Below, one piece after another: positions 1 to 64,000 of a stretch of DNA of 64,000 bases. The position numbers and the translations under genes are program-made. Every line of letters begins with the position of its first letter. Within the stretch, counting starts at the first letter, position 1. The notes beneath the pieces are model-generated. The model searched no databases. It was given only the letters and a program-made list of their open reading frames with translations, and was not told the DNA's origin. Source of the stretch: Cenarchaeum sp. (lineage in GTDB: Archaea > Thermoproteota > Nitrososphaeria > Nitrososphaerales > Nitrosopumilaceae); the NCBI GenBank assembly GCA_965206845.1, contig OZ242221.1:928001-992000 (forward strand). The letters are read 5' to 3'.

Positions 1-2
1 GC

Positions 3-416
3 GCCTACTCGACGCTGAACTCCATGCTCGACAAGCTGGATCTTCAGATTAGAAACGCAGACATCATCAATGCGGTGGACACCAACGAGATCGTATCAAA
101 CCTGATCTCGACCCATCTGATCCCGGACATAATGGGCAACCTGCGTTCGTATGCGAGGCAGAGCTTTCGTTGCACCCTGTGCAGGGCCAGCTACAGGCGG
201 CCTCCCCTGATCAGAAGATGTAACTGCGGCCACCAGCTCATTCAGACGATCACCCGCTCATCGGTGGAAAAGTACCTCAAGCTGGCAAAGAGATTGGTCG
301 AAAAATATCACGTAAGCCGGTATCAAATGAACAGAATTCTTGTGCTGTCTGACGAGATTGACTTGGTGTTTGGAAAGAGCCGAGGGGATCAGGCGCTGCT
401 GACCGATTATGCGTAA
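3..416 (+). CDS. polC: DNA polymerase D large subunit (DP2), C-terminal part, truncated by window start
   Basis: HLIPDIMGNLRSYARQSFRC..C...YRRPPL...C.CG C-terminal Zn-binding motif typical of PolD DP2. Confidence 0.93.
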   Translation, partial: AYSTLNSMLDKLDLQIRNADIINAVDTNEIVSNLISTHLIPDIMGNLRSYARQSFRCTLCRASYRRPPLIRRCNCGHQLIQTITRSSVEKYLKLAKRLVEKYHVSRYQMNRILVLSDEIDLVFGKSRGDQALLTDYA

Positions 417-1742
417 CTATCGGAGCTTCACGTATTCATACGCGCCAAGGCTGTCATCAAAACAGAACCTTACCTTCTGATATGCCTTTCTGAACAACTC
501 GATGTCGGATCGTACCTCTTCGGGACGTTTTTTATCTATTATCACCCGTCTGATGAACGATGCCAGCTCCCTCATCTCAGATTCGCCCATGCCCAGTCTT
601 GTGATCTCTGACACCCCTATCCGGATGCCGCCGGGCTGGAGGTAGTTTCTGCCCGCCTTGATGTCTCCCGGTATCAGCTGCCTGTTTACTATGATGCCGG
701 CCCTCTCCAGATCCTCTTCTACGCGGCCACCGTCGGCAAACTCCAGCACATTGACGGCGATCTGATGGGACTCCGTAAAGCCGCGGCTCTCACCTAGTAC
801 CTGAAACCCCATCTCGTTTAGTGCTCCGGCAAACGCCCGGGCGTTTCTGATTATCTGCCTGGCATAGTCCCTGCCAAACTCCAAAACCTCAGCAAACGCA
901 ACGGCCTTGGCGGCCACTAGATGAATGTGGTGACTGCTCGTTAGCCCGGGAAAGACGGCTTTTTTGATCTGCTCTGCGTGCTTCTCGGAGCCCAGAACCA
1001 GACCGCCCTGCGGTCCAAACAGCGTCTTGTGCGTGCTCATGGTCATCGTGTCGGTCCCCTCACGCAACGGATCCTGAAACCTGCCCCCGGCAATCAGCCC
1101 GGCGACATGGGCGGCGTCATAGTTGACATGCATGCCATGCTCCTTCATAAAGTCCGACAGCTCCCTTACCGGATGCGGAAACAGAAACAACGAGCCCCCG
1201 AACATGGCCAATTTAAGCGGCCGGCCGGCCTTCTCAAGCTCCAAAACCCTTGCCTTTGTCTTATCGACATCAATGGCCAGCTCCTGCGTATCAAAAGGGT
1301 AAAATTCGACGTTCAGGCCGTGAACCAACCCGGCCGTTCCAAATTTCTCCTTCCTGCCGTGGGAGATGTGTCCACCCGCGGGAATGGATGCGGCCATCAT
1401 CACATCACCGGGATCTGTAAAGGCTGAGTAGATTGCTAGATTGGCGACAACTCCGGAGATGGGCCTTACATCGGCAAATCCGGCACGGTAGATCTTTTTT
1501 GCGAGATCCATGCATATGAACTCCACCTCATCTATGTGAGCGCAGCCTGCGTAAAGCCGCTCACCGGGCCAGCCCTCTGCGTACCTGTTACCAAAGTCAG
1601 AGGCCATGGCCTCTCGGACTGCAGGGCTCGGGATATTCTCGCTGGCAATCAGCGGAATGGAGTTTTCAAACAGCCGGTGGTGCCGCTTCAGCGCAGAGAA
1701 TATCTTCTCATACGACTCTTTGTTGGTAGAGATCTCTGCCAT
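417..1742 (-). CDS. glyA: Serine hydroxymethyltransferase
   Basis: IPLIASEN, RYAEG, GGHISH and STHKTLFGPQGG (PLP lysine) motifs; start moved to MAEIS. Confidence 0.96.
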   Translation of the reverse strand: MAEISTNKESYEKIFSALKRHHRLFENSIPLIASENIPSPAVREAMASDFGNRYAEGWPGERLYAGCAHIDEVEFICMDLAKKIYRAGFADVRPISGVVANLAIYSAFTDPGDVMMAASIPAGGHISHGRKEKFGTAGLVHGLNVEFYPFDTQELAIDVDKTKARVLELEKAGRPLKLAMFGGSLFLFPHPVRELSDFMKEHGMHVNYDAAHVAGLIAGGRFQDPLREGTDTMTMSTHKTLFGPQGGLVLGSEKHAEQIKKAVFPGLTSSHHIHLVAAKAVAFAEVLEFGRDYARQIIRNARAFAGALNEMGFQVLGESRGFTESHQIAVNVLEFADGGRVEEDLERAGIIVNRQLIPGDIKAGRNYLQPGGIRIGVSEITRLGMGESEMRELASFIRRVIIDKKRPEEVRSDIELFRKAYQKVRFCFDDSLGAYEYVKLR

Positions 1743-1990
1743 CTGCTCTGCCTTTCCGCCGTCCCAATTTAAAAACACCGTTAATGCGTAGCGCACCGCC
1801 GTTCCACCGTGCCCAACCCAGACATCTATCTGGCAAGTGCCGGGATTTGCCGCATCTGTCAGGCACGCGCGCCTGTCTTGGTTCGCCGTACGAAGGCTAA
1901 ATCACCGCTATCCGGGGCGTCGGGTATCTCCAGCAATCCATCCATGCACTCAGATCTCATACACCATGCTGCTAGGCACACCCACAATAA

Positions 1991-2000
1991 GATATAAAAT
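1991..2000 (+). promoter_or_regulatory. Probable TATA box of thermosome gene
   Basis: gatataaaat ~25-30 nt upstream of ATG at 2023, in a GC-rich context. Confidence 0.55.
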
Positions 2001-2022
2001 AGGGATTGCGGGATTTGCGTGT

Positions 2023-3717
2023 ATGAGCATGAGAGTGGCATCACAGGGAAACATGCCAGTAGTCTTGCTGAAGGATGGCGCCTCTGAGACAAAAGGCAGG
2101 GACGCGCAAAAGAACAACATCCAGGCAGCCAAAATTGTTGCCGAGATAGTTCACTCAAGCCTAGGTCCTAGAGGAATGGACAAGATGCTCGTCGACTCGC
2201 TGGGCGATGTTACCATTACCAACGACGGAGCCACCATCCTGAAGGAGATAGATGTACAGCATCCGGCCGCAAAGATGCTGGTTGAAATTTCAAAGACCAC
2301 AGATAACGAGGTAGGCGACGGCACCACATCCGTGGTTATTCTAGCGGGCGCCCTTCTTGAGAACGCCGAGAGCCTCATATCCCAAGACGTTCATCCCACC
2401 ATAATAGTAGACGGATACCGCAAGGCCACAAAGAAGGCAAGGGAGTGTCTTTTGGAGATCGCCGAGACGGTTACCGCTGACGACAAGGCAATCCTATCCA
2501 AGGTTGCAAGAACCTCGATGCAGACAAAACTGGTAAGAAAGGACTCCGATCTACTGTCTGACATGGTGGTAAGTGCCGTTACCAGCGTCGCCCGCAAGGA
2601 CGGCAAGAGGTTTGCCGTCGATGTTGATGATATCAAGGTGGAGAAGAAGGCAGGCGGTTCTGTCAAGGACTCTTCCATCATTCAGGGCATAGTGCTCGAC
2701 AAGGAAATTGTAAACAACTCGATGCCAGAAAGGATCAACAACGCCAAGATCGCCCTGATCAACTCACCGCTTGAGATCACAAAGACAGAGACAGACGCCA
2801 AAATCAACATCTCAAACCCCCAGCAGCTAAGATCATTCCTTAACGAGGAGCACAGAATGTTGAAGGGCATGGTTGACACGATCCTTGAGACGGAGGCAAA
2901 CGTGGTTCTCTGTCAGAAAGGAATAGACGACATGGCACAGCACTATCTAGCCAAGGCCGGGGTCTTGGCAGTGAGAAGAATCAAGGAGAGCGACCTAGCA
3001 AAGCTCGCAAGAGCCACAGGCGCCAAGATAACTACAAACCTTAACGATCTGCGACCCAAAGATCTGGGTACCGCAGAGTTGGTGGAGCAGAGAAAGATAG
3101 AGGAAGACAAGTGGGTCTTTGTCGAAGGCTGCAAGCAGCCCAAGGCCGTAACACTGCTTCTCCGCGGCGGCTCCCAGAGGGTGGTCGACGAGGTTGAGAG
3201 GTCTGTTCACGACGCAATAATGGTAGTAAGGGATGTGATGGAGGAACCCACCGTGGTCGCAGGAGGCGGAGCCCCAGAGACGTATGTCTCAACTAAAATA
3301 AGAACTTGGGCAAAGTCATTGGTTGGCAGGGAACAACTGGCGGCAGAAAAGTTTGCCGATGCCCTAGAGGTGATTCCACTGACGCTGGCAGAGAACGCGG
3401 GCATGGATCCCATCGATACGCTGACCGCACTGCGCTCAAAGCAGAACAAGGGCGAGAAGTGGACCGGCATTGATGTCATGGCGGCCCAGATTGCCGACAT
3501 GAAGGCAAGCGATATAGTTGAGCCGCTATCGGTAAAGAATCAGGTGGTGTCTGCCGCGTCTGAGGCCGCCTGCATGATCCTGAGAATCGATGATGTTGTC
3601 GCCGCAGCCAAGTCTGCTGGTCCCCCGCCGGGGGCCGAGGGTGGCATGCCCGGAATGGGCGGCATGGGTGGCATGCCCGGAATGGGAGGAATGCCGGATA
3701 TGGGCGGCATGATGTAA
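2023..3717 (+). CDS. thsB: Thermosome (group II chaperonin) subunit
   Basis: [20 protein letters not shown] and GDGTTSVV motifs; GGM-repeat C-terminal tail; alpha/beta subunit assignment not certain. Confidence 0.93.
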
Positions 3718-3760
3718 ATTTATCAAAAGTTTATTTCACGACCCCTATCAAGACAAACCG

Positions 3761-4039
3761 TTGAGCACAACAAACTCCCGCGTGTTTTTGGGCGCCAAAT
3801 ACGCCTACATCATAATATTCTTTGTGCTGATGGCCGGATTCTTTCACCCGCTGATTACAGACCAGCCAGGCGACCAGGTAGTATACGGGACACTGAGCCT
3901 TCTTGTGGGGCTTGTGGCGGCATGGCCGCTGTACAAGGCGGCAACAGATGAGAAGAGCAGGCCCTTCTATCTGGGTGTCGGAATCGGCTTGGTTGCGCTG
4001 TCCCTAATCTTTGTCCTCTCTCTCACGGGCCGGTTTTAG
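3761..4039 (+). CDS. Small membrane protein (3 hydrophobic segments)
   Basis: 92-aa ORF with hydrophobic helices, directly after a T-rich spacer. Confidence 0.7.
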   Translation: MSTTNSRVFLGAKYAYIIIFFVLMAGFFHPLITDQPGDQVVYGTLSLLVGLVAAWPLYKAATDEKSRPFYLGVGIGLVALSLIFVLSLTGRF

Positions 4040-4079
4040 TCATCCGGCGTGACACAGCGACCGCATTCCGGCGACTGCC

Positions 4080-5540
4080 CTATACATCAAAGTACAGGTA
4101 GAACTCGTGCGGATGGGGACGGACGGCGATATCTCTCTGATCCTTTCTCTCCAGCTCTATGATCTTGTCTATCACCTCGTCCTTAAAGATGGGTTTCAGA
4201 AAGATCCTGTCACTTTCAAGCTCAAGCAGCGCCTCGCCTAGGCTTGCAGGCAGCACGCCTATTCCGTGCTTTCTCCTCTCCTCCTTTGTCATCTTGAAGA
4301 TGTCCTCCTTTACTTGGTCTCCCGGGTCGGTCTTCTTCTTGACGCCGTCAATACCTGCTGCCAGCACCGACGAAAACACGAGATAGGGGTTTGCAGACGG
4401 GTCTGGCGCCCGGAACTCCAGTCTCTTGAGGTGCGCATAGTCCCTTCCCTCAAAATGTCTGGGTATCCTCACAATAGCAGATCTGTTGCTGCCGCTCCAG
4501 GCAACATACACCGGTGCCTCGTACCCAGGCACCAGTCTGTGGTAAGAGTTTGTGGTGGGGTTTGAGATCGCACACAGTGCATTTGCGTGATCCAGAATTC
4601 CGCCACAAAAGTACCTTCCAACCTGGCTCAATTCGCCATCCTGGCCCTCCTCAAAGAAGACGTTCTCGTCATCCTTCCACAGGCTTACATTGGTGTGCAT
4701 TCCCGAGCCCGAATCCATGGAGATGGGCTTGGGCATCATGGTTGCAATCTTGCCAAACCGCTTTGCAACGTTCCTTATTACAAACTTGTAGGACTGTGTG
4801 GCATCGGCGGAGTTTGTCAGGTAGTCATACTTTATGTCGATCTCACACTGGCCGGCGGTGGCCACCTCGTGATGGTGATTATCGCACAGGATGCCAAAGT
4901 TTTCACTCAACACGTTCACACACTCATTCCTAAACGGCGTAAGCGTATCAGACGGCGTACTGGGATAGTAGCCTTCCTGCAGCCCCATGGGATATCCGGT
5001 GCCTTCTTGGGACCACGGGGCCTCTACGGACTCGATCGAGTACGACTGTCCCTTGTAGGGAGTCAGAACATCCCAATGAACCTTGTCAAACACGAAGAAC
5101 TCCACCTCGGGGCCCCAGGCACTGTAATCAAAACCGGCGGTCTTTACCCACTCCTCGGCCCCCTGTGCTATCCCGCGTGGGTCGCGCGAGAGCCTTCCCC
5201 GGCCTGCGCCCCAGTACACATCGCAGAGGAGTCGGGCGGTCTTGTTTTCCTCATACCATGGAATGACCGCAAAGGTGCTGGGATCCGGCTTTAGGATCAG
5301 ATCCGAGTCGTCTATACTGGTAAATCCCAAAATGGACGAGCCGTCCAGCTTTGGCAGGCCATCCTTCATCTGTTTGGGCGTGAACATGTTGGTCGAGATG
5401 GTGGTGTGATGAAACCTGCCGGTCAGGCCGGTAAACTGCAGATCTAGAAACTTGATGTTCTCTTCCTTGATCTTTGCAAACACATCTTCTGACGAGAACG
5501 ACACCTGAACCGGCTCCCCATCTATTACTCTATACGGCAA
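4080..5540 (-). CDS. glnA: Glutamine synthetase type I (copy 1)
   Basis: LDGSSI, GPEVEFF, HHEVATAGQCEI, ATMMPKP, SGMHTNVSL, NSYHRLVPGYEAP, RLEFRAPDPSANPYL. Confidence 0.96.
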   Translation of the reverse strand: MPYRVIDGEPVQVSFSSEDVFAKIKEENIKFLDLQFTGLTGRFHHTTISTNMFTPKQMKDGLPKLDGSSILGFTSIDDSDLILKPDPSTFAVIPWYEENKTARLLCDVYWGAGRGRLSRDPRGIAQGAEEWVKTAGFDYSAWGPEVEFFVFDKVHWDVLTPYKGQSYSIESVEAPWSQEGTGYPMGLQEGYYPSTPSDTLTPFRNECVNVLSENFGILCDNHHHEVATAGQCEIDIKYDYLTNSADATQSYKFVIRNVAKRFGKIATMMPKPISMDSGSGMHTNVSLWKDDENVFFEEGQDGELSQVGRYFCGGILDHANALCAISNPTTNSYHRLVPGYEAPVYVAWSGSNRSAIVRIPRHFEGRDYAHLKRLEFRAPDPSANPYLVFSSVLAAGIDGVKKKTDPGDQVKEDIFKMTKEERRKHGIGVLPASLGEALLELESDRIFLKPIFKDEVIDKIIELERKDQRDIAVRPHPHEFYLYFDV

Positions 5541-5591
5541 TTCTCTCTATCTTAACACAAAAATATCCTTCATTTAAGGATTAAGCAAGCA

Positions 5592-6149
5592 ATGCCAGAT
5601 ACAACAGAGACTAGCATGAGATCCCTGTACACCACAGTACTGAGAGAGGCTGAGAGCGACATCATCCAGGAACTGCCTACAAACCTCTACCTGGCCTTCT
5701 CCTCACATCTGGGAGATCTGAAGCGGGCCAAGTATGACAACATCGAGGCCAAAATCAAGGAGGAGCTCATTGAAATGACCGTCGGGCTAGTGGGATTGTT
5801 GCTCCGGCTCAGGCTTGGGAAGGCATCGGCCGGGGGATCGGCCGGACACCACAACCTGCTGGATGAGGAGAAGTACATAATCGACTCTGCTGGCGAGATG
5901 CAGGAGAGGCAGAAGATGATCCTCTCGGCCATACTGAACGGCAAGTCAAAGCTCCTAGAGTCCATGTCTGAGAAGCACAAGACAAGGCTGATTGCCGTAA
6001 GATTTCTCAAGGAGATAGATCAGTTTGTGGGTGCCGATCTGGAGGGATACGGGCCCTTTGCGGCAGAGGATGTTGCCAGCATACCGTACGAGAACGCCCA
6101 GGCGCTCATATCCCAGGAGATTGCGGCGAAGATCCGGTGGGAAGACTAG
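5592..6149 (+). CDS. DNA replication GINS subunit (Gins51/Gins15-like)
   Basis: Helical A domain followed by B domain VRFLKEIDQFVGADL..YGPF..EDVASIPYENAQALI. Confidence 0.8.
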   Translation: MPDTTETSMRSLYTTVLREAESDIIQELPTNLYLAFSSHLGDLKRAKYDNIEAKIKEELIEMTVGLVGLLLRLRLGKASAGGSAGHHNLLDEEKYIIDSAGEMQERQKMILSAILNGKSKLLESMSEKHKTRLIAVRFLKEIDQFVGADLEGYGPFAAEDVASIPYENAQALISQEIAAKIRWED

Positions 6150-6177
6150 AAATTATCGCTCCTAAAAACAACGGCAG

Positions 6178-6453
6178 TTGTCTCACCTGGATGTAGACGT
6201 AGTCGACTTTCTCTTGCTGGCCATCTATCCGGTGGCGGCGCTGTTTCTGATAGAGATGGTCAGCAGGGCCGGCAAGATCCCCACATGGATAAAGCTGTCG
6301 GCCCAGGGTGTGGCCACCGTGGGTTTTGCGACAGCTTATGTCACCCTGATTACGGCACACTGGCTTACGTCCCTGGTTCTGGTCGCACTGGCCATTGCGC
6401 TATTCTACCAAGCAAAGCGGGCCAAGATAGACCCCAGCAAGACCATCTACTAA
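6178..6453 (+). CDS. Small membrane protein
   Basis: 91 aa, three hydrophobic segments. Confidence 0.7.
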   Translation: MSHLDVDVVDFLLLAIYPVAALFLIEMVSRAGKIPTWIKLSAQGVATVGFATAYVTLITAHWLTSLVLVALAIALFYQAKRAKIDPSKTIY

Positions 6454-6677
6454 CCCTTTAGCCGCTTGAAGACCTTCTTGAAGAAGCCGCCTCCTTTCCT
6501 TCCGCCATCGCGGATCACGCCCTTCTTGCCGAACTTTCCCGCCCTTATCTGCGTCAGCTTAACGCAGCGGTGCTCCTCTGGCAGTCTGTGTTCGGGGCAG
6601 AACGGATCCTTGCAGTACGTGCACTCAAACGGCATGTCAGTCATGTCACCACAGTAGCAGCACTTCTCTGGCTTCAC
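6450..6677 (-). CDS. AN1-type zinc finger protein
   Basis: PFECTYCKDPFCPEHRLPEEHRC motif; GTG start inferred. Confidence 0.85.
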   Translation of the reverse strand: MKPEKCCYCGDMTDMPFECTYCKDPFCPEHRLPEEHRCVKLTQIRAGKFGKKGVIRDGGRKGGGFFKKVFKRLKG

Positions 6678-6738
6678 AGCTGCAATATGGTGCGTACTTT
6701 TAATAAAGCCTATTGCTTTTGTGAGACGAACCATTCCG

Positions 6739-6910
6739 TAGGCGGTTAGGCTGCTTCACCATACTCATAAGGAGCCGGTTGGGCATGGGCCAAACCCTCG
6801 CATTCTGTCGCATCCATCGTCGTTTGTGCCTAAATCTGCACGGAATGGCCAGAAATATCCGTGTAGAGCCGATTCCCTACCCCCTCAAACGATGGCGGCC
6901 TAGCCCCCTA
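6739..6910. mobile_element. MITE-like element, family A copy 1
   Basis: Imperfect TIRs taggcggttaggctgc / gcggcctagcccccta (13/16) with TA at both ends; homologous to 40625-40796 and to 18627-18722 (minus strand). Confidence 0.6.
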
Positions 6911-6959
6911 TCCTCTCCCCCTGATAACATATTTACAGCGAGGCCGGAGAGAGCAACTG

Positions 6960-7706
6960 TTGTCTACGCTAAAGGGCAAGGTGGCTCTTGTCACAGGGGC
7001 AAGCAGCGGGATAGGCAGTGCGACCGCGCTGGCACTGGCAGGAGCGGGGGCCCGGGTCGCTTTGGGCGCAAGAAGAACCGACCGGCTCGCCCAGCTGGAG
7101 GCCAAAATCAGGGCCGAAGGGGGAGACGCTATATCTTGCGGGCTTGACGTTGCTCAAAGGCCCCAGTGTGAGGCATTTGTCAAGGCGGCCATGGATCGCT
7201 GGGGCGCCATCGACATACTCGTAAACAACGCCGGTCTCATGCCGCTCAGCTTTCTCAAGAGTCTCAAGGTTGACGAGTGGGAACAGATGGTGGATGTCAA
7301 CATCAAGGGCGTTCTCTTCTGCACGGCAGCGGTGCTTGAGCACATGCGCAAAAGAAAGACGGGACACATAGTGAACATCTCGTCCGTGGCCGGGCGGGTG
7401 GTGTTTCCCGCCGGAAGCGTCTATTGTGCGACCAAGCACGCGGTTAACGCCTTTACCGAGGGACTGAGGCAGGAGCTCAGCGCGCGCTCAAACATCCGGG
7501 TCACCTGCATCGAGCCGGGAGTCGTCGCAACAGAGCTCGTCAATACAATCACGGATCGATCCCTGCGGGAGTTTGTCGAGAACACAAAGAGAATGGAGGC
7601 GCTGCGGGCAGAAGACATTGCAGACTCGGTTCTTTACGCGGTGGGTTCGCCGCCGCATGTCAACGTAAACGAGATTCTCATAAGGCCCATAACACAGGAG
7701 CGCTGA
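6960..7706 (+). CDS. SDR family oxidoreductase
   Basis: TGASSGIG, NNAG and YCATK motifs. Confidence 0.93.
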   Translation: MSTLKGKVALVTGASSGIGSATALALAGAGARVALGARRTDRLAQLEAKIRAEGGDAISCGLDVAQRPQCEAFVKAAMDRWGAIDILVNNAGLMPLSFLKSLKVDEWEQMVDVNIKGVLFCTAAVLEHMRKRKTGHIVNISSVAGRVVFPAGSVYCATKHAVNAFTEGLRQELSARSNIRVTCIEPGVVATELVNTITDRSLREFVENTKRMEALRAEDIADSVLYAVGSPPHVNVNEILIRPITQER

Positions 7707-7708
7707 AG

Positions 7709-8863
7709 GTGTCATCTGGAACCCCACACATACTCGTGCTGGGGGGCGGGTTTGGCGGACTGTCCGTGGCAACAGAGATACGCAAAAGACTGCCGCCGTC
7801 GCGGGCCAAGATCACCGTCATAGACAAGAAGGACTGGTTCATGGTGGGCTTTGCAAAGCTGTGGATCATCCGGGGAACCAGGACGTTTGAGGAATCAGTC
7901 GGCTCGCTCCACAGGCTGACAAGAAACGGGATCAGCTTTGTCAAGGCAGAGATCGAGGTAATCGATCCGGAGAAGAGGGAGGTAGCTACCTCCCAAGGCG
8001 GGTTTACATACGACTATCTTGTTGTTGCGATGGGAGCCAGGCTGGCCCCGCAAAAAATTCCCGGCCTGGTCGAGAACGGGCTGAACCTGTACGATCACGA
8101 TCATCTGGAAGCCATAAGGGAGAAGCTGACCGACATCACATCCGGAAGCGTTGCCATTGCCATAATGGGCATGCCCTACAAGTGCCCCCCGGCCCCCTTT
8201 GAGGCCGGTCTGCTAGTCGACTCGCTGCTGAGGGAGGCGGGAACCCGGGACACGGTCCAGATACACCTCTACAGCCCCGCCCCGCTTACCCTGCCCGCCG
8301 CTGGCCCCGCCGTGAGCCGGAAGGTTCTGGAGATGGTGCAGGCAGAGGGTATCGAGTTCCACCCCTCCTGCAGGGTAAGGTCGGTGCGGCGCAACAGGAT
8401 GGAGTTTGAAGAAGGCGGCGCGGACTTTGAACTGTTGCTGTCGATCCCGCCGCACATCGCGCCACAGGTGATCTACGATGCCGGACTGGCAGAGGAGGGA
8501 GGATTCATCACCATAAACCGAGACTGCCAGACGCCGTACGGGCGCGTGTACGCCATAGGGGACGTTACCAGTATGCCTGCAGGCGGCTCCATGGCGGTTC
8601 CCAAGGCCGGCGTATTTGCAGAGGGCCAGGGCCTGACTGTCGCCCGGAGTATAGTTGCCGGAATTGAGTCCAGGCAGGAGGAGTCCATATTTGACGGTAG
8701 GGGCGCGTGCTTCCTTGAGTCGGGCAGGGGTACGGCATCTCTGGTGGAGGTTGACATGTTCTCAGGCGACCGCCCCACCACCAAGCTGACCGCTGCGTCC
8801 AGGGACACCCTGGAGGAGAAGCTGGCATTTGAGAGGGACCGGCTCAGCAGGTGGCTCGGCTAG
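7709..8863 (+). CDS. FAD-dependent oxidoreductase (sulfide:quinone reductase / flavocytochrome c sulfide dehydrogenase-like)
   Basis: GGGFGG, YDYLVVAMG, PYKCPPAPFE, VYAIGD and PKAG motifs. Confidence 0.85.
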   Translation: MSSGTPHILVLGGGFGGLSVATEIRKRLPPSRAKITVIDKKDWFMVGFAKLWIIRGTRTFEESVGSLHRLTRNGISFVKAEIEVIDPEKREVATSQGGFTYDYLVVAMGARLAPQKIPGLVENGLNLYDHDHLEAIREKLTDITSGSVAIAIMGMPYKCPPAPFEAGLLVDSLLREAGTRDTVQIHLYSPAPLTLPAAGPAVSRKVLEMVQAEGIEFHPSCRVRSVRRNRMEFEEGGADFELLLSIPPHIAPQVIYDAGLAEEGGFITINRDCQTPYGRVYAIGDVTSMPAGGSMAVPKAGVFAEGQGLTVARSIVAGIESRQEESIFDGRGACFLESGRGTASLVEVDMFSGDRPTTKLTAASRDTLEEKLAFERDRLSRWLG

Positions 8864-9069
8864 GCTTCCTCTTCCTTCTTCCGTGTCATGTGTTCCAGCA
8901 GTGCCTTTATCTCGATGCCCAAGTTTTGCGGATCCCCGGCCATGCCCAGCTTTTCTGGCAGCTTCTGCTTCCACTCCTCGCCGCCCATCTCTACCCGCCT
9001 CTTCTGAACGCAGTCCAAGTGATCCTCGCCGTTCCCGGATATTCTGTGGCATATCGAGCAGATCTTCAT
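8860..9069 (-). CDS. Small hypothetical protein with CxxC/HxxC motif
   Basis: MKICSICHRI...HLDC; convergent overlap with the upstream gene stop. Confidence 0.55.
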   Translation of the reverse strand: MKICSICHRISGNGEDHLDCVQKRRVEMGGEEWKQKLPEKLGMAGDPQNLGIEIKALLEHMTRKKEEEA

Positions 9070-9122
9070 ACGTATACGACAGAACACTACGATTTAATAA
9101 TTTCATCTTCAGACCACCACTG

Positions 9123-9200
9123 GGGACCGTCGTCTAGCTTGGCCATGATGCTAGCCTGGGGTGCTAGAGGTCGCAGGTTCAAATCCTGCCGGTCCCACCA
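9123..9200 (+). tRNA. tRNA-Pro (GGG), CCA encoded
   Basis: Acceptor stem GGGACCG/CGGTCCC, anticodon arm ctagc-ctGGGgt-gctag, T-loop GGTTCAAATCC, ends ACCA. Confidence 0.97.
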
Positions 9201-9333
9201 TCTGGGTTCTTGTGTATGACTGGCGCTCTGCGGTGGTTGCGGCGATGCACATCTGGGAACGGGCTCGCCAGAATCCGGGTACGGCACACGGCCGGTCTGA
9301 AGGGACATATACAGGCGACAGCTCTGCCGGGAT

Positions 9334-9852
9334 CTACTCAAAGAGGCCCCGTGATCTCAGGCTGTCCTTGATCTTGGTTACAGTCTCCTGAAGGGTCTCG
9401 TGCTCCGTGTCAAGCAACATGTCGGGGCTGTCCGGCTCCTCGTACGGGTCATCAATGCCGGTAAACTTGGTTATCTCGCCCCTTCTGGCCTTGGCGTACA
9501 TTCCCTTTACGTCGCGCTTCTCGCACTCCGCAAGAGAGCACCTCACATACACCTCAAGGAACTGCTCCCCTTGGTCTATGATGCCCCTAGCGTCGCTCCT
9601 GTTCTCCTTGTAGGGGGATATCAGCGATACCGCGCTGGGAACACCATGCCTGAGCAGAAGCTTTGCCAGGTGGGCCACCTTTCTGTTGTGCTCGTCTCGT
9701 CCATTCTTTGTAAAGTCCTTGGGTGAGAACCACTCGCGGAGCTCGTCCCCGTCCAGCATGGCCAGATTCGGCACATCCTTCCGAAGTTCCCGAACCAGCG
9801 TGGACTTGCCAGAGCACGGCAGACCCGTCATCCACAGCACAAACGGCTTCAT
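9334..9852 (-). CDS. cysC: Adenylyl-sulfate kinase
   Basis: WMTGLPCSGKST, LDGDELR, RDVKGMY..AR.GEI..FTGIDDPYEEP. Confidence 0.94.
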   Translation of the reverse strand: MKPFVLWMTGLPCSGKSTLVRELRKDVPNLAMLDGDELREWFSPKDFTKNGRDEHNRKVAHLAKLLLRHGVPSAVSLISPYKENRSDARGIIDQGEQFLEVYVRCSLAECEKRDVKGMYAKARRGEITKFTGIDDPYEEPDSPDMLLDTEHETLQETVTKIKDSLRSRGLFE

Positions 9853-9877
9853 CACAACGGGAACCCGGCTGCGCGTA

Positions 9878-10426
9878 TTAAGAGCTTTCTGAACACCACG
9901 GCTGCCGCTCAAGGCGGTCTATCTCCCGCACCATCGCGTCCATCTTTCTGGAGACGGCCACCACAGCACGAAACTGCTCGTACATCTCCCGCTCCTCCTC
10001 GGGCTGGAGGACGGACTCTGAGGCCGCATCAAAGAACGCATCCTCCTTTGACAGGTGGTCTGCCAGGTATATCGAGTAGGTTCTCAGAAACCGGGCCACG
10101 GGCTCTCTGGAGTCGTGTCCCTGCCCCCATCGGTTCAGGTGTATCGTTATGCTCCTAGCTATCCTTCTGCCGAACTCGTGCTCGATCATGAACTTTCTGA
10201 TCTCCTCCTGCAGGGTGCCGTACCCGGCAACGCAGGCAAAGTACGAGTTCTCCTCCCGCGAGTAGTGTACCGCATCCAAAAACTCTGCGATGACGACGGT
10301 AATTCTGCGTATGTCCTCCAGCGGGACATCCCCGCCTGCATACAGCCTCCTCTGGCAGACATCTACAACCTTTCCCAGCCTGCGAATCTGCCGGTGATCC
10401 TCCCTCAGAGTGTCGGTGGCGCTCAA
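9878..10426 (-). CDS. Hemerythrin / HHE cation-binding domain protein
   Basis: LREDH, HYSREE, EHEFGR, HLSKED motifs; TTG start inferred at 10426. Confidence 0.85.
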   Translation of the reverse strand: MSATDTLREDHRQIRRLGKVVDVCQRRLYAGGDVPLEDIRRITVVIAEFLDAVHYSREENSYFACVAGYGTLQEEIRKFMIEHEFGRRIARSITIHLNRWGQGHDSREPVARFLRTYSIYLADHLSKEDAFFDAASESVLQPEEEREMYEQFRAVVAVSRKMDAMVREIDRLERQPWCSESS

Positions 10427-10476
10427 CAGTGCCCGTTGATCCGGCCGGTTTATTTCATTTTGCCGGGGAGGCGGGC

Positions 10477-10608
10477 CTAGAGGAGCTCTTCCTGCTGGTC
10501 CGAGCACGCCGCATGGACCCACTTGCCGCCGGAGTTCTTTGAGATCTCCTTTCCGCGCCTGATCTCTGCGCCGCACTCGTCACACTTTCCTGCGAATCTG
10601 GCCTTCAA
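10477..10608 (-). CDS. 43-aa putative Zn-binding protein (absent from ORF track)
   Basis: Manual translation from TTG: MKARFAGKCDECGAEIRRGKEISKNSGGKWVHAACSDQQEELL*; CxxC...HxxC. Confidence 0.7.
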   Translation of the reverse strand: MKARFAGKCDECGAEIRRGKEISKNSGGKWVHAACSDQQEELL

Positions 10609-10734
10609 GTCATCTTTGTCCAGCTTTCGGCACATTTAACTTGATCCGTGCGCCGATCGGGAATTATATTCTTGAGTGGACTTTCAAGACTTTTTCTGGC
10701 GCTCCGGCGATCCCTCCCACGCTTGGCTCTTGCG

Positions 10735-10882
10735 TGCCCCCAAGCCGGTTGAATGTGCTGTCATACGAGGCGCAGACATGGGAATAGTCCACAACGCAAC
10801 GACGGTGGACCTCGGCACCGGATACGCGGGGTTCCATGACATGCCCAAGGACTGCCAGAGGGCAAAGAACGACGGGATATCC
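10735..10882 (+). pseudogene. tnpB: tnpB fragment (RuvC-I region)
   Basis: APKPVECAVIRGADMGIVHNATTVDLGTGYAGFHDMPKDCQRAKNDGIS aligns to APEPSESAVIRGIDMGIVHGVATVDLGTGSHKFHDLPNDCRRAKDDDIS of the intact TnpB. Confidence 0.85.
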
Positions 10883-11344
10883 CCGATTCTACTGGCAATT
10901 CTTGCAACACATTGAATCGAGTCGGTTACCGGCATCTTCAGTTCCAGAGACTTGATTCGTAATTAGCGCCCGGGCATAAAATAGCGCAATCTTCGGCATA
11001 ATCACGCAAAATTTGTTTATTTCGAAACACATCTCTGTAAGTGTTGGACGAAAAAGGCTCGATCTTTAATTACGGATCAAGTCCCAGCTCCTTTACCAGC
11101 AGCCTGTAACACCTGGCGATATCCTTGCGCTTGATGTTGGCTGCCTGCTCCACGTCCTTGAGGTTTCTTGGCGTAGCCGTGTCCCTGCATGCGACGTACA
11201 GCGCCGAGGCCATGAGTGCGGAGCTGGATCTTCCCCTGACCAGGCCCTTCTCCAACGCCTTTCTGTATATGTATGCCGCCTTTTCTATCACCGCATCAGA
11301 TATTGCCAGCTTGTCCTTGAGCCTGTTCAGCTCCGAGAACGCCT
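10883..11344 (-). pseudogene. tfb: Duplicated tfb fragment in two pieces (10883-10947 and 11084-11344)
   Basis: Copies of 11596-11660 and 11657-11917; 6 mismatches counted by eye in 261 bp for the larger piece. Confidence 0.92.
10948..11084. mobile_element. Nested AT-rich MITE interrupting the tfb copy
   Basis: TIRs gacttgattcgtaatta (10949-10965) / taattacggatcaagtc (11067-11083), 16/17; (c)cag duplicated on both sides. Confidence 0.75.
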
Positions 11345-11366
11345 CACTCAAGAATATAATTCCCCA

Positions 11367-12278
11367 CTAGACGTCCAGCGATTCCTTGAGGCCCTTGTAG
11401 CGGTTCCGTATTGTTACCTCGGTAACGTTGGCCGCCTCGGCAATGTCCCGCTGCGTCTTGTCCTCACCGTTCTTTACGCAGGACAGGTACAGCGCTGCGG
11501 CGGCAAGTCCCATGGGGTCCTTGCCCGCAGAGACCTCGTGCTTCTGGGCCTCCTTGAGCACCTTGATTGCGTACCGCTTTGTCTTTTCGACTATGCCGAT
11601 TCTACTGGCAATTCTTGCAACACATTGGATCGAGTCGGTTACCGGCATCTTCAGATCCAGCTCCTTTACCAGCAGCCTGTAACACCTAGCGATATCCTTG
11701 CGCTTGATGTTGGCTGCCTGCTCCACGTCCTTGAGGTTTCTCGGCGTGGACGTGTCCCTGCATGCGGCGTACAGCGCCGAGGCCATGAGTGCGGAGATGG
11801 ATCTTCCCCTGACCAGGCCCTTCTCCAACGCCTTTCTGTATATGTATGCCGCCTTTTCTATCACCGCATCAGATATTGCCAGCTTGTCCTTGAGCCTGTT
11901 CAGCTCCGAGAACGCCTGCCGGAAGTTACGGTCTACCGGCTCATGTACCTGGCTCCTGCTGTCCCACGTTCTCAGCCTCTCTATGGTGGACTTCATCGAC
12001 GTCGTGAGGGGCCTGCCCGACGCGTCCTTGTTTATCGGGTTTATTATGGTGGCAAGTCCCATGTCGTGCATCGTAAGCGAGGTGGGGGCTCCAGCCCTGG
12101 CACGGTCCCCGCGCTCATCCTGGGTAAACGAGCGCCACTCAGGACCATACTCTTGGAGCTTCTCAGACAGAACGAAACCGCAGTTGGAGCAGAACGTCTC
12201 CCCTGACTCAGTGTCTGTTACCATCTTTCCCTTGGCGCACCTTGGGCACTGCTCCTTGGGATTCTGTTGCTTTACCAT
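11367..12278 (-). CDS. tfb: Transcription initiation factor IIB
   Basis: Zn ribbon CPRC...CSNCG, GPEWRSF B-reader, two cyclin repeats, VTEVTIRNRYK. Confidence 0.97.
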   Translation of the reverse strand: MVKQQNPKEQCPRCAKGKMVTDTESGETFCSNCGFVLSEKLQEYGPEWRSFTQDERGDRARAGAPTSLTMHDMGLATIINPINKDASGRPLTTSMKSTIERLRTWDSRSQVHEPVDRNFRQAFSELNRLKDKLAISDAVIEKAAYIYRKALEKGLVRGRSISALMASALYAACRDTSTPRNLKDVEQAANIKRKDIARCYRLLVKELDLKMPVTDSIQCVARIASRIGIVEKTKRYAIKVLKEAQKHEVSAGKDPMGLAAAALYLSCVKNGEDKTQRDIAEAANVTEVTIRNRYKGLKESLDV

Positions 12279-12456
12279 ATCACCACGATTTTAGGATACT
12301 TGTAATGAGCTTATTTATGAATCAACAACTTTTTGGTTCGAACTGTGCGATTTTGTCAGCCTCGTTCTTGTCCGCCCTGAAAAAGGCGGATCCCACGACT
12401 CCGGCACAATTCCCAAAGGTAGAAAAACCAAGCCTACCAATACCTACTGATCCAGA

Positions 12457-13371
12457 TTGAGAGGCGCGATGATACTGACGGCATTTGCCCTTTCTGCCTG
12501 CTTCTGCGCGGCGTACGGCGAGACGGTAAGGCAGACCATGGAAGGCGGCATGGATGTGGAGATTACCCATGCCGACAGCGTGGTCGCCGGCAGAACATTT
12601 CCCATCACCGTCCTGATCCAGAACAACGGATGGGAGGACAAACAGAATGTCAGCCTGACGTTTGATGCTGGCAGTGCCTTCACACCGGTGCTGGATGACT
12701 CGATTCTGGTACCAATAATGCACCAAGGCGGCTCCTACGGCCGTACGCTAGAGTTTGCGGCTCGCCCCGACGCGTCACCGGGCATACACTTTATCAACGT
12801 GGACTACTCCCAGGTTCTTCTTGCCGGCAACAACGATCCGCAGGAGCCCACCAAAACGAGCATCGCCATACCGATAACGGTGCAGGAGAGGGCCAGGGTG
12901 AGCATACACACCACCATTCCCGAGTCGATCTTCACGGGAGCGGAGTTTCCGGTCACCGTGGAGATCATCTCAGATGACGCGGACATATCTGATGTGGAGC
13001 TGCAGATTCTCCCGCCACAGGACATCCAGTTTCGTGGAGAGACCCTGCACACCTTCTCGTCCATCCAGAAGGGCAGCTCCGTCAGCGTCACCTCCAGAAT
13101 CACAACCCCCGACCAAGAGATAGCAGAGGAGTACCGGGTGCCGTTTCAGATCCATCTGACATACAGCGACGACGCAGGGGATCTGGTTACGGACTCCGAG
13201 ACGGTCTCCACAACGCTGCGGCCTAGGACGTTCATGGAGCTTACTACGGACGGCGGAATATGGGTGGGCAGCTTCTTCATCGCTCCCTATGTCAGCTTGG
13301 GAACACTAATCGGGATCCCCGCAGGGGCGATCTTGACGCTGATAGTCCGAAGAAGGACCGGAAGAAGATGA
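12457..13371 (+). CDS. Secreted, membrane-anchored Ig-like (COG1361/S-layer-like) protein
   Basis: Signal peptide, beta-rich repeats, C-terminal TM segment and basic tail. Confidence 0.7.
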   Translation: MRGAMILTAFALSACFCAAYGETVRQTMEGGMDVEITHADSVVAGRTFPITVLIQNNGWEDKQNVSLTFDAGSAFTPVLDDSILVPIMHQGGSYGRTLEFAARPDASPGIHFINVDYSQVLLAGNNDPQEPTKTSIAIPITVQERARVSIHTTIPESIFTGAEFPVTVEIISDDADISDVELQILPPQDIQFRGETLHTFSSIQKGSSVSVTSRITTPDQEIAEEYRVPFQIHLTYSDDAGDLVTDSETVSTTLRPRTFMELTTDGGIWVGSFFIAPYVSLGTLIGIPAGAILTLIVRRRTGRR

Positions 13372-14906
13372 GGACTCTGTGGCCGGTTCTGGTGTGCGCC
13401 GTCTTGGCCGTCTCGTTCTCTGCTGCCTACGGGCACGGGGTAGGCTCTGAGGTTCTGGATCCCGTCCAGCTGGGTGACAGGGAGGTTGCACTGGAGATCA
13501 GCTCATCGAGATACGATCCTGACAACCCCGAAAAGGAGATCACCTTCTCCCTTGCCGATGTGGATACCGGCGTTACCGTGCGGGACGTGACCTTTGAGAT
13601 TACGGGGTACAAGGGGGATACCTTCCTGTTTAACGGAACGTTTCGGGCGCCCGACGGGATCTTTGTCTTTGCCCTGCGGCCAGGCGACTCTGAAGAGGTG
13701 ACCCTGGAGAAGGCCGACCGTTCCGGCCTCTTCGGTTCCCTGCTGGGACTAAAGGAGGAGATCATATACGCAGACAGCAAGCTCTTCGGCACCGGCGGGC
13801 TGTACAAGTTTGATGTCAGGATTACCACCGCAGAGTCGTTCTCGAATCAACTGGATCCGCCGATCGAGTACAAGGTCGGCCTCTCTATACCGCAGAAGAC
13901 CTTCTATGAGATCGACGATCCAAACTTTGGCACTACAGAGGTGAGCATCATCACATACTATGACGAGGTTACCGGCTTTCGGTATGACCCGAGCGTCAAC
14001 GGGGTGTCATTTCACATGCCCTTTGACTGGAGCGCAGGGAACATCAACGAGACGGTGGCGGTTCACGAGGAGTTTGCGTTTCCAAAGACCTTTGGCGATC
14101 TCCTGTTTGCCGAGTATTCCGCAAGCGTCAACGGCCTGTCCGTGCCGGGGCGGGTGATTACCGTGGACAGCTTCATGGAGAACCAGACAGTAGTACATGT
14201 AGTGCTGGGCCAGAACGACCTGTTTGATCTGAGCGAGAGGCAGGCAGACGATATAGAGGGTATGGATCTTGTTTTGAGGGCAAAAGAGGGCAGCCCCCGG
14301 GGCACCATAACTGCCAACGGCCAGTTCCAGGTTACCCTTGACTGGGAACCCAAAGACATCCGCTCTGGCCAGGAGACGGTGTTCCACTTCCGCATCAGCG
14401 ATGTGTTCCTGCGGAACACGCCGGTGGCAGTAGATTATGACGTGTCGTTAGTCAGAGACGACATCGTCATCTACTCGGGTACCGGAACAAGTACGGACTC
14501 GCAAGAGCAGCGCAACGAGTTTGTCGTATCCATCCCGGAGAACTCGTCTGGTCCCGTAACGGTGCGCTTTGAGAACTTGGCAGACAACCGCTTTGCCCGA
14601 ACCGCAATACCGATAATAGTTGACAGGGTACAGCCGGAAGTGGCGATTCCCGGGTGGGTAAAGGCCTCCGCCGGGTGGTGGGCTCAGGGTGTGATAGACG
14701 ACCAGACATTTGTTGCCGGCATCGAGTATCTGGTCAGGCAGGAGGTTATACAGGTGTCTGGCATCCAAGAAGCCGGCGACAGTTCGGCGGCAATCCCCGG
14801 GTGGGTAAAGGCCTCCGCCGGGTGGTGGGCTCAGGGTGTGATAGACGACCAGACCTTTGCAAACGGAATAAAGTTCCTGATCGAGGCCGGCATAATATCT
14901 ACCTGA
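13368..14906 (+). CDS. Secreted protein with two C-terminal IPxWVKxxAGWW repeats (thaumarchaeal surface-anchor type)
   Basis: Signal peptide MRTLWPVLV...AYG; duplicated IPGWVKASAGWWAQGVIDDQTF. Confidence 0.8.
   Translation: MRTLWPVLVCAVLAVSFSAAYGHGVGSEVLDPVQLGDREVALEISSSRYDPDNPEKEITFSLADVDTGVTVRDVTFEITGYKGDTFLFNGTFRAPDGIFVFALRPGDSEEVTLEKADRSGLFGSLLGLKEEIIYADSKLFGTGGLYKFDVRITTAESFSNQLDPPIEYKVGLSIPQKTFYEIDDPNFGTTEVSIITYYDEVTGFRYDPSVNGVSFHMPFDWSAGNINETVAVHEEFAFPKTFGDLLFAEYSASVNGLSVPGRVITVDSFMENQTVVHVVLGQNDLFDLSERQADDIEGMDLVLRAKEGSPRGTITANGQFQVTLDWEPKDIRSGQETVFHFRISDVFLRNTPVAVDYDVSLVRDDIVIYSGTGTSTDSQEQRNEFVVSIPENSSGPVTVRFENLADNRFARTAIPIIVDRVQPEVAIPGWVKASAGWWAQGVIDDQTFVAGIEYLVRQEVIQVSGIQEAGDSSAAIPGWVKASAGWWAQGVIDDQTFANGIKFLIEAGIIST
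14649..14854 (+). repeat. 59-bp exact direct repeat within CDS (14649-14707 = 14796-14854)
   Basis: cccgggtgggtaaaggcctccgccgggtggtgggctcagggtgtgatagacgaccagac occurs twice, 147 bp apart. Confidence 0.9.
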
Positions 14907-14907
14907 G

Positions 14908-15576
14908 CTATCTTCTTGTTATGGCTATGGCGGCGACGGCTATTCCGATGCCGCCTAGGGCGATTGCCACGTACGTGAGGCTGACACCCTGGCCTGACCT
15001 GGCCGCGTCCTGCACCACATCAAGTTCTTCGCTGATCTCCAAGGTCTGGTTCCTGAGGGCGGCGATCTCCGCCATGATGGCAACCTGCGCCTCAAGGATA
15101 TCTTGGTTCTCTCTCTCTGGAAACTCGATGTACCCCCGCTCGTCCACCTTGGGCGGGTGCATCGACAGGCTGACCACGGTGTCTGAGATCTTGCCCAGCA
15201 CGTTGACTTGGTAAAAGCCTGCCACCGTGGGATCCACAAAGGCATAGTACTTGCCGTCTATATTGTGGTCTGCCCTGAGCGGCAGGGTAATCCTGTCGGT
15301 CTTGTAGACCATCTGGATCTTGAGATCCTTTTCAAGGCCCGCAATTCCGTCATGAAAGCTCTGGGCTCCCGCACATGTGATGGGCTCGACGCCGGGGCAC
15401 TGGACCAGAGGGCTGATGAACAGCTCTATGCCGTTGGTCTCCCCGCTCACCACAGGCTCGTTCATCCAGCCGATCCCAATCCTGTACTTGTCGTCGATGG
15501 CATCAACCGTGTGGGCATGCGCCCCGGACAGCGGGGCAAGCGCCAACGCAAACACCACAAGCATCCAGATGCGCAT
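14908..15576 (-). CDS. Secreted, C-terminally anchored hypothetical protein
   Basis: Signal peptide followed by AHAH, coiled-coil linker, C-terminal TM segment. Confidence 0.75.
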   Translation of the reverse strand: MRIWMLVVFALALAPLSGAHAHTVDAIDDKYRIGIGWMNEPVVSGETNGIELFISPLVQCPGVEPITCAGAQSFHDGIAGLEKDLKIQMVYKTDRITLPLRADHNIDGKYYAFVDPTVAGFYQVNVLGKISDTVVSLSMHPPKVDERGYIEFPERENQDILEAQVAIMAEIAALRNQTLEISEELDVVQDAARSGQGVSLTYVAIALGGIGIAVAAIAITRR

Positions 15577-15649
15577 ACAGCGTGCTTGAACCCCCTTGAT
15601 ATAAAAAATTAGAGTGGTTTTTTTTGCGTTATTTCATTGGGTGTCCCAC

Positions 15650-17095
15650 TCAGCTGTCGGCATACATCGAAACCTCCCACGGTGTGGGGGTCTGGGCAAA
15701 CGCGGTGTATTCGTCGTACTTGAGCTCCATGTACCTGTCCAAGAAGTCCTTGGTAAACGTGGATACCAAAAACCCGTTGTCGCTTGAGAGCGAGTCCAGC
15801 GCCCCCTTGAGCGACAGCGGCAGGGCACCTATGCCGTATTCCCGCCTCTTGCCTGCAGAGAGCTTGTAGACGTTCTCATCCACCGGATCGCCGGGATCCA
15901 GCTTCCGTGTTATCCCGTCCAAGCCCGCCAGCAGAAGCGCCGCCTCCAGCAGGTAGATGTTCGCGGTGGGATCCGGCACCCTGTACTCTATCCTCTTGCT
16001 CCGCTCCTGGTTCCTGTTGTACATGGGAACCCGGATTGCGACGGATCTGTTGCCTATCCCCCAGCACAGGTGCACCGGGGCTTCAAACCCAGGCACCAGC
16101 CTCTTGTAGGAGTTGGTGGTGGGGTTTGAGATCGCACACAGCGCCCTTGCGTGATCCAGAATTCCGCCAATGTAGTAGCGCCCCGTCTGGCTGAGCTGCG
16201 CCACCGGATCATCGGGGTCAAACATGACGTTGATGTTGTCGTTCCAGAGGCTCTGGTGCGTGTGCATGGCAGAGGCGTTGTCCCCGAAGATCGGTTTTGG
16301 CATGAACGTTGCGACCGTATTTCTTCGCTTTGCCTTTACCTTGACGACGTTCTTTACCGTGATTATGCTGTCTGCCATGGCCTTCATCTCACCGTATGCC
16401 AGATTGATCTCGCACTGGCCCGATGTCGCAACCTCGTGGTGCTCCGCCTCGATCCTGATCCCGAAGTACTTGTAGAGATCGTCACAGACGTCCTTCCGGA
16501 ACGTCTCCAGTGTGTCCTTTGGCTGCGACGGGTAGTATCCCTCCTTGATGGCTATGGCGGTGCTTATGTTTCCCTTGGCCCAGGGCGACTCCTTTGACTC
16601 GATCGAGTAACCCGAGCCGCCGTAGGAGTGGGTGGCGGCAAAGGGCGACGGGTACACGTTGATCGCATCAAACACAAAGAACTCGAGCTCCGGCCCCCAA
16701 TTGGTGTGTGTTATTCCCTTCTGGGAGAACGCCTCGGCCGCCTTGTGGGCTATGCCCCGGGAGTCCCTGTTGTAGCGCGACGTCGACGATGTGTTGCTCT
16801 CGTACAGATCACAGATCATGCGCGCGTTCTTTCTCTGGCCGTTGTCGTAATCCGGAGGCAGGATCTGAAAAGTGCCCGGATCCGGCTTTAGTATCATGTC
16901 TGAGTGGTTGATCTGCTTGAACCCCACTATGGAGCTGGCATCCAGCTTCTCAAGGCCGTGCCGGAAGCTCTCCTCGTCTATTGCATACGACGGCATCCCT
17001 ACGCGGTGCAGCTCGCCGAAGATGTCCACAAACCAAAAGTCAAAAAACGTGATGTTCTGTTTCTCGGCAGCATCCAAAACACCCTTGGCGTCCAC
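15650..17095 (-). CDS. glnA: Glutamine synthetase type I (copy 2)
   Basis: GPELEFF, HHEVATSGQCEI, ATFMPKP, NSYKRLVPGFEAP, RIEYRVPDPTAN. Confidence 0.93.
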   Translation of the reverse strand: MDAKGVLDAAEKQNITFFDFWFVDIFGELHRVGMPSYAIDEESFRHGLEKLDASSIVGFKQINHSDMILKPDPGTFQILPPDYDNGQRKNARMICDLYESNTSSTSRYNRDSRGIAHKAAEAFSQKGITHTNWGPELEFFVFDAINVYPSPFAATHSYGGSGYSIESKESPWAKGNISTAIAIKEGYYPSQPKDTLETFRKDVCDDLYKYFGIRIEAEHHEVATSGQCEINLAYGEMKAMADSIITVKNVVKVKAKRRNTVATFMPKPIFGDNASAMHTHQSLWNDNINVMFDPDDPVAQLSQTGRYYIGGILDHARALCAISNPTTNSYKRLVPGFEAPVHLCWGIGNRSVAIRVPMYNRNQERSKRIEYRVPDPTANIYLLEAALLLAGLDGITRKLDPGDPVDENVYKLSAGKRREYGIGALPLSLKGALDSLSSDNGFLVSTFTKDFLDRYMELKYDEYTAFAQTPTPWEVSMYADS

Positions 17096-17205
17096 TAGTG
17101 CAACACCCCCGTACGGCAGCTACCGGATCCCGCGTTCACGTGGTTGAATTGCCGCATCATACCCTGCACACGAATGATTCCTACCCGTCCCAAACCACTA
17201 CGGAG

Positions 17206-18567
17206 CTAGCTCTTCTCCAAGGTTCTTGCACCCGAGTATCTTGTCTTCAGCTCGTCCTCAAAGAAGAACTTGTCCTCAAACGCTGGCTTGAGGTCGTCCA
17301 GCCAGATCGCGCCCTCGTCATACTCTGCATAAAACGGCCTTTGTACCCAGTCCGGGTTACGTCCCTGCAGGAACCGCAGGGCTATCACGCGCTTGCCTGC
17401 GACCACCGGCGTGCCCTCCACCTGTACCTTTCCCGGGGTGGCAGACATGCTGGGGCCTCTGACCGTCCTTCCCAACCCGCTTACCTGCTTGTATGCGTCC
17501 CTGAAGATCTGGTGTGCCCTTGTCAGCGATATGCCAAAGTAGTGCTGGGCGCCGGTGTCCCTTACCACAAACATGTAGTAGGGTATGCATCCCAGCTGAA
17601 CCTGGTCCCTCCACATCTTTGCCCAGACGCCGGCATCGTCATTGATGTGGGACAGCAGGGGCGACTGGGTTCTGATCTCGGTTCCGGTCGCCCGGACCAC
17701 CCTTATTGCGTCCTTGACGGCGGGAGTGGACAGCTCGACGTGGTGGTTAAAGTGTGCCATGAGCGCCAGGTGTAGCCCCCTGCCGGTGACCCTCTCAAAG
17801 AGCCCCAGCGTCTCCTTTGCGTCATTGTCTGTAATGAACTTGTAGGGCCAGTATGCCAGAGCCTTTGTCCCTATTCTGATCGTCTTGAGGTTTGGAAGGT
17901 TGGCGTCAAGCAGCGCGTCTATGTATGTCTCAAAGATGCGGGCCTTCATTATCATGGGGTCGCCCCCGGTAAACAGGACATCGGAGATCTCTGGATGCTC
18001 TGAGATGTACTGAACCATCTGGTCTGATTCCCTCATGGCAAATTTCATCTCATCCATTCCCACAAACTGCGGCCACCTAAAGCAGAAGCTGCAGTATGCG
18101 TGGCATGTCTGGCTCTGGCTGGGAAAGAACAGGCAGGTCTCCTTGTACTTGTGCTGCATTCCATAAAGCTGGGTGCCGTCCTTTAGGACCGGCACGTTGA
18201 GCTCCAGCTGACCTGCGGGGTGGGGATTTAGCTGCAGGCGTATCTCGTTTGCAACGGCCGCCACGGTCTTCTTGTCCGCCCCGTCCCTGAGCGTCTGGGC
18301 CATCCTTTCAAAGTGGCGCTCCTTGAGCATGTTTCTCTGCGGAAACGTCAGGACAAATATCGGGTCATTGGGTACGTCGTTCCAGTCTATCAGCTGCTCT
18401 ACCACGTAGTTGTTTGCCTTGAAGGGAAGGACGTTTCCGACCACCTCCATCTCAAAGCGCTGCTCCTCTGTGAGCTTTTGGATCTGGGGCAGGCCGCGGA
18501 AGTTGCCTAGGGTGTACGATTTTATCGAGGGGGGCTTGCCGGTGTCCCATACCGTTTCCTGTAACAT
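17206..18567 (-). CDS. KamA-family radical SAM amino-acid 2,3-aminomutase
   Basis: HKY...CHAYCSFCFR (CxxxCxxC), VLFTGGDP, IRIGTK, HFNH, PYYMF. Confidence 0.9.
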   Translation of the reverse strand: MLQETVWDTGKPPSIKSYTLGNFRGLPQIQKLTEEQRFEMEVVGNVLPFKANNYVVEQLIDWNDVPNDPIFVLTFPQRNMLKERHFERMAQTLRDGADKKTVAAVANEIRLQLNPHPAGQLELNVPVLKDGTQLYGMQHKYKETCLFFPSQSQTCHAYCSFCFRWPQFVGMDEMKFAMRESDQMVQYISEHPEISDVLFTGGDPMIMKARIFETYIDALLDANLPNLKTIRIGTKALAYWPYKFITDNDAKETLGLFERVTGRGLHLALMAHFNHHVELSTPAVKDAIRVVRATGTEIRTQSPLLSHINDDAGVWAKMWRDQVQLGCIPYYMFVVRDTGAQHYFGISLTRAHQIFRDAYKQVSGLGRTVRGPSMSATPGKVQVEGTPVVAGKRVIALRFLQGRNPDWVQRPFYAEYDEGAIWLDDLKPAFEDKFFFEDELKTRYSGARTLEKS

Positions 18568-18626
18568 GTCATTATGTTGTAAAGTATCAGTTGTTAAATG
18601 TTAAGATCGGCGGGCGGCGGAGAACT

Positions 18627-18722
18627 GGGCCTGTCTGGACGCTTCTGTCCGTTTCGTGAAGATCTGGATGTAAATAATGACAGATGCGACAATGTGGTAT
18701 CTTGGTGCGCATGCGGCCTGGC
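18627..18722 (-). repeat. MITE family A, degenerate core copy
   Basis: Reverse complement cacattgtcgcatctgtcattattt...cacgaaacggacaga matches the core of 40667-40760. Confidence 0.55.
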
Positions 18723-18955
18723 CGTACACTGCAGACGGTGCCAGACTGCTGGCCGCGCCAGACATGGGAACCATGGCAGGCGCGCATGCCCGTGCCCAAA
18801 TGGAAGCTTTTGGCTGCACGCGCCGCGCATATGGGACATTGCCCGTCTTCTGCGCGGGCGTGGCATGCGAAGGATATTGCAGGACGCGCAAGGCTCTGCG
18901 GAGTTGTAGCCACACAGTTGATATTTTAGTGTGGCGGCACACAGGTGATAACATC

Positions 18956-20701
18956 ATGGCTGAAGACGACGTAATTGGAACCGTGGCGCAGCAGGCAAGC
19001 GAGTTTGCCGGCCTCTGGCAGCTGGTTACCGCCTCTGAGTCGCTTCAGGTGGCTCTTGGCGCACTGATATTGGGGCTGTTGGGAATCGCCGTGGCGTACA
19101 GAAAGTTTTCGAAGCGGCTCAAATCGCGCAAGATCAGCTATGCCCGCCCGCACCTCTCCAAGTTCATCATGGTTCTGGTGATGCCCCTCTTTGCAATCGC
19201 CCTGTTCTCATCCATCAACGCCTACATTCAGTTCTTTGAGCTCTTCAGCACTGCGGCGCTCGGGACAGGGGCGGACGCGGCGGCCACAGAAACCTTTGCA
19301 AGGATACTCAACAGCGTGAACGTGCTGGTAGTAGGGTATACCGTGGCCCAGCTGATTCCCATCATACTCAACAAGAGAACAAAGTCGATACTAGAGCAGG
19401 AGGACTTTGCCAGCTGGCGGGGTCTGCGGGGGTTCAGGGACGACGACGGGGATCTCTTTCACCGGCTGTTCAGGTGGAACCCCCCGGCGCACGCCCCATC
19501 AGAGATCGCCGCAGAGGAGTTTGCCGAAAAACTGAAGACCGAGGAGGGAAGAAGATCCCTAGAAGCGTTTCACACCTCAAAAGGGCTCCAGATCGGAAGC
19601 TACACAAAACTTACAGACGATCCCTTTGAGGAATGGAAGAAGTCAGAGAGGGTCAAGTACAACAGGTATCTTGAGGACTGCCTCTCGGACAACAACGAGT
19701 CAGGCCGCAAGCTGAAGATGGGCCAGGATCCGGAAGAGATCTATCCGATAGACACCTGGCGCGAGGAGAAGCGCATTGGCGGTTTTGGGCCGATCGTGGC
19801 GGCCTACAGGCCACCAGGCTATGCGTTCAAGATACGCAAGGATCTGCCCAAGTCGATCGGCCAGATACTTCCCATAGCGATCTTTGCGGCGGTCATTCTT
19901 GGCGTGGTGAGCTCGTGGGGGGTGGATCTGTTCGTGCTGGCCACGGCCACCGGAGGCTTTGCCATTGGGCTGGGCTTGGCGCTACAGGAGACCATGCAGA
20001 ACTGGTTTGCGTACATCATGATCAGAAAGGACAAGATCGTCGGCGAGGGTGACCGGATTCAGCTAGAGAGCGGGTATAACGGCTACGTCCACAAGATCAC
20101 CGCCAGGGTCACGTACATACGCCACGGCCTCAACGAGTCCTTTGCCATAATTCCCACACGGCAGCTGGTCAGCGCCCAGATCATCAACTACACCAAGGAG
20201 TTGAGAATGGTGCCGGCAGTTGTGGACGTCGGGGTATCGTACCTGAACAACCCCCGGGGGGTTGCGGCGATACTGGTCAAAGTCGGCAGGCGGGCCATGA
20301 AGGAGGCAATCGACTACAAGGGGAGGCACCTCGTAGTGCAGAGAAGGTGTCCGTACCTGGATGAGAACAAGCCCAGCTGCGGCTGTGACAAGGGCATAGT
20401 GGTGGATATCGACCACCCGGTGGTGAGATTCAACGCGTTCAACGACTCGTCACTGGACTTTTCGGTGTGGGTGTTCGTCCGCGACTTTGGCTCCCAGTTC
20501 AAGGTCAAGACTGACCTGCGCATGATAATGTACGAGGAGTTCAAAAAGTACGACATCAGGATACCCTGGCCCATCAGGACCATATACCAGGGCGACGAGA
20601 ATCGTGAGGCCGAGGAGATCGCCCGCCTCAAGGACGAGCGCACGCAGGTAAGGGATGAGTATGGCTACGGAGACATAGGCAAGGGAGGAGACGACGAGTA
20701 G
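18956..20701 (+). CDS. mscS: Small-conductance mechanosensitive channel (MscS family), large form
   Basis: N-terminal TMs, GLGLALQETMQN, GDRIQL, VDVGVSY, IRIPWPIR. Confidence 0.9.
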   Translation: MAEDDVIGTVAQQASEFAGLWQLVTASESLQVALGALILGLLGIAVAYRKFSKRLKSRKISYARPHLSKFIMVLVMPLFAIALFSSINAYIQFFELFSTAALGTGADAAATETFARILNSVNVLVVGYTVAQLIPIILNKRTKSILEQEDFASWRGLRGFRDDDGDLFHRLFRWNPPAHAPSEIAAEEFAEKLKTEEGRRSLEAFHTSKGLQIGSYTKLTDDPFEEWKKSERVKYNRYLEDCLSDNNESGRKLKMGQDPEEIYPIDTWREEKRIGGFGPIVAAYRPPGYAFKIRKDLPKSIGQILPIAIFAAVILGVVSSWGVDLFVLATATGGFAIGLGLALQETMQNWFAYIMIRKDKIVGEGDRIQLESGYNGYVHKITARVTYIRHGLNESFAIIPTRQLVSAQIINYTKELRMVPAVVDVGVSYLNNPRGVAAILVKVGRRAMKEAIDYKGRHLVVQRRCPYLDENKPSCGCDKGIVVDIDHPVVRFNAFNDSSLDFSVWVFVRDFGSQFKVKTDLRMIMYEEFKKYDIRIPWPIRTIYQGDENREAEEIARLKDERTQVRDEYGYGDIGKGGDDE

Positions 20702-20766
20702 GTGCGCCTGTGCCGCATCGCCGCCGATTCTCAAAATTTAAGAGTGTCCTCATAACCGTTGTAACA

Positions 20767-21651
20767 TTGGACGGCGTGACAGTTGTTGCCGGAGACGCAT
20801 CGGCCGGCTTGGCAGAAAGCCTGGCGACGGGACTCGGCGCACCGCTCATCAGGGCCGGCCTGAGAACATTTCCCGACGGTGAGGGCAAGATCACCTTTGG
20901 CGCAACGCCGGAGAGCGGAAGGGCGGTGGTGGTACAGTCCCTGTGCCCGCCCGTTGACTCGAATTTGGTCCAGGCGCTGCTCATGATTGCAAAGGCCAGG
21001 GAGTTCTCCTCTGATGTTACGGCCGTAATCCCATACATGGGATACGCCAGGCAGGACAGGGAGTTTCTTCCCGGAGAGGCAGTGGCAATCCAAACCATCG
21101 CAAGGCTCTTCAGGGCAGTCGATGCATCAAGGCTGATCGTGGTGGACATCCACAGCAAGACCGCCTTGGATCACTTCGGGGCCGGTGCCAGAAACGTCAC
21201 TGCCATACCCGAGCTGGCAAGGCACTTTGAGGAGATGAGCCTGAAGGACCCCTTGGTGGTATCACCTGATGCCGGGGGCGCCGCCAGGGCAGAGGGGTTT
21301 GCCGGACTGTGCGGCCATGATTTTATCGCGCTTGAAAAAAAACGGGACAAGAACACCGGCAGCGTCAGCGTATCTGTTCCGGTTCCCGACATAATCCAAG
21401 ATAGGGATGTGATACTGGTGGACGACATGATAAGCACCGGGGGCAGCATAGCCAAGGCGGCAGAACTCCTCCGGGGGCGCGGGTGCCGGAGAATCTTTGC
21501 GGCGTGCACCCATGCGCTGCTGGTGGGCGATGCCCGGCAGCGGATAATGGATGCGGGCGTCTCTGAAATTGTCGGCACCAACACGGTTCCCGGCCCTGCC
21601 GACGTGGTGGACGTATCCGGGGCGATCATAAAAGGGATGGCGCATTGCTAG
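20767..21651 (+). CDS. prs: Ribose-phosphate pyrophosphokinase
   Basis: FPDGE, PYMGYARQD, VSPDAGG, VDDMISTGGS; TTG start inferred. Confidence 0.95.
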   Translation: MDGVTVVAGDASAGLAESLATGLGAPLIRAGLRTFPDGEGKITFGATPESGRAVVVQSLCPPVDSNLVQALLMIAKAREFSSDVTAVIPYMGYARQDREFLPGEAVAIQTIARLFRAVDASRLIVVDIHSKTALDHFGAGARNVTAIPELARHFEEMSLKDPLVVSPDAGGAARAEGFAGLCGHDFIALEKKRDKNTGSVSVSVPVPDIIQDRDVILVDDMISTGGSIAKAAELLRGRGCRRIFAACTHALLVGDARQRIMDAGVSEIVGTNTVPGPADVVDVSGAIIKGMAHC

Positions 21652-21669
21652 GTTCGGCCTTGTAGAGGT

Positions 21670-22578
21670 GTGACGGAGACGAGACTCATATTCCTGGGAA
21701 CTTCGGCTGCCCTGCCCACTCGGGGGCGCGGACTGTCGTGTGTCTGCCTTGAAAGGGAGGGCGAGGTGCTGATGTTTGACGCCGGCGAGGGGGCGCAGAT
21801 GGCATACCTGCGATCCGGCCTGGGCTGGAACAAGCCCATGAAGATCTTTGTGACGCACCTGCACGGCGACCACTGCATCGGCATACTGGGACTGCTGCAG
21901 ACCATGTCTCTAAAGAAGCGGAGCCGGGGGCTGGAGATATACGGCCCCGCCGGCATAGACGAGTTTCTGGCCGCAAACATCCGTATACTGAACTTTGGGG
22001 TGTCGTTTCCCGTAATCATCAATCCCGTCAGCGACGGCGTTGTGGCAGACGAGACATCCTACGTGGTATCTGCGTGCAGGGCGGCCCACTCTGTCGAGGC
22101 GTACTCGTACGTCTTTGAGGAGCGACAGAGGCCGGGAAGATTTAACCGCGAACGGGCAGAGGAACTCCAGGTGCCCCGGGGGGAGCTGTGGGGACGGCTG
22201 CAGGCCGGGCAGCATGTTACGGTGGACGGCCGTGTTGTAAAGCCCGGGGACGTCCTCGGGCCGTCTCGGCGCGGCAAAAAGATCGGAGTCTCCGGCGATA
22301 CCAGACCCACCGGCCCCCTGCAGGAGTTCTTTCAGGGATGCGACTACCTGGTCTTTGACTCCACCTTTATGGATGATATGGGGGACAAGGCGCTAAAGAC
22401 GTTTCACTCCACGGCCAGAGAGGCGGCCACCCTGGCAAGGGATGCGGGCGTGTCCAACCTGGTTCTGACACACTTCTCGGCAAGGTACGACGACGCGCAG
22501 GCGCTAGTTGATGAGGCGGGTGCGGTCCACGGCTCGGTGGTCGCCGCCGAGGATCTTCTGGAGATCGAGATAGAGTAG
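21670..22578 (+). CDS. rnz: Ribonuclease Z
   Basis: [34 protein letters not shown]. Confidence 0.96.
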
Positions 22579-22680
22579 ACTGGCCCGCATCCGGGTGCCC
22601 GAACACGGACATGGGTATCATCTTGCGCACACAAGATTAATTCCCCAAGCTTACATGTGGCAGGGATCCGGAAGGCGCGC

Positions 22681-22986
22681 CTAGCTGTCCGGCGCGGCAT
22701 CGCCGCTGGCATCTCCAGAGAGCGCATCCTGTATGGGGTCAATCAGCCACTCCTGCACCCCAATGTCCTCCACAAACGCCGCCGTATCCTCCTGCAGGAC
22801 GACTGCCCTCTCATCGACCGTATCAAGCGAGGTTACTATCCCGTCTTCCATCTGGCTCGCAACGTCTGCGATCTCCTGCCTGTCATCAATATCCTCCACG
22901 CTGATACCCGCTATCACGTCTGTGAGCGGAAAGAAGACGAACGCGCCTACAACCAACACCACACCTATAATTATCCAACGGAGCAT
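22681..22986 (-). CDS. Hypothetical protein (N-terminal TM, acidic)
   Basis: Single N-terminal hydrophobic helix followed by an acidic region. Confidence 0.6.
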   Translation of the reverse strand: MLRWIIIGVVLVVGAFVFFPLTDVIAGISVEDIDDRQEIADVASQMEDGIVTSLDTVDERAVVLQEDTAAFVEDIGVQEWLIDPIQDALSGDASGDAAPDS

Positions 22987-23139
22987 CTTTTCATCCCCAA
23001 TTCGGCAACTTTCTTTTTTACTCTAGAGCTAAAATTTTTGGTCAAACTTGCTTGATTTTTGTTGAGCTGGTTCCACTTGGGGATGTGGCGGCCCTTTGCG
23101 CATACGCCACCGGTCTTTCGGGCCTGCCAAGTCCGGAGG

Positions 23140-23547
23140 CTACGGCGCGGCCGGGTCAGAGGCCAGCCACCGGATTACCTCTTCAATGTCAGGCGACTGT
23201 ATCGTGACCTTGATCGGGCCCAGCGGAGACTCGTCGACGCCAGAACAGAGCGCTATCGTGCCGGCACAGGCCGCCTGCTTGTTGAGATAGAGCCAGGTCG
23301 AGTCGCCGTGCAGGTTTGATTCAAGGTGCCTCCTGTACAGCTTGTGGCTTCGCCGGGAGTTTGTGGCATCCCGTATCTTCTGCAGGATCTCGAGCCCGTC
23401 GGATCTGAATCCGGCGCCGTCCGGGCCAGCCGTGACCGTGACACCCTCAAAGATCTGCGATACCGCGCGCACCACCTTCTGCGGATCCTCTGACGGGTAC
23501 ACCGGGCAGTGGCAGGACACCACACAGCTACACTCTGGCATCCTCAT
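23140..23547 (-). CDS. DUF54 / UPF0201 putative RNA-binding protein
   Basis: VYPSEDPQKV, LNKQAA..G.IALC, ESPLGPI motifs. Confidence 0.85.
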   Translation of the reverse strand: MRMPECSCVVSCHCPVYPSEDPQKVVRAVSQIFEGVTVTAGPDGAGFRSDGLEILQKIRDATNSRRSHKLYRRHLESNLHGDSTWLYLNKQAACAGTIALCSGVDESPLGPIKVTIQSPDIEEVIRWLASDPAAP

Positions 23548-24097
23548 CCCGTCTCACCCAGCGTAAAATTATGCCGTGAACCATCTCGACCAGCCCGTCG
23601 ACGCTCATGTTGTTGTTTGAGACGGTCTCGTCTGCCAGCGCAATGGAAGTGCTGATGCCTACCCCCAGCTCCCTGTCGTCCCTATTCTGAAAGCCCGCAC
23701 GAGTCTTGGGATCGTCTGCTCTTCTGCGCCTGGTAAGAAAGCCAAAGCGGGTGTCTGTGGACGCGTGAACCGAGAGAATCCTGACGTTGCCAAGCCTCCG
23801 GAGCACCTCGATCTCGGCGTTGGATCGAATTCCATCCACTATGACTGTATCTGTTCCGGCCTTCCGGATCTGGGGCGCTATCAGCATGGCCACCGCTCCA
23901 GGCCCGTCCCTCTCCCGGAGCTCTAGCATGAGCGATCCCAGATTCTCTCCCGTCGGCTCCAGGTTCCGCCTTCTGGCCTCTGCCCTTACGGCGTTGCCCA
24001 TGTTTGCCACCTCATAACCGCGGGCCTGCAGCCCGTCTGCAATCGTAGACTTGCCCGCCCCAGGCATCCCGGTAAGGCAGACGATCAGTTTTGGCAA
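23528..24097 (-). CDS. UPF0200 nucleotide kinase-like P-loop protein
   Basis: TGMPGAGKST, VDGIRS..E, RDDRELGVGI. Confidence 0.85.
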   Translation of the reverse strand: MPKLIVCLTGMPGAGKSTIADGLQARGYEVANMGNAVRAEARRRNLEPTGENLGSLMLELRERDGPGAVAMLIAPQIRKAGTDTVIVDGIRSNAEIEVLRRLGNVRILSVHASTDTRFGFLTRRRRADDPKTRAGFQNRDDRELGVGISTSIALADETVSNNNMSVDGLVEMVHGIILRWVRRDEDARV

Positions 24098-24151
24098 GTT
24101 GACTAGTGCGCTAACCGTAAATCATTATAAACATATACCCTTAGGCATTTC

Positions 24152-24685
24152 ATGCGCGCCTTTGTAGCGGTGGAGGTGTCCGATCCGGACATCCGGGACG
24201 CCATCGCTGAGTTCCAGGACGGGTTTCCTGTCCGAGCCAGGGCCATCGGGCCCGACAGCCTGCACTTTACGCTGATATTCTTGGGGGAGATCTCAGAGTC
24301 GCAGAACCGGCAGGTGCAGGACTCGCTGGGCACGATAGCCTTCGAGCCCTTTGAGATCAAGCTTGCTGGCGTGGGCGCGTTCCCAAACACACGATCCCCC
24401 AGAATCATCTGGATCGGCACCGACCCCATAGGGGGCCGCAGACTGACATCCCTTGCGGGAGCAGTCTGCGACAGGCTGCTGCCCCTGAACTTTCGCAATG
24501 ACAGGCCGTTTGTGCCGCATGTTACCGTCTTCAGGGTCAGGAACCGGGTCGACGTCTCGGAGGATCTGGCCGGGTACGGCGATGCCGGGTTTGGGGCCTG
24601 CATAATAAGCGAGATAAAGCTCAAGCAGAGCGTGCTGACCCCCCAAGGCCCCCGATACTCGGATCTGCAGGTGATAAGTGCATGA
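24152..24685 (+). CDS. thpR: RNA 2',3'-cyclic phosphodiesterase
   Basis: MRAFVAV; two HxT motifs (HFTL, HVTV). Confidence 0.93.
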   Translation: MRAFVAVEVSDPDIRDAIAEFQDGFPVRARAIGPDSLHFTLIFLGEISESQNRQVQDSLGTIAFEPFEIKLAGVGAFPNTRSPRIIWIGTDPIGGRRLTSLAGAVCDRLLPLNFRNDRPFVPHVTVFRVRNRVDVSEDLAGYGDAGFGACIISEIKLKQSVLTPQGPRYSDLQVISA

Positions 24686-26022
24686 GTGTCGAGTCGATCA
24701 TAGCGCGGGCCCGCAGGATCGTCGAGCCGTCTGCCGCCAGCCAAGACGAGAAGGAAAAGATCGCCGGGCTGGCCCTTGATCTGATAAACAGAGAGACCGC
24801 GAGGTACCCGGAGATACAGGAGGTTGCGCTAGGGGGCTCGCTCTCAAAGGGCACATGGCTGTCTGAGATGGCAGATGTAGACATACTTGTCAAGTTCGAC
24901 AGGTCCACTCCCAGAGACAGGTTCACAGATGCCGCGCACGATGTGGGTTTTGCGGCCTTGGACGAGTTCGGACCGTACGTGAGATACTCCGAGCACCCCT
25001 TCGTCGAGGCCGTCATACGGGGCACGAAGATAAACGTCGTCCCGTGCTTTGACGTGCAGGAGGGCCAGTGGCAGAGCGCCGCAGACAGGACCCCGTTCCA
25101 CACCAGGTTCATGCAGGATCGACTCTCAGAGCCCATGAAGTGCGAGATCAGGCTGCTGAAGCAGTTCCTCAGGTGCAACGGACTGTACGGCTCTGAAATC
25201 TCCAAGCAGGGCTTCAGCGGCTACGTGACCGAGGTGCTGGTGCTGCACTTTGGCAGCTTTGAGGGCGTCATAAGGGGGTTTGCCGGTGCCTGCCCCGGCT
25301 GGACAGTCGGGAAGACGCCCAAAAAATTTGACACACCCGTTGTGATCATCGACCCTGTTGATCCACAGAGAAACCTGGCGGCCGCCATATCCAACGGGAA
25401 CATGGGCAGGTTCGTCCTGCTGTGCAGGGCATTCTTGAGGGGCCCCTCGGCATCCTTCTTTGAGGCGACCAAAAGGAGGACGGATGTGGAGATACTCAAG
25501 AACTGCATCACGATCAGGTTCCGGTACAGGGCACGGAGCCCGGACATGATCTGGGGCCAGATCAAGAGGGCATCAAACGCGGTTGCCGTCCAGCTTGACC
25601 AGGGCGGATTCAACGTGATCAGAAGCGGCGCGCTGACTGACGAGCAGGGTCTGGGGGTTCTCTTCTTCCTCCTCGAGTCGTTGCAGCTCCCGGGGTACCG
25701 CGTAAGGGAGGGCCCGGAGTTCTTCTGCGACTCGGATGTGGGCAGGTTCGTCTCGAAGAATGCGGCGCGCTCCAAGCTGATGTGGCTTGCCGAGAACAGG
25801 CGGGTCTGCTCGCTTGAGCGTCGCGCGGGGGGCAACGCAAAAAACTTCCTGAGGCGACTGCTTACCGGCGGCCTTGGAAAGTCCGGCGTGCCTGAGGGCC
25901 TCCAGAGGGACGTCGCGGACGGGTTTGAGATATCTGTCGGCGGGATCCGGCTGCCAAAACCAATTAAAGCGTCACTGATGGAGTCCCTGTCAACTGATGC
26001 TGCGATATTTTGTTCCCGTTGA
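24682..26022 (+). CDS. cca: CCA-adding enzyme (archaeal class I)
   Basis: GGSLSKGTWL...DVDI, YSEHPFV, ADRTPFHT, GFSGYVTE, DPVDPQRNLAAA. Confidence 0.95.
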   Translation: MSVESIIARARRIVEPSAASQDEKEKIAGLALDLINRETARYPEIQEVALGGSLSKGTWLSEMADVDILVKFDRSTPRDRFTDAAHDVGFAALDEFGPYVRYSEHPFVEAVIRGTKINVVPCFDVQEGQWQSAADRTPFHTRFMQDRLSEPMKCEIRLLKQFLRCNGLYGSEISKQGFSGYVTEVLVLHFGSFEGVIRGFAGACPGWTVGKTPKKFDTPVVIIDPVDPQRNLAAAISNGNMGRFVLLCRAFLRGPSASFFEATKRRTDVEILKNCITIRFRYRARSPDMIWGQIKRASNAVAVQLDQGGFNVIRSGALTDEQGLGVLFFLLESLQLPGYRVREGPEFFCDSDVGRFVSKNAARSKLMWLAENRRVCSLERRAGGNAKNFLRRLLTGGLGKSGVPEGLQRDVADGFEISVGGIRLPKPIKASLMESLSTDAAIFCSR

Positions 26023-26761
26023 TGGCCTGTCCGAGGAGCCGTACTCGGGAATTCTCGGATACCCCCGGGCCGCCAAAAGGCAGATCGCATCCAGGATCCG
26101 CGAGCTGAAGCGGCTGGGCATCTCCGGCGTCTCCTTTGAGGGGGGCACCCGGGTAGGAAGGGTGTCCATCTTGGGAAAGGGCTACGTGGGGCTGGTGGTG
26201 CTGGCAGAGACCGCACCAGGCGACGCGGTGGCGCTGAAGATCAGGCGCCTCGACTCCCAGAGGGACGGGCTGCAGGAGGAGGCCAGGCTGCTGAGGGAGG
26301 CAAACCGTGCGGGCGTCGGACCCTCCCTGCATTCTGGCAGCCGGGACTTTTTGGTCATGGAGTTTCTGGACGGTGAGAGGATAGGCCGGTGGGTGCAGAA
26401 CCTCTCGGGCAGGGGGGTCGTTGCGGCGCTCAAGCGGACGGCGCGCCAGGTATTGGAGGACTGCTTCAGGCTGGATCAGGCGGGCCTGGACCACGGCGAG
26501 CTGAGCAGCCTCCTCAAGCACGTGATTGTGGCGGGAACCAGAGCCACCATGATAGATTTTGAGAGCGCAAGCATGCACAGACGCGTATCAAACGTGACCT
26601 CGGCGACACAGGGGATCTTTATCGGCTCTGCGATATCAAAGAGTGCGCGCAGGCTATACCGGGTGCCGCCACAGGAAGAGATCATCGCAGGACTGCGCAG
26701 ATACAAGCAGCAACCCACAAGAAAGAGTTTTGATGCCCTGCTCTCCATCCTGAAGCTATGA
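25997..26761 (+). CDS. RIO-like Ser/Thr protein kinase
   Basis: LGKGYVGLV, ALKIRR, LDHGELS, IDFESAS. Confidence 0.88.
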   Translation: MLRYFVPVDGLSEEPYSGILGYPRAAKRQIASRIRELKRLGISGVSFEGGTRVGRVSILGKGYVGLVVLAETAPGDAVALKIRRLDSQRDGLQEEARLLREANRAGVGPSLHSGSRDFLVMEFLDGERIGRWVQNLSGRGVVAALKRTARQVLEDCFRLDQAGLDHGELSSLLKHVIVAGTRATMIDFESASMHRRVSNVTSATQGIFIGSAISKSARRLYRVPPQEEIIAGLRRYKQQPTRKSFDALLSILKL

Positions 26762-27357
26762 CGCATCAGGAGGCAATCAGGCACCTGAAGGGAGATCCCA
26801 CGCTGGCAGGGATAATAGACCGGGTCGGCGCATACAGCCTGAAGACAAGGCCAAACAGATTCCGCGCCCTGGTGGAGGCGATAGTGTCCCAGCAGCTCTC
26901 GGGGCGTGTGGCAGACGGGATTCTAAGGAACATGCGCGGCATCTACTCGGGAAGGTTTCCCAGCCCGCGCCAGGTCATCGCAACCCCAGACTCGAGGCTC
27001 CGGGAGGCAGGGCTCTCGGGAATGAAGATCGGCTACATCCGGGACATCTCCGGCCGGATCGAGTCGGGGGATCTCAGGATGCGATCCCTCTCCAGAATGT
27101 CTGACGAGCGGGTCATCGACAAGCTTACAGGCATCAAGGGAGTCGGGGTGTGGACCGCGCAGATGTTTCTGATCTTCTCGCTGGGCAGGCAGGACGTGCT
27201 GCCTACAGGGGATCTGGGCATAAGGAAGAGGTTCCAGGCGCTGTACGGCATTACCGACGAAGCGGGGATGATAAGGCTGGCAGAGGGATGGAGGCCCTAC
27301 CGAACCGTGGCGGCATGGTACCTGTGGAAGAGCGCGCACTTTGAGAACATAGGGTAA
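26758..27357 (+). CDS. alkA: DNA-3-methyladenine glycosylase II (AlkA family)
   Basis: IVSQQLS, IKGVGVWTA (HhH), LPTGDLGI, WRPYRTVA. Confidence 0.9.
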   Translation: MTHQEAIRHLKGDPTLAGIIDRVGAYSLKTRPNRFRALVEAIVSQQLSGRVADGILRNMRGIYSGRFPSPRQVIATPDSRLREAGLSGMKIGYIRDISGRIESGDLRMRSLSRMSDERVIDKLTGIKGVGVWTAQMFLIFSLGRQDVLPTGDLGIRKRFQALYGITDEAGMIRLAEGWRPYRTVAAWYLWKSAHFENIG

Positions 27358-27405
27358 CGGCCCCGCCGGACAACCCAAGATTCATTTAGAATATTTCACC
27401 CGGGT

Positions 27406-28461
27406 ATGTCGTACATGGCAGACGCGCAGCCGATAAGGACCATCCAGTGGAGGGACAACAGGGTGGTGATGATAGACCAGACAAAGCTCCCGACCAAGCT
27501 TGCGTTCGTCGAGTATGACGACTACAACCAGGTGGCAGATGCCATACGGAACTTGGTGATCCGTGGGGCGCCGGCCATAGGGGTGGCCGGAGCCTTTGGC
27601 CTGGCCCTGGCGGCGCTGCACAGCGATGCCGCAACCAAGGATCTGCTGGTTGAAGACATGCAGACTGCGCAGAGGACGCTCTTTGAGACAAGGCCCACGG
27701 CCATAAACCTCAAGTGGGGCCTGGATCACATAATGGCAGTAGCCAGACGGGGAACCGGCGTGGATGACACCCGCAGCTCCGTCTTGGACGCCGCAAAGCA
27801 GATGGCAGAGGACGACATCCGAATAAACAAGAGCATGGGGAGGCACGGCGCGGGACTATTCGGGGACGACACCATAATGACACACTGCAACGCTGGCGCC
27901 CTGGCGACCGTGGCATACGGTACCGCCCTGGGTGTCATCCGCGCCGCCAGGGAGTCAGGAAAGAAGATCAGGGTCATCGCTACTGAGACAAGGCCAGTGC
28001 AACAGGGCTCCAGGCTTACGGCATTCGAGCTCAAACACGATGGCATAGACGTCAGCCTGATCCCAGACACGGCGGTGGGCTACTCGATGGCAAACCACCT
28101 GGTGGACAAGGTCATAGTGGGAGCAGACCGCATACTGAGAACCGGCCACGTCTACAACAAGATTGGCACCTACCAGGTGGCCACCATGGCAAGACAGCAC
28201 GGTATACCGTTCTACGTGGCGGCGCCGCTCTCCACCTTTGACATGGAGAGCGATCCTGCCGACGTGGTCATAGAACAGAGGCGGCCAAGTGAGGTGACCG
28301 GGACGGGAGATAGGATGACCGCCCCCGAGGGCATAGACGTCATAAACCCCGCATTTGACATGACCCCGCCGGAGCTGGTCTCGGGCATCATAACCGAGAG
28401 GGGCGTGGTATCCCCACCCTACGAGCGATCCATCCGGGAGCTGTTCGGGCGCAAAAACTAA
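27406..28461 (+). CDS. mtnA: S-methyl-5-thioribose-1-phosphate isomerase
   Basis: IDQTKLP, RGAPAIG, RPTAINL, THCNAGALAT, ETRP, NKIGTY, NPAFD. Confidence 0.93.
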   Translation: MSYMADAQPIRTIQWRDNRVVMIDQTKLPTKLAFVEYDDYNQVADAIRNLVIRGAPAIGVAGAFGLALAALHSDAATKDLLVEDMQTAQRTLFETRPTAINLKWGLDHIMAVARRGTGVDDTRSSVLDAAKQMAEDDIRINKSMGRHGAGLFGDDTIMTHCNAGALATVAYGTALGVIRAARESGKKIRVIATETRPVQQGSRLTAFELKHDGIDVSLIPDTAVGYSMANHLVDKVIVGADRILRTGHVYNKIGTYQVATMARQHGIPFYVAAPLSTFDMESDPADVVIEQRRPSEVTGTGDRMTAPEGIDVINPAFDMTPPELVSGIITERGVVSPPYERSIRELFGRKN

Positions 28462-28488
28462 AAATTTTTATTGTTTTTTTTGTAGACT

Positions 28489-29127
28489 ATGGGTGTGGTA
28501 ACAACTAAAGCAGTGAGAGACTCCCTCAGGCAGTGCATGGATCCCGAGGTTCCAATCAATATAGTGGACATGGGGCTCATATACGGAATAGACGTGGCAG
28601 CCGACAACAACGTGAACATAAAGATGACCATGACAACCCAGAGCTGCCCCCTTCATGACACGATGGTGTCTGATGTGACCAGGTACGCAAAAAAGGTTCC
28701 CGGCGTGAACGCAGTCAATGTGGATGTAGTCTGGGATCCGCCATGGACCATGGACAAGATGTCAGATGCAGCCAAGGATACCCTGAAGCAGATGGGCGGC
28801 GGAATGGCCACGCCGGCCCCCGTGGACTACAAGACCGCAATGCCCCAGGGAGTGGGCAAGCTGGTCAAGCAGGAGGACGGCTCGATGGTGCTGACAAACG
28901 AGCACGAGCAGGGATTCATGGTAAACCAAGCCATCGTGGACTTTTGGAAGTCGTGCAACGGCAAGAGGAGGATCACAGAACTGGTGGACGTGTTTGCAGA
29001 GCGGACCGGCCTGCGGCGCAACCAGGTGGAGAAAGAGGTGATGCAGCTGGTTCAGCAGATGCGCGACGGCGGGCTTGTGGTGATATCCACCAACCATGAC
29101 GCGCCAAACGTAGAGTTCAGAAAGTAG
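28489..29127 (+). CDS. SufT/DUF59 Fe-S assembly domain fused to a PqqD-like domain
   Basis: DPEVPINIVDMGLIY, TTQSCP, WDPPWT; C-terminal helical PqqD-like region. Confidence 0.8.
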   Translation: MGVVTTKAVRDSLRQCMDPEVPINIVDMGLIYGIDVAADNNVNIKMTMTTQSCPLHDTMVSDVTRYAKKVPGVNAVNVDVVWDPPWTMDKMSDAAKDTLKQMGGGMATPAPVDYKTAMPQGVGKLVKQEDGSMVLTNEHEQGFMVNQAIVDFWKSCNGKRRITELVDVFAERTGLRRNQVEKEVMQLVQQMRDGGLVVISTNHDAPNVEFRK

Positions 29128-29201
29128 CAACGTAATTTTTCAGATTTTTGGTCGAACCAGGCCACAGCTCCAGCTCAAGATCCACCGCCGTGCGGCCGCC
29201 A

Positions 29202-29849
29202 TCAAAAGATGTGCCCCGAGTCTGCGCCGTCAAAGTTTATGGTGACGCCTGACAGGTATCCTATCTTGCTCTGCACTATGCCCCGGACAAAATCCCCGAT
29301 CTCCGACGGCCTGCCCATCCGTCCCATGGGGAGGGATGCGGCGCGCCCGCTTACATCCTGGAACAGTTCCCGGGTGCGGTCCGTGTCGATTAGGCCGGGG
29401 GCGATGTTTATGCAGCTGACGCCCCTCCGGGCAAACTCCCTGCTGAGCACCTTGAAGACGCTGGAGAACGCGGCCCTGTAGGCGCCAGATATCACGAGCT
29501 TGGGGTTCGGCTCCTTGATGACGCCGGAGCTAATCAGGAAGATGTATCCGCCGTCCCTCACGGCGATGCCCTTTAGCAGCAGGCAGAATCCCACGAAGAG
29601 CTGGTTGTGGTACTTGAGCCAGTCCTCCTCTGTGACATCGCCAAACTCCTTGGGGGGCGGCCCGCCCGTATTTAGAACCAGGATGTCGGTCTCCGGGTGT
29701 TCCCCGGCAAACCGCCGTACGCTGTCAAGATCCGATGTGTCCAGCTGGCTCCTGGAGGTGGCCAGCACGCTGCATCCCATGGACCGGAGGGACGCGGCGA
29801 TGGCCTTGCCGATTCCCCGGGAGCCGCCCGCCACTATGGCATCAGTCAT
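29202..29849 (-). CDS. SDR family oxidoreductase
   Basis: AGGSRGIG, NTGGPP, PMGRMG. Confidence 0.88.
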   Translation of the reverse strand: MTDAIVAGGSRGIGKAIAASLRSMGCSVLATSRSQLDTSDLDSVRRFAGEHPETDILVLNTGGPPPKEFGDVTEEDWLKYHNQLFVGFCLLLKGIAVRDGGYIFLISSGVIKEPNPKLVISGAYRAAFSSVFKVLSREFARRGVSCINIAPGLIDTDRTRELFQDVSGRAASLPMGRMGRPSEIGDFVRGIVQSKIGYLSGVTINFDGADSGHIF

Positions 29850-29875
29850 ACGGGTATACCGGGCACGGTACGGGA

Positions 29876-30115
29876 TTAAATCTCTTTAATCTCGGTGATG
29901 GTGGCAAATACCGAGTCCATTCTCACCACCGCCTTCTTGCCGGGCCAGCCCAGGGCCACGTACCAGTCGCCGGTCTCGTCGTGGTATTTGGTCTCCAAGG
30001 CCTTGATGTCCTGCGGACCGACGTCATACATTTTGGCGATGCCTGCCATTCCCAGAGATATGGCGCTCTTCTCGTTCTCCAACCGTCTCTTCATCAGGCC
30101 GATGCCAGGAGTCAT
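29876..30115 (-). CDS. Small hypothetical protein
   Basis: 79-aa tail of the longer ORF looks protein-like (MTPGIGLMKRR...WYVALGW...ITEIKEI); the upstream part overlaps the S2P gene. Confidence 0.65.
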   Translation of the reverse strand: MTPGIGLMKRRLENEKSAISLGMAGIAKMYDVGPQDIKALETKYHDETGDWYVALGWPGKKAVVRMDSVFATITEIKEI

Positions 30116-30192
30116 GATGTGTGGCGCGGCTATGTGTCTAATAAACTGGTTGGACGTGGATCTCTCCAAGCCGGCAGGTATTGCAGGATCGC

Positions 30193-31392
30193 CTAGATGC
30201 TGATCCAGCCAGACTTCCAGTAGGAGAGCGCGATATTCAGGATGAACAGGGCAAACGTGAACGCGTAGATCCCCAGCATTATGCCGTTTACGCTCTTCTC
30301 TGGAACCTTCTGGTCTATTATGCTGTGGATGAACTTGCCGCCGTCCAGTATGGGTAGCGGCAGCATGTTGATAATTCCAATAAAGAACGAGATCATCCAC
30401 AGCCACAGCAGAAACAGCGAGAGCTGGGCGTTGTCCCACTGGATAAAGTCGTAGATGGGCTTGTAGGCAAAGGAGCTGTCCCTCATGATTCCGATGAGGC
30501 CGCGCCCGGAATCGTCGGGGGCCGGCATTATCTCCACAGGAAACTCCAGGGACTCCTCTCCCCTCAGCACGGTAATATCCACGGTCTGGCCTGGCGACAG
30601 ATCAAGCCCCGCAAAGTCCGCCGGCGTTGCAATCCGGGCATCGTCTATCTGGATTATGATGTCATTGGCAAGCATGCCTGCGCTCTCCGCGCCAAAGCCC
30701 TCGATGATGGAGAGCACCATCATGCCGTCAGGAGACTCGTAAAAGGCCCCCACGACAGGCTCCGGCAGGACGATGGCAAAGATCGGATTGGTGAGCAGCA
30801 GCGCGGCCAGAACCATGGAGAATGCCACGTTCGCGGTTGCGCCCGCGCCGATTACCCGCAGCTTTGAGATCTTCTTTGCCTTGGCGAACTCCTCCTCGTC
30901 GGGCTCCACAAAACCCGCAAACAGAGCTATAAAGATGGCAAACCCGCCCGTCTTGATCTTGATCTTCTCCAGAGTGGCCACTATGCCGTGCGCCCCCTCG
31001 TGCATCACCAGCACTATAGGAATGGAGAGAAGGAAGTACAGGATCGCAGTGGACGATGTCAGAGTGACGCCGGGAATGAGCACCGTCACCTCTGCAAAGG
31101 CACTAGGCTCTACAAAGAAGTTTGATATGTTTGAGAGCAGAAACCAGAACGCAAAACCCATCATCGCAAACCCCGCCACCACGCTGAGGTCGGCAAAGAC
31201 CGCGATGCCTCTTCTGGTCCTGGACAGTACCTTGGTCAGCAGATCCTGGATCCCCCGGTTCTTGTAGACCAGGCTGTATGCCTTGATCTCAAAACCGTGC
31301 CTGTCCAGCCGCAGCCCCTTGGCCGTTACGACCATCACCACCCAAGCTATGAGCACATAGATGATGGCATTCTCCGTGATGAAATCGAGCAC
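30193..31392 (-). CDS. Site-2 protease (M50) with PDZ domain
   Basis: HEGAH, NMLPLPILDGG, central PDZ. Confidence 0.92.
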   Translation of the reverse strand: MLDFITENAIIYVLIAWVVMVVTAKGLRLDRHGFEIKAYSLVYKNRGIQDLLTKVLSRTRRGIAVFADLSVVAGFAMMGFAFWFLLSNISNFFVEPSAFAEVTVLIPGVTLTSSTAILYFLLSIPIVLVMHEGAHGIVATLEKIKIKTGGFAIFIALFAGFVEPDEEEFAKAKKISKLRVIGAGATANVAFSMVLAALLLTNPIFAIVLPEPVVGAFYESPDGMMVLSIIEGFGAESAGMLANDIIIQIDDARIATPADFAGLDLSPGQTVDITVLRGEESLEFPVEIMPAPDDSGRGLIGIMRDSSFAYKPIYDFIQWDNAQLSLFLLWLWMISFFIGIINMLPLPILDGGKFIHSIIDQKVPEKSVNGIMLGIYAFTFALFILNIALSYWKSGWISI

Positions 31393-31436
31393 TGGTAATC
31401 TGTTACTTTTTTTAACTGCGTCATTTATCGTTTTGT

Positions 31437-31748
31437 ATGAAGCCTGCCATCATACTCTCCACGTATCCAGACAGGGAGTCCATCACCAAGATCGCAGACA
31501 GGCTGGTCCGGGACAGGCTTGCCGCCTGCGTCAACATATCCCGGGTTGAGTCGATATATTCGTGGCAGGGCAAGATAGAGAACGCGCCGGAGTTTCTGGC
31601 CCTGTTCAAGACCACGCAGGCAAACAAGGACAGGCTCAGGGAGCAGATAGAGAAGACTCACCCGTACCAGGTTCCGGAGGTAATCGAGATTGCCGCCCCC
31701 TCGATAAACGAGCCTTACCTAAAGTGGTTGGCAGAGTCCACGCTCTAA
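31437..31748 (+). CDS. cutA: Divalent cation tolerance protein CutA
   Basis: RLAACVN, SIYSWQGKIE, HPYQVPE. Confidence 0.93.
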   Translation: MKPAIILSTYPDRESITKIADRLVRDRLAACVNISRVESIYSWQGKIENAPEFLALFKTTQANKDRLREQIEKTHPYQVPEVIEIAAPSINEPYLKWLAESTL

Positions 31749-32794
31749 GATACGGAGAACCTCAGGAGCGCCACCACGCCCCCCAGGCCGTCTACCCTCA
31801 GCCCCACGTCGGTGCTTGAGTCCACGCTGTATGTCTTGGCCCCTTGGGCCTGAACCTCGTTGATGAGGCCGATGGCCGCGTCCTCGTCTGTCTCCTGCAG
31901 GAGCTTTTCGGAGAATACCAGGGAGTCTACGGCCCCAAGGCGGCCGGCCCTCTTGGTCTCCTCGATCCCCATGGCAAACCTGGCGCTCTTCTTGCTTGCC
32001 AGCGTCATGATCTCGTCTATGATCGATGAGACGCGCGCCAGCTTGCTCTCCGATATTGCCTCCCTCATCGAGTCGGACTTTGTGAAGGTGTAGAGCCCGT
32101 CCTCGCCGCTGGAGTCCACACCCTCGGTGACCAGAATCCGGTGGCCCTTTCCAAGCCGGGATGCCTGGAGGTGGTTTGCCAGCCTGTTCTTTGTCTGCCC
32201 CGGGCCGAATATTATCACGACATCGTTCTTTTTTACCATGCTTGCTAGCGCCACCCTGACCTCGTCAAAGAACCCCTCGATCTTAAACGAGCTCTTGTAC
32301 CTCTTTCCGCTGTAACCGGAGTAGATGTTTGGTATGGTGTGCAGATGGGTTCCCTTCAGCCTTCCTATTCCGCAGTCGCTCGTGTCTATTGCAACCAGCA
32401 CGAACCCCGCGCCGCCCTGGCTGGACTTGAGCAGGGCCCGGTGCAGGCCGGACCACGTCCTCTTGGTCAGCGTGAAGCTGTCGTTTGGCTTTATCACAAG
32501 GGAGTGGTGCGACCTTCGGGGCACGGCCTCATTGTTTGATTCTGCAATCACCCCCTGGATGCGGAGCCTGTCCAGCCGGTAGTCCAGGCCGACCCGCTCC
32601 ACGTCCAAGGCTATCCTTATCCTGACCCTCTGGCCGCTGTCGGGGCGGGCGTACTCCCTGTCGAGCTTTATCACCCTGGTGGTGTCTGAGACCACCCGGT
32701 CGTCCCTGTCGATTACCCTTCTTAACGTCAGCAGGTCGTCTGGCTCCTCGGCGGTGACCGCCACCGAGCCGTCGCTGATTCTCTTGCAGATCAT
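31745..32794 (-). CDS. pelA: mRNA surveillance protein Pelota
   Basis: EEPDDL..L, HHSL, eRF1 domains, LGGVVALLRF. Confidence 0.9.
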   Translation of the reverse strand: MICKRISDGSVAVTAEEPDDLLTLRRVIDRDDRVVSDTTRVIKLDREYARPDSGQRVRIRIALDVERVGLDYRLDRLRIQGVIAESNNEAVPRRSHHSLVIKPNDSFTLTKRTWSGLHRALLKSSQGGAGFVLVAIDTSDCGIGRLKGTHLHTIPNIYSGYSGKRYKSSFKIEGFFDEVRVALASMVKKNDVVIIFGPGQTKNRLANHLQASRLGKGHRILVTEGVDSSGEDGLYTFTKSDSMREAISESKLARVSSIIDEIMTLASKKSARFAMGIEETKRAGRLGAVDSLVFSEKLLQETDEDAAIGLINEVQAQGAKTYSVDSSTDVGLRVDGLGGVVALLRFSVS

Positions 32795-32827
32795 GGCGCC
32801 TCGTGACACGGTGGAGAAAAAAAGGAG

Positions 32828-33250
32828 TCAGCCAATAATCTTCTTTATGTTTGAGGTCTGCTCCGGGGCCTTCTTCTTCGCGTAGTTTTCCGCCCACTCC
32901 GGCGTGATGACTCCGGCCTCGGTCAGGTTGACAAGGGTGTTTGACGATGCCTCGCCGCTTGCCTTGCCGTTGTACCGCCTTATCTGCCGCCATTTCATGC
33001 TGGTGTTGCCGCTCTTTGAGGTATATATGATTCCCAGAACGTCCCTGGCGTTGACAAAGGTAATGTCCCTGATCTTTTTGAGGGTTGCCTTGTCGGCCGC
33101 CTCCACGTATACGGCGCCCAGCTTCTCGTCCCTCTCCGGAAAGACCTCAAAATCCTCCAGATATCTCCTGGGGGCGTAGGAGCTGCATGTGCTGGTCATG
33201 ATAAACTTCCTAAAACTCTCAAGCGAGCATGGGATCTCAATTTGGGTCAT
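32828..33250 (-). CDS. Hypothetical protein
   Basis: 140-aa ORF with typical codon usage and an upstream AT-rich promoter-like region. Confidence 0.75.
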   Translation of the reverse strand: MTQIEIPCSLESFRKFIMTSTCSSYAPRRYLEDFEVFPERDEKLGAVYVEAADKATLKKIRDITFVNARDVLGIIYTSKSGNTSMKWRQIRRYNGKASGEASSNTLVNLTEAGVITPEWAENYAKKKAPEQTSNIKKIIG

Positions 33251-33282
33251 TACAACTAAAGAGAGTCAGCTATTTATCAAGT

Positions 33283-33530
33283 TTATCAGAACTCTGTGAA
33301 ATACAGTTGGTGGAACTGCCGTTCCCATTCCGCCTAACCACAGATCCTGTCCTTCTGCAAAGACCGAACCCCCCTGACGGAGAACCGAACCTTCCCCGGA
33401 CTGCCAACAAAGCGGAGTCGCTCTAACTTCAGTCTGTACGCGGGCATGTCTCAAAACATGTCGGGTCGCAAAATCGGTGCCAGAACGGAATCGTTCCGGC
33501 ACCGCCTGCGTTTTACGAAGAACCTGATAA
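33283..33530. mobile_element. MITE-like element, family B copy 1
   Basis: ~30-bp imperfect TIRs ttatcagaactctgtgaaatacagttggtg / caccgcctgcgttttacgaagaacctgataa; internal part homologous to 49008-49140. Confidence 0.65.
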
Positions 33531-33679
33531 TATAATGTACAAATCAGACATTTTTAACTTGGGAATTCCGGTTCTGTGCAGTCCTGGCGATATGGGCACC
33601 AGTCTCCAGACGGCGCGATGCCACATTCTCCGTTCAGGCGCACACACTTTGGGGAACCTGCCTCAGGCGCGATGCAGCC

Positions 33680-34816
33680 TCATGCTCCGGACGATGTGGC
33701 CAGTCCCTTGCAGAGCATGTATGCCGCAGCATAGCCCGGAACCGTCACCTGCTCGCTGTCATACGGTCCAAACGCGTGGCCCTTCAGCCTAAAGGCCACA
33801 GGGCACCTAGCCGTTACCGTAACCGGCCCGTCGTCCAGAACGCAGGCATCCACGTGGGGATCAAAGGAGTCAAGATCCCCGCACGGCACCTTTGCCATTC
33901 CGCTCTTGCCGTTCAGGGAGTCAGGCATCCTGAAGATTCTGTGCACGTCCGTGGTGACCTGCGGGTCGATCCTGGCCCCTATCGTGCCGGCGATCTCCCT
34001 GAGGCTCCTCTGGTAGCTGTCGTACGCATCGCCGTCAATCTGCGAGATGAACCTTTTGCGGCCCGTCTTGTTTACAAAGATCCCCTTGGCCACGCGCCCT
34101 GCCCATCCGGCATCCCCAAGCTCCGGAAGCGTCTTTTGGAGATCCCTCTTTGGCTGCCGCCTTGTCACCCCAAACCTTTCAGGGACGGCGCCGTTGAACC
34201 GTATATAGTCCACCAGCTCGCCCCGTTCCCTGGAGTTCAGCTGCTCAAAGTGCGGGGCGTGTGCGTGGACGTGAAACCCCTCATTCCCGGAAAAATATAC
34301 CCGAATGCTCCCCTCCGGCATGCCAAAGTCACGGACAAGTATGTCCTCCAGCTTTCGCACCTCCTTCTTGGACGCGTCGATGCAGTCCCTGCAGGCAACC
34401 GACTTGGAGTCGAGCTTTGCAGAGCCGCAGGCGCGGCAGGCAGACGCGTCCCGGGATACGGCCATGCAGTCGCCGCACCGGTACACCGTGTGGCCCGCCC
34501 TGCACTCCAGATTAAGATCCTTTGCGTCGATATCAAAGATGAGATCCGCCCCCTTCCAGTCCTTCTCGTTCATCGGCAGGTCCGGAAAGGAGTAGTATGC
34601 GTTGGAGCAGTAGACGTCAGACGGCGAGTTCGATACCAGCATGACGCGCAGGGCGCCGTCGTCCCTCATGGCCAGGTGCCGGTTCATGCCGCCGTTGAAC
34701 CTCTGGTATCCAAACTCGCGCCGCCCCATCTTGTGCGGCACGTGAATCCTGCCGACGTTCTCAAAATAGTACCTCTTGAAGAGCCCCTCTAGGAGCGCCG
34801 CGTCGTCCTCATTCAT
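33680..34816 (-). CDS. priS: DNA primase small subunit
   Basis: REFG, ADLIFDIDAKD, FSGNEGFHVH, IDPQVTTDVHRIFRMP.SLN.KSG. Confidence 0.94.
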   Translation of the reverse strand: MNEDDAALLEGLFKRYYFENVGRIHVPHKMGRREFGYQRFNGGMNRHLAMRDDGALRVMLVSNSPSDVYCSNAYYSFPDLPMNEKDWKGADLIFDIDAKDLNLECRAGHTVYRCGDCMAVSRDASACRACGSAKLDSKSVACRDCIDASKKEVRKLEDILVRDFGMPEGSIRVYFSGNEGFHVHAHAPHFEQLNSRERGELVDYIRFNGAVPERFGVTRRQPKRDLQKTLPELGDAGWAGRVAKGIFVNKTGRKRFISQIDGDAYDSYQRSLREIAGTIGARIDPQVTTDVHRIFRMPDSLNGKSGMAKVPCGDLDSFDPHVDACVLDDGPVTVTARCPVAFRLKGHAFGPYDSEQVTVPGYAAAYMLCKGLATSSGA

Positions 34817-35828
34817 ACAGCGTACGTCTCCTGCCGAACTGTAGCGGGTTTGTTATGCCGCGGCACTCTGCGGTCTCAAAGCACAGATCGTTGCTCTTTA
34901 TCTTGGTGCACGACGGGCAGACGTATCCGGTTGTGCCGTCGCCCCCGCTGGCGATGTGGTTGAGCTGGTACCGCGTTATCTTCTCGTTATAGTCCGGGGC
35001 GCTCTTGAAGAGAGGCACTATCTCATCCACGGGCGTGCCGCGGGAGAGCAGGTATGATGCCAGCATAAACCGTCCCGAATGCGGCAGGTTCTTGCCGTCC
35101 TCCAGCTCCTTGATGGCATGCTTGATGCACGGGGGATAGCCTACAGATACAATCGGCGCGGTGTAGAACCGTTTTGCCAGCTGGGCCAGCCTCCACACCG
35201 GTTCCTCAAAGTTCGGCAGCATGGGGGGCTGGGCGGCAGACTGGATCCTGTCGGCGATGTATCTGTTCAGCTGCTGCCTGATCAGCCTGACCACCTCGTG
35301 CCGGTTCAGAAACACCTTTCCGCCGTCCACCCGCCGGTTGACCAGCTTCCACGGGAGCTCGTGAAAGAACACGGAGCGGCGGACATAGTCCTGGATCGGA
35401 ATCACAAAGTCCCGCCCCCGTCTCTCTATGCTTACTGAGAAGAGATCCTCAATGATCTTTGTGGCCGGATACTCCTTGGTGGTGTCGCGAAGATCCCCGA
35501 GGTCGCTCTCCAGATAGTGCTCTGCCCTGCGCGATTCCGCCATGACAAACTTGTTGACGAGCGCCCCGGATCTTCCCAGCTTCAGCAGAACCGTGGCTAT
35601 CAGAAACGAGAAGACCTCCATATCCAGCGTATACCCCTCAAGGATCTCTGACTTGTCGACGCCCCCGTCGACGGCTAGCTTTATTCTGTCATATGCCTTC
35701 TCGATGATCTTCTTCAGATCGGGATCGGAGCCGAACTTCTCTATGGTAAAGCTGGGATCCTGAAGATGCCTACCGGCATCGGGAAGAAACGGGTACTTTG
35801 CCATCTCGACAGACCCTATGTCGACCAT
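34809..35828 (-). CDS. priL: DNA primase large subunit
   Basis: AKYPFL, YPPCIK, NLPHSGRFMLA, PDYNEKITRYQ, Fe-S cysteines. Confidence 0.93.
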   Translation of the reverse strand: MVDIGSVEMAKYPFLPDAGRHLQDPSFTIEKFGSDPDLKKIIEKAYDRIKLAVDGGVDKSEILEGYTLDMEVFSFLIATVLLKLGRSGALVNKFVMAESRRAEHYLESDLGDLRDTTKEYPATKIIEDLFSVSIERRGRDFVIPIQDYVRRSVFFHELPWKLVNRRVDGGKVFLNRHEVVRLIRQQLNRYIADRIQSAAQPPMLPNFEEPVWRLAQLAKRFYTAPIVSVGYPPCIKHAIKELEDGKNLPHSGRFMLASYLLSRGTPVDEIVPLFKSAPDYNEKITRYQLNHIASGGDGTTGYVCPSCTKIKSNDLCFETAECRGITNPLQFGRRRTLYE

Positions 35829-35891
35829 GAATCGGTTTGCCCGCCTGCGCTTAAAAAGCTGGTTTAAATTATCTGGGAGGAATCCAAGGAC

Positions 35892-36731
35892 ATGAAGGTC
35901 GGCTGCCACGTGTCAATCTCGGGCGGGGTGGACAGGGCAGTCGACAACGCAGTCGAGAGGAAGTGCCTTGCATTTCAGATCTTTACCAGAAATCCCCGCG
36001 GCTGGAGGGCAAAGGAGCTGGGCGAGACGGAGATCTCAGAGTACAGGAGAAAGCTCGACGCAAGCGACATCGACCGGCACGCCACATGCGCCCACATGCC
36101 ATACCTGCCCAACCTGGCATCCACAAACAGCGACGCGCACCAGAAATCCGTAGACACACTCGTCGGCGAGGTCCGGCGGTGCGGGGATCTGGGAATCCCG
36201 TACCTGGTCACGCACTTGGGAAGCCATCTGGGCGCCGGCGAGGAGGCCGGCATCAGGCAGCTGGTCATGGCATACACCAAGGCGGCCGGGGTAAGAAACG
36301 ACGTGACCATTCTGCTGGAGAATACAGCGGGGCAGAAGAACTCCGTAGGCTCGGAGTTTGGCCAGCTGGGATCCATCCTGTCGCAGCTGGAGCCGCAGGA
36401 GCGGTTTGGCGTGTGCATCGACACGTGCCATGCCTTTGTTTACGGGTACGACCTGAGAACCCCGGATGCGGTCAGGGAGGCGTTTGCGAGGTTTGATGAC
36501 GCCGTGGGCTTTGAGCGCCTGAAGATCCTGCACCTGAACGATGCCAGGGGGGAGATGGGCTCCAGGCTGGACCGGCACTATCACATAGGCCTCGGGCACA
36601 TAGGCATGGAGGGCATCGGGGCCGTGGCAAGGCTGGCAGGCAAGAAGGGGATACCCATCATACTCGAGACCCCCATAGACGACACCCGGGACGACTTTGA
36701 AAACATCAGGATAGTCAAGGGGTTAACATAA
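35892..36731 (+). CDS. nfo: Endonuclease IV
   Basis: GCHVSISGG, HMPYLPNL, ENTAGQ, CIDTCH, HLND, LETP. Confidence 0.95.
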   Translation: MKVGCHVSISGGVDRAVDNAVERKCLAFQIFTRNPRGWRAKELGETEISEYRRKLDASDIDRHATCAHMPYLPNLASTNSDAHQKSVDTLVGEVRRCGDLGIPYLVTHLGSHLGAGEEAGIRQLVMAYTKAAGVRNDVTILLENTAGQKNSVGSEFGQLGSILSQLEPQERFGVCIDTCHAFVYGYDLRTPDAVREAFARFDDAVGFERLKILHLNDARGEMGSRLDRHYHIGLGHIGMEGIGAVARLAGKKGIPIILETPIDDTRDDFENIRIVKGLT

Positions 36732-36757
36732 TTAACCCGCTTGTTGCGGCAAGATTC

Positions 36758-38215
36758 GTGGGATACGACAGCGTGATGAAGCTTGCCTTGGAGAGGGGGT
36801 TCTATTTCCCGAGCTGCGAGATATACAGCGACTCCCAGGCGGGGTTCTGGGAGTACGGCCCCACCGGCCTGAGCCTAAAGAACAAGTTCCTTGAGCTGTG
36901 GCGGAGGGAGCTGGTGAGGCGCGACCAGATGATCGAGATAGACGGCTCCCAGATCATGTCGCGGTCCGTCTTTGAGGCGTCAGGGCACCTGGAGAGCTTT
37001 GCGGATCCCATAGTCAAGTGCACCGGGTGCGGGGCCACCTTCAGGGCGGACAGGATGATCTCCGAGGCCGGAGGGCTGGAGATTCCGGAGAACGCCGGGC
37101 TGGAGGAGTTCGATCAGGCCATACTGCAAAACGGCATCAGGTGCGCCAAGTGCGGCCACGATCTTGGGCCCGCCAGAAGGTTCAACATGATGTTTCGGGT
37201 GGGCATAGGCCCAGACGGCGAGGAGGCATACCTGAGGCCGGAGACATGCCAGTCGATCTTTGTCGACTTTCCCAGGATCTTCAAGACCATGCGGGGCAGG
37301 CTTCCGTTGGGGATAGCCCAGGCCGGCAAGAGCTTCAGAAACGAGATCTCCCCGCGGCAGAGCCTCCTCAGGCTGAGGGAGTTCTACCAGGCAGAGATAG
37401 AGGTGTTCTGCAACCCCGCCAACCTGAACGACCTGAAAAAATTCGCGCGCCTACAGGATACCGTGATCCGCATCCAGACGGGGGCAGAGCCAAAGGCCAT
37501 GACATGCCGGGAGGCCGTGCAGTCTGGTGCCGTACCCAGCGAGTTTGTGGCGTACTATCTGGGAATGCTGGCAGAGTTCTACCAGAAGACCGGAATCGAC
37601 ATGGAGCGGAGCCGCTTCAGGAGGCTGGGCGACAAGGAGAAGGCGTTCTATGCGGAGGCGGCCTTTGACTTTGAGGTGGAGACCACGACGGGGTGGCTGG
37701 AGCTTGTCGCCTGCAACTACAGGTCCGACTACGACCTGGGCTGCCATGCCAGAAAGAGCAAAGAAAAGTTCGAGGTGATGGACGGCGACCAGAAGGTGCT
37801 GCCGCATGTATTTGAGATATCCATGGGAATCGACCGCAGCCTGTACACGATTCTGGAGCACGGCCTGAGGGACGACAGGGAGAACGAGAGGACGGTCCTG
37901 TCCATAGTGCCGTACCTGGCGCCTGTCCACGTGGGGGTTCTGTCGCTGGTAAAGAAGGGGGGGCTTCGGGAGAAGACCGACGAGGTGTTTGACTCCCTGA
38001 AGACAAAGGTCGACGCCTTTCTGGATCACTCGGGCGCCATAGGGAGAAGGTACAGGAGGCTGGACGAGATCGGCGTCCCCTACGCGCTGACGGTGGACCA
38101 CCAGACGCTGGAGGACGGCACCGTCACCATAAGGGAGCGCGACTCGATGGAGCAGAGGCGGATACGGCTTGCCGATGTCACAGGCGAGATCACGGGCCTG
38201 GTCTCCTTTCCCTAG
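36758..38215 (+). CDS. glyS: Glycine--tRNA ligase (alpha2 type)
   Basis: YLRPETCQ, GKSFRNEISPR, REFYQAEIE, IGRRYRRLDEIG. Confidence 0.95.
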   Translation: MGYDSVMKLALERGFYFPSCEIYSDSQAGFWEYGPTGLSLKNKFLELWRRELVRRDQMIEIDGSQIMSRSVFEASGHLESFADPIVKCTGCGATFRADRMISEAGGLEIPENAGLEEFDQAILQNGIRCAKCGHDLGPARRFNMMFRVGIGPDGEEAYLRPETCQSIFVDFPRIFKTMRGRLPLGIAQAGKSFRNEISPRQSLLRLREFYQAEIEVFCNPANLNDLKKFARLQDTVIRIQTGAEPKAMTCREAVQSGAVPSEFVAYYLGMLAEFYQKTGIDMERSRFRRLGDKEKAFYAEAAFDFEVETTTGWLELVACNYRSDYDLGCHARKSKEKFEVMDGDQKVLPHVFEISMGIDRSLYTILEHGLRDDRENERTVLSIVPYLAPVHVGVLSLVKKGGLREKTDEVFDSLKTKVDAFLDHSGAIGRRYRRLDEIGVPYALTVDHQTLEDGTVTIRERDSMEQRRIRLADVTGEITGLVSFP

Positions 38216-38669
38216 CGTCTGCTAGGGCCTTTCGCATGTTGTCAATGTGCGAGCCGTGCCAATAGAGCTTGCCGCAGCCAGTGCACCTCCAGATGTCGTG
38301 GGCCTCCGATATCCGGGCGGGCACTGCCCCGGATTCTGGCCCGTCGTCCCGCCGCAGGGTGCCGTTGCATACGGTGCACCGGGCGCGGCTGCAGTCGATC
38401 CTCAGATCCCCCAGCCCAAGCCTTGCGGCGATCTCCAGGGTGTGTGCCACTGGATCGCGCCCGGCAGGACATACCGCCAGAATGCCGGCCTTCTGCGCCC
38501 GGCGGTACAGCGCCGCATCCTTTGTGATGAGAACGCGGTTCTCCCTTGCCGCGGTCTCCAGCAGGGCGTCGTCCCCGGCATCTGACTGGTATGTTGCATC
38601 AAACCCCAGAATCCTCAGCTTCCGTGTAGTCCTGCCCAGCATCGCATCGACGGCAAACCGGTGCCCCAA
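38190..38669 (-). CDS. Mut7-C RNase domain protein
   Basis: FAVDAMLGR..RKLRILGFD, RCTVCN, CTGCGKLYWHGSH. Confidence 0.9.
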   Translation of the reverse strand: MGHRFAVDAMLGRTTRKLRILGFDATYQSDAGDDALLETAARENRVLITKDAALYRRAQKAGILAVCPAGRDPVAHTLEIAARLGLGDLRIDCSRARCTVCNGTLRRDDGPESGAVPARISEAHDIWRCTGCGKLYWHGSHIDNMRKALADARERRPGP

Positions 38670-38670
38670 C

Positions 38671-40578
38671 CTACTCCCGCCGGTTCACCTTTGTTATGTG
38701 GCTCTTTCCTGCCGGCAGCACCCGGAGAAAGTCATCCACGCTGAACCGTGCCGCCGCGTCCTCGTTGATCTTTATGAACTCGCTCCGTAACCTCTTTGCA
38801 ATGTCGGCAGGCTCCGAGCCGCCGGGCTCGATCACCGCATGCCACAGGGAGTTCTTCCTCACCGCATCGGCCGGCCCGCACTCCAGCAGGTACTCCCCGT
38901 TTCTCTCGAGCATTCCTACGCCAAGCTTCAGGGTCGGCACCCGGACAAAGTTGCGCTGCCCGCCGATGCTAAACGATCCCCTTGGAAGAAACTGCCCGCT
39001 GGGAGCCGCCTTCTTTACCTGGTCTGGCTCCACCCAGTAGGAGCTGGCGCCATACATGGCCTCCCTCCAGGCCCTGCTGAAGCAGACCGTTGCGTGCGCC
39101 ACCTCGTTTATGCTGACAGGCGACGCGCTCTGGCCATCCTTGAGGACAAAGAACGGCGAGCCGAACACCTCTGCGTGGAACACCCTGTCGCCGCTACCTA
39201 TGTGCTTTCGTACGATGGACGAGTTTGAGGACGCGTCCCTGCCCCCCACGGCCAGGTTTCCGTCGGATGTGAAGAACCACCTGTATCTCTCAAACCAGTT
39301 CTTCTTCCTGATGTTGGCATACCCGACGGACTCCTGAACGCCCTGCGCCTGGTTCTTGAGCCGGGCAATCTCCCGCTCCGTCTTTCTCTTTTGCTTCTCT
39401 ATGGTGGGTACCGCAGCGGACTGCTTCTTTGCCTCATCAAACAGCGTCGAGGCTATGGCGGGAAGGGACGAGCTGGGATCAATCCTGATCTTCTCGTCAA
39501 GAATCTTGATTATCGTGGAGCCACGCTCGCTTGCAAGCTGGACATCCAGCCTCTTCAACTCGGCCTCGGCGCGCGGTTCCCTTATGGAGAACGTGCCCTG
39601 TGAGACCAGCGCAAAGAGCAGCCTTGCCACGCCGGATATTGCATCTGACCGCTCCTGTACAAGCCGTATTGCCCCGTTCTGCTCGTTCAGTCTGCTCTCC
39701 AGCTGCGCAATCTTGCCGCTCTCGGTCGCAGTCTTTGCCGACCTTGCCTCCTGGAGTATCTTCTCCGTAAATATGAGATCAAGGCCCCGGTCAAAGCTGG
39801 GCACCGGCTCGAGCTCGTCTGGCACGGCGACCCTGATGGGGCAGGCCTCGGGCCTTGCGCCTCTTATTATGACGGGATCGTGCCTGCCGCTGCCCACCTC
39901 ACCGACGATCCCGCGCACGGCATCAAATATAGCCTCCCGCTGGCGTGCCGCAAGCTCTCTTCCGGGCAGGGTGGAGTCGATTCTGGCGCGCCCAAACACC
40001 TCCTTGATGTATCTGGCTGGCAGCCCCAGGCTTCTTCCCACCCATTTGCCGCAGCCGAGATCGGAGTTCTGAATCTCGTCTATCTGACCTTGGGACAGCT
40101 CGAACACGTTCAGCCCGTTCTGCGGGGGAGGGGCGTACGTCGAGCCCACCCTGAGCGTGCGGTGTCGCACCTCCAGGGAGTGCTGCAGTGCCAGGATCTT
40201 CATCTCCTTGCTGCACAGTATGATGTTTCCGTCGCCGAAGAACTCGGCCACCACCACAAACTCCCTCTCAAAGCCCCCAAACGACAGGTATGCTATTCTC
40301 TCGGTTCCCACCTGCCGGATCCCGGTTATCTTGAGCCTGAGCAGGTCGTCCCTCAGGCGCCGCGTCATCCTGTGGAGCTCGATCTGATCGATCTTCACCT
40401 CGGTGACCCACATGCCAAACGTGGTAAGCATCAGAAAGATGTCCGGCTGGTCCGGGTGGTGCAGCTTGAAGAGGATGCTGTCCCTTGTGATTCCATATAT
40501 GTTGCTCACATAGTATCCCGCGATCTTCTCTGAGATCGAGTCCACCAGATAGCGCAGCTCTATGCCTGCCAGTCCCAT
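38671..40578 (-). CDS. rqcH: NFACT / Rqc2 (RqcH) ribosome quality-control protein
   Basis: AEFFGDGNIIL, WFERYRWF, GGRDA..N, PSGQFL.RGSF. Confidence 0.9.
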   Translation of the reverse strand: MGLAGIELRYLVDSISEKIAGYYVSNIYGITRDSILFKLHHPDQPDIFLMLTTFGMWVTEVKIDQIELHRMTRRLRDDLLRLKITGIRQVGTERIAYLSFGGFEREFVVVAEFFGDGNIILCSKEMKILALQHSLEVRHRTLRVGSTYAPPPQNGLNVFELSQGQIDEIQNSDLGCGKWVGRSLGLPARYIKEVFGRARIDSTLPGRELAARQREAIFDAVRGIVGEVGSGRHDPVIIRGARPEACPIRVAVPDELEPVPSFDRGLDLIFTEKILQEARSAKTATESGKIAQLESRLNEQNGAIRLVQERSDAISGVARLLFALVSQGTFSIREPRAEAELKRLDVQLASERGSTIIKILDEKIRIDPSSSLPAIASTLFDEAKKQSAAVPTIEKQKRKTEREIARLKNQAQGVQESVGYANIRKKNWFERYRWFFTSDGNLAVGGRDASSNSSIVRKHIGSGDRVFHAEVFGSPFFVLKDGQSASPVSINEVAHATVCFSRAWREAMYGASSYWVEPDQVKKAAPSGQFLPRGSFSIGGQRNFVRVPTLKLGVGMLERNGEYLLECGPADAVRKNSLWHAVIEPGGSEPADIAKRLRSEFIKINEDAAARFSVDDFLRVLPAGKSHITKVNRRE

Positions 40579-40624
40579 AAACAGCAACCGACGCACCCGC
40601 ATTATACTTTTACTCATGCTTGAT

Positions 40625-40796
40625 CCGTGTTGGGCCGAAACGCGCACGATACCTGATGGAGAGTTAGGTTGGGCATGGGCCAAACTCTCACATTCCGTCG
40701 TATCTGTCATCATTTGTGCCTAAATCTACACGGAGTGGACAGAGATATCCAGGTAGAACCACTCTCCCAATCAAACTGTAGTGACTTAACCTCTTA
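40625..40796. mobile_element. MITE-like element, family A copy 2
   Basis: ggttgggcatgggccaaac...tttgtgcctaaatct.cacgga.tgg.caga.atatcc shared with 6777-6870; right end aligns mostly through transitions; left end approximate. Confidence 0.65.
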
Positions 40797-40859
40797 CCGC
40801 GGCAGCGCGCGACTAAAGATTTTAAACAAGGCGCATTAAACTCACTCTAGAAACTTACA

Positions 40860-41417
40860 TTGGCCAAATTTAAGAAAAAGAGATCCAAACCGACAGGTGG
40901 CCCAGAGGACTCTAAAAAAGAGATAAAAGACACCGCTGCCGACAAGCCGGCAGACGATGCCGACTCGACGCCGCCAACCGAGGAGATAGACGCACTGCCG
41001 CCCGAGAAGATAGACGCACTGCCGCCCGAGAAGACAAGGCTGCCCCCGCCGTTGCGATCCAAAAAAGGCCACATAGTCTCCGTGGCCGAGGCGGCCGAGA
41101 CAAAAAGGAAGATGGATCGGCTCTTCTGGATGCGCGTGGTTCTTTCCGTGATTGCCGGGGCGTCTGCCACATTCCTGTTCGAGTCCATCGAGGATGTAGA
41201 GGAGAAGAGGTGGACCTCCATCGGGTTTATGATAGCGGTGTTCATCGTGTCGGTGATCATTGCCAAGAGCATGAAGATCCGGCTTCCCTCTGGCAGAAAG
41301 AAGCTGATAACAAACGGCCTTGGCAGCTTTGTGTTCCTCTACCTGTTTGTGTGGATTGTCACGTACACGCTTGTGAACTCTGGATCCGGCGGCGGCTTTG
41401 TCACGCCTGTCATATAG
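40860..41417 (+). CDS. Membrane protein (EMC6-like 3-TM domain) with low-complexity N-terminus
   Basis: Three C-terminal TMs; family assignment tentative. Confidence 0.65.
   Translation: MAKFKKKRSKPTGGPEDSKKEIKDTAADKPADDADSTPPTEEIDALPPEKIDALPPEKTRLPPPLRSKKGHIVSVAEAAETKRKMDRLFWMRVVLSVIAGASATFLFESIEDVEEKRWTSIGFMIAVFIVSVIIAKSMKIRLPSGRKKLITNGLGSFVFLYLFVWIVTYTLVNSGSGGGFVTPVI
40984..41034 (+). repeat. 24-bp tandem duplication (IDALPPEK x2)
   Basis: agatagacgcactgccgcccgaga twice in tandem. Confidence 0.9.
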
Positions 41418-41423
41418 GGCTAC

Positions 41424-42017
41424 ATGATGTGGGACCACAAGACGCCGGGGATTCCGGACTCGGAGTTTGAGCGGGCCGAACGCGTCCCCATAACAAAGGA
41501 GGAGGTCAGGGCCATCCAGATCAGCAAGGCAAGGCTAAACTCCGGGGATACCGTATATGACGTCGGCTGCGGGAGCGGCTCTGTCAGCGTTGAGGCGGGC
41601 CTGCAGGTGGAGGGGCGCGGCCGGGTCTTTGCCATAGACGTCGATCCCGACGCGGTCACGCTCACAAAGCGGAACCTGGCAAGGTTTGCGGTCGGCAACG
41701 CCTCGGTCATACTGGGCAACGCGCTGGACAAGATTGCAGGCCTGCCTGCCGCGGACAGCATATTTGTCGGCGGTACCGGCGGCGACACGGCAGACATAGT
41801 AACGCTGTGCGAGGAGCGGCTGAAGGCGGGCGGACGGATCGTCATAGGCGTAATCCAGATAGAGACGTTGGCAGCAGTGCTGGGCGTACTGGATCGGCTT
41901 CGGTTCGAGTCGGTTGACGTAACGCAGGTCACGGTGGCAAAGAGCAGGAAGACGTCCACCGGCACGATGATGCTGGCAAGAAACCCGGTTACCATAATCT
42001 CTGCCACCAGGGCATAG
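41424..42017 (+). CDS. cbiT: Cobalt-precorrin-6B C15-methyltransferase
   Basis: PGIPD..F, PITKEEVRA, DVGCGSGSVS, ARNPV. Confidence 0.92.
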   Translation: MMWDHKTPGIPDSEFERAERVPITKEEVRAIQISKARLNSGDTVYDVGCGSGSVSVEAGLQVEGRGRVFAIDVDPDAVTLTKRNLARFAVGNASVILGNALDKIAGLPAADSIFVGGTGGDTADIVTLCEERLKAGGRIVIGVIQIETLAAVLGVLDRLRFESVDVTQVTVAKSRKTSTGTMMLARNPVTIISATRA

Positions 42018-42140
42018 CCCCACATCCTGCAGGATCGTGTCCATCCCGGCTGGATGCGGCTCTGCGGCCACCAGGCCCCTGCGTCCGGCAGGCGGCTTCC
42101 ACTCTCTAACTTTTATTAGGAATTGTGACATCGGAGCTGG

Positions 42141-42860
42141 ATGCATGAGCTAGTCGCCGTTGGTTGCGGTCCGGGCGATCCTGACCTGCTGACCGTCAAG
42201 GCGGTAAACGCGATACGGGGCGCCGATGTTATCGCGTGTCCCACAGCCCGGGAGGGAAAGCCGAGCATTGCACTGGCCGCCGTCTCCCCGCTGATAGACC
42301 AAGGCCGGCAGAGGATACTGCAACTCGTCTTTCCCATGACAAAGGACCGGGCAGTGCTGGAGGAGACGTGGAGGAGAAACTCCCAGATCCTTGCCGATGC
42401 CGTCCTGACGGGCCGGAGGGTCGTGTACCTTACCATAGGAGACCCATACCTGTACAGCACGTGGATATACCTGCACCGCGAGCTGAAGGAGAGGCACCCG
42501 AAGATCAGGATATCTGTCATTCCCGGCATCGTCTCGATGTTTACGTTTGCGTCAAAGGTGGGCATCAGCCTAGCGGAGGGCGCCGAGAAGATGTCAGTCA
42601 TTCCCTCGTGCTATAACCTTGATGCTGTCAAAGAGATCGCAAGGAACTCAGACACGCTGGTCTTCCTGAAGGACGGAAGGTACTTTGATCAGGTAGTCAC
42701 GCTGCTGAGGGAGGCGGGTTTTGCCGACAGCTCGATATTTGCAATAGGCCAGGATCTGGGCACCGAGCACGAGATCATCAGAAGGCTCACCCTGGGCGAG
42801 GCCGACACCTCCGCCTTGACTACCAAATACTTCTCCATACTGGTGGTAAAGCGTGCCTAA
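42141..42860 (+). CDS. cbiL: (Cobalt-)precorrin-2 C20-methyltransferase
   Basis: GCGPGDPDLLTVKA, FPMTKD, TIGDPYLYST, YFS. Confidence 0.9.
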   Translation: MHELVAVGCGPGDPDLLTVKAVNAIRGADVIACPTAREGKPSIALAAVSPLIDQGRQRILQLVFPMTKDRAVLEETWRRNSQILADAVLTGRRVVYLTIGDPYLYSTWIYLHRELKERHPKIRISVIPGIVSMFTFASKVGISLAEGAEKMSVIPSCYNLDAVKEIARNSDTLVFLKDGRYFDQVVTLLREAGFADSSIFAIGQDLGTEHEIIRRLTLGEADTSALTTKYFSILVVKRA

Positions 42861-43626
42861 GGTCTACTTTGTGGGGTGCGGGCCGGGAGACCCGGAGCTG
42901 ATCACCGTAAAGGCAAAGAGGCTGATCCAGCAGGCAGACACGGTGGTGTACTCGGGCTCGCTGGTTCCAGAGCCGATAATGGAGTTCTGCCGTGGCGCAG
43001 ATCTGCACGATGCGTCGGGCCTAGTACGCGAGGAGATATTTGACATACTGCGCGGCAGCGCAAAGAAGGGCAAGCTCGTGGTGCGCCTGCACGACGGCGA
43101 CCCTACGATATACGGCGCCATAAGGGAGCAGATGGACGGCCTCGCAGGCGAGGGCATCGAGTCGGTGATAGTCCCCGGGGTTACGTCGTTTCTTGCATCT
43201 GCTGGCGCCCTAGGGGCCCAGCTCACGCTGCCGGGCGTGACCCAGACCATAATCATCACCCGCGCCGAGAAGCGCACCCGGGTGCCCGAGCGTGAAAGGA
43301 TCTCCGAGCTGGCAAGGCACCAGGCAACCATGGTCTTCTACCTCAGCGTTCACCTCCTCAATGACATTGTGCGGGATGTGATCGGCGGCGGATACACCGA
43401 GTCGACGCCGGCGGCGGTGGTCTACAGGGCCAGCTGGGAAGACCAGAAGGTCATCGTGGGCACCCTGGCGGACATTGCAAAAAAGACGAGGGCGCACAAG
43501 ATTACAAAGACTGCCATCGTGATCATAGGCCAGGTCATCAACCCAGAGTCGTACGAGTACTCCAGGCTCTATGACAAGTCGTTTGGCCACGGCTACCGGA
43601 AGGCAAGACCCGTCACAGAGCGATAG
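42853..43626 (+). CDS. cbiF: (Cobalt-)precorrin-4 C11-methyltransferase
   Basis: VYSGSLV, RLHDGDP..YGAIREQ, SRLYDKSF.HGYR. Confidence 0.93.
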   Translation: MPKVYFVGCGPGDPELITVKAKRLIQQADTVVYSGSLVPEPIMEFCRGADLHDASGLVREEIFDILRGSAKKGKLVVRLHDGDPTIYGAIREQMDGLAGEGIESVIVPGVTSFLASAGALGAQLTLPGVTQTIIITRAEKRTRVPERERISELARHQATMVFYLSVHLLNDIVRDVIGGGYTESTPAAVVYRASWEDQKVIVGTLADIAKKTRAHKITKTAIVIIGQVINPESYEYSRLYDKSFGHGYRKARPVTER

Positions 43627-44377
43627 GGTCGGCGCGGCAGTCCATTCCCAGCGCCGCCAGCTTGCGCGAGAACGCCCCTGCGTCCCCGGACGCAAAGATC
43701 CTAAGCGGGCCCTGCGTCGGGGCGCTCCCGACTCTGGCACCGGCCTGCCGGGCCACATCGTCGGCCGGATCAAGAAACCTCACATCGGGAAACTCTGCCT
43801 CCATCATCCCCCTTAGGAACGGCAGGTGGGTGCTTGACAGCGTGGCCGTGTCGATGCCGCCCTGCCCAAGGCGGTCGGCCAGAACCCGCGAGATCTCCCT
43901 CCGGCAGCGCGGCGCATCCAGCACAAAACCGCCCGACTCCACCAGCCGGATCAGGGGGCTGCAGTTGACGGGCAGGACGGAGATCCCCTCCGGCAGGCGG
44001 CACCCCTCTATGTACCGGCGCAGCTCCGGGCCTGCGGCGACTGATTCGGTTGTGAGGACCGCAACGTTGCCGGTCCCGGTCATACCGGCCGCCCGGCTCA
44101 GTGGCGGATGCACCCCCAGCGTCCTGTCATCAAGGATCTCCGGAAGCAGCAGGGACGGCGTGTTGGAGCCCACTATTACAAGATCCGGCTTGAAGAGTCT
44201 CCGCAGGCCCGCTATGGTTCCCGTGATGATCCGCCCAAGCTCCGCACGGGTCTTGGTTCCGTATGGAAAGCTGTCGGTATCCGCATAGTATATGATCTCC
44301 GAGCGGAGCGTCCGTCGAAGGGGCCCGATAACGGACAGGGAGCCAAGTCCCGAATCAAAGATCGCTATTCTGGGCAT
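43613..44377 (-). CDS. murI: Glutamate racemase-like protein (catalytic Cys replaced by Ser)
   Basis: FDSGLGSLSV, FPYGTK; SNT and SSTH where MurI has CNT and GCTH. Confidence 0.8.
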   Translation of the reverse strand: MPRIAIFDSGLGSLSVIGPLRRTLRSEIIYYADTDSFPYGTKTRAELGRIITGTIAGLRRLFKPDLVIVGSNTPSLLLPEILDDRTLGVHPPLSRAAGMTGTGNVAVLTTESVAAGPELRRYIEGCRLPEGISVLPVNCSPLIRLVESGGFVLDAPRCRREISRVLADRLGQGGIDTATLSSTHLPFLRGMMEAEFPDVRFLDPADDVARQAGARVGSAPTQGPLRIFASGDAGAFSRKLAALGMDCRADPIAL

Positions 44378-44385
44378 AATCACAA

Positions 44386-44560
44386 GGGAATTATATACAT
44401 TAGTGTACAGCACCCATGCCTTTTTCTGGCGCTCTTGCATTGCCTCCCACGCTTGGCTCTCGCGTGCTGTTTGCGGAACGCGCGGGAGCAATCCCGCGCC
44501 GGCTTCTCGCGCCTTCAGACGACCATCCCGGCCGCCCTGCCGTCGCTTTCACGGCAATAT
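44386..44560 (-). ncRNA. Putative omega-RNA (reRNA) scaffold overlapping the tnpB 3' end
   Basis: Position expected for TnpB guides; hairpins gcgcggga-ttgc-tcccgcgc (44480-44499) and cacgc-N9-gcgtg, the latter retained in the 10659 derivative; boundaries inferred. Confidence 0.5.
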
Positions 44561-46097
44561 TATACGCGGCATTTACGTCCGCGTTGACGTCATTGTCACA
44601 GTTGTAATTGGTGCACCGGAACCTGTCCTGCGATATGCGGGATTCCTTGTCACTGTGGCCGCACCTGTGGCATGTTATGCTGGTGCCCTTGGGGTCCACC
44701 ATTACCACGATCACGCCGGCATTGGCGCACGCGCCCTTGATCAATCGTTGGAACGTGCCGGGCCTTGAGTAGGCCATCTCCCTGTTTAGTCCCGTCTTGG
44801 CGGAGCTTCCCCTTCCCTTGGCGCCCGCGGTCATGTTCACGAGGTTGAGATCCTCCATGGCCACCGTTCCGGCGCCGTCCGCTATCCTCTTGGAGGCGTG
44901 TCGCTCCCAGTTCGTCTGGCGGTTGGCAATCTTTTCCCTCTTTTTCCGGATCTTCCTGTGCAGCTCCTTGTAGCTTCTTGACTTGGTCTTCCTCGGCTTG
45001 TCCCTGTTGCGGCCGCTCGTGTTGTTGCTGCAGCCGCTGCCGCCAGTGCCGTTCCCACCGTCCGCGCTCTTGCTCCCGCCGTCGGAACCTTCCTTGGAAT
45101 CCTGTTTGGTGCGCCTGTTGCCGCGCCCCCCGCGCTTCTGAGAGAGCTCCGAGTACATCTTCGATATGTCGTCGTCCTTTGCCCTCCTGCAGTCATTTGG
45201 GAGGTCGTGGAACTTGTGGCTGCCGGTGCCAAGGTCGACGGTGGCGACGCCGTGGACTATGCCCATGTCGATGCCCCTTATGACCGCGGACTCGGACGGC
45301 TCCGGCGCCTTTATCCTGATCTGGATGTGGAGCCGGTACGTCCTGTTGTGATTCTTAGTGCGCTTCGTGGTCCTCTTGGTCGTCTCGACGAGCTGGAAGG
45401 AGCGCATGTCAAGGTCCTTAACGTCGCCGTGCACCCTCACCATGCCTATGCCGGGAAGGTGCAGCATGCCGTTGCCCTTGTAGACGGGCTTCTCAAAGAC
45501 CGAGAGTGACTTCGCTTCCCCCTTCATGCTGAACAGGGAATCCCTGTGGGTCCATTTGTTCCTCTTGTTGCTCCACTTGTTTGAGGGTAAATTTACAGCG
45601 GTGTCGATGTCCTTGACGCCCTCCTTTTCCCGGTCCCGCCTGGCCAGGTACTTCCACAATGACTTGTTGCGGCGCTTTTTGCCGTTTGATATTACGAACT
45701 TTTGAACGGCGTCCAGGCCCAGCAGGAGCCCCGCCCTCTGCACCATGCAGCTGCAGGCCTCCTTGCGTCCAGCGGCCAGCGCCTCCTTGTCATGGACCAG
45801 CCACCCGTTTGCGTCCCTCCATTTGGTGAGCATCTTGTTGAGGTCGAACTTGGTTGTCCTCGGGTCGTTGAGCTTCTCCCTGACGGCCATGTTGAACGCC
45901 CACCTCTGCGGGTCCATGTGGCGCGATATGAGATCCGACAGCTCCGCCGACTGGTCAAAGTCCACCTTTATGTTGCGTATCATGGCGCCATCCATTAGGC
46001 GCCTTGACCACTTTTTTGGCGCCGGCTCGGTTGCGGCTGCCGTTGCATCCGCCTGCTCCGTTGCCACTGCTGCCGCCTCCGCCATGATGGGTTTCAT
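44400..46097 (-). CDS. tnpB: RNA-guided endonuclease TnpB family protein (~565 aa)
   Basis: RuvC-I GIDMG, RuvC-II AMEDLNL, VDPKGTSITCHRCG Zn ribbon, FRC...C, RuvC-III NADVNAAYNI; start codon uncertain. Confidence 0.92.
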   Translation of the reverse strand: MKPIMAEAAAVATEQADATAAATEPAPKKWSRRLMDGAMIRNIKVDFDQSAELSDLISRHMDPQRWAFNMAVREKLNDPRTTKFDLNKMLTKWRDANGWLVHDKEALAAGRKEACSCMVQRAGLLLGLDAVQKFVISNGKKRRNKSLWKYLARRDREKEGVKDIDTAVNLPSNKWSNKRNKWTHRDSLFSMKGEAKSLSVFEKPVYKGNGMLHLPGIGMVRVHGDVKDLDMRSFQLVETTKRTTKRTKNHNRTYRLHIQIRIKAPEPSESAVIRGIDMGIVHGVATVDLGTGSHKFHDLPNDCRRAKDDDISKMYSELSQKRGGRGNRRTKQDSKEGSDGGSKSADGGNGTGGSGCSNNTSGRNRDKPRKTKSRSYKELHRKIRKKREKIANRQTNWERHASKRIADGAGTVAMEDLNLVNMTAGAKGRGSSAKTGLNREMAYSRPGTFQRLIKGACANAGVIVVMVDPKGTSITCHRCGHSDKESRISQDRFRCTNYNCDNDVNADVNAAYNIAVKATAGRPGWSSEGARSRRGIAPARSANSTREPSVGGNARAPEKGMGAVH

Positions 46098-46661
46098 TAC
46101 GCATTCAATATGCCATGCGCATAAAAACACCGCGACAACACTATCATTAGTGTGCAGACCATGCTGACCGTCCGCACTGTCATATCCATCGTTTCCGCCG
46201 CGCCTGTCCGCGCGGTTCCGGCCGCCACGGTGCGGCGCCGGCACCCGCTGGAACGGCCATCATGGCGGAAGGCCCGAAAAGGACGGGTTTTGGCCGCTTT
46301 TGAATGCAGTTCCCGCCTTGCAATGCCGGACCGGTCCGGGACGGCGCCTTAAATACGGATCCGGCATTTGCCCGCGTGAAAGGCGCGACCAGACCGCCGC
46401 CTTCCTGGGCTTTTGCCTGCCTCGGGATGCCTGCCGGCGCCGGAAAACCCGGGACAGCCATCGGCCAGTCATGAACCGGGAAGACCGGTCTGCGGACCGC
46501 ATTATCGGCCTGGACGGGAGGCCCCGGACATGCGGCGGCGGCTGTTCACTTAACTATATAATTCCCAATCACAACACATTCTGGTTTTGTTAGCTAAATT
46601 TAGTCTAGGGTTGATCTAAATATACCCCTCTCATTAAGAGTGCAATACTAGACTGCCAATT

Positions 46662-47309
46662 ATGCCAAGCTTTGATAAGAACTGGGCCCGGCAGGACGCT
46701 CCAAGCGTGACTGAGAAACTACGTGGCGCAGTTACAGCCGAAGGCGCACTCAAGCCCAGGATTCAGGGAGCTGTAAACAAACTTCAGGTTCAGATATCCA
46801 AGATGGATTCGATGCTGGGAAAGCTGCGGGAGAGAGACTCGAGGCTGTTTCAGAGAATCGTCGTTGCCATGCAGCAGCACGACACCGGCGCAAGCAGGGT
46901 GCTCTCAAACGAACTGGCCGAGATCCGCAAGGTTTCAAGAATGCTAGGCAACGCAAGGATGTCGCTGGAGCAGGTTCAACTGCGATTGACGACCATTCAC
47001 GACCTAGGTGATGCCATGGTCGCGATAGGACCCGCGATGTCCACCATGAAGGGACTGAAGGCGTCTGTTGGCAAGTTCATGCCAGAGGCCGACTCGGAGC
47101 TTCAGGACATGACGCAGACCCTCAACGGCCTGATGTCAGACTCGCTGTCCGGAGAGGCGTTCAGCGGCATCGGATCAGAGGTCTCCACAGAAGAGACGGA
47201 CAAGATCCTGCAGGAAGCATCAGCCGTTGTAGAGCAGAAGATCGGGGACAAGTTTCCATCTGTTCCCTTCCACGGGCTTTCGTCAGAGGTTTCTACCAGT
47301 CTTGAGTAG
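46662..47309 (+). CDS. cdvB: ESCRT-III / CdvB (Snf7) cell division protein
   Basis: Coiled coil; NELAEIRK, LEQVQLRLTTIHDLGD, ILQEASAV. Confidence 0.9.
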   Translation: MPSFDKNWARQDAPSVTEKLRGAVTAEGALKPRIQGAVNKLQVQISKMDSMLGKLRERDSRLFQRIVVAMQQHDTGASRVLSNELAEIRKVSRMLGNARMSLEQVQLRLTTIHDLGDAMVAIGPAMSTMKGLKASVGKFMPEADSELQDMTQTLNGLMSDSLSGEAFSGIGSEVSTEETDKILQEASAVVEQKIGDKFPSVPFHGLSSEVSTSLE

Positions 47310-47339
47310 TGCCGTGACGAAAGAACTGTATTTTTTTAA

Positions 47340-48503
47340 TTAAGACCAGATCTTCTCCTTGAAGGTAAACCGCTTGTTCAGGATAAAGTTGCCAAAGGAC
47401 GCGGCCGCAACCGCCGGTATCAGCGCGATGGGATAGCTCATCGAGGAGCTCTCCACCAGGGCAAAGACGGCGCCCAGCTGAACCAGCGCCCCCAGGGAGC
47501 TGACCCCTATGAACTTGGCGTACTGCGCCACCGTCCTTGCGGGGGCAAAGTTTCTGTCCTCAAACGTCCAGAACTTGTTGAGCACAAAATTGCTGGTCAT
47601 TGAAGCGAGTATTCCCAGTATATTTGCGTGGATGTACCACAAATCATTGGAGCCGCCGGCAAGCAGCAGGGACATGAGGTAGTTGATCCCGAGTCCCGAG
47701 GCGCCCACCGTGTAGAACCTGGCCGCCTTTGAGAGAAAGCGCGCCGATGTCTTGGGCTTTGATCTCGAGCCCCGCCTGCCGTTCCTGTACAGCCTCCAGA
47801 CGGATCTGAGATAGTCGACGGCCACCTTCAGGTCCAGCTTGCTGGAGCCAAACTGCCTGTCGCGGAACGTGTAGGGGATCTCCTTGATGGACGCTCCCCT
47901 GGCCTTGACCAGGATCTCAAGCAGCATCTTGTATCCCATTGCGTCAAACTTTAGATCCCTGATGAGGCTCTTCTTGAAGGCAAAGAACCCCGACATGGGA
48001 TCCTCGGTCCGTATCCCGAGCCCCTTCTGGGCAATCTTTGCGGCCACCTTGCTTTGGATCTTTCTCTTTATCGGCCAGTTCTTGATCGCGCTGCCCGGGA
48101 TGTACCTGGAGGCGATCACGATGTCAAACTTGGACCGCCTTATCAGATCCACCATTCTGGGAATTATCTGCGGCGGGTGGGAAAAGTCGCTGTCCATGAC
48201 CACTATGATGTCGCCTGACGCGTGCTGGATTCCGTTGAGTATGGCCGAGCTCAGGCCCTTCTTTATCTTCCTGTGCACCACGTCCACGGTGTAGTCTGTC
48301 AGGCGCCTGACGTTCCTGATGTAGTCGTCTACCATGCGCCCCGTGCCGTCCGGCGAGTTGTCGTCCACCACTATCGTCTCGGTTCTTGCGTTCCCGGGGC
48401 GGTTCTCGCCTATGGATCTGAGAACGCCCAGAACATTCATCGACTCGTTGTACGTGGAGAGTATTATCGATACCTGGGCGTTGCGGGGGTTTTTCAGCGT
48501 CAC
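47340..48503 (-). CDS. GT2 dolichol-phosphate mannosyltransferase-like protein with C-terminal GtrA domain
   Basis: STYNE, VVDDNSPDGT, MDSDFSHPP, DPMSGFF, NFVLNKFWTF; GTG start inferred. Confidence 0.9.
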   Translation of the reverse strand: MTLKNPRNAQVSIILSTYNESMNVLGVLRSIGENRPGNARTETIVVDDNSPDGTGRMVDDYIRNVRRLTDYTVDVVHRKIKKGLSSAILNGIQHASGDIIVVMDSDFSHPPQIIPRMVDLIRRSKFDIVIASRYIPGSAIKNWPIKRKIQSKVAAKIAQKGLGIRTEDPMSGFFAFKKSLIRDLKFDAMGYKMLLEILVKARGASIKEIPYTFRDRQFGSSKLDLKVAVDYLRSVWRLYRNGRRGSRSKPKTSARFLSKAARFYTVGASGLGINYLMSLLLAGGSNDLWYIHANILGILASMTSNFVLNKFWTFEDRNFAPARTVAQYAKFIGVSSLGALVQLGAVFALVESSSMSYPIALIPAVAAASFGNFILNKRFTFKEKIWS

Positions 48504-49007
48504 TTTACAGTCGATGTTTGTGGGGGGAATTATATATTTAAGTTCACAAAACGGGTGAACTGCGTGGCGACCGTTCGGGTTACCCACTCCATAGCAGGCA
48601 TCAGCCTGAGGCACGAATTCTGGCATATGCGGCGGATCGCACAAGTGTGAAATCCTACTTATGCAGTAACTGGCGAGTCCCGTGATAATCTCTGGCCAGT
48701 CGGGGGCACGGCATAGAGGCAGGACACAAGGTGATCGAGAAATCAAGAGCGGAGGCATCTAACAAGATGTCAAATCAGGTACGTTCTGCTTTCTGTATTT
48801 ATTGCGGATGTTCAACCTATGGGTACCGGATGGTGCAACCCGGCATGGCGTGTAGACCGGGGATGGAAGACTTGTCGTAACGTAGGACGGCCTCGTGGAA
48901 GATAATTCTGGGCGTGATGTGTGGCAGCCGGCCGGAACCGTCACCCCAATACAGGCAGCCGGGGAGCGCATTTGCGCTAACCTGATGCACAACGCACTGA
49001 CAAACTC

Positions 49008-49140
49008 TTCGTGAAACACAGGTAGCCGAATGGCCACCTCCCCGTCTCGCATGTGCCGCAGATCTCGTCCCTCTGCAACGATCGCATCCCTCCTGACGGA
49101 GAACCAGATCTTCCCCGGGATGCCCAACCCGGTAAGGGCT
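49008..49140 (+). repeat. MITE family B, partial copy 2
   Basis: actcttcgtgaaacacagg...cctgacggagaacc...cttccccgg shared with 33291-33408. Confidence 0.65.
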
Positions 49141-49241
49141 GACTGCGGGTATTGCCAGTGCGGCAGAGTATGCGCGTGGTCCTGCGCCCCCCGGCCGGCG
49201 GCAGGAAACTTTTATTGTCCTGCGGAATCTCCCGTATCTAG

Positions 49242-50279
49242 TTGAAGATCTGGTTTGACATCCTGACGCCAAAGCAGATACTGTTCTTTGAATCCATGAT
49301 GGATCGGCTGGAAGGCGAGCACACAGTACTGTGCACCACAAGAAACTACAGGGAGCTGAACGGGCTTGTCAAGATCAGGAGAAGAAGGGTGCAAAGCGTG
49401 GGAAGGCACGGGGGGGCCGCAAGGGACGCAAAGCTGATGGCCGGCATTAACAGGATATCGGAGCTGACCCCCATAATCGAGGAGTTCTCCCCCGACGTGA
49501 CCGTCAGCTTCTGCTCGCCGGACGCGGCAAGGGTGTCATTCATGCTGCAGATCCCCCACATTGGCTTCTCGGAGGCCCCGCACCACAATGCGGGATCACG
49601 GCTGTCGATACCCCTGCTGGAGAGACTGCTGATTCCCTCATACATACCCAAAAAGAGCTTTACAATATTTGGAATAGACCCGGAGAAGATACTGCAGTAC
49701 AACGCGCTGGACGTGTATATGATCGTACAAAACAAGGTCGTGGAGACGATGCCGCCGATATCCAAGAAACCCCACGAAAAGATAATCCTGTTCCGCACCT
49801 ACGAGACGCAGGCGGCATACGTGAACAAGTCCGTGGACGTGGTCTCGCTGGTCACCGATGTGGCAAGGATGATGCCTGACTGCAGGCTTGTCGTCCTGGG
49901 CAGGTATGCAGATGAGATCAGGCACCTTCAGGCGTCGCTGGGCAGCGACATAACGGTGATCGACAGGGTGGTTGACAGCCGCAGCATACTCTTGCTTGCC
50001 GACGTGTTCATTGGATCCGGGGGGACCATGACTGCCGAGGCCGCAATGCGCGGCGTTCCGACCATATCGTACAATGCGGTGCCGTACGCAACCGAGAGGT
50101 ACCTGGTGAGGCACGGGCTGGTAAAGAGGGCCGAGGATGCCCCCGGGCTGGTAAGGGCCGCAAGGCGGTTTCTCGAGTCTGACAACGGAGCCTACCTGGA
50201 AAAGAACAGGCGGTTTCTTGCGGGCATGGAGGATCCATACAACCTTCTTGAAGAGGTCCTGCGCTCGCTTGGCGCGTGA
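49242..50279 (+). CDS. DUF354 family protein (GT-B fold)
   Basis: KIWFDILTPKQ, GRHGG, SPDAARVSF, GSGGTMTAEAA. Confidence 0.88.
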   Translation: MKIWFDILTPKQILFFESMMDRLEGEHTVLCTTRNYRELNGLVKIRRRRVQSVGRHGGAARDAKLMAGINRISELTPIIEEFSPDVTVSFCSPDAARVSFMLQIPHIGFSEAPHHNAGSRLSIPLLERLLIPSYIPKKSFTIFGIDPEKILQYNALDVYMIVQNKVVETMPPISKKPHEKIILFRTYETQAAYVNKSVDVVSLVTDVARMMPDCRLVVLGRYADEIRHLQASLGSDITVIDRVVDSRSILLLADVFIGSGGTMTAEAAMRGVPTISYNAVPYATERYLVRHGLVKRAEDAPGLVRAARRFLESDNGAYLEKNRRFLAGMEDPYNLLEEVLRSLGA

Positions 50280-50345
50280 CGGCTGCCCGAGCCGTGGCAC
50301 ACCAGCCCACTCAAAGATTAAAAACAGACCGGATCCGAACCACAG

Positions 50346-50921
50346 GTGGTGGACAAGGACGGCCTTACCGACGAAGACGGGACGGCGCTCGTGGGGCTGG
50401 CAAGGAGGGCGGTGTCCGACCATCTCCTGGGAAGGCAGACGGTTCCAGACGATGCCCTGAAGTCAAGGTTCTCCTTTCGGGCAGGCGTGTTTGTTACCCT
50501 CAACAGCGGGGGCAGCCTGCGGGGCTGCATCGGTTTTGTCGCACCCCGCAAGAGGCTGTACGGCGCCCTGGTCGAGGCGGCCGTTGCTGCCGCCACCCGG
50601 GATCCGCGGTTTCTGCCTGTTCAGAGCGGCCAGCTGGGCCGCATCAAATTCGAGGTTACCGTCCTCTCCGAGCCCCAGAAGATGGCCGTCTCCAACCCGA
50701 ACCAGTACCTGTCGGGGATCCGCATAGGGATGGACGGACTGCTCATAAGGCGCAACTCAAGTTCGGGCCTGCTCCTGCCACAGGTGCCGGCGGAGTACGG
50801 GTGGTCCCCGCAGGAGTTCCTGGAGCATGCCTGCGAGAAGGCCGGGCTTCCCAGGGACTCGTGGAGGGACGAATCCACCGAGGTCCTGAGGTTTGGGGGG
50901 ACGGTCTTCAGGGAGGGCTGA
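50346..50921 (+). CDS. AMMECR1 domain protein (TIGR00296)
   Basis: GVFVTL, LRGCIG, DPRF, GLLLPQV, CEKAGL. Confidence 0.93.
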   Translation: MVDKDGLTDEDGTALVGLARRAVSDHLLGRQTVPDDALKSRFSFRAGVFVTLNSGGSLRGCIGFVAPRKRLYGALVEAAVAAATRDPRFLPVQSGQLGRIKFEVTVLSEPQKMAVSNPNQYLSGIRIGMDGLLIRRNSSSGLLLPQVPAEYGWSPQEFLEHACEKAGLPRDSWRDESTEVLRFGGTVFREG

Positions 50922-50943
50922 TCCCGCCGGGAGGCGCCGGCGC

Positions 50944-51306
50944 CTAGCCCAGAAAGAACTCGGCGCCGTCCTGCATGGCGTCAAGCTCCGCCTGGCCCAT
51001 GGTTATCAGCGGAATGTTGGCAAGCGCGCATCCGGAGGCCACCGTCGGGTCTGCCTTCAGGCAGATCATGGCCCTGGGGGCTGCGCCTGCGGACTTGAGC
51101 GAGTATATGGTGTATGCGCCCACGCTGCTGCCGGCCCCGTGGGGAAACACCAGGATCGAGTCGCGGACGGATCTGCCGTGTAGCTCGTGGCTCGGATCCC
51201 GGATCGTCCCGGTTTTGTTGTCCACGGCGCCCAGAAAGTTGATGGGCTGCCGGGTCTTCATTATCCTCCCCCGGGCCCTGCCCCGGACTATCGTCCTCAC
51301 GACCAA
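50944..51306 (-). CDS. Aconitase X swivel domain (DUF126), phosphomevalonate dehydratase small subunit
   Basis: INFLGAVD, FPHGAGSSVG, VASGCALANIP; start inferred. Confidence 0.85.
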   Translation of the reverse strand: MVVRTIVRGRARGRIMKTRQPINFLGAVDNKTGTIRDPSHELHGRSVRDSILVFPHGAGSSVGAYTIYSLKSAGAAPRAMICLKADPTVASGCALANIPLITMGQAELDAMQDGAEFFLG

Positions 51307-52454
51307 CCGGTCTCGTCCTCCACAATCTCTGAGAGCGGCTTGAGGTTCACGTCCACGCCGTTTGATCTCTTGAGATAGTACGCCCCCTTGACGCTGTTGG
51401 TGGTCACCGAGTCGACCTCTCCCTTGTCTATCAGGGGCGTGAGGCATGTGCAGCAGTCAGAGAGTATCTCGCACCCGGCGCGCCGGATCTGCGATGCGTA
51501 TCCCAGCCTCTGGGCCTGCTCCTGCACCAACCTGGGGCAGAACACCATGCACCTCTTCTTGAAGCGCCTCCCGCCCAGCATTGACGACAGGCCGGCCATC
51601 TCCTCCAGGCCCAGCTGCGGGCTGCCCAGGGTCACCATGTCGCCGCGGTCTGCGGTGTTCAGCTCGTCATACACGCCGCGGAGCTCCTCCTTGCCAAAGT
51701 CAACCTCCTCTGCACCGCTGCCGCCGCCCAGGCTGAACCTGCCGCAGGTGCCAGAAGTGCCCATGCCACCGCACAGCGACTTGCAGCTGCGCCGGTCCGG
51801 GCTGCCTGCGCCGGATATGGCCACCGACTGGTCTGCCACCTTGCCCGCAAAAAATCCCAGCATTCCAAAGTCAAGCTCGTCGGGCTCTGGGATCCCCATC
51901 CTTATGGTGATGTCAGGCTCGCTGTCCCTTCTGAGTGACGAGTAGGGGCTCTTGCCCGTTATGGCGCTGGCCAGCGCCGAGAACGCGCTCTCCTTGTTTG
52001 TGCGCAGACCGGCAACCGAGTTGGCGTATATGGCCGCATTGCTCTCGGCAAAGGACACCTGCGTCCCGGCCCCGGGCAGCTTGAGGATCTCGTACGGGAT
52101 GCACGAGAACGTGGGCATGACACCCATCCGCTCGTATGACCTCCTGATGCTCTCCTGCCCCCGGATGAAATCCTCGTCCAGGCCGTAGCCTGACACGCTG
52201 TCGGCGTCGTATCCCATGGGGTTCAGCGACGTCCTCACCTTTACGCGCGCAGTCCTGCTGAACTCGGCAAGAAACCGCTCCCCGGCATCTCCAATGGTGT
52301 TGTAGTTTACGCCCGACAGGTGGGCCCACTCGATCTTGACCAGCCTCTCGGCATCCGCTGCCTCGCCTGTGGCGACAAGAATCCGGTACGCCGTCTCCAT
52401 GGAGCTGCCGTGCTCGCCACGCAGGGCGGCCTCCTCGTCCCTTGTCAGCTCCAT
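51297..52454 (-). CDS. Aconitase X catalytic domain (DUF521), phosphomevalonate dehydratase large subunit
   Basis: MELTRDEEAAL.GE.G, AHLSGV.Y.TIGD, SCIPY, AESNA, TNSVKGAYY. Confidence 0.88.
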   Translation of the reverse strand: MELTRDEEAALRGEHGSSMETAYRILVATGEAADAERLVKIEWAHLSGVNYNTIGDAGERFLAEFSRTARVKVRTSLNPMGYDADSVSGYGLDEDFIRGQESIRRSYERMGVMPTFSCIPYEILKLPGAGTQVSFAESNAAIYANSVAGLRTNKESAFSALASAITGKSPYSSLRRDSEPDITIRMGIPEPDELDFGMLGFFAGKVADQSVAISGAGSPDRRSCKSLCGGMGTSGTCGRFSLGGGSGAEEVDFGKEELRGVYDELNTADRGDMVTLGSPQLGLEEMAGLSSMLGGRRFKKRCMVFCPRLVQEQAQRLGYASQIRRAGCEILSDCCTCLTPLIDKGEVDSVTTNSVKGAYYLKRSNGVDVNLKPLSEIVEDETGWS

Positions 52455-52503
52455 TGGGTGGTATTCCTGCTGGCAGATATAAGAGTGCCCCGCACCACAG
52501 CTG

Positions 52504-53163
52504 ATGAGAAAGATACTGGACGGGATGATCTCCACCATGAATGCCGTCCAGCCGCCCAGAATGACGGCCCTTCGCCGGCTGCACGAGGCAGAGTCCGGGG
52601 GGCCGTTTAGCATTCTCATCGGCACCATACTCTCCGCCAGGACAAAGGACGAGCGCACCACGGAGGTGGTGGGGCGGCTCTTTGCCCGGTACAAGACGGC
52701 CGAGGCCCTGGCGGGAGCCAGGCTGGAGGACGTCGAGGAGATAATCCACTCCATCGGCTTTTACCGCGTCAAGGCAAGGAGGATAATCGAGGTCGCGTCC
52801 ATAATCCACTCCCAGTTTGGGGGCCAGGTTCCTGACGACATAGACGCGCTGGTGGGGCTGCCCGGCGTGGGAAGAAAGACCGCAAACTGCGTCCTAGTGT
52901 ATGCCTTTGGCAAGCCGGCCATTCCGGTGGACATACATGTGCACCGGATCTCAAACAGGCTGGGCATAGTGGACACCCGGGCGCCCGAGGAGACAGAGGC
53001 CGCATTGATGAGGAAGATCCCCAAGAAGTACTGGCTTGAGATCAACGACACCTTTGTCATGTACGGCCAGAACATCTGCAAGCCCATAACGCCCATGTGC
53101 GACGTCTGCAGGATCAGGGGCTCGTGCCGGTACTACAAAACTAGGCGGAGCGCTTCTTCGTGA
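52504..53163 (+). CDS. nth: Endonuclease III
   Basis: LPGVGRKTAN, IPVDIHVHR, C-terminal Fe-S cysteine motif CKPITPMCDVCRIRGSC. Confidence 0.95.
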   Translation: MRKILDGMISTMNAVQPPRMTALRRLHEAESGGPFSILIGTILSARTKDERTTEVVGRLFARYKTAEALAGARLEDVEEIIHSIGFYRVKARRIIEVASIIHSQFGGQVPDDIDALVGLPGVGRKTANCVLVYAFGKPAIPVDIHVHRISNRLGIVDTRAPEETEAALMRKIPKKYWLEINDTFVMYGQNICKPITPMCDVCRIRGSCRYYKTRRSASS

Positions 53164-53815
53164 GGAACAGGCCGCCCGCCAGGGCGCCTATGATTGCAGT
53201 CACGATAAACGGGAACAGCGCGAAGGTGTTCTGGGACGGGTCGCCCGAGAGGAACTCGATCGTTATGTTGCCGGAGTTTATTGCCGGCGGGTCGGTGGAT
53301 CCCTCCTTTCCGTGCACCGAGTACGAGCCTACCGCAAACACCCCCACGTCCAGGTTGGACACCACGATCCTGTCGCCGTTGTTGACGGTGAGGCCGGCCC
53401 TGTCCGTATACGACATGATGACCTTGCTCAGTTGGGACCATCCGCGCTCAAGGGTGCTGTGCACCACCACATATCCCTCCTCGTCGGGGATCTGCACCGC
53501 CAGCCAGAACTTCCTCTCCGGCAGGCTCCCCATTCCCACCTCGACGAACTTCTCCGGCATGACTTGGTCATAGATCCGCAGGACCGCGTTGCCGTCGGGG
53601 TTCTCGTAGATCAGATCATTGTCGATGGTCACCTGCCAGCTTATCGCGTGGATCTGGTCCAGCGGGATGACCACGGCCTCCCTGATAACCCGGTTAAAGT
53701 CGTCGGGCGGCACGCTGATGGTGTCAATCTGCAGCGACGGGTTCTTTGGCTCCTGCGCGTATGCAGGCAGGGACGCGCTCAGGACAACAAGTGCAAGTAC
53801 GACTGCAGCTCTCAC
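53141..53815 (-). CDS. Secreted, C-terminally anchored hypothetical protein
   Basis: Signal peptide (AYA), C-terminal TM followed by KKR. Confidence 0.75.
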   Translation of the reverse strand: MRAAVVLALVVLSASLPAYAQEPKNPSLQIDTISVPPDDFNRVIREAVVIPLDQIHAISWQVTIDNDLIYENPDGNAVLRIYDQVMPEKFVEVGMGSLPERKFWLAVQIPDEEGYVVVHSTLERGWSQLSKVIMSYTDRAGLTVNNGDRIVVSNLDVGVFAVGSYSVHGKEGSTDPPAINSGNITIEFLSGDPSQNTFALFPFIVTAIIGALAGGLFLTKKRSA

Positions 53816-53845
53816 AGTGGCAAGACGGCTCCAGCGAATAAATAC

Positions 53846-54979
53846 CTAATCGACGAACGGCGCCGGATGGTCCAGTATTATCTTGGATACCTGGGGCCGC
53901 AGAATGAACTCGCTTGGGGCCTTGCCTTCCTGGATCATCGCCCTCATCTTTGTGCCGCTGATCTGCTCCCGATCTTCTGCACCGTGCGGGCATGCCCTTG
54001 GGTTTGTGAACGTGATGCACTTGCGGCAGTAAAAGAACGCCGGGAAGAATATCGGGGCGATCTCAAGATCCGGATAGTCGTCAAAGATCTTGTGCGCCGC
54101 AAAGGGGTCATAGTAGCTGCCCACCCCTGCATGGTCACGCCCTATTATGATGTGGGTGCACCCGTAGTTCTGCCTCATTATGGCGTGGTGGATGGCCTCC
54201 CGTGGGCCTGCATACCTCATCTCCGTATGGAGTGTGGCCAGCCGGCACCTGTTCTCCGGATAGTAGTTCTGTATCATGCTCTCATAACACCTGACGATCA
54301 CGTCGTCCACAAAATCTCCCGACTTCTTTCTGCCTATGAGCGGGTTTACAAACACGCCGTCCCGGGTGGTGATGGCCGTCTTCTGCAGCATCTCGTGCGC
54401 CACATGCGGCGGGTTCCTTGTCTGAAACGCGACTATGGTCTTCCAGCCTGCCTCCACAAACGCCTGCCTGGTCTGGGTCGGTGTCATGCGGTACCTCCTG
54501 ATCCCGGTCTCCTGGGGTCGCGAGACGAGTTCTATCCTGCCGCCCACCAGGTACTCGTTCATGGCGGCCGTCCTGGCGACTCCCGGATGGGCCGCGTCGT
54601 CGGTTCCATACACCCCCACAGATACCGCCTTTTTGTCAAACCCAAACACCTCCTCCACATGCATTACGGCAATCCCCAGTCCGTCGGGATCCGTCAGCAG
54701 CACGTCGCCGGCGTCGCGGGCCCGGTCTGCCGTTGCGCGGTCAAGATCAAGCACCATGGGAATGGTCCACGGCGTGCCGTCTGTCAGCCTGCCGCGGGCT
54801 ATCACACCCTCAAAGTCCTGCTGTCCCAGAAAGCCCTCCAGGGGGCTGAAGATCCCGTCTGCTATATTCTCCACATCGTTTGCCAGATCCGCAGATATCG
54901 GCACGGAGGGCATGCCCGTGGTGTCCCTGTCGGTGATCCTGCTCACAAGCCTGCCACCGTGTGGTCTTATTCCTGTCAT
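53846..54979 (-). CDS. sat: Sulfate adenylyltransferase
   Basis: [45 protein letters not shown]. Confidence 0.96.
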
Positions 54980-54980
54980 C

Positions 54981-55697
54981 TCACTTCTTGTAGTCCATGT
55001 GCAGGCCACACTCCTTATGTGTGTCGTGCTCCCACCACCACCTGCCTGACCTGGCATCCTGGCCGGCCTCCACGGCCCTGGTACAGGGGGCGCACCCTAT
55101 GCTGGGGTACCCGGCATCCAGCAGCTTGTTGTAGGGAACGTCGTTTGCCCTTATGTACCCCCACAGCCGGTCCCAGGTCCAGTCCACCAGCGGGTTTATC
55201 TTCAGTATGTTGTTGTGCTGGGTGTCCACCTCGAAGATCTTGGCGTCCCTCCTGGTCTCGGTCTGGTCCTGCCGCAGTCCGGTGATCCACCCGTCCAGCG
55301 TTCCAAGCATCCTGTTTATGGGGTGCACCTTGCGGATGCCGCAGCAGAGCCTTCTGTTCTCCACGCTCTCATAGAACAGGTTCAGCCCCTTCTTGCGGAC
55401 CATCTCCTCGACCTCGTCCGTGTCGGGAAACATCACCTCTAGGTTGATGCCGTACCTCTTCCTTACCGCATCCATGACGTCATAGGTCTCCTGCGGCAGC
55501 CTGCCCGTATCCAGGGTAAAGAACCGGAACCGGGGGTTTATCTTTATCATCATGTCCACTATGACTGCGTCCTCTGCGCCAAAGCTGGATGCCTTTGCCA
55601 CCCGCGGGTGCAGTTGATCAGACGCCCACTGCAGGGCTTCTTGCGCCGTATGGATCCTGGCGTTGAGCTCGTTTACCTGTTCCTGACTGAATTCCAC
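54981..55697 (-). CDS. cysH: Adenylylsulfate/phosphoadenylylsulfate reductase
   Basis: [43 protein letters not shown]. Confidence 0.93.
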
Positions 55698-55918
55698 TGT
55701 CTCGGAGTGGGTCGTTTTGTTTAATAATTATTGCGAGGGCCCATCCGCCGCCGTGCCCAGGCGGCTCCATTCTGGTGCCTGCGTGCGGTGCCCGCGAGGG
55801 GTGCCCCAAAGGCCCATGCGGGATCCGGAACCTGCAGCAGGGTCCGGGTGCCCCAAGACGGCGGGCGCGGCCCTGCATCCGTCCTAAATTATAAGTTGGT
55901 TCATGGTAAGAATGCAGG

Positions 55919-57037
55919 ATGAGTGGAGATTCCTGCGTGGTGGTCTTTCCGTCTGCCTTTGCGCAAGGCCTGCTGCCCCTGCTGGCGGCCAACGTAAGGA
56001 GGATTCTGGAGATAAAGGGACAGAAGTTTGACTCGATCAGGAGGGACGGCCCGGTCATCGTGGTGGACGCTCAGGATCCGGTCTTTGCGTCCTCGGCGGC
56101 GGCGCTGCTCTCCGGGGTAAGGAGGGTGGCCATCGCAAGGCGTGTGGAGAAGGATCCCGACGTGCTGGTGCCAGCGATGGCAGAGGTCGGCTCCAACCTG
56201 CTTCTCAGCACGGACAGGTTTCTCGTGAAGGTGGAGGGCTCCGCAAAGGGGTTCATCCCGGACGACCTGGAGATCGCCGCCACCTCGGCCATAATCGGCA
56301 GTGGCCGGCCCAATGGGGGGCCCGGCACCGGAAGCTCGTATGACCGGCTGCTCTACACGTTTCTTGCGCGGAACAGCGCGTACGTCTGCATATTCTCAGA
56401 CGAGTGCACGGGAGGGATGCCCTACGGATCCCAGAGGCAAGAGGCCGTCTGCTGCATATTTGACGAGCTGTCCGCCGTCTCCTGTCTTGAGACCCTGCGG
56501 CAGGGCTACCGGGTCAGGATGGCCGTCTGCTATCAAAAGCCCCGGGAGCTGATGAACCTGGCAAAGATGATCAACCAAATTATACCGCGGATGGTCAGCC
56601 GGGATGTGGAACTGAACTTCTTCCGGGTGAGACCCGGCGCCGCCGGCTATCTGGGATATGCGGCCGCATCCCTGGATGCCTCGTTGCTCCTCGCCACGGA
56701 GTGTGGCGCGGATCACGTCTCCCTGCCGGTCTCACCGCTGATCCACCCGCCGGGCTTTGTGGACGAGTGCATACTTGATACGGTGGGACGGGGCCTCACG
56801 CCGGTGATTCCCCTGGGGGGAATGACCGACGATCTCTTCCGGGCGGCCGGCCAGATCGGCCTGGAGAAGCACCTGTCCCGCATAGAGAAGCTGGCAGGCC
56901 TGAAGGCCGGCAGATCCAAGGGCTACAGCAGAAGGGACGCGCCGCCGTTACCGCCCGAATCCAGGCAGAGGGTTCTGTTGCAGCCAGGCCCCAACAATGT
57001 CCACGACATCCTTGATTCGCTACAGGCAGATGCATGA
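55919..57037 (+). CDS. THUMP-domain ThiI-like protein (degenerate PP-loop)
   Basis: N-terminal ferredoxin-like/THUMP region, GGMPYG; no SGGxDS. Confidence 0.6.
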   Translation: MSGDSCVVVFPSAFAQGLLPLLAANVRRILEIKGQKFDSIRRDGPVIVVDAQDPVFASSAAALLSGVRRVAIARRVEKDPDVLVPAMAEVGSNLLLSTDRFLVKVEGSAKGFIPDDLEIAATSAIIGSGRPNGGPGTGSSYDRLLYTFLARNSAYVCIFSDECTGGMPYGSQRQEAVCCIFDELSAVSCLETLRQGYRVRMAVCYQKPRELMNLAKMINQIIPRMVSRDVELNFFRVRPGAAGYLGYAAASLDASLLLATECGADHVSLPVSPLIHPPGFVDECILDTVGRGLTPVIPLGGMTDDLFRAAGQIGLEKHLSRIEKLAGLKAGRSKGYSRRDAPPLPPESRQRVLLQPGPNNVHDILDSLQADA

Positions 57038-57044
57038 CCGTACC

Positions 57045-58267
57045 ATGAAGAAGATAGGACAGTTCATCTATCCGTGGGGAAACGGCCACTACACCAGAAT
57101 GATGCGGCTCAACGAGGTCCTGGCCGATCACATACGCGAGGATATCCAGATCCACATCTCGACCAAGCCGCCCATATATGAGAAGATCCTGGCCCACTCC
57201 CGGTACCGGGCGCACAACATACTGATGCCGACCCCCATCGACGGCCGGTTCGGTCCCAGCGTCTGGCGGTCCCTGCTGAACCTGCTTCTGCCGGTGGAGG
57301 GGAACCCGCCCCTGGTAAGGCAGATCGCCTGCTACCTCAGGGAGGAGGGCAGGCTCTACAACCGCGAGCACTTTGATATTGTGATCAATGACGGCGACAT
57401 GGGCTCAAACATCATCGCCAGCAGGCGAAACGTGCCCAGCCTCTTTGTGACAAACCAGTTCAAGCCAAGGCTCTGGAGATCCAGGTTCTACTTTTATCCC
57501 GCGGTGAGCTACGTTGCAAGGCAGATCGCCCGGGCGTCCCAGATACTGGTGGCCGACTCGGCGCCGCCCTACACCATGTGCGAGTACAACCTGAACCTCC
57601 CCGACAGCCTAAAGGGCCGGGTCTCCTACGTGGGGCACTTTACGGGCAGGCATGTGCCCAGGGGGGAGCCCACAGACCTGGAGAGGCTGATCGCGGATGC
57701 GGAGTTTGGATACTGGATGAGAACGGGCAACAGGTCCACCAATGACGGCACCGGATCCCGATACCGGCAGATATTTGCCATGCCGGAGATGGCAGGCGAG
57801 CGCCGCATAGTCTCCCACGCCAGGGACGACCCCGCAATCGATTGCGTTACGGGGAGGGACAAAAGGAGGTACTCCGTATCCGAGGCGCTGGAGAGGAAGG
57901 TGGACTGGATTCAGATAGACATCGGGTTTCTCTCCGAGCAGGAGAAGGAGTCGGTGCTGGAGCGGTGCCTGTATGCCGTGATAAACGGCTCGCATACGGT
58001 AATGGGGGAGATCCTGGGCGGCAAGTCAAAACCGGTGATTGGAATCCCCATATACGACGAGCACACAAACCAGCTGAGATGGGCCCAGGAGCGAAACCTG
58101 GGCATACTGGCAAGAAACGCCAGGCAGGCGGTGGAGGGGATCCGGCGGATCAGATCCAGCTACGCCACGTTCCAGGAGGCCCTGGCGGCTTTGCGGCCAA
58201 CTTTGACGGCGAGGGGGCGCGCAACACGGCCCGGATCGCCGCGCAGGTCCTTGAAAGCAAGAAATAG
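57045..58267 (+). CDS. GT-B glycosyltransferase with apparent frameshift near 58185
   Basis: PWGNGHYTR, INGSHTVMGE, PIYDEH; plausible C-terminus FAANFDGEGARNTARIAAQVLESKK lies in another frame. Confidence 0.78.
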
Positions 58268-58497
58268 CGCCGCGCCACAGGTACCGTGCCCGGCACGCAA
58301 CACTTCGATGGGCTAGCTGACCTTAGGGGATGAAGACACAATGCGCGTGCCGGGCTCCTCGATACTGGGGGGCTGGCCCGCCTGTGCCGTGAGGCCCCCG
58401 CTCAGAAGGGCTCCCACACCCGGTTCGGGGCGGCGGGCGTCCAGACGCTACGTCCACATCAGAACGCTTTTATGGAAAATATAAATTTGATAATAAG

Positions 58498-58803
58498 ATG
58501 CCTAACTGCCCCGAATGCACCGCTAGAGAGAAAAAGAAGATCCAGGCGAGATACGAGGCAGAGACGCTCCTGGAGGATCGGAACAGGGATGACCTGATCA
58601 AGATGTTTGATCAGATCGAGCTGTTCATGAAGTTTGAGTCAAGGACAAAGCACTTTGTCTGTCCCAAGTGCGGCCTTTACGCAACCCGGGAACAGGTGGG
58701 TGACATCAGGGCAAAGCTCAACCAGCGCGAGTACACCAAGGAAGACAAGCAGTACGACTATCAGCAGTGGTGGCAGAAGAGCAAGAGCGAGAAGCAGGAG
58801 TAA
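58498..58803 (+). CDS. Zn-ribbon hypothetical protein
   Basis: MPNCPEC...CPKCGL; TATA-like ataaat upstream. Confidence 0.78.
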   Translation: MPNCPECTAREKKKIQARYEAETLLEDRNRDDLIKMFDQIELFMKFESRTKHFVCPKCGLYATREQVGDIRAKLNQREYTKEDKQYDYQQWWQKSKSEKQE

Positions 58804-58809
58804 CGCCAC

Positions 58810-59175
58810 ATGGCCAAAGACGAGATCCCGGGCTGGATTCAGGACGAGATACGCAGCGCCAAGTTTGAGGAGCCGGAGCAGATGACTCGCACCGGATACA
58901 TACTGGACATCTTTGATGAGGACAACAAGATCGACGCGCAGTTCTACGATCCCGTAGCAGACGGCAGGCACATAATAACGCTGGACGTGCCTGGAGAGAT
59001 CGGAACCGGCACCCTGGAGAAGGGGGTGGTCTACGAGTTCAAGCTTGACTCGTGCATGGCGCCGCTGTCCGAAAAGGCGGCGCAGTTTCTCAAGGTCGAG
59101 AAGGGCATAGAGATGAATGCCATATACCAGTTCACGCTCAGGGACGCGGCTCTTCTGGAGCAGGACTCGGGCTAG
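58810..59175 (+). CDS. Hypothetical protein
   Basis: 121-aa ORF 6 nt after the previous stop. Confidence 0.72.
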   Translation: MAKDEIPGWIQDEIRSAKFEEPEQMTRTGYILDIFDEDNKIDAQFYDPVADGRHIITLDVPGEIGTGTLEKGVVYEFKLDSCMAPLSEKAAQFLKVEKGIEMNAIYQFTLRDAALLEQDSG

Positions 59176-59959
59176 ACTCTGCGGAGCCGATGCCGCGAAA
59201 CGACGAGCCCAGCATCGGGTTTATCAGGTACGGCAGGGTCTGCTTGAGCCATACCACGCCGCGAACCGTCGACGGCACGACTATCTCCAGGCGCGAGGAC
59301 GCGGATGCCTTGACTATCGCCCGGGCGACCCTCTTGGAGCTTATCGCGTAGGGCTTGCGCCGCATCTTTCCAAACGAGGAATGGTCAAAAAAGTTTGTCC
59401 GTACCGTGATCGGGCTCACAACCGTGACACCAACGCCGGTCTCGTGGAGCTCGTGCTTGAGCCCCTCAGAGAAGCCAAGCATCGCAAACTTTGAGGCGCA
59501 GTACGGCGCCATGCCGGGCAGCCCGACGCTTGCCGCAACGGATGCGACGTTTACTATGTGGCCACGGTTCCGCTTGATCATACCGGGAAGAAAGCCCTTC
59601 GTGCAGTAGACCATGCCAAAGTAGTTCGTCCTCATCTGACCCTCGATCTCCCCGACGCTCAGCTGGGAGACAGTGCCGTACACGGCATAGCCTGCATTGT
59701 TTACCAGAACGTCGACCTGGCCGAACCTGTCCAGGACCTGCCGCGCCATCTCCGAGACCTGGCCGCTGTCAGACACGTCGCATGTCATGGCCTCGGTCTT
59801 GCCGATCCCTGCAAGCTCTTCTCGCGCCCGCTCGAGCCTGTCTGCATTCCGGGATACCATGACCACGCGGGCTCCCCTGTCTGCAAACTCAAAGGCCGCT
59901 GCCGCGCCTATTCCGCTGGACGCGCCCGTGATTACCACTATCTTGTCCCTAAGATTCAC
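59138..59959 (-). CDS. SDR family oxidoreductase
   Basis: TGASSGIG, NNAG, YCASK. Confidence 0.92.
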   Translation of the reverse strand: MNLRDKIVVITGASSGIGAAAAFEFADRGARVVMVSRNADRLERAREELAGIGKTEAMTCDVSDSGQVSEMARQVLDRFGQVDVLVNNAGYAVYGTVSQLSVGEIEGQMRTNYFGMVYCTKGFLPGMIKRNRGHIVNVASVAASVGLPGMAPYCASKFAMLGFSEGLKHELHETGVGVTVVSPITVRTNFFDHSSFGKMRRKPYAISSKRVARAIVKASASSRLEIVVPSTVRGVVWLKQTLPYLINPMLGSSFRGIGSAESSPSPAPEEPRP

Positions 59960-60980
59960 TGTGTTTACTGGTGCCGGTCTTGGTATATTTGCCTAGTGCG
60001 AAGCGGAAGAGCATGACCCAGGTGACGACAATCGGGAGGTAGTATGTGGCGATCCGCCAGGCGATCACCGCGTTCCACTCCAGCGCCTCTTCTAGCACGT
60101 CAAAGTTGAAGGGATCCAGGTTGTTGATGTACGCCACTATGCCAAACTCGGTCAGGCCGGATCCGCCCACGGTGATGGGCAGGTTCCCGATGGCGTTGGC
60201 CCCCATCACCGCCATGATCGAGTCAAACGGCTCGATGGATATGCCGATCCCCGATGCGATTATCATAAACGAGATGCCGTAGAAGAACCAGGATGCCAGG
60301 GACAGCATGAATGCGTTTACAAACAGCTTCTTGGACTTGGCCGTTCCCATGTTCTCCCTGGATATGGTGCACACCTCGTCCATCCAGTGGTTGGTCTGGG
60401 TGACATATCTCTGGCCGCGCTCCTTCGCAAATCTTGCGACGAGCCGCGCAATGCCCCCGGGAACTTGGAAGGTGCGCTTTGATGACATGAAGAAGAGTAG
60501 CACCCACATGGACGTAACCGCTATGCTGGTTGCAAGTATTATGGTGGCCACTATGTACGCCCCGCTGGCGAGCGCGACGATCCCCGCAATCATGGAGAGC
60601 ACGCCCCCGGCCAGCACCTCGGTCACTATGTCAAGTATGGCAACCCACACGGCCTTGGGCGGCGGGACGCCCTTCTTGTGCAGCCAGTATATCACGACAA
60701 ACTCGGCCCCTATGAACATGGGGGTCGTGAACTTGATGAACTCGCTTCCAATCCTGATGCCGGCTATCCTCCAGATCGAGTCTATGCGGCCCACCTGGTG
60801 TCTTATTATGTAGGAGAGCTTGATGCCCTGCAGGCCCAGCTTTGCCATCATCGCCAGCGCCGCCAGGGCAAAGGGAACCGCCCCCACCGCCAGCACGTCC
60901 TCCAGGCGCACGTCAAACCGGATGATGATTACTACGATTGGGATCATGCTGGCCAGAATGGCCACGGGCCTCCAGTTCAC
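59949..60980 (-). CDS. Lysylphosphatidylglycerol synthase TM region / putative flippase (UPF0104)
   Basis: Multiple TMs; TTPMFIGAE, PITVGGSGLTE, WRIATYY. Confidence 0.82.
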   Translation of the reverse strand: MNWRPVAILASMIPIVVIIIRFDVRLEDVLAVGAVPFALAALAMMAKLGLQGIKLSYIIRHQVGRIDSIWRIAGIRIGSEFIKFTTPMFIGAEFVVIYWLHKKGVPPPKAVWVAILDIVTEVLAGGVLSMIAGIVALASGAYIVATIILATSIAVTSMWVLLFFMSSKRTFQVPGGIARLVARFAKERGQRYVTQTNHWMDEVCTISRENMGTAKSKKLFVNAFMLSLASWFFYGISFMIIASGIGISIEPFDSIMAVMGANAIGNLPITVGGSGLTEFGIVAYINNLDPFNFDVLEEALEWNAVIAWRIATYYLPIVVTWVMLFRFALGKYTKTGTSKHSES

Positions 60981-61036
60981 TCTCTGATTCGTTATCAGTT
61001 CAAATATAAGCCAATAATTGCCGACAGCAAAGAGGT

Positions 61037-61795
61037 GTGAAGCTGGTTCTTCTTGAGGGTACGGCGGGCTCTGGTAAGTCCCTTCTTGCCTCGCGGCTGA
61101 GCGACTACTATGCGAAGAATGGCGCCTTTGCCGCCACCCTCAACCTGGATCCCGGCGTGGAGGAGCTTCCCTATACCTGCGATGTGGACGTGCGTGATAT
61201 GGTCAGCACCGCATCGGTGATGCGGGACTACGGGCTGGGGCCCAACGGCGCCGTGGTAATGGCAAACGACATCATCGCATCCAGGCTGGACCAGCTGCAG
61301 GAGGAGATAGATACGATAAACCCCGAGTACCTGATAGTGGATACGCCGGGCCAGATCGAGCTGTTCGCGTACCGCATCAGCGGCCCCCTGCTGGTTCGGG
61401 AGCTGACGGCCGACCAGAAGACCGGGATATTCCTGTACGACGGGGCCCTCGTCAACACCCCGGCAAACTTTGTCTCCATTGCGCTGTTGGCCACCTCCAT
61501 CCGGCTGAGGCTGGGAATCCCGGCGGTCAACGCGGTCACAAAGACCGATCTCATCGGTGACCGGCTGGGGGAGGTCATGAGGTGGGCCTCTGACCTGTCG
61601 GCCCTGGAGGCTGCCATCGCGCAGACGTCTGACGGCGAGGCCTACTCCCTTGCGACGGGAATTCTTCGGGGACTGGATATGGGGGGCTTTGCCCAGGGAC
61701 TGGTGCCCATATCCAACGTTACGGGGGAGGGGATGCCGGAGCTGGAGGCGTCCCTGAACAGAATCATTAATCTTGGAGAGGAGGCAGGGAATTAG
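61037..61795 (+). CDS. GPN-loop GTPase
   Basis: GTAGSGKS, NLDPG, YGLGPNGA, DTPGQIELF, TKTD. Confidence 0.93.
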   Translation: MKLVLLEGTAGSGKSLLASRLSDYYAKNGAFAATLNLDPGVEELPYTCDVDVRDMVSTASVMRDYGLGPNGAVVMANDIIASRLDQLQEEIDTINPEYLIVDTPGQIELFAYRISGPLLVRELTADQKTGIFLYDGALVNTPANFVSIALLATSIRLRLGIPAVNAVTKTDLIGDRLGEVMRWASDLSALEAAIAQTSDGEAYSLATGILRGLDMGGFAQGLVPISNVTGEGMPELEASLNRIINLGEEAGN

Positions 61796-61797
61796 GC

Positions 61798-62712
61798 ATG
61801 GCCGGAATCTCGGTGAGGGCCCCCTCGTCCACCGCAAACCTGGGGCCTGGCTTTGACGTGTTTGGGCTGGCGCTAGATGCCTACTTTGACGAGGTCACCC
61901 TGGAGAGGACGGGAGGTGGAATCAGCATACTCTCCGAGGGCGGCATCCCTACGGATCCCGACAGGAACACTGCCGGCATAGTCGCAAGGGTCATGATGGA
62001 GCGGTTTGGGATCACCGGCGGGGTGGAGATCAGGATCAGAAAGGGCGTTCCCGTGGGCTTTGGCATGGGCAGCAGCGCGGCCTCGGCGGCGGCTGCCGCG
62101 GTGGCCTTTGACGGGCTGTTTGATCTGGGGCTGGACGGTGACACGCTGGTGGAGTGCGCCGGGGCCGGCGAGCGGGCCAGCGCGGGAGCCGTCCACTATG
62201 ACAACGTGGCGGCCTCGGTTCTGGGCGGTTTTGTCATAGTGAGGACCGGGCCCCTGAGCGTGATCCGGGTGGATCCGCCGGAGGATCTTGTGCTTTGCGT
62301 GGCGATTCCAGAGATGGACGTGCCGCCAAAAAAAACGCAGGTCTCCCGGGGCGCGGTTCCCGAAAGGATAGCCATGGCAGATAGCGTGCGAAACCTCGCA
62401 AATGCCGCCGCCATGGTGGCTGGGTTTCTCAGAGGGGAGCCGGAGGTGATAGGATCCGCGATACAGGATGTGATAGTGGAGCCTGCCAGAAAGCACATGA
62501 TTCCGGGCTTTGACCGGGTCAAGGGCGATGCCCTTGGGGCCGGTGCCCTGGGAGTGACCATCAGCGGAGCGGGCCCCTCTGTGATCGCACTCCTGGCAGG
62601 ATCGGCTGACAGCGGCGCCGTGGCAGATGCCATGAGGGGCGGCTTTTCATCGGCGGGCCTGGGATGCCGCACCGTGATCTGCGGGCCCAGCGGCGGGGCC
62701 AGGCCGGTATAG
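61798..62712 (+). CDS. thrB: Homoserine kinase
   Basis: APSSTANLGPGFD, PVGFGMGSSAAS, HYDNVA, ISGAGPS. Confidence 0.95.
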   Translation: MAGISVRAPSSTANLGPGFDVFGLALDAYFDEVTLERTGGGISILSEGGIPTDPDRNTAGIVARVMMERFGITGGVEIRIRKGVPVGFGMGSSAASAAAAAVAFDGLFDLGLDGDTLVECAGAGERASAGAVHYDNVAASVLGGFVIVRTGPLSVIRVDPPEDLVLCVAIPEMDVPPKKTQVSRGAVPERIAMADSVRNLANAAAMVAGFLRGEPEVIGSAIQDVIVEPARKHMIPGFDRVKGDALGAGALGVTISGAGPSVIALLAGSADSGAVADAMRGGFSSAGLGCRTVICGPSGGARPV

Positions 62713-62717
62713 CGGCG

Positions 62718-63419
62718 ATGCGCATGGAAAAGGCAGTAGTCATATTCAGCGGTGGTGCAGACTCGGTCTGCAGCGCGGCGCACCTTGGCTCGACATACGA
62801 CCTCTACGGAATCACCTTCTCCTACGGACAGAGGGCGGGCCGGGAGGTGGAGGTGGCGAGGACGTTTGCGGATGCGCTCGACTTCAGGCAGCACAAGATC
62901 GTGGACATCGGCTTCATGAAGGATCTCTACGCGGGAACAAACGTGCTGACCGACGCAGACAGGCAGGTTCCCGAGGAGTTTGACTACACCATCGTGGTTC
63001 CGATTCGCAATGCTGTGTTTTTGACCATCGCCTCGACGTGGGCATACACCCTCAACGCCCCGCTGGTGGCATACGGCGCCCACACCGGAGACGAAAACTA
63101 TCCGGACTGCCGGCCATCCTTTGCCCGCATGCTGGAGGCGGCGCTGAACCACGGGGAGGCAGACGGAATCCGGTCACGGGTACGCCGGAGGATAGAGATC
63201 TGGAGCCCCTTCCAGCAGGGACTCTCAAAGAGCGATCTGCTCGGTATGGGGCACGAGATACTGGGAGACAGGATCTTTGAGACATGGAGCTGCTATCTGG
63301 GCGGCAAGGTTCACTGTGGGCGGTGTGAGTCGTGCATGAACAGAAGGAACTCGTTTGCCACTGCCGGAATACAGGACAGAACCCCGTATGCCCAGCCTAT
63401 CCGAGAATCTTCTTCTTGA
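62718..63419 (+). CDS. queC: 7-cyano-7-deazaguanine synthase
   Basis: FSGGADS, YGQR, VPIRN, YPDCR, TWSCY, HCGRCESC. Confidence 0.95.
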   Translation: MRMEKAVVIFSGGADSVCSAAHLGSTYDLYGITFSYGQRAGREVEVARTFADALDFRQHKIVDIGFMKDLYAGTNVLTDADRQVPEEFDYTIVVPIRNAVFLTIASTWAYTLNAPLVAYGAHTGDENYPDCRPSFARMLEAALNHGEADGIRSRVRRRIEIWSPFQQGLSKSDLLGMGHEILGDRIFETWSCYLGGKVHCGRCESCMNRRNSFATAGIQDRTPYAQPIRESSS

Positions 63420-63741
63420 GGACAAGTCCCCGGATAATCAGGTACCAGCCGCCAAAGATTGCGCCCATGATGCTGTAGAAGATCCAGTTGGACATTGATA
63501 TTATGGGCGCCGTGATCTCGCTGCCCAGCGCCACGAACTCGTCAGAGTGTATGTTGATTGCCTCCCACGACTCGAGCACGTTGGAGTATCCCAGGGACCA
63601 GGCCACGCCGCCAAGGATGTAGTCTGAGATCTCGCGGGCCAGCAGCAGGGATACCGCCAGGACTATTCCAAACTCGATGACGTACCATGTCCAGCCGGGC
63701 CACGACTCCTTTGGAATGTGAACGTTGTTGTGTGCTCCCAC
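63397..63741 (-). CDS. Small membrane protein
   Basis: Two hydrophobic segments and a basic C-terminus. Confidence 0.65.
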   Translation of the reverse strand: MGAHNNVHIPKESWPGWTWYVIEFGIVLAVSLLLAREISDYILGGVAWSLGYSNVLESWEAINIHSDEFVALGSEITAPIISMSNWIFYSIMGAIFGGWYLIIRGLVLKKKILG

Positions 63742-63792
63742 AAGCTCACTCAGACGACACTCTGTATTTATTTTTTGAGAAAGCGGATGCCG

Positions 63793-64000
63793 CTAGATGT
63801 CTTCGGCGGGCCTGCGTATCATGGCCACGATGGCCTCCTTCTCCTCCCTGCTCTCATATATGCCCCGGAACACCGATGTGGCCATCCGTGCGTCGTTTCT
63901 GACGCCCCTCATCTTCATGCATAGGTGCTCTGCCTCCACAAGGACCGCAACCCCCTTGACGCCCTGGGCCTGCATCTCGTTGGCGATGCTCCGGGTCATC
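63793..64000 (-). CDS. folE: GTP cyclohydrolase I, C-terminal part, truncated by window end
   Basis: GVAVLVEAEHLCMKMRGV, TSVFRG. Confidence 0.9.
   Translation of the reverse strand, partial: MTRSIANEMQAQGVKGVAVLVEAEHLCMKMRGVRNDARMATSVFRGIYESREEKEAIVAMIRRPAEDI

Follow-up and report, generated by a model that had tools for sequence, protein, structure and literature searches.

TnpB nucleases are usually explained by the scarless transposition cycle of IS605 and IS607 elements, in which the target of the transposase is the TAM. Insertion sequences of the IS1595 family produce 8-bp direct repeats, and the ends of their ISNwi1 group are of the type GGnnATTAT; the family as treated by Siguier, Gagnevin and Chandler in 2009 is said to include members with passenger genes. 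Casposons depend on a Cas1 integrase and carry target-site duplications (TSDs) of about 14-15 bp. In eukaryotes, Fanzor1 was reportedly found by Bao and Jurka in 2013 within transposons bounded by terminal inverted repeats (TIRs).

The arrangement closest to the one described here has been published. The main text of Altae-Tran et al. (2023, PNAS; PMC10691335) presents DDE-associated TnpBs (branches DDE-1 to DDE-6) that lie within inverted terminal repeats, their 3' end no more than 250 bp from the end of the transposon, together with solo TnpBs whose ends are the same as those of transposase-bearing relatives, implying movement in trans. That main text names IS630 as a DDE partner, and a 2026 review (PMC13565253) lists ISL2, IS630 and IS1031. 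The original prediction for our locus had implied that a TnpB inside a TIR/TSD transposon would be new, and this was set too high, since both DDE-associated and solo TnpBs were already in print: a nuclease in a foreign transposon is an arrangement of a kind published in 2023. IS1595, on the other hand, is not named as a partner in the texts consulted. A count of the word in the main text of the PNAS paper gives 0, and a literature search found no report of tnpB as an IS1595-family passenger. For Fanzor1, the relevant part of Jiang et al. (2023; PMC10530073) describes a guide RNA that overlaps the right inverted repeat and a TAM that sometimes agrees with the insertion site.

The window, by which we mean the whole 64,000-nucleotide stretch of Cenarchaeum sp. 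DNA analysed, contains a 2181-bp unit flanked by two perfectly matching 8-bp direct repeats (Table 1). Immediately inside these repeats lie the inverted ends GGGAATTATATACATTAGTG (44386-44405) and CACTTAACTATATAATTCCC (46547-46566). In a repeat search of the window the inverted repeat extended over 26 nt with 85% complementarity, and its outer 12 nt pair without a mismatch. The unit begins 8 bp upstream of a murI-like ATG (44377). Thus the unit, its inverted ends, its exact flanking repeat and its place before murI were all as predicted, the inverted repeat proving to extend to 26 nt. In five of five relatives examined, murI and cdvB are divergent neighbours separated by 84-108 bp without the element; removal of the element and one repeat copy from the window genome leaves a spacer of 95 bp. 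Because the two genes are adjacent at this spacing in all five relatives, the element is an insertion between murI and cdvB, and the gene order of the relatives is the one expected of the empty site that had been proposed for checking.

Table 1. Features of the element and its borders, in window positions.
Feature	Position	Strand	Remarks
TSD, left copy AATCACAA	44378..44385	.	downstream copy in tnpB sense; 8/8 with 46567-46574
Terminal inverted repeat at tnpB 3' end	44386..44411	-	outer 12 nt = GGGAATTATATA; holds tnpB stop 44400-44402
Omega-RNA-like structured region (predicted)	44386..44575	-	overlaps non-constrained ORF tail and inner end repeat
tnpB, 565 aa from ATG	44400..46097	-	RuvC D-E-D and CxxC...CxxC zinc finger; low-complexity insert between RuvC-I and RuvC-II
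TATA-like box	46120..46128	-	TTTTTAT in tnpB sense; TTTTATAC/TTTTATGC in most copies; ~27 nt upstream of tnpB ATG
Degenerate relic of older 5' end repeat	46292..46314	-	aligns with true 5' end of shorter copies
Extra 5' module, ~226 bp, GC-rich, non-coding	46315..46540	-	common to longer copies; ends in present 5' end repeat
Terminal inverted repeat, tnpB 5' side	46541..46566	+	reverse complement GGGAATTATATAGTTAAGTGAACAGC
TSD, right copy AATCACAA	46567..46574	.	C46575 = complement of conserved G at -1

The only gene of the element to match a known family is tnpB (Pfam Cas12f1-like_TNB, PF07282, at 7e-16; OrfB_IS605 weakly). Its putative RuvC triad, D276, E414 and D506 in the 564-aa query, is invariant in the eight aligned copies (8/8), as are the cysteines, and solved TnpB/Cas12f chains can be aligned with it at the E and third-D motifs. 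The TAA stop codon falls inside the end repeat, 15-17 nt from the end of the element. When the 15 genomic copies described below were searched by tblastn with an IS1595 transposase, only noise at E>1 was returned, and no IS1595 transposase ORF or remnant was found in any of them. All of this agrees with what had been foreseen, namely a TnpB with three RuvC acidic residues as the only credible gene, a stop codon inside the TIR and no transposase gene within the element. The TATA-like box forms a conserved column block in the alignment of the 5' regions of the copies, and is probably the archaeal promoter of tnpB.

The 1.65-Mb genome holds 15 full-size copies, their end pairs 1.83-2.64 kb apart. 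The TIR, 26 nt long in the window copy, reaches about 130 nt in short copies. The TSD matches at 8/8 positions in ten copies, at 7/8 in two, and at 6/8, 5/8 and 1/8 in one copy each; every one of the ten perfect TSDs is different in sequence. TIR and TSD are therefore retained by other copies, on which the original prediction had staked itself. Could the unit still be an ordinary tnpB-only element of IS200/IS605 (IS1341 group) that relies on a Y1 TnpA, with inverted ends and an 8-bp repeat that arose by coincidence? The commonest context of TnpB is indeed the tnpB-only element (PMC10691335, main text; PMC13565253), and the window element has a hairpin, helix 7 of the structure described below, near its 3' end. 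However, coincidence is hard to reconcile with perfect and mutually different TSDs in ten of fifteen copies, with inverted ends identical to those of IS1595 elements, or with the behaviour of the end pattern in shuffled sequence: GGGAATTATATANNNNNGT with at most one mismatch occurs five times in the window against a mean of 0.00 in 100 dinucleotide-preserving shuffles, where it never arose. Members of the IS1341 group have their hairpins in one orientation at the two ends and insert 3' of a fixed tetra- or pentanucleotide. IS605 elements have subterminal hairpins, lack TIRs and TSDs, and use a Y1 transposase whose target is the TAM (PMC13565253), whereas the window element has 26-nt TIRs, variable 8-bp TSDs and a guide whose first bases would be those of the TSD. 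Furthermore, the window genome, which is 99.99% complete, has 0 matches to Y1 TnpA (PF01797), while the same search was positive in 6 of 14 control genomes. We consider an IS200/IS605 origin of the ends scarcely credible. Nor does the element belong to IS607, given its TIR and TSD and 0 matches to the serine recombinase (PF00239) in the window genome.

A different affiliation is indicated by the ends themselves. Their pattern, GGGAATTATATA-N5-GT, is identical over the outer 12 nt and the GT to the ends of elements that encode an IS1595 transposase and have 8-bp TSDs. Identical ends are carried by five transposase-encoding elements of our collection scan and by elements of genomes G419 and G421. 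Elements L028, L081 and L086 match Pfam DDE_Tnp_IS1595 at 1e-34 to 5e-43 and also Zn_ribbon_IS1595, and L032, L036 and the 2.7-4.0-kb G419 elements give a 39-54% BLAST match to the window genome's own transposase. The TSDs are 8/8 in most transposase-bearing elements with these ends. In G421 (Rhodothermales), composites of 3701-3718 bp hold an IS1595 transposase and tnpB inside one end pair; they are 98-99% identical to one another and have perfect 8-bp TSDs in four of four cases. The 1.28-kb TnpB units of G421, which might be taken for TSD-less elements, are modules of this 3.7-kb composite. In all, G421 contains roughly 250 pairs of end repeats. The G419 elements combine the transposase with a DNA methyltransferase-like ORF (DPPFN motif, recognised by eye), and are thus carriers of a passenger gene. 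Further TnpB-only elements with these ends are L066/G417, with 17 full copies, L024, L050 and L051. Another 20 unpaired end-repeat matches in G417, mostly solo or truncated ends, contained no extra intact copy with a matching TSD.

A possible source of the enzyme resides in the window genome, where the single PF12762 match is an intact 309-aa IS1595 transposase ORF (genome 27524-28453, outside the window). This gene has one recognisable end, GGGGCTTATATCGCTGAGTACAC, matching a TnpB-element end at 18 of 23 positions; no second end was found within 8 kb. The window element therefore resembles the IS1595 family in its family-type TIRs, its end sequence and its 8-bp TSD, and differs from it in having no transposase of its own. 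It also resembles the DDE-associated TnpBs of Altae-Tran et al., as presented in their main text, in that its stop codon lies close to the transposon end and in that a composite with a transposase exists. IS1595 had been named in advance among the candidates with 8-bp TSDs, a search for copies encoding a transposase had been suggested, and the proposal was that tnpB had been taken up by an unrelated transposon with TIRs and a TSD, for which a DDE enzyme acts in trans. The shared ends and 8-bp TSDs, the transposase-encoding elements together with the G421 composite, and the resident transposase gene support this proposal. We conclude, with a probability of roughly 0.8, that the window element is one copy of a group of non-autonomous IS1595-family transposons (8-bp TSD) in which an OMEGA module, made up of tnpB and a structured RNA region at its 3' end, takes the place of the transposase.

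Mobilisation by another class of enzyme, either a Cas1 casposase or a resident IS4/IS5-type DDE transposase, appears extremely improbable. The genome does contain many DDE_Tnp_1 elements, one of them nested in the TnpB copy at genome position 870565. The DDE ORF in that copy was considered as a partner, but it belongs to a nested element of 1209 bp with unrelated ends (GGGGTTGGTGCGTAATTCT) and 9-bp TSDs, and two further IS families likewise have unrelated ends. Cas1 (PF01867) gave 0 matches in the window genome and the TSD is 8 bp, so that the casposase, which had been kept as an alternative, can be dismissed and the element is not a casposon.

The longer copies, that of the window included, hold the relic of an inner end repeat together with an additional module on the 5' side, and nesting has therefore led to a swap of ends. 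In the alignment of copies, the relic GGGAACTGCATTCAAAAGCGGCC of the window copy lines up with GGGAATTATATACAAAAGTACAC, the terminal sequence of the copies of 1.83-1.93 kb, and the module beyond it contains no ORF with a family match. One might accordingly imagine an IS605-type tnpB unit that sits inside an IS1595-type miniature element and retains its own functional ends within the shell, all the more so as modules with their own ends lie side by side inside the G421 composite. Yet the relic ends are of the IS1595 type, not of the IS605 type. Moreover, no spacer separates the tnpB 3' end and the RNA structure from the IS1595-type end in any of the 15 copies or in the elements of G417, G418, G419, G420 and G421; both continue straight into it. 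The genome also has neither a Y1 nor a serine enzyme. Such a nested unit is very improbable.

Over its last ~180 nt, the element shows a covarying RNA structure extending into the end repeat. In the 15-copy alignment this structure comprises 43 pairs in seven helices, with compensatory changes in nine pairs. Of the alignment cells, 97.5% are paired, compared with 39-50% when the structure is slid, and its covariation score was reached by 0 of 500 shuffles. G-U pairs are confined to the tnpB-sense strand. An Rfam search of the 3' region returned no match. Over 66 pairs of copies, the core of tnpB has a median dN/dS of 0.24 and is thus under purifying selection, while the tail that overlaps the structure has a dN/dS of 1.07. 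By its covariation and its position the region is a predicted omega RNA of the kind that belongs to a TnpB/OMEGA module. In this respect it resembles the IS1341-group/ISDra2 paradigm: tnpB is the only gene, and the structured RNA extends from within the 3' part of the ORF as far as the end of the element, so that the guide would be read from the flank. Contigs from RNA libraries match the window tnpB exactly, though contigs can neither show transcript ends nor exclude DNA carry-over. One RNA run has high depth over 44404-44605; the DNA runs show the same, as some 15 copies are collapsed at this place.

Are these transposons still mobile? The closest copies in the window genome are only 73-84% identical in DNA, and nothing indicates that any of them has moved there recently. 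Copies differ by a median dS of 0.74, but ten of the 15 still have perfect TSDs; the insertions must therefore be much younger than the split between the copies. It has to be considered that the elements are immobile relics of a family that entered by horizontal transfer, the source of transposase being gone or incompatible and tnpB being kept for another role or decaying slowly. Besides the divergence of the copies, this is suggested by the resident transposase gene, which has lost one end, and by three of the 15 copies, which a TGA, a frameshift or an IS insertion has disrupted. Contigs from two DNA runs, each belonging to a different study, share the window insertion, and neither a contig joining across nor an empty site was seen. 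At E<=1e-40, a search of 400 further genomes from this taxonomic family did not detect the TnpB family; in these and 40 relatives the search gave only weak fragments, in G018. Scans with patterns from the TnpB alignment found nothing in genome or metagenome contig collections, the peptide patterns being lineage-specific. In contrast, 12 of the 15 copies retain an ORF of more than 520 aa, and the constraint on the core, the invariant RuvC residues and the youth of the insertions relative to the copy split all speak against relics. So do the many TnpB relatives at 55-82% identity that the protein database holds on other long contigs. We therefore regard immobility as rather unlikely, if by no means negligible. 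RNA runs labelled sponge metagenome contain the window copy, and several records of the collection scan bear sponge-derived taxon names; some of the hosts are probably sponge-associated.

The insertion sites of the TnpB-bearing IS1595-type elements share a further feature. The base directly 5' of the upstream TSD is G in all 15 copies of the window genome (p ~6e-9), in 13 of 17 in G417 (p ~7e-7), in 15 of 16 in G421 and in two of three single elements, and the three TnpB lineages concerned share only ~35% identity. In TnpB-less IS1595 elements, a control of only ten independent sites, G was found at this position in two and C in seven, a bias for which we found no explanation. The mirror position after the downstream TSD has no enrichment for C (5/15), even in copies whose ends are identical over at least 20 nt. 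Among the four G417 elements without the G, three come from one subfamily and the fourth (L157) has no matching TSD. Two transposase-only 1775-bp modules of G421 with 8/8 TSDs also carry the G. The conserved G may be a TAM base, or it may instead reflect a target preference of the transposase. A G at the TAM position is not described in PMC10691335 as far as its main text goes, and we regard its occurrence in three TnpB lineages as a new observation.

These features can be combined into a model. An IS1595 DDE transposase supplied in trans would bind the ends and insert the element by an 8-bp staggered cut. Transcription of tnpB would start from its own TATA-like promoter, and the 3' part of the transcript would fold into an omega RNA that ends at the end repeat, with the transcript continuing into flanking DNA. 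The guide would therefore consist of the TSD and the next bases (here TTGTGATT followed by ATGCCC...), the left TSD copy supplying its first 8 nt. TnpB would then cut an allele of this site that lacks the element, which would be restored there when the cut is repaired from an occupied copy; the conserved G 5' of the upstream TSD would be the last TAM base, and the terminal CCC of the end repeat would shield the occupied site. RNA-guided homing fitted in this way to a TSD-making DDE transposon is possible, and we offer it tentatively, at somewhat less than an even chance. The parallel with Fanzor1, drawn in the original prediction, is fair as an analogy: there too, as far as the sources consulted go, a TnpB-type nuclease has been captured by unrelated TIR/TSD transposons, while the element described here is prokaryotic and its TnpB has canonical Pfam domains.

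Whether the nuclease is of use to a DDE transposon that moves by cut-and-paste and duplicates its target, and in what way, is debated (PMC13565253). The TnpB-IS1595 elements provide a clean natural test set for this question, with many independent insertions that have intact TSDs, with a solo and a transposase-linked form, and with three TnpB lineages in one type of shell across archaea and bacteria. The orientation-specific flank base can be tested directly as a TAM, and compact archaeal TnpBs with defined RNA regions are added to the editing toolbox. If the homing model is true, insertions would be directed to TAM-adjacent sites or would survive only there, and the elements would represent a working prokaryotic counterpart of Fanzor1 in eukaryotic TIR transposons, belonging to IS1595, a DDE family that has so far not been listed among the partners of TnpB.

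The element is an insertion between two flanking genes. Directly inside its duplication copies lie inverted ends, GGGAATTATATACATTAGTG and CACTTAACTATATAATTCCC, whose pairing extends over 26 nt (85%) and is exact in the outermost 12, as the original prediction of an 8-bp direct repeat with inverted ends had it. Allowing one mismatch, GGGAATTATATANNNNNGT matched the window five times, whereas 100 shuffled versions averaged 0.00 matches. The claim that tnpB is the only credible gene, ending in the terminal repeat and accompanied by no TnpA, serine recombinase or DDE gene, likewise held: tnpB is the sole family-matched gene inside (Pfam Cas12f1-like_TNB, 7e-16; OrfB_IS605 below the cut-off), and its TAA stop falls within the end repeat. 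In all five relatives examined (G001, G002, G008, G016 and G018), the flanking genes are divergent and 84-108 bp apart, and the cdvB-proximal part of the spacer is recognisably conserved; subtracting one repeat copy along with the 2181-bp unit gives a spacer of 95 bp here. In relatives the predicted empty site shows as gene spacing, but the exact AATCACAA is not visible there because divergence is too high (CdvB 61-78% identical). In two DNA runs from two studies, contigs bridged both junctions of the insertion with 0-1 differences, and none joined across it. Exact pieces of the window tnpB also occurred in two RNA-library runs labelled sponge metagenome, as contigs, which reveal no transcript ends and may stem from DNA. 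The insertion separates the murI-like gene from the shared 95-bp promoter spacer and leaves it 8 bp downstream of tnpB and the RNA region, in the same orientation; it may now be transcribed by read-through or from a TATATAA in the end repeat.

Coordinates of the element, its site and related features (window positions unless marked genome)
Feature	Position	Strand	Remark
TSD copies, AATCACAA	44378-44385 and 46567-46574		window sequence
tnpB	44400-46097	minus	565 aa
murI-like flanking gene	ATG at 44377		glutamate-racemase-like; weak Pfam match
Other flanking gene			Snf7/CdvB
Junction between murI-like gene and element	44377-44411		
Older degenerate 5' end	46292-46314		
706-bp element	10659-11364		GGGAATTATATTCTTGAGT at both ends, 1 mismatch to core
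Solo end repeat	48525-48543		GGGAATTATATATTTAAGT, exact pattern match
Long ORF at solo end	47340-48758	minus	
Tandem end repeats	genome 1008018-1008077		outside window
IS1595 transposase gene	genome 27524-28453		intact 309-aa ORF with zinc ribbon
CACTTTTGAAC-like motif copies	L145:1100-1320 (genome ~27200-27450)		several, downstream of IS1595 transposase gene
1209-bp DDE_Tnp_1 IS	genome 870719-871926		outside window; 6 other sites

The 1.65-Mb single-contig genome of the window (G000) has 23 forward and 22 reverse occurrences of the 12-nt core with up to one mismatch. Fifteen end pairs are spaced 1.83-2.64 kb; all contain tnpB, and in every one an end repeat adjoins the tnpB 3' end. When target duplications were tabulated over these copies, as had been proposed, the 8-bp flanks agreed at 8/8 positions in 10 of 15, at 7/8 in two, and at 6/8, 5/8 and 1/8 in one each; no two sites share the same flanking sequence. 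In 12 copies the ORF still exceeds 520 aa; of the other three, one bears a TGA, one is split and one has been cut short by an IS nested in it. The copies diverged from one another long ago (best DNA identity, between closest pairs, 73-84%; median dS 0.74), and with duplications intact despite this divergence, the insertions are therefore much younger than the lineage split. Longer copies, that of the window included, keep an older degenerate 5' end and have gained a module of ~226 bp terminating in the present one; short copies possess long symmetric ends, up to ~130 nt, in which the 3' RNA region is repeated in inverted orientation. Most copies have a TATA-like box ~27 nt upstream of the tnpB ATG.

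Further traces of the family were seen. The 706-bp element, with flanks matching at 3/8 and no duplication, holds only a TnpB fragment (residues ~262-314) and looks like an internally deleted copy. The solo end has no partner nearby and lies either within the 5' portion of a long ORF or upstream of that ORF, which, judged by eye from its sequence, looks like a GT2-type glycosyltransferase. At the tandem repeats one 30-nt end is directly followed by another, which suggests an element inserted at the very end of another element.

The shell could be identified from elements with the same ends and other cargo. When the end pattern was run against the genome collection, at least 132 stretches matched, mostly singly; by our own estimate, 14 specified bases would yield thousands of such single matches by chance. 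Among the matches listed were inverted pairs 1.2-1.8 kb apart, at least seven distinct elements with 8/8 flanks and at least one with 7/8. Among these matches, too, at least five elements encode a transposase of ~310-335 aa (L028, L081 and L086 with Pfam DDE_Tnp_IS1595 at 1e-34 to 5e-43 plus Zn_ribbon_IS1595; L032 and L036 assigned by BLAST at 39-44%), and at least five carry TnpB only (L066, L024, L050, L051 and, by BLAST, L069). Rhodothermales genome G419 has elements of 2.7-4.0 kb with the same ends, 8/8 duplications, an IS1595 transposase and a DNA-methyltransferase-like passenger ORF with a DPPFN motif (L146-L149, L174-L178); one of them lies within a larger segment found at five places with identical flanks. 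Composites in a second Rhodothermales genome, G421, measure 3701-3718 bp, are mutually 98-99% identical and place an IS1595 transposase and a co-oriented tnpB between one pair of outer ends, with perfect 8-bp duplications in 4/4. The amplified unit of this 5.9-Mb genome is a 3.7-kb mosaic (L251-L254) in which each of three modules has separate IS1595-type ends. Because the same ends enclose transposase, tnpB or both, the shell is IS1595-type, and the composites show that an autonomous form with both genes exists. The IS1595 family makes 8-bp repeats and includes an ISNwi1-type end consensus (ISfinder). Copies encoding a transposase, sought under the original prediction, thus occur in other genomes (L028, L081, L086, G419, G421), and recruitment of TnpB by an unrelated transposon mobilised in trans is supported by ends and 8-bp duplications shared with IS1595-transposase elements. 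The window element is a non-autonomous transposon of the IS1595 type, and its cargo is an OMEGA module.

Matches to PF12762, the IS1595 DDE domain, numbered one in G000. Fragments included, there were nine in G417 (four full-length; end pattern 32 forward/33 reverse), 20 in G419 (17/22) and 54 in G421 (263/226), and none in G418 (1/3) or G420 (3/2); for G000 the 12-nt core replaced the end pattern. The G000 transposase is 50-59% identical to those of G417, G419 and G421. Its gene keeps one end, GGGGCTTATATCGCTGAGTACAC, matching a TnpB-element end at 18/23, with no second end within 8 kb; the CACTTTTGAAC-like copies resemble the inner part of TnpB-element ends and may be remains of the lost one. 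No Y1 TnpA, serine recombinase or Cas1 matched in G000, in searches whose controls worked, and the other IS families of this genome have duplications of 9 bp and ends that are unrelated. We infer that this gene mobilises the TnpB elements in trans. The genome is very repeat-rich for its size (184 merged repeated segments of at least 250 bp by self-BLAST). Its 1209-bp IS (ends GGGGTTGGTGCGTAATTCT, 9-bp duplications, seven copies, 94-100% protein identity) has at one site taken the place of a TnpB element's 5' half, leaving no duplication; at least two further families have ends GGCTGTGTCCTAGAGACATAAC (~1.23 kb) and TGTATTGTAAC...TATGTCC (~1.06 kb).

In tnpB sense, the terminal ~180 nt are better conserved over the 15 copies than the upstream coding DNA. 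RNAalifold gave 7 helices with 43 pairs, compensatory changes at 9 of them, 97.5% paired cells (39-50% with partners slid) and a covariation score of 0.234 (0.04-0.08 slid), reached by 0/500 shuffles. Several invariant G-U pairs are possible on the tnpB-sense strand only, and the last hairpin draws on the variable inner segment of the end repeat, with which it covaries. Over the final 150 nt of the ORF, 21, 24 and 22 of 50 sites vary at the three codon positions, against 20, 15 and 32 of 44-45 upstream; the tail has a dN/dS of 1.07, compared with 0.24 for the core. Given the even variation and the tail dN/dS, the final ~50 residues of the protein are thus read-through across DNA that is constrained as RNA. 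No Rfam family matched this region, whose predicted fold fits an omega RNA, the putative guide being the flank, i.e. the duplication and following bases.

With elements read in the tnpB direction, G strongly predominates immediately 5' to the upstream duplication, the position at which the TAM of an empty site would stop: it was found in 15/15 TnpB elements of G000 (flank G frequency 0.28; p ~6e-9), 13/17 of G417 (0.20; p ~7e-7), 2/3 single TnpB elements (L024, L050, L051) and 15/16 transposase-side flanks of G421 composites and modules, two transposase-only modules included. Three of the four non-G elements in G417 are members of one subfamily whose inner ends differ, and the fourth (L157) lacks a matching duplication. 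At the corresponding position beyond the downstream duplication, C is not enriched (5/15 in G000), even where a copy's two ends are identical over at least 20 nt; with symmetric ends, such asymmetry is not expected from a transposase that sees them. Against a TAM, those two transposase-only modules, with 8/8 duplications, also have G, and the TnpB-less IS1595 controls (G at 2/10 independent sites, C at 7/10) are few and oddly C-biased. That this G marks the TAM position is a tentative reading, with the odds somewhat against it.

TnpB in a DDE transposon is an already published kind. In the parts of Altae-Tran et al. 2023 (PMC10691335) consulted, six DDE-associated TnpB branches have inverted terminal repeats, the distance from the tnpB 3' end to an element end is mostly 250 bp at most, and TnpBs that occur alone are bounded by the same ends; IS630 is named, 'IS1595' appears 0 times in the main text, and an IS1595-linked branch may be in the supplements. 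A 2026 review (PMC13565253), in the portion seen, lists ISL2, IS630, IS1031, tyrosine recombinases and Cas1 and discusses why OMEGA-DDE links are rare. In the literature covered, no paper on TnpB in IS1595 shells was found. As excerpted, Jiang et al. 2023 (PMC10530073) describe Fanzor guide RNAs overlapping the right inverted repeat and Fanzor TAMs that sometimes agree with insertion sites. The window element belongs to the published DDE-associated TnpB kind, and a G at the TAM position is possibly one new observation here.
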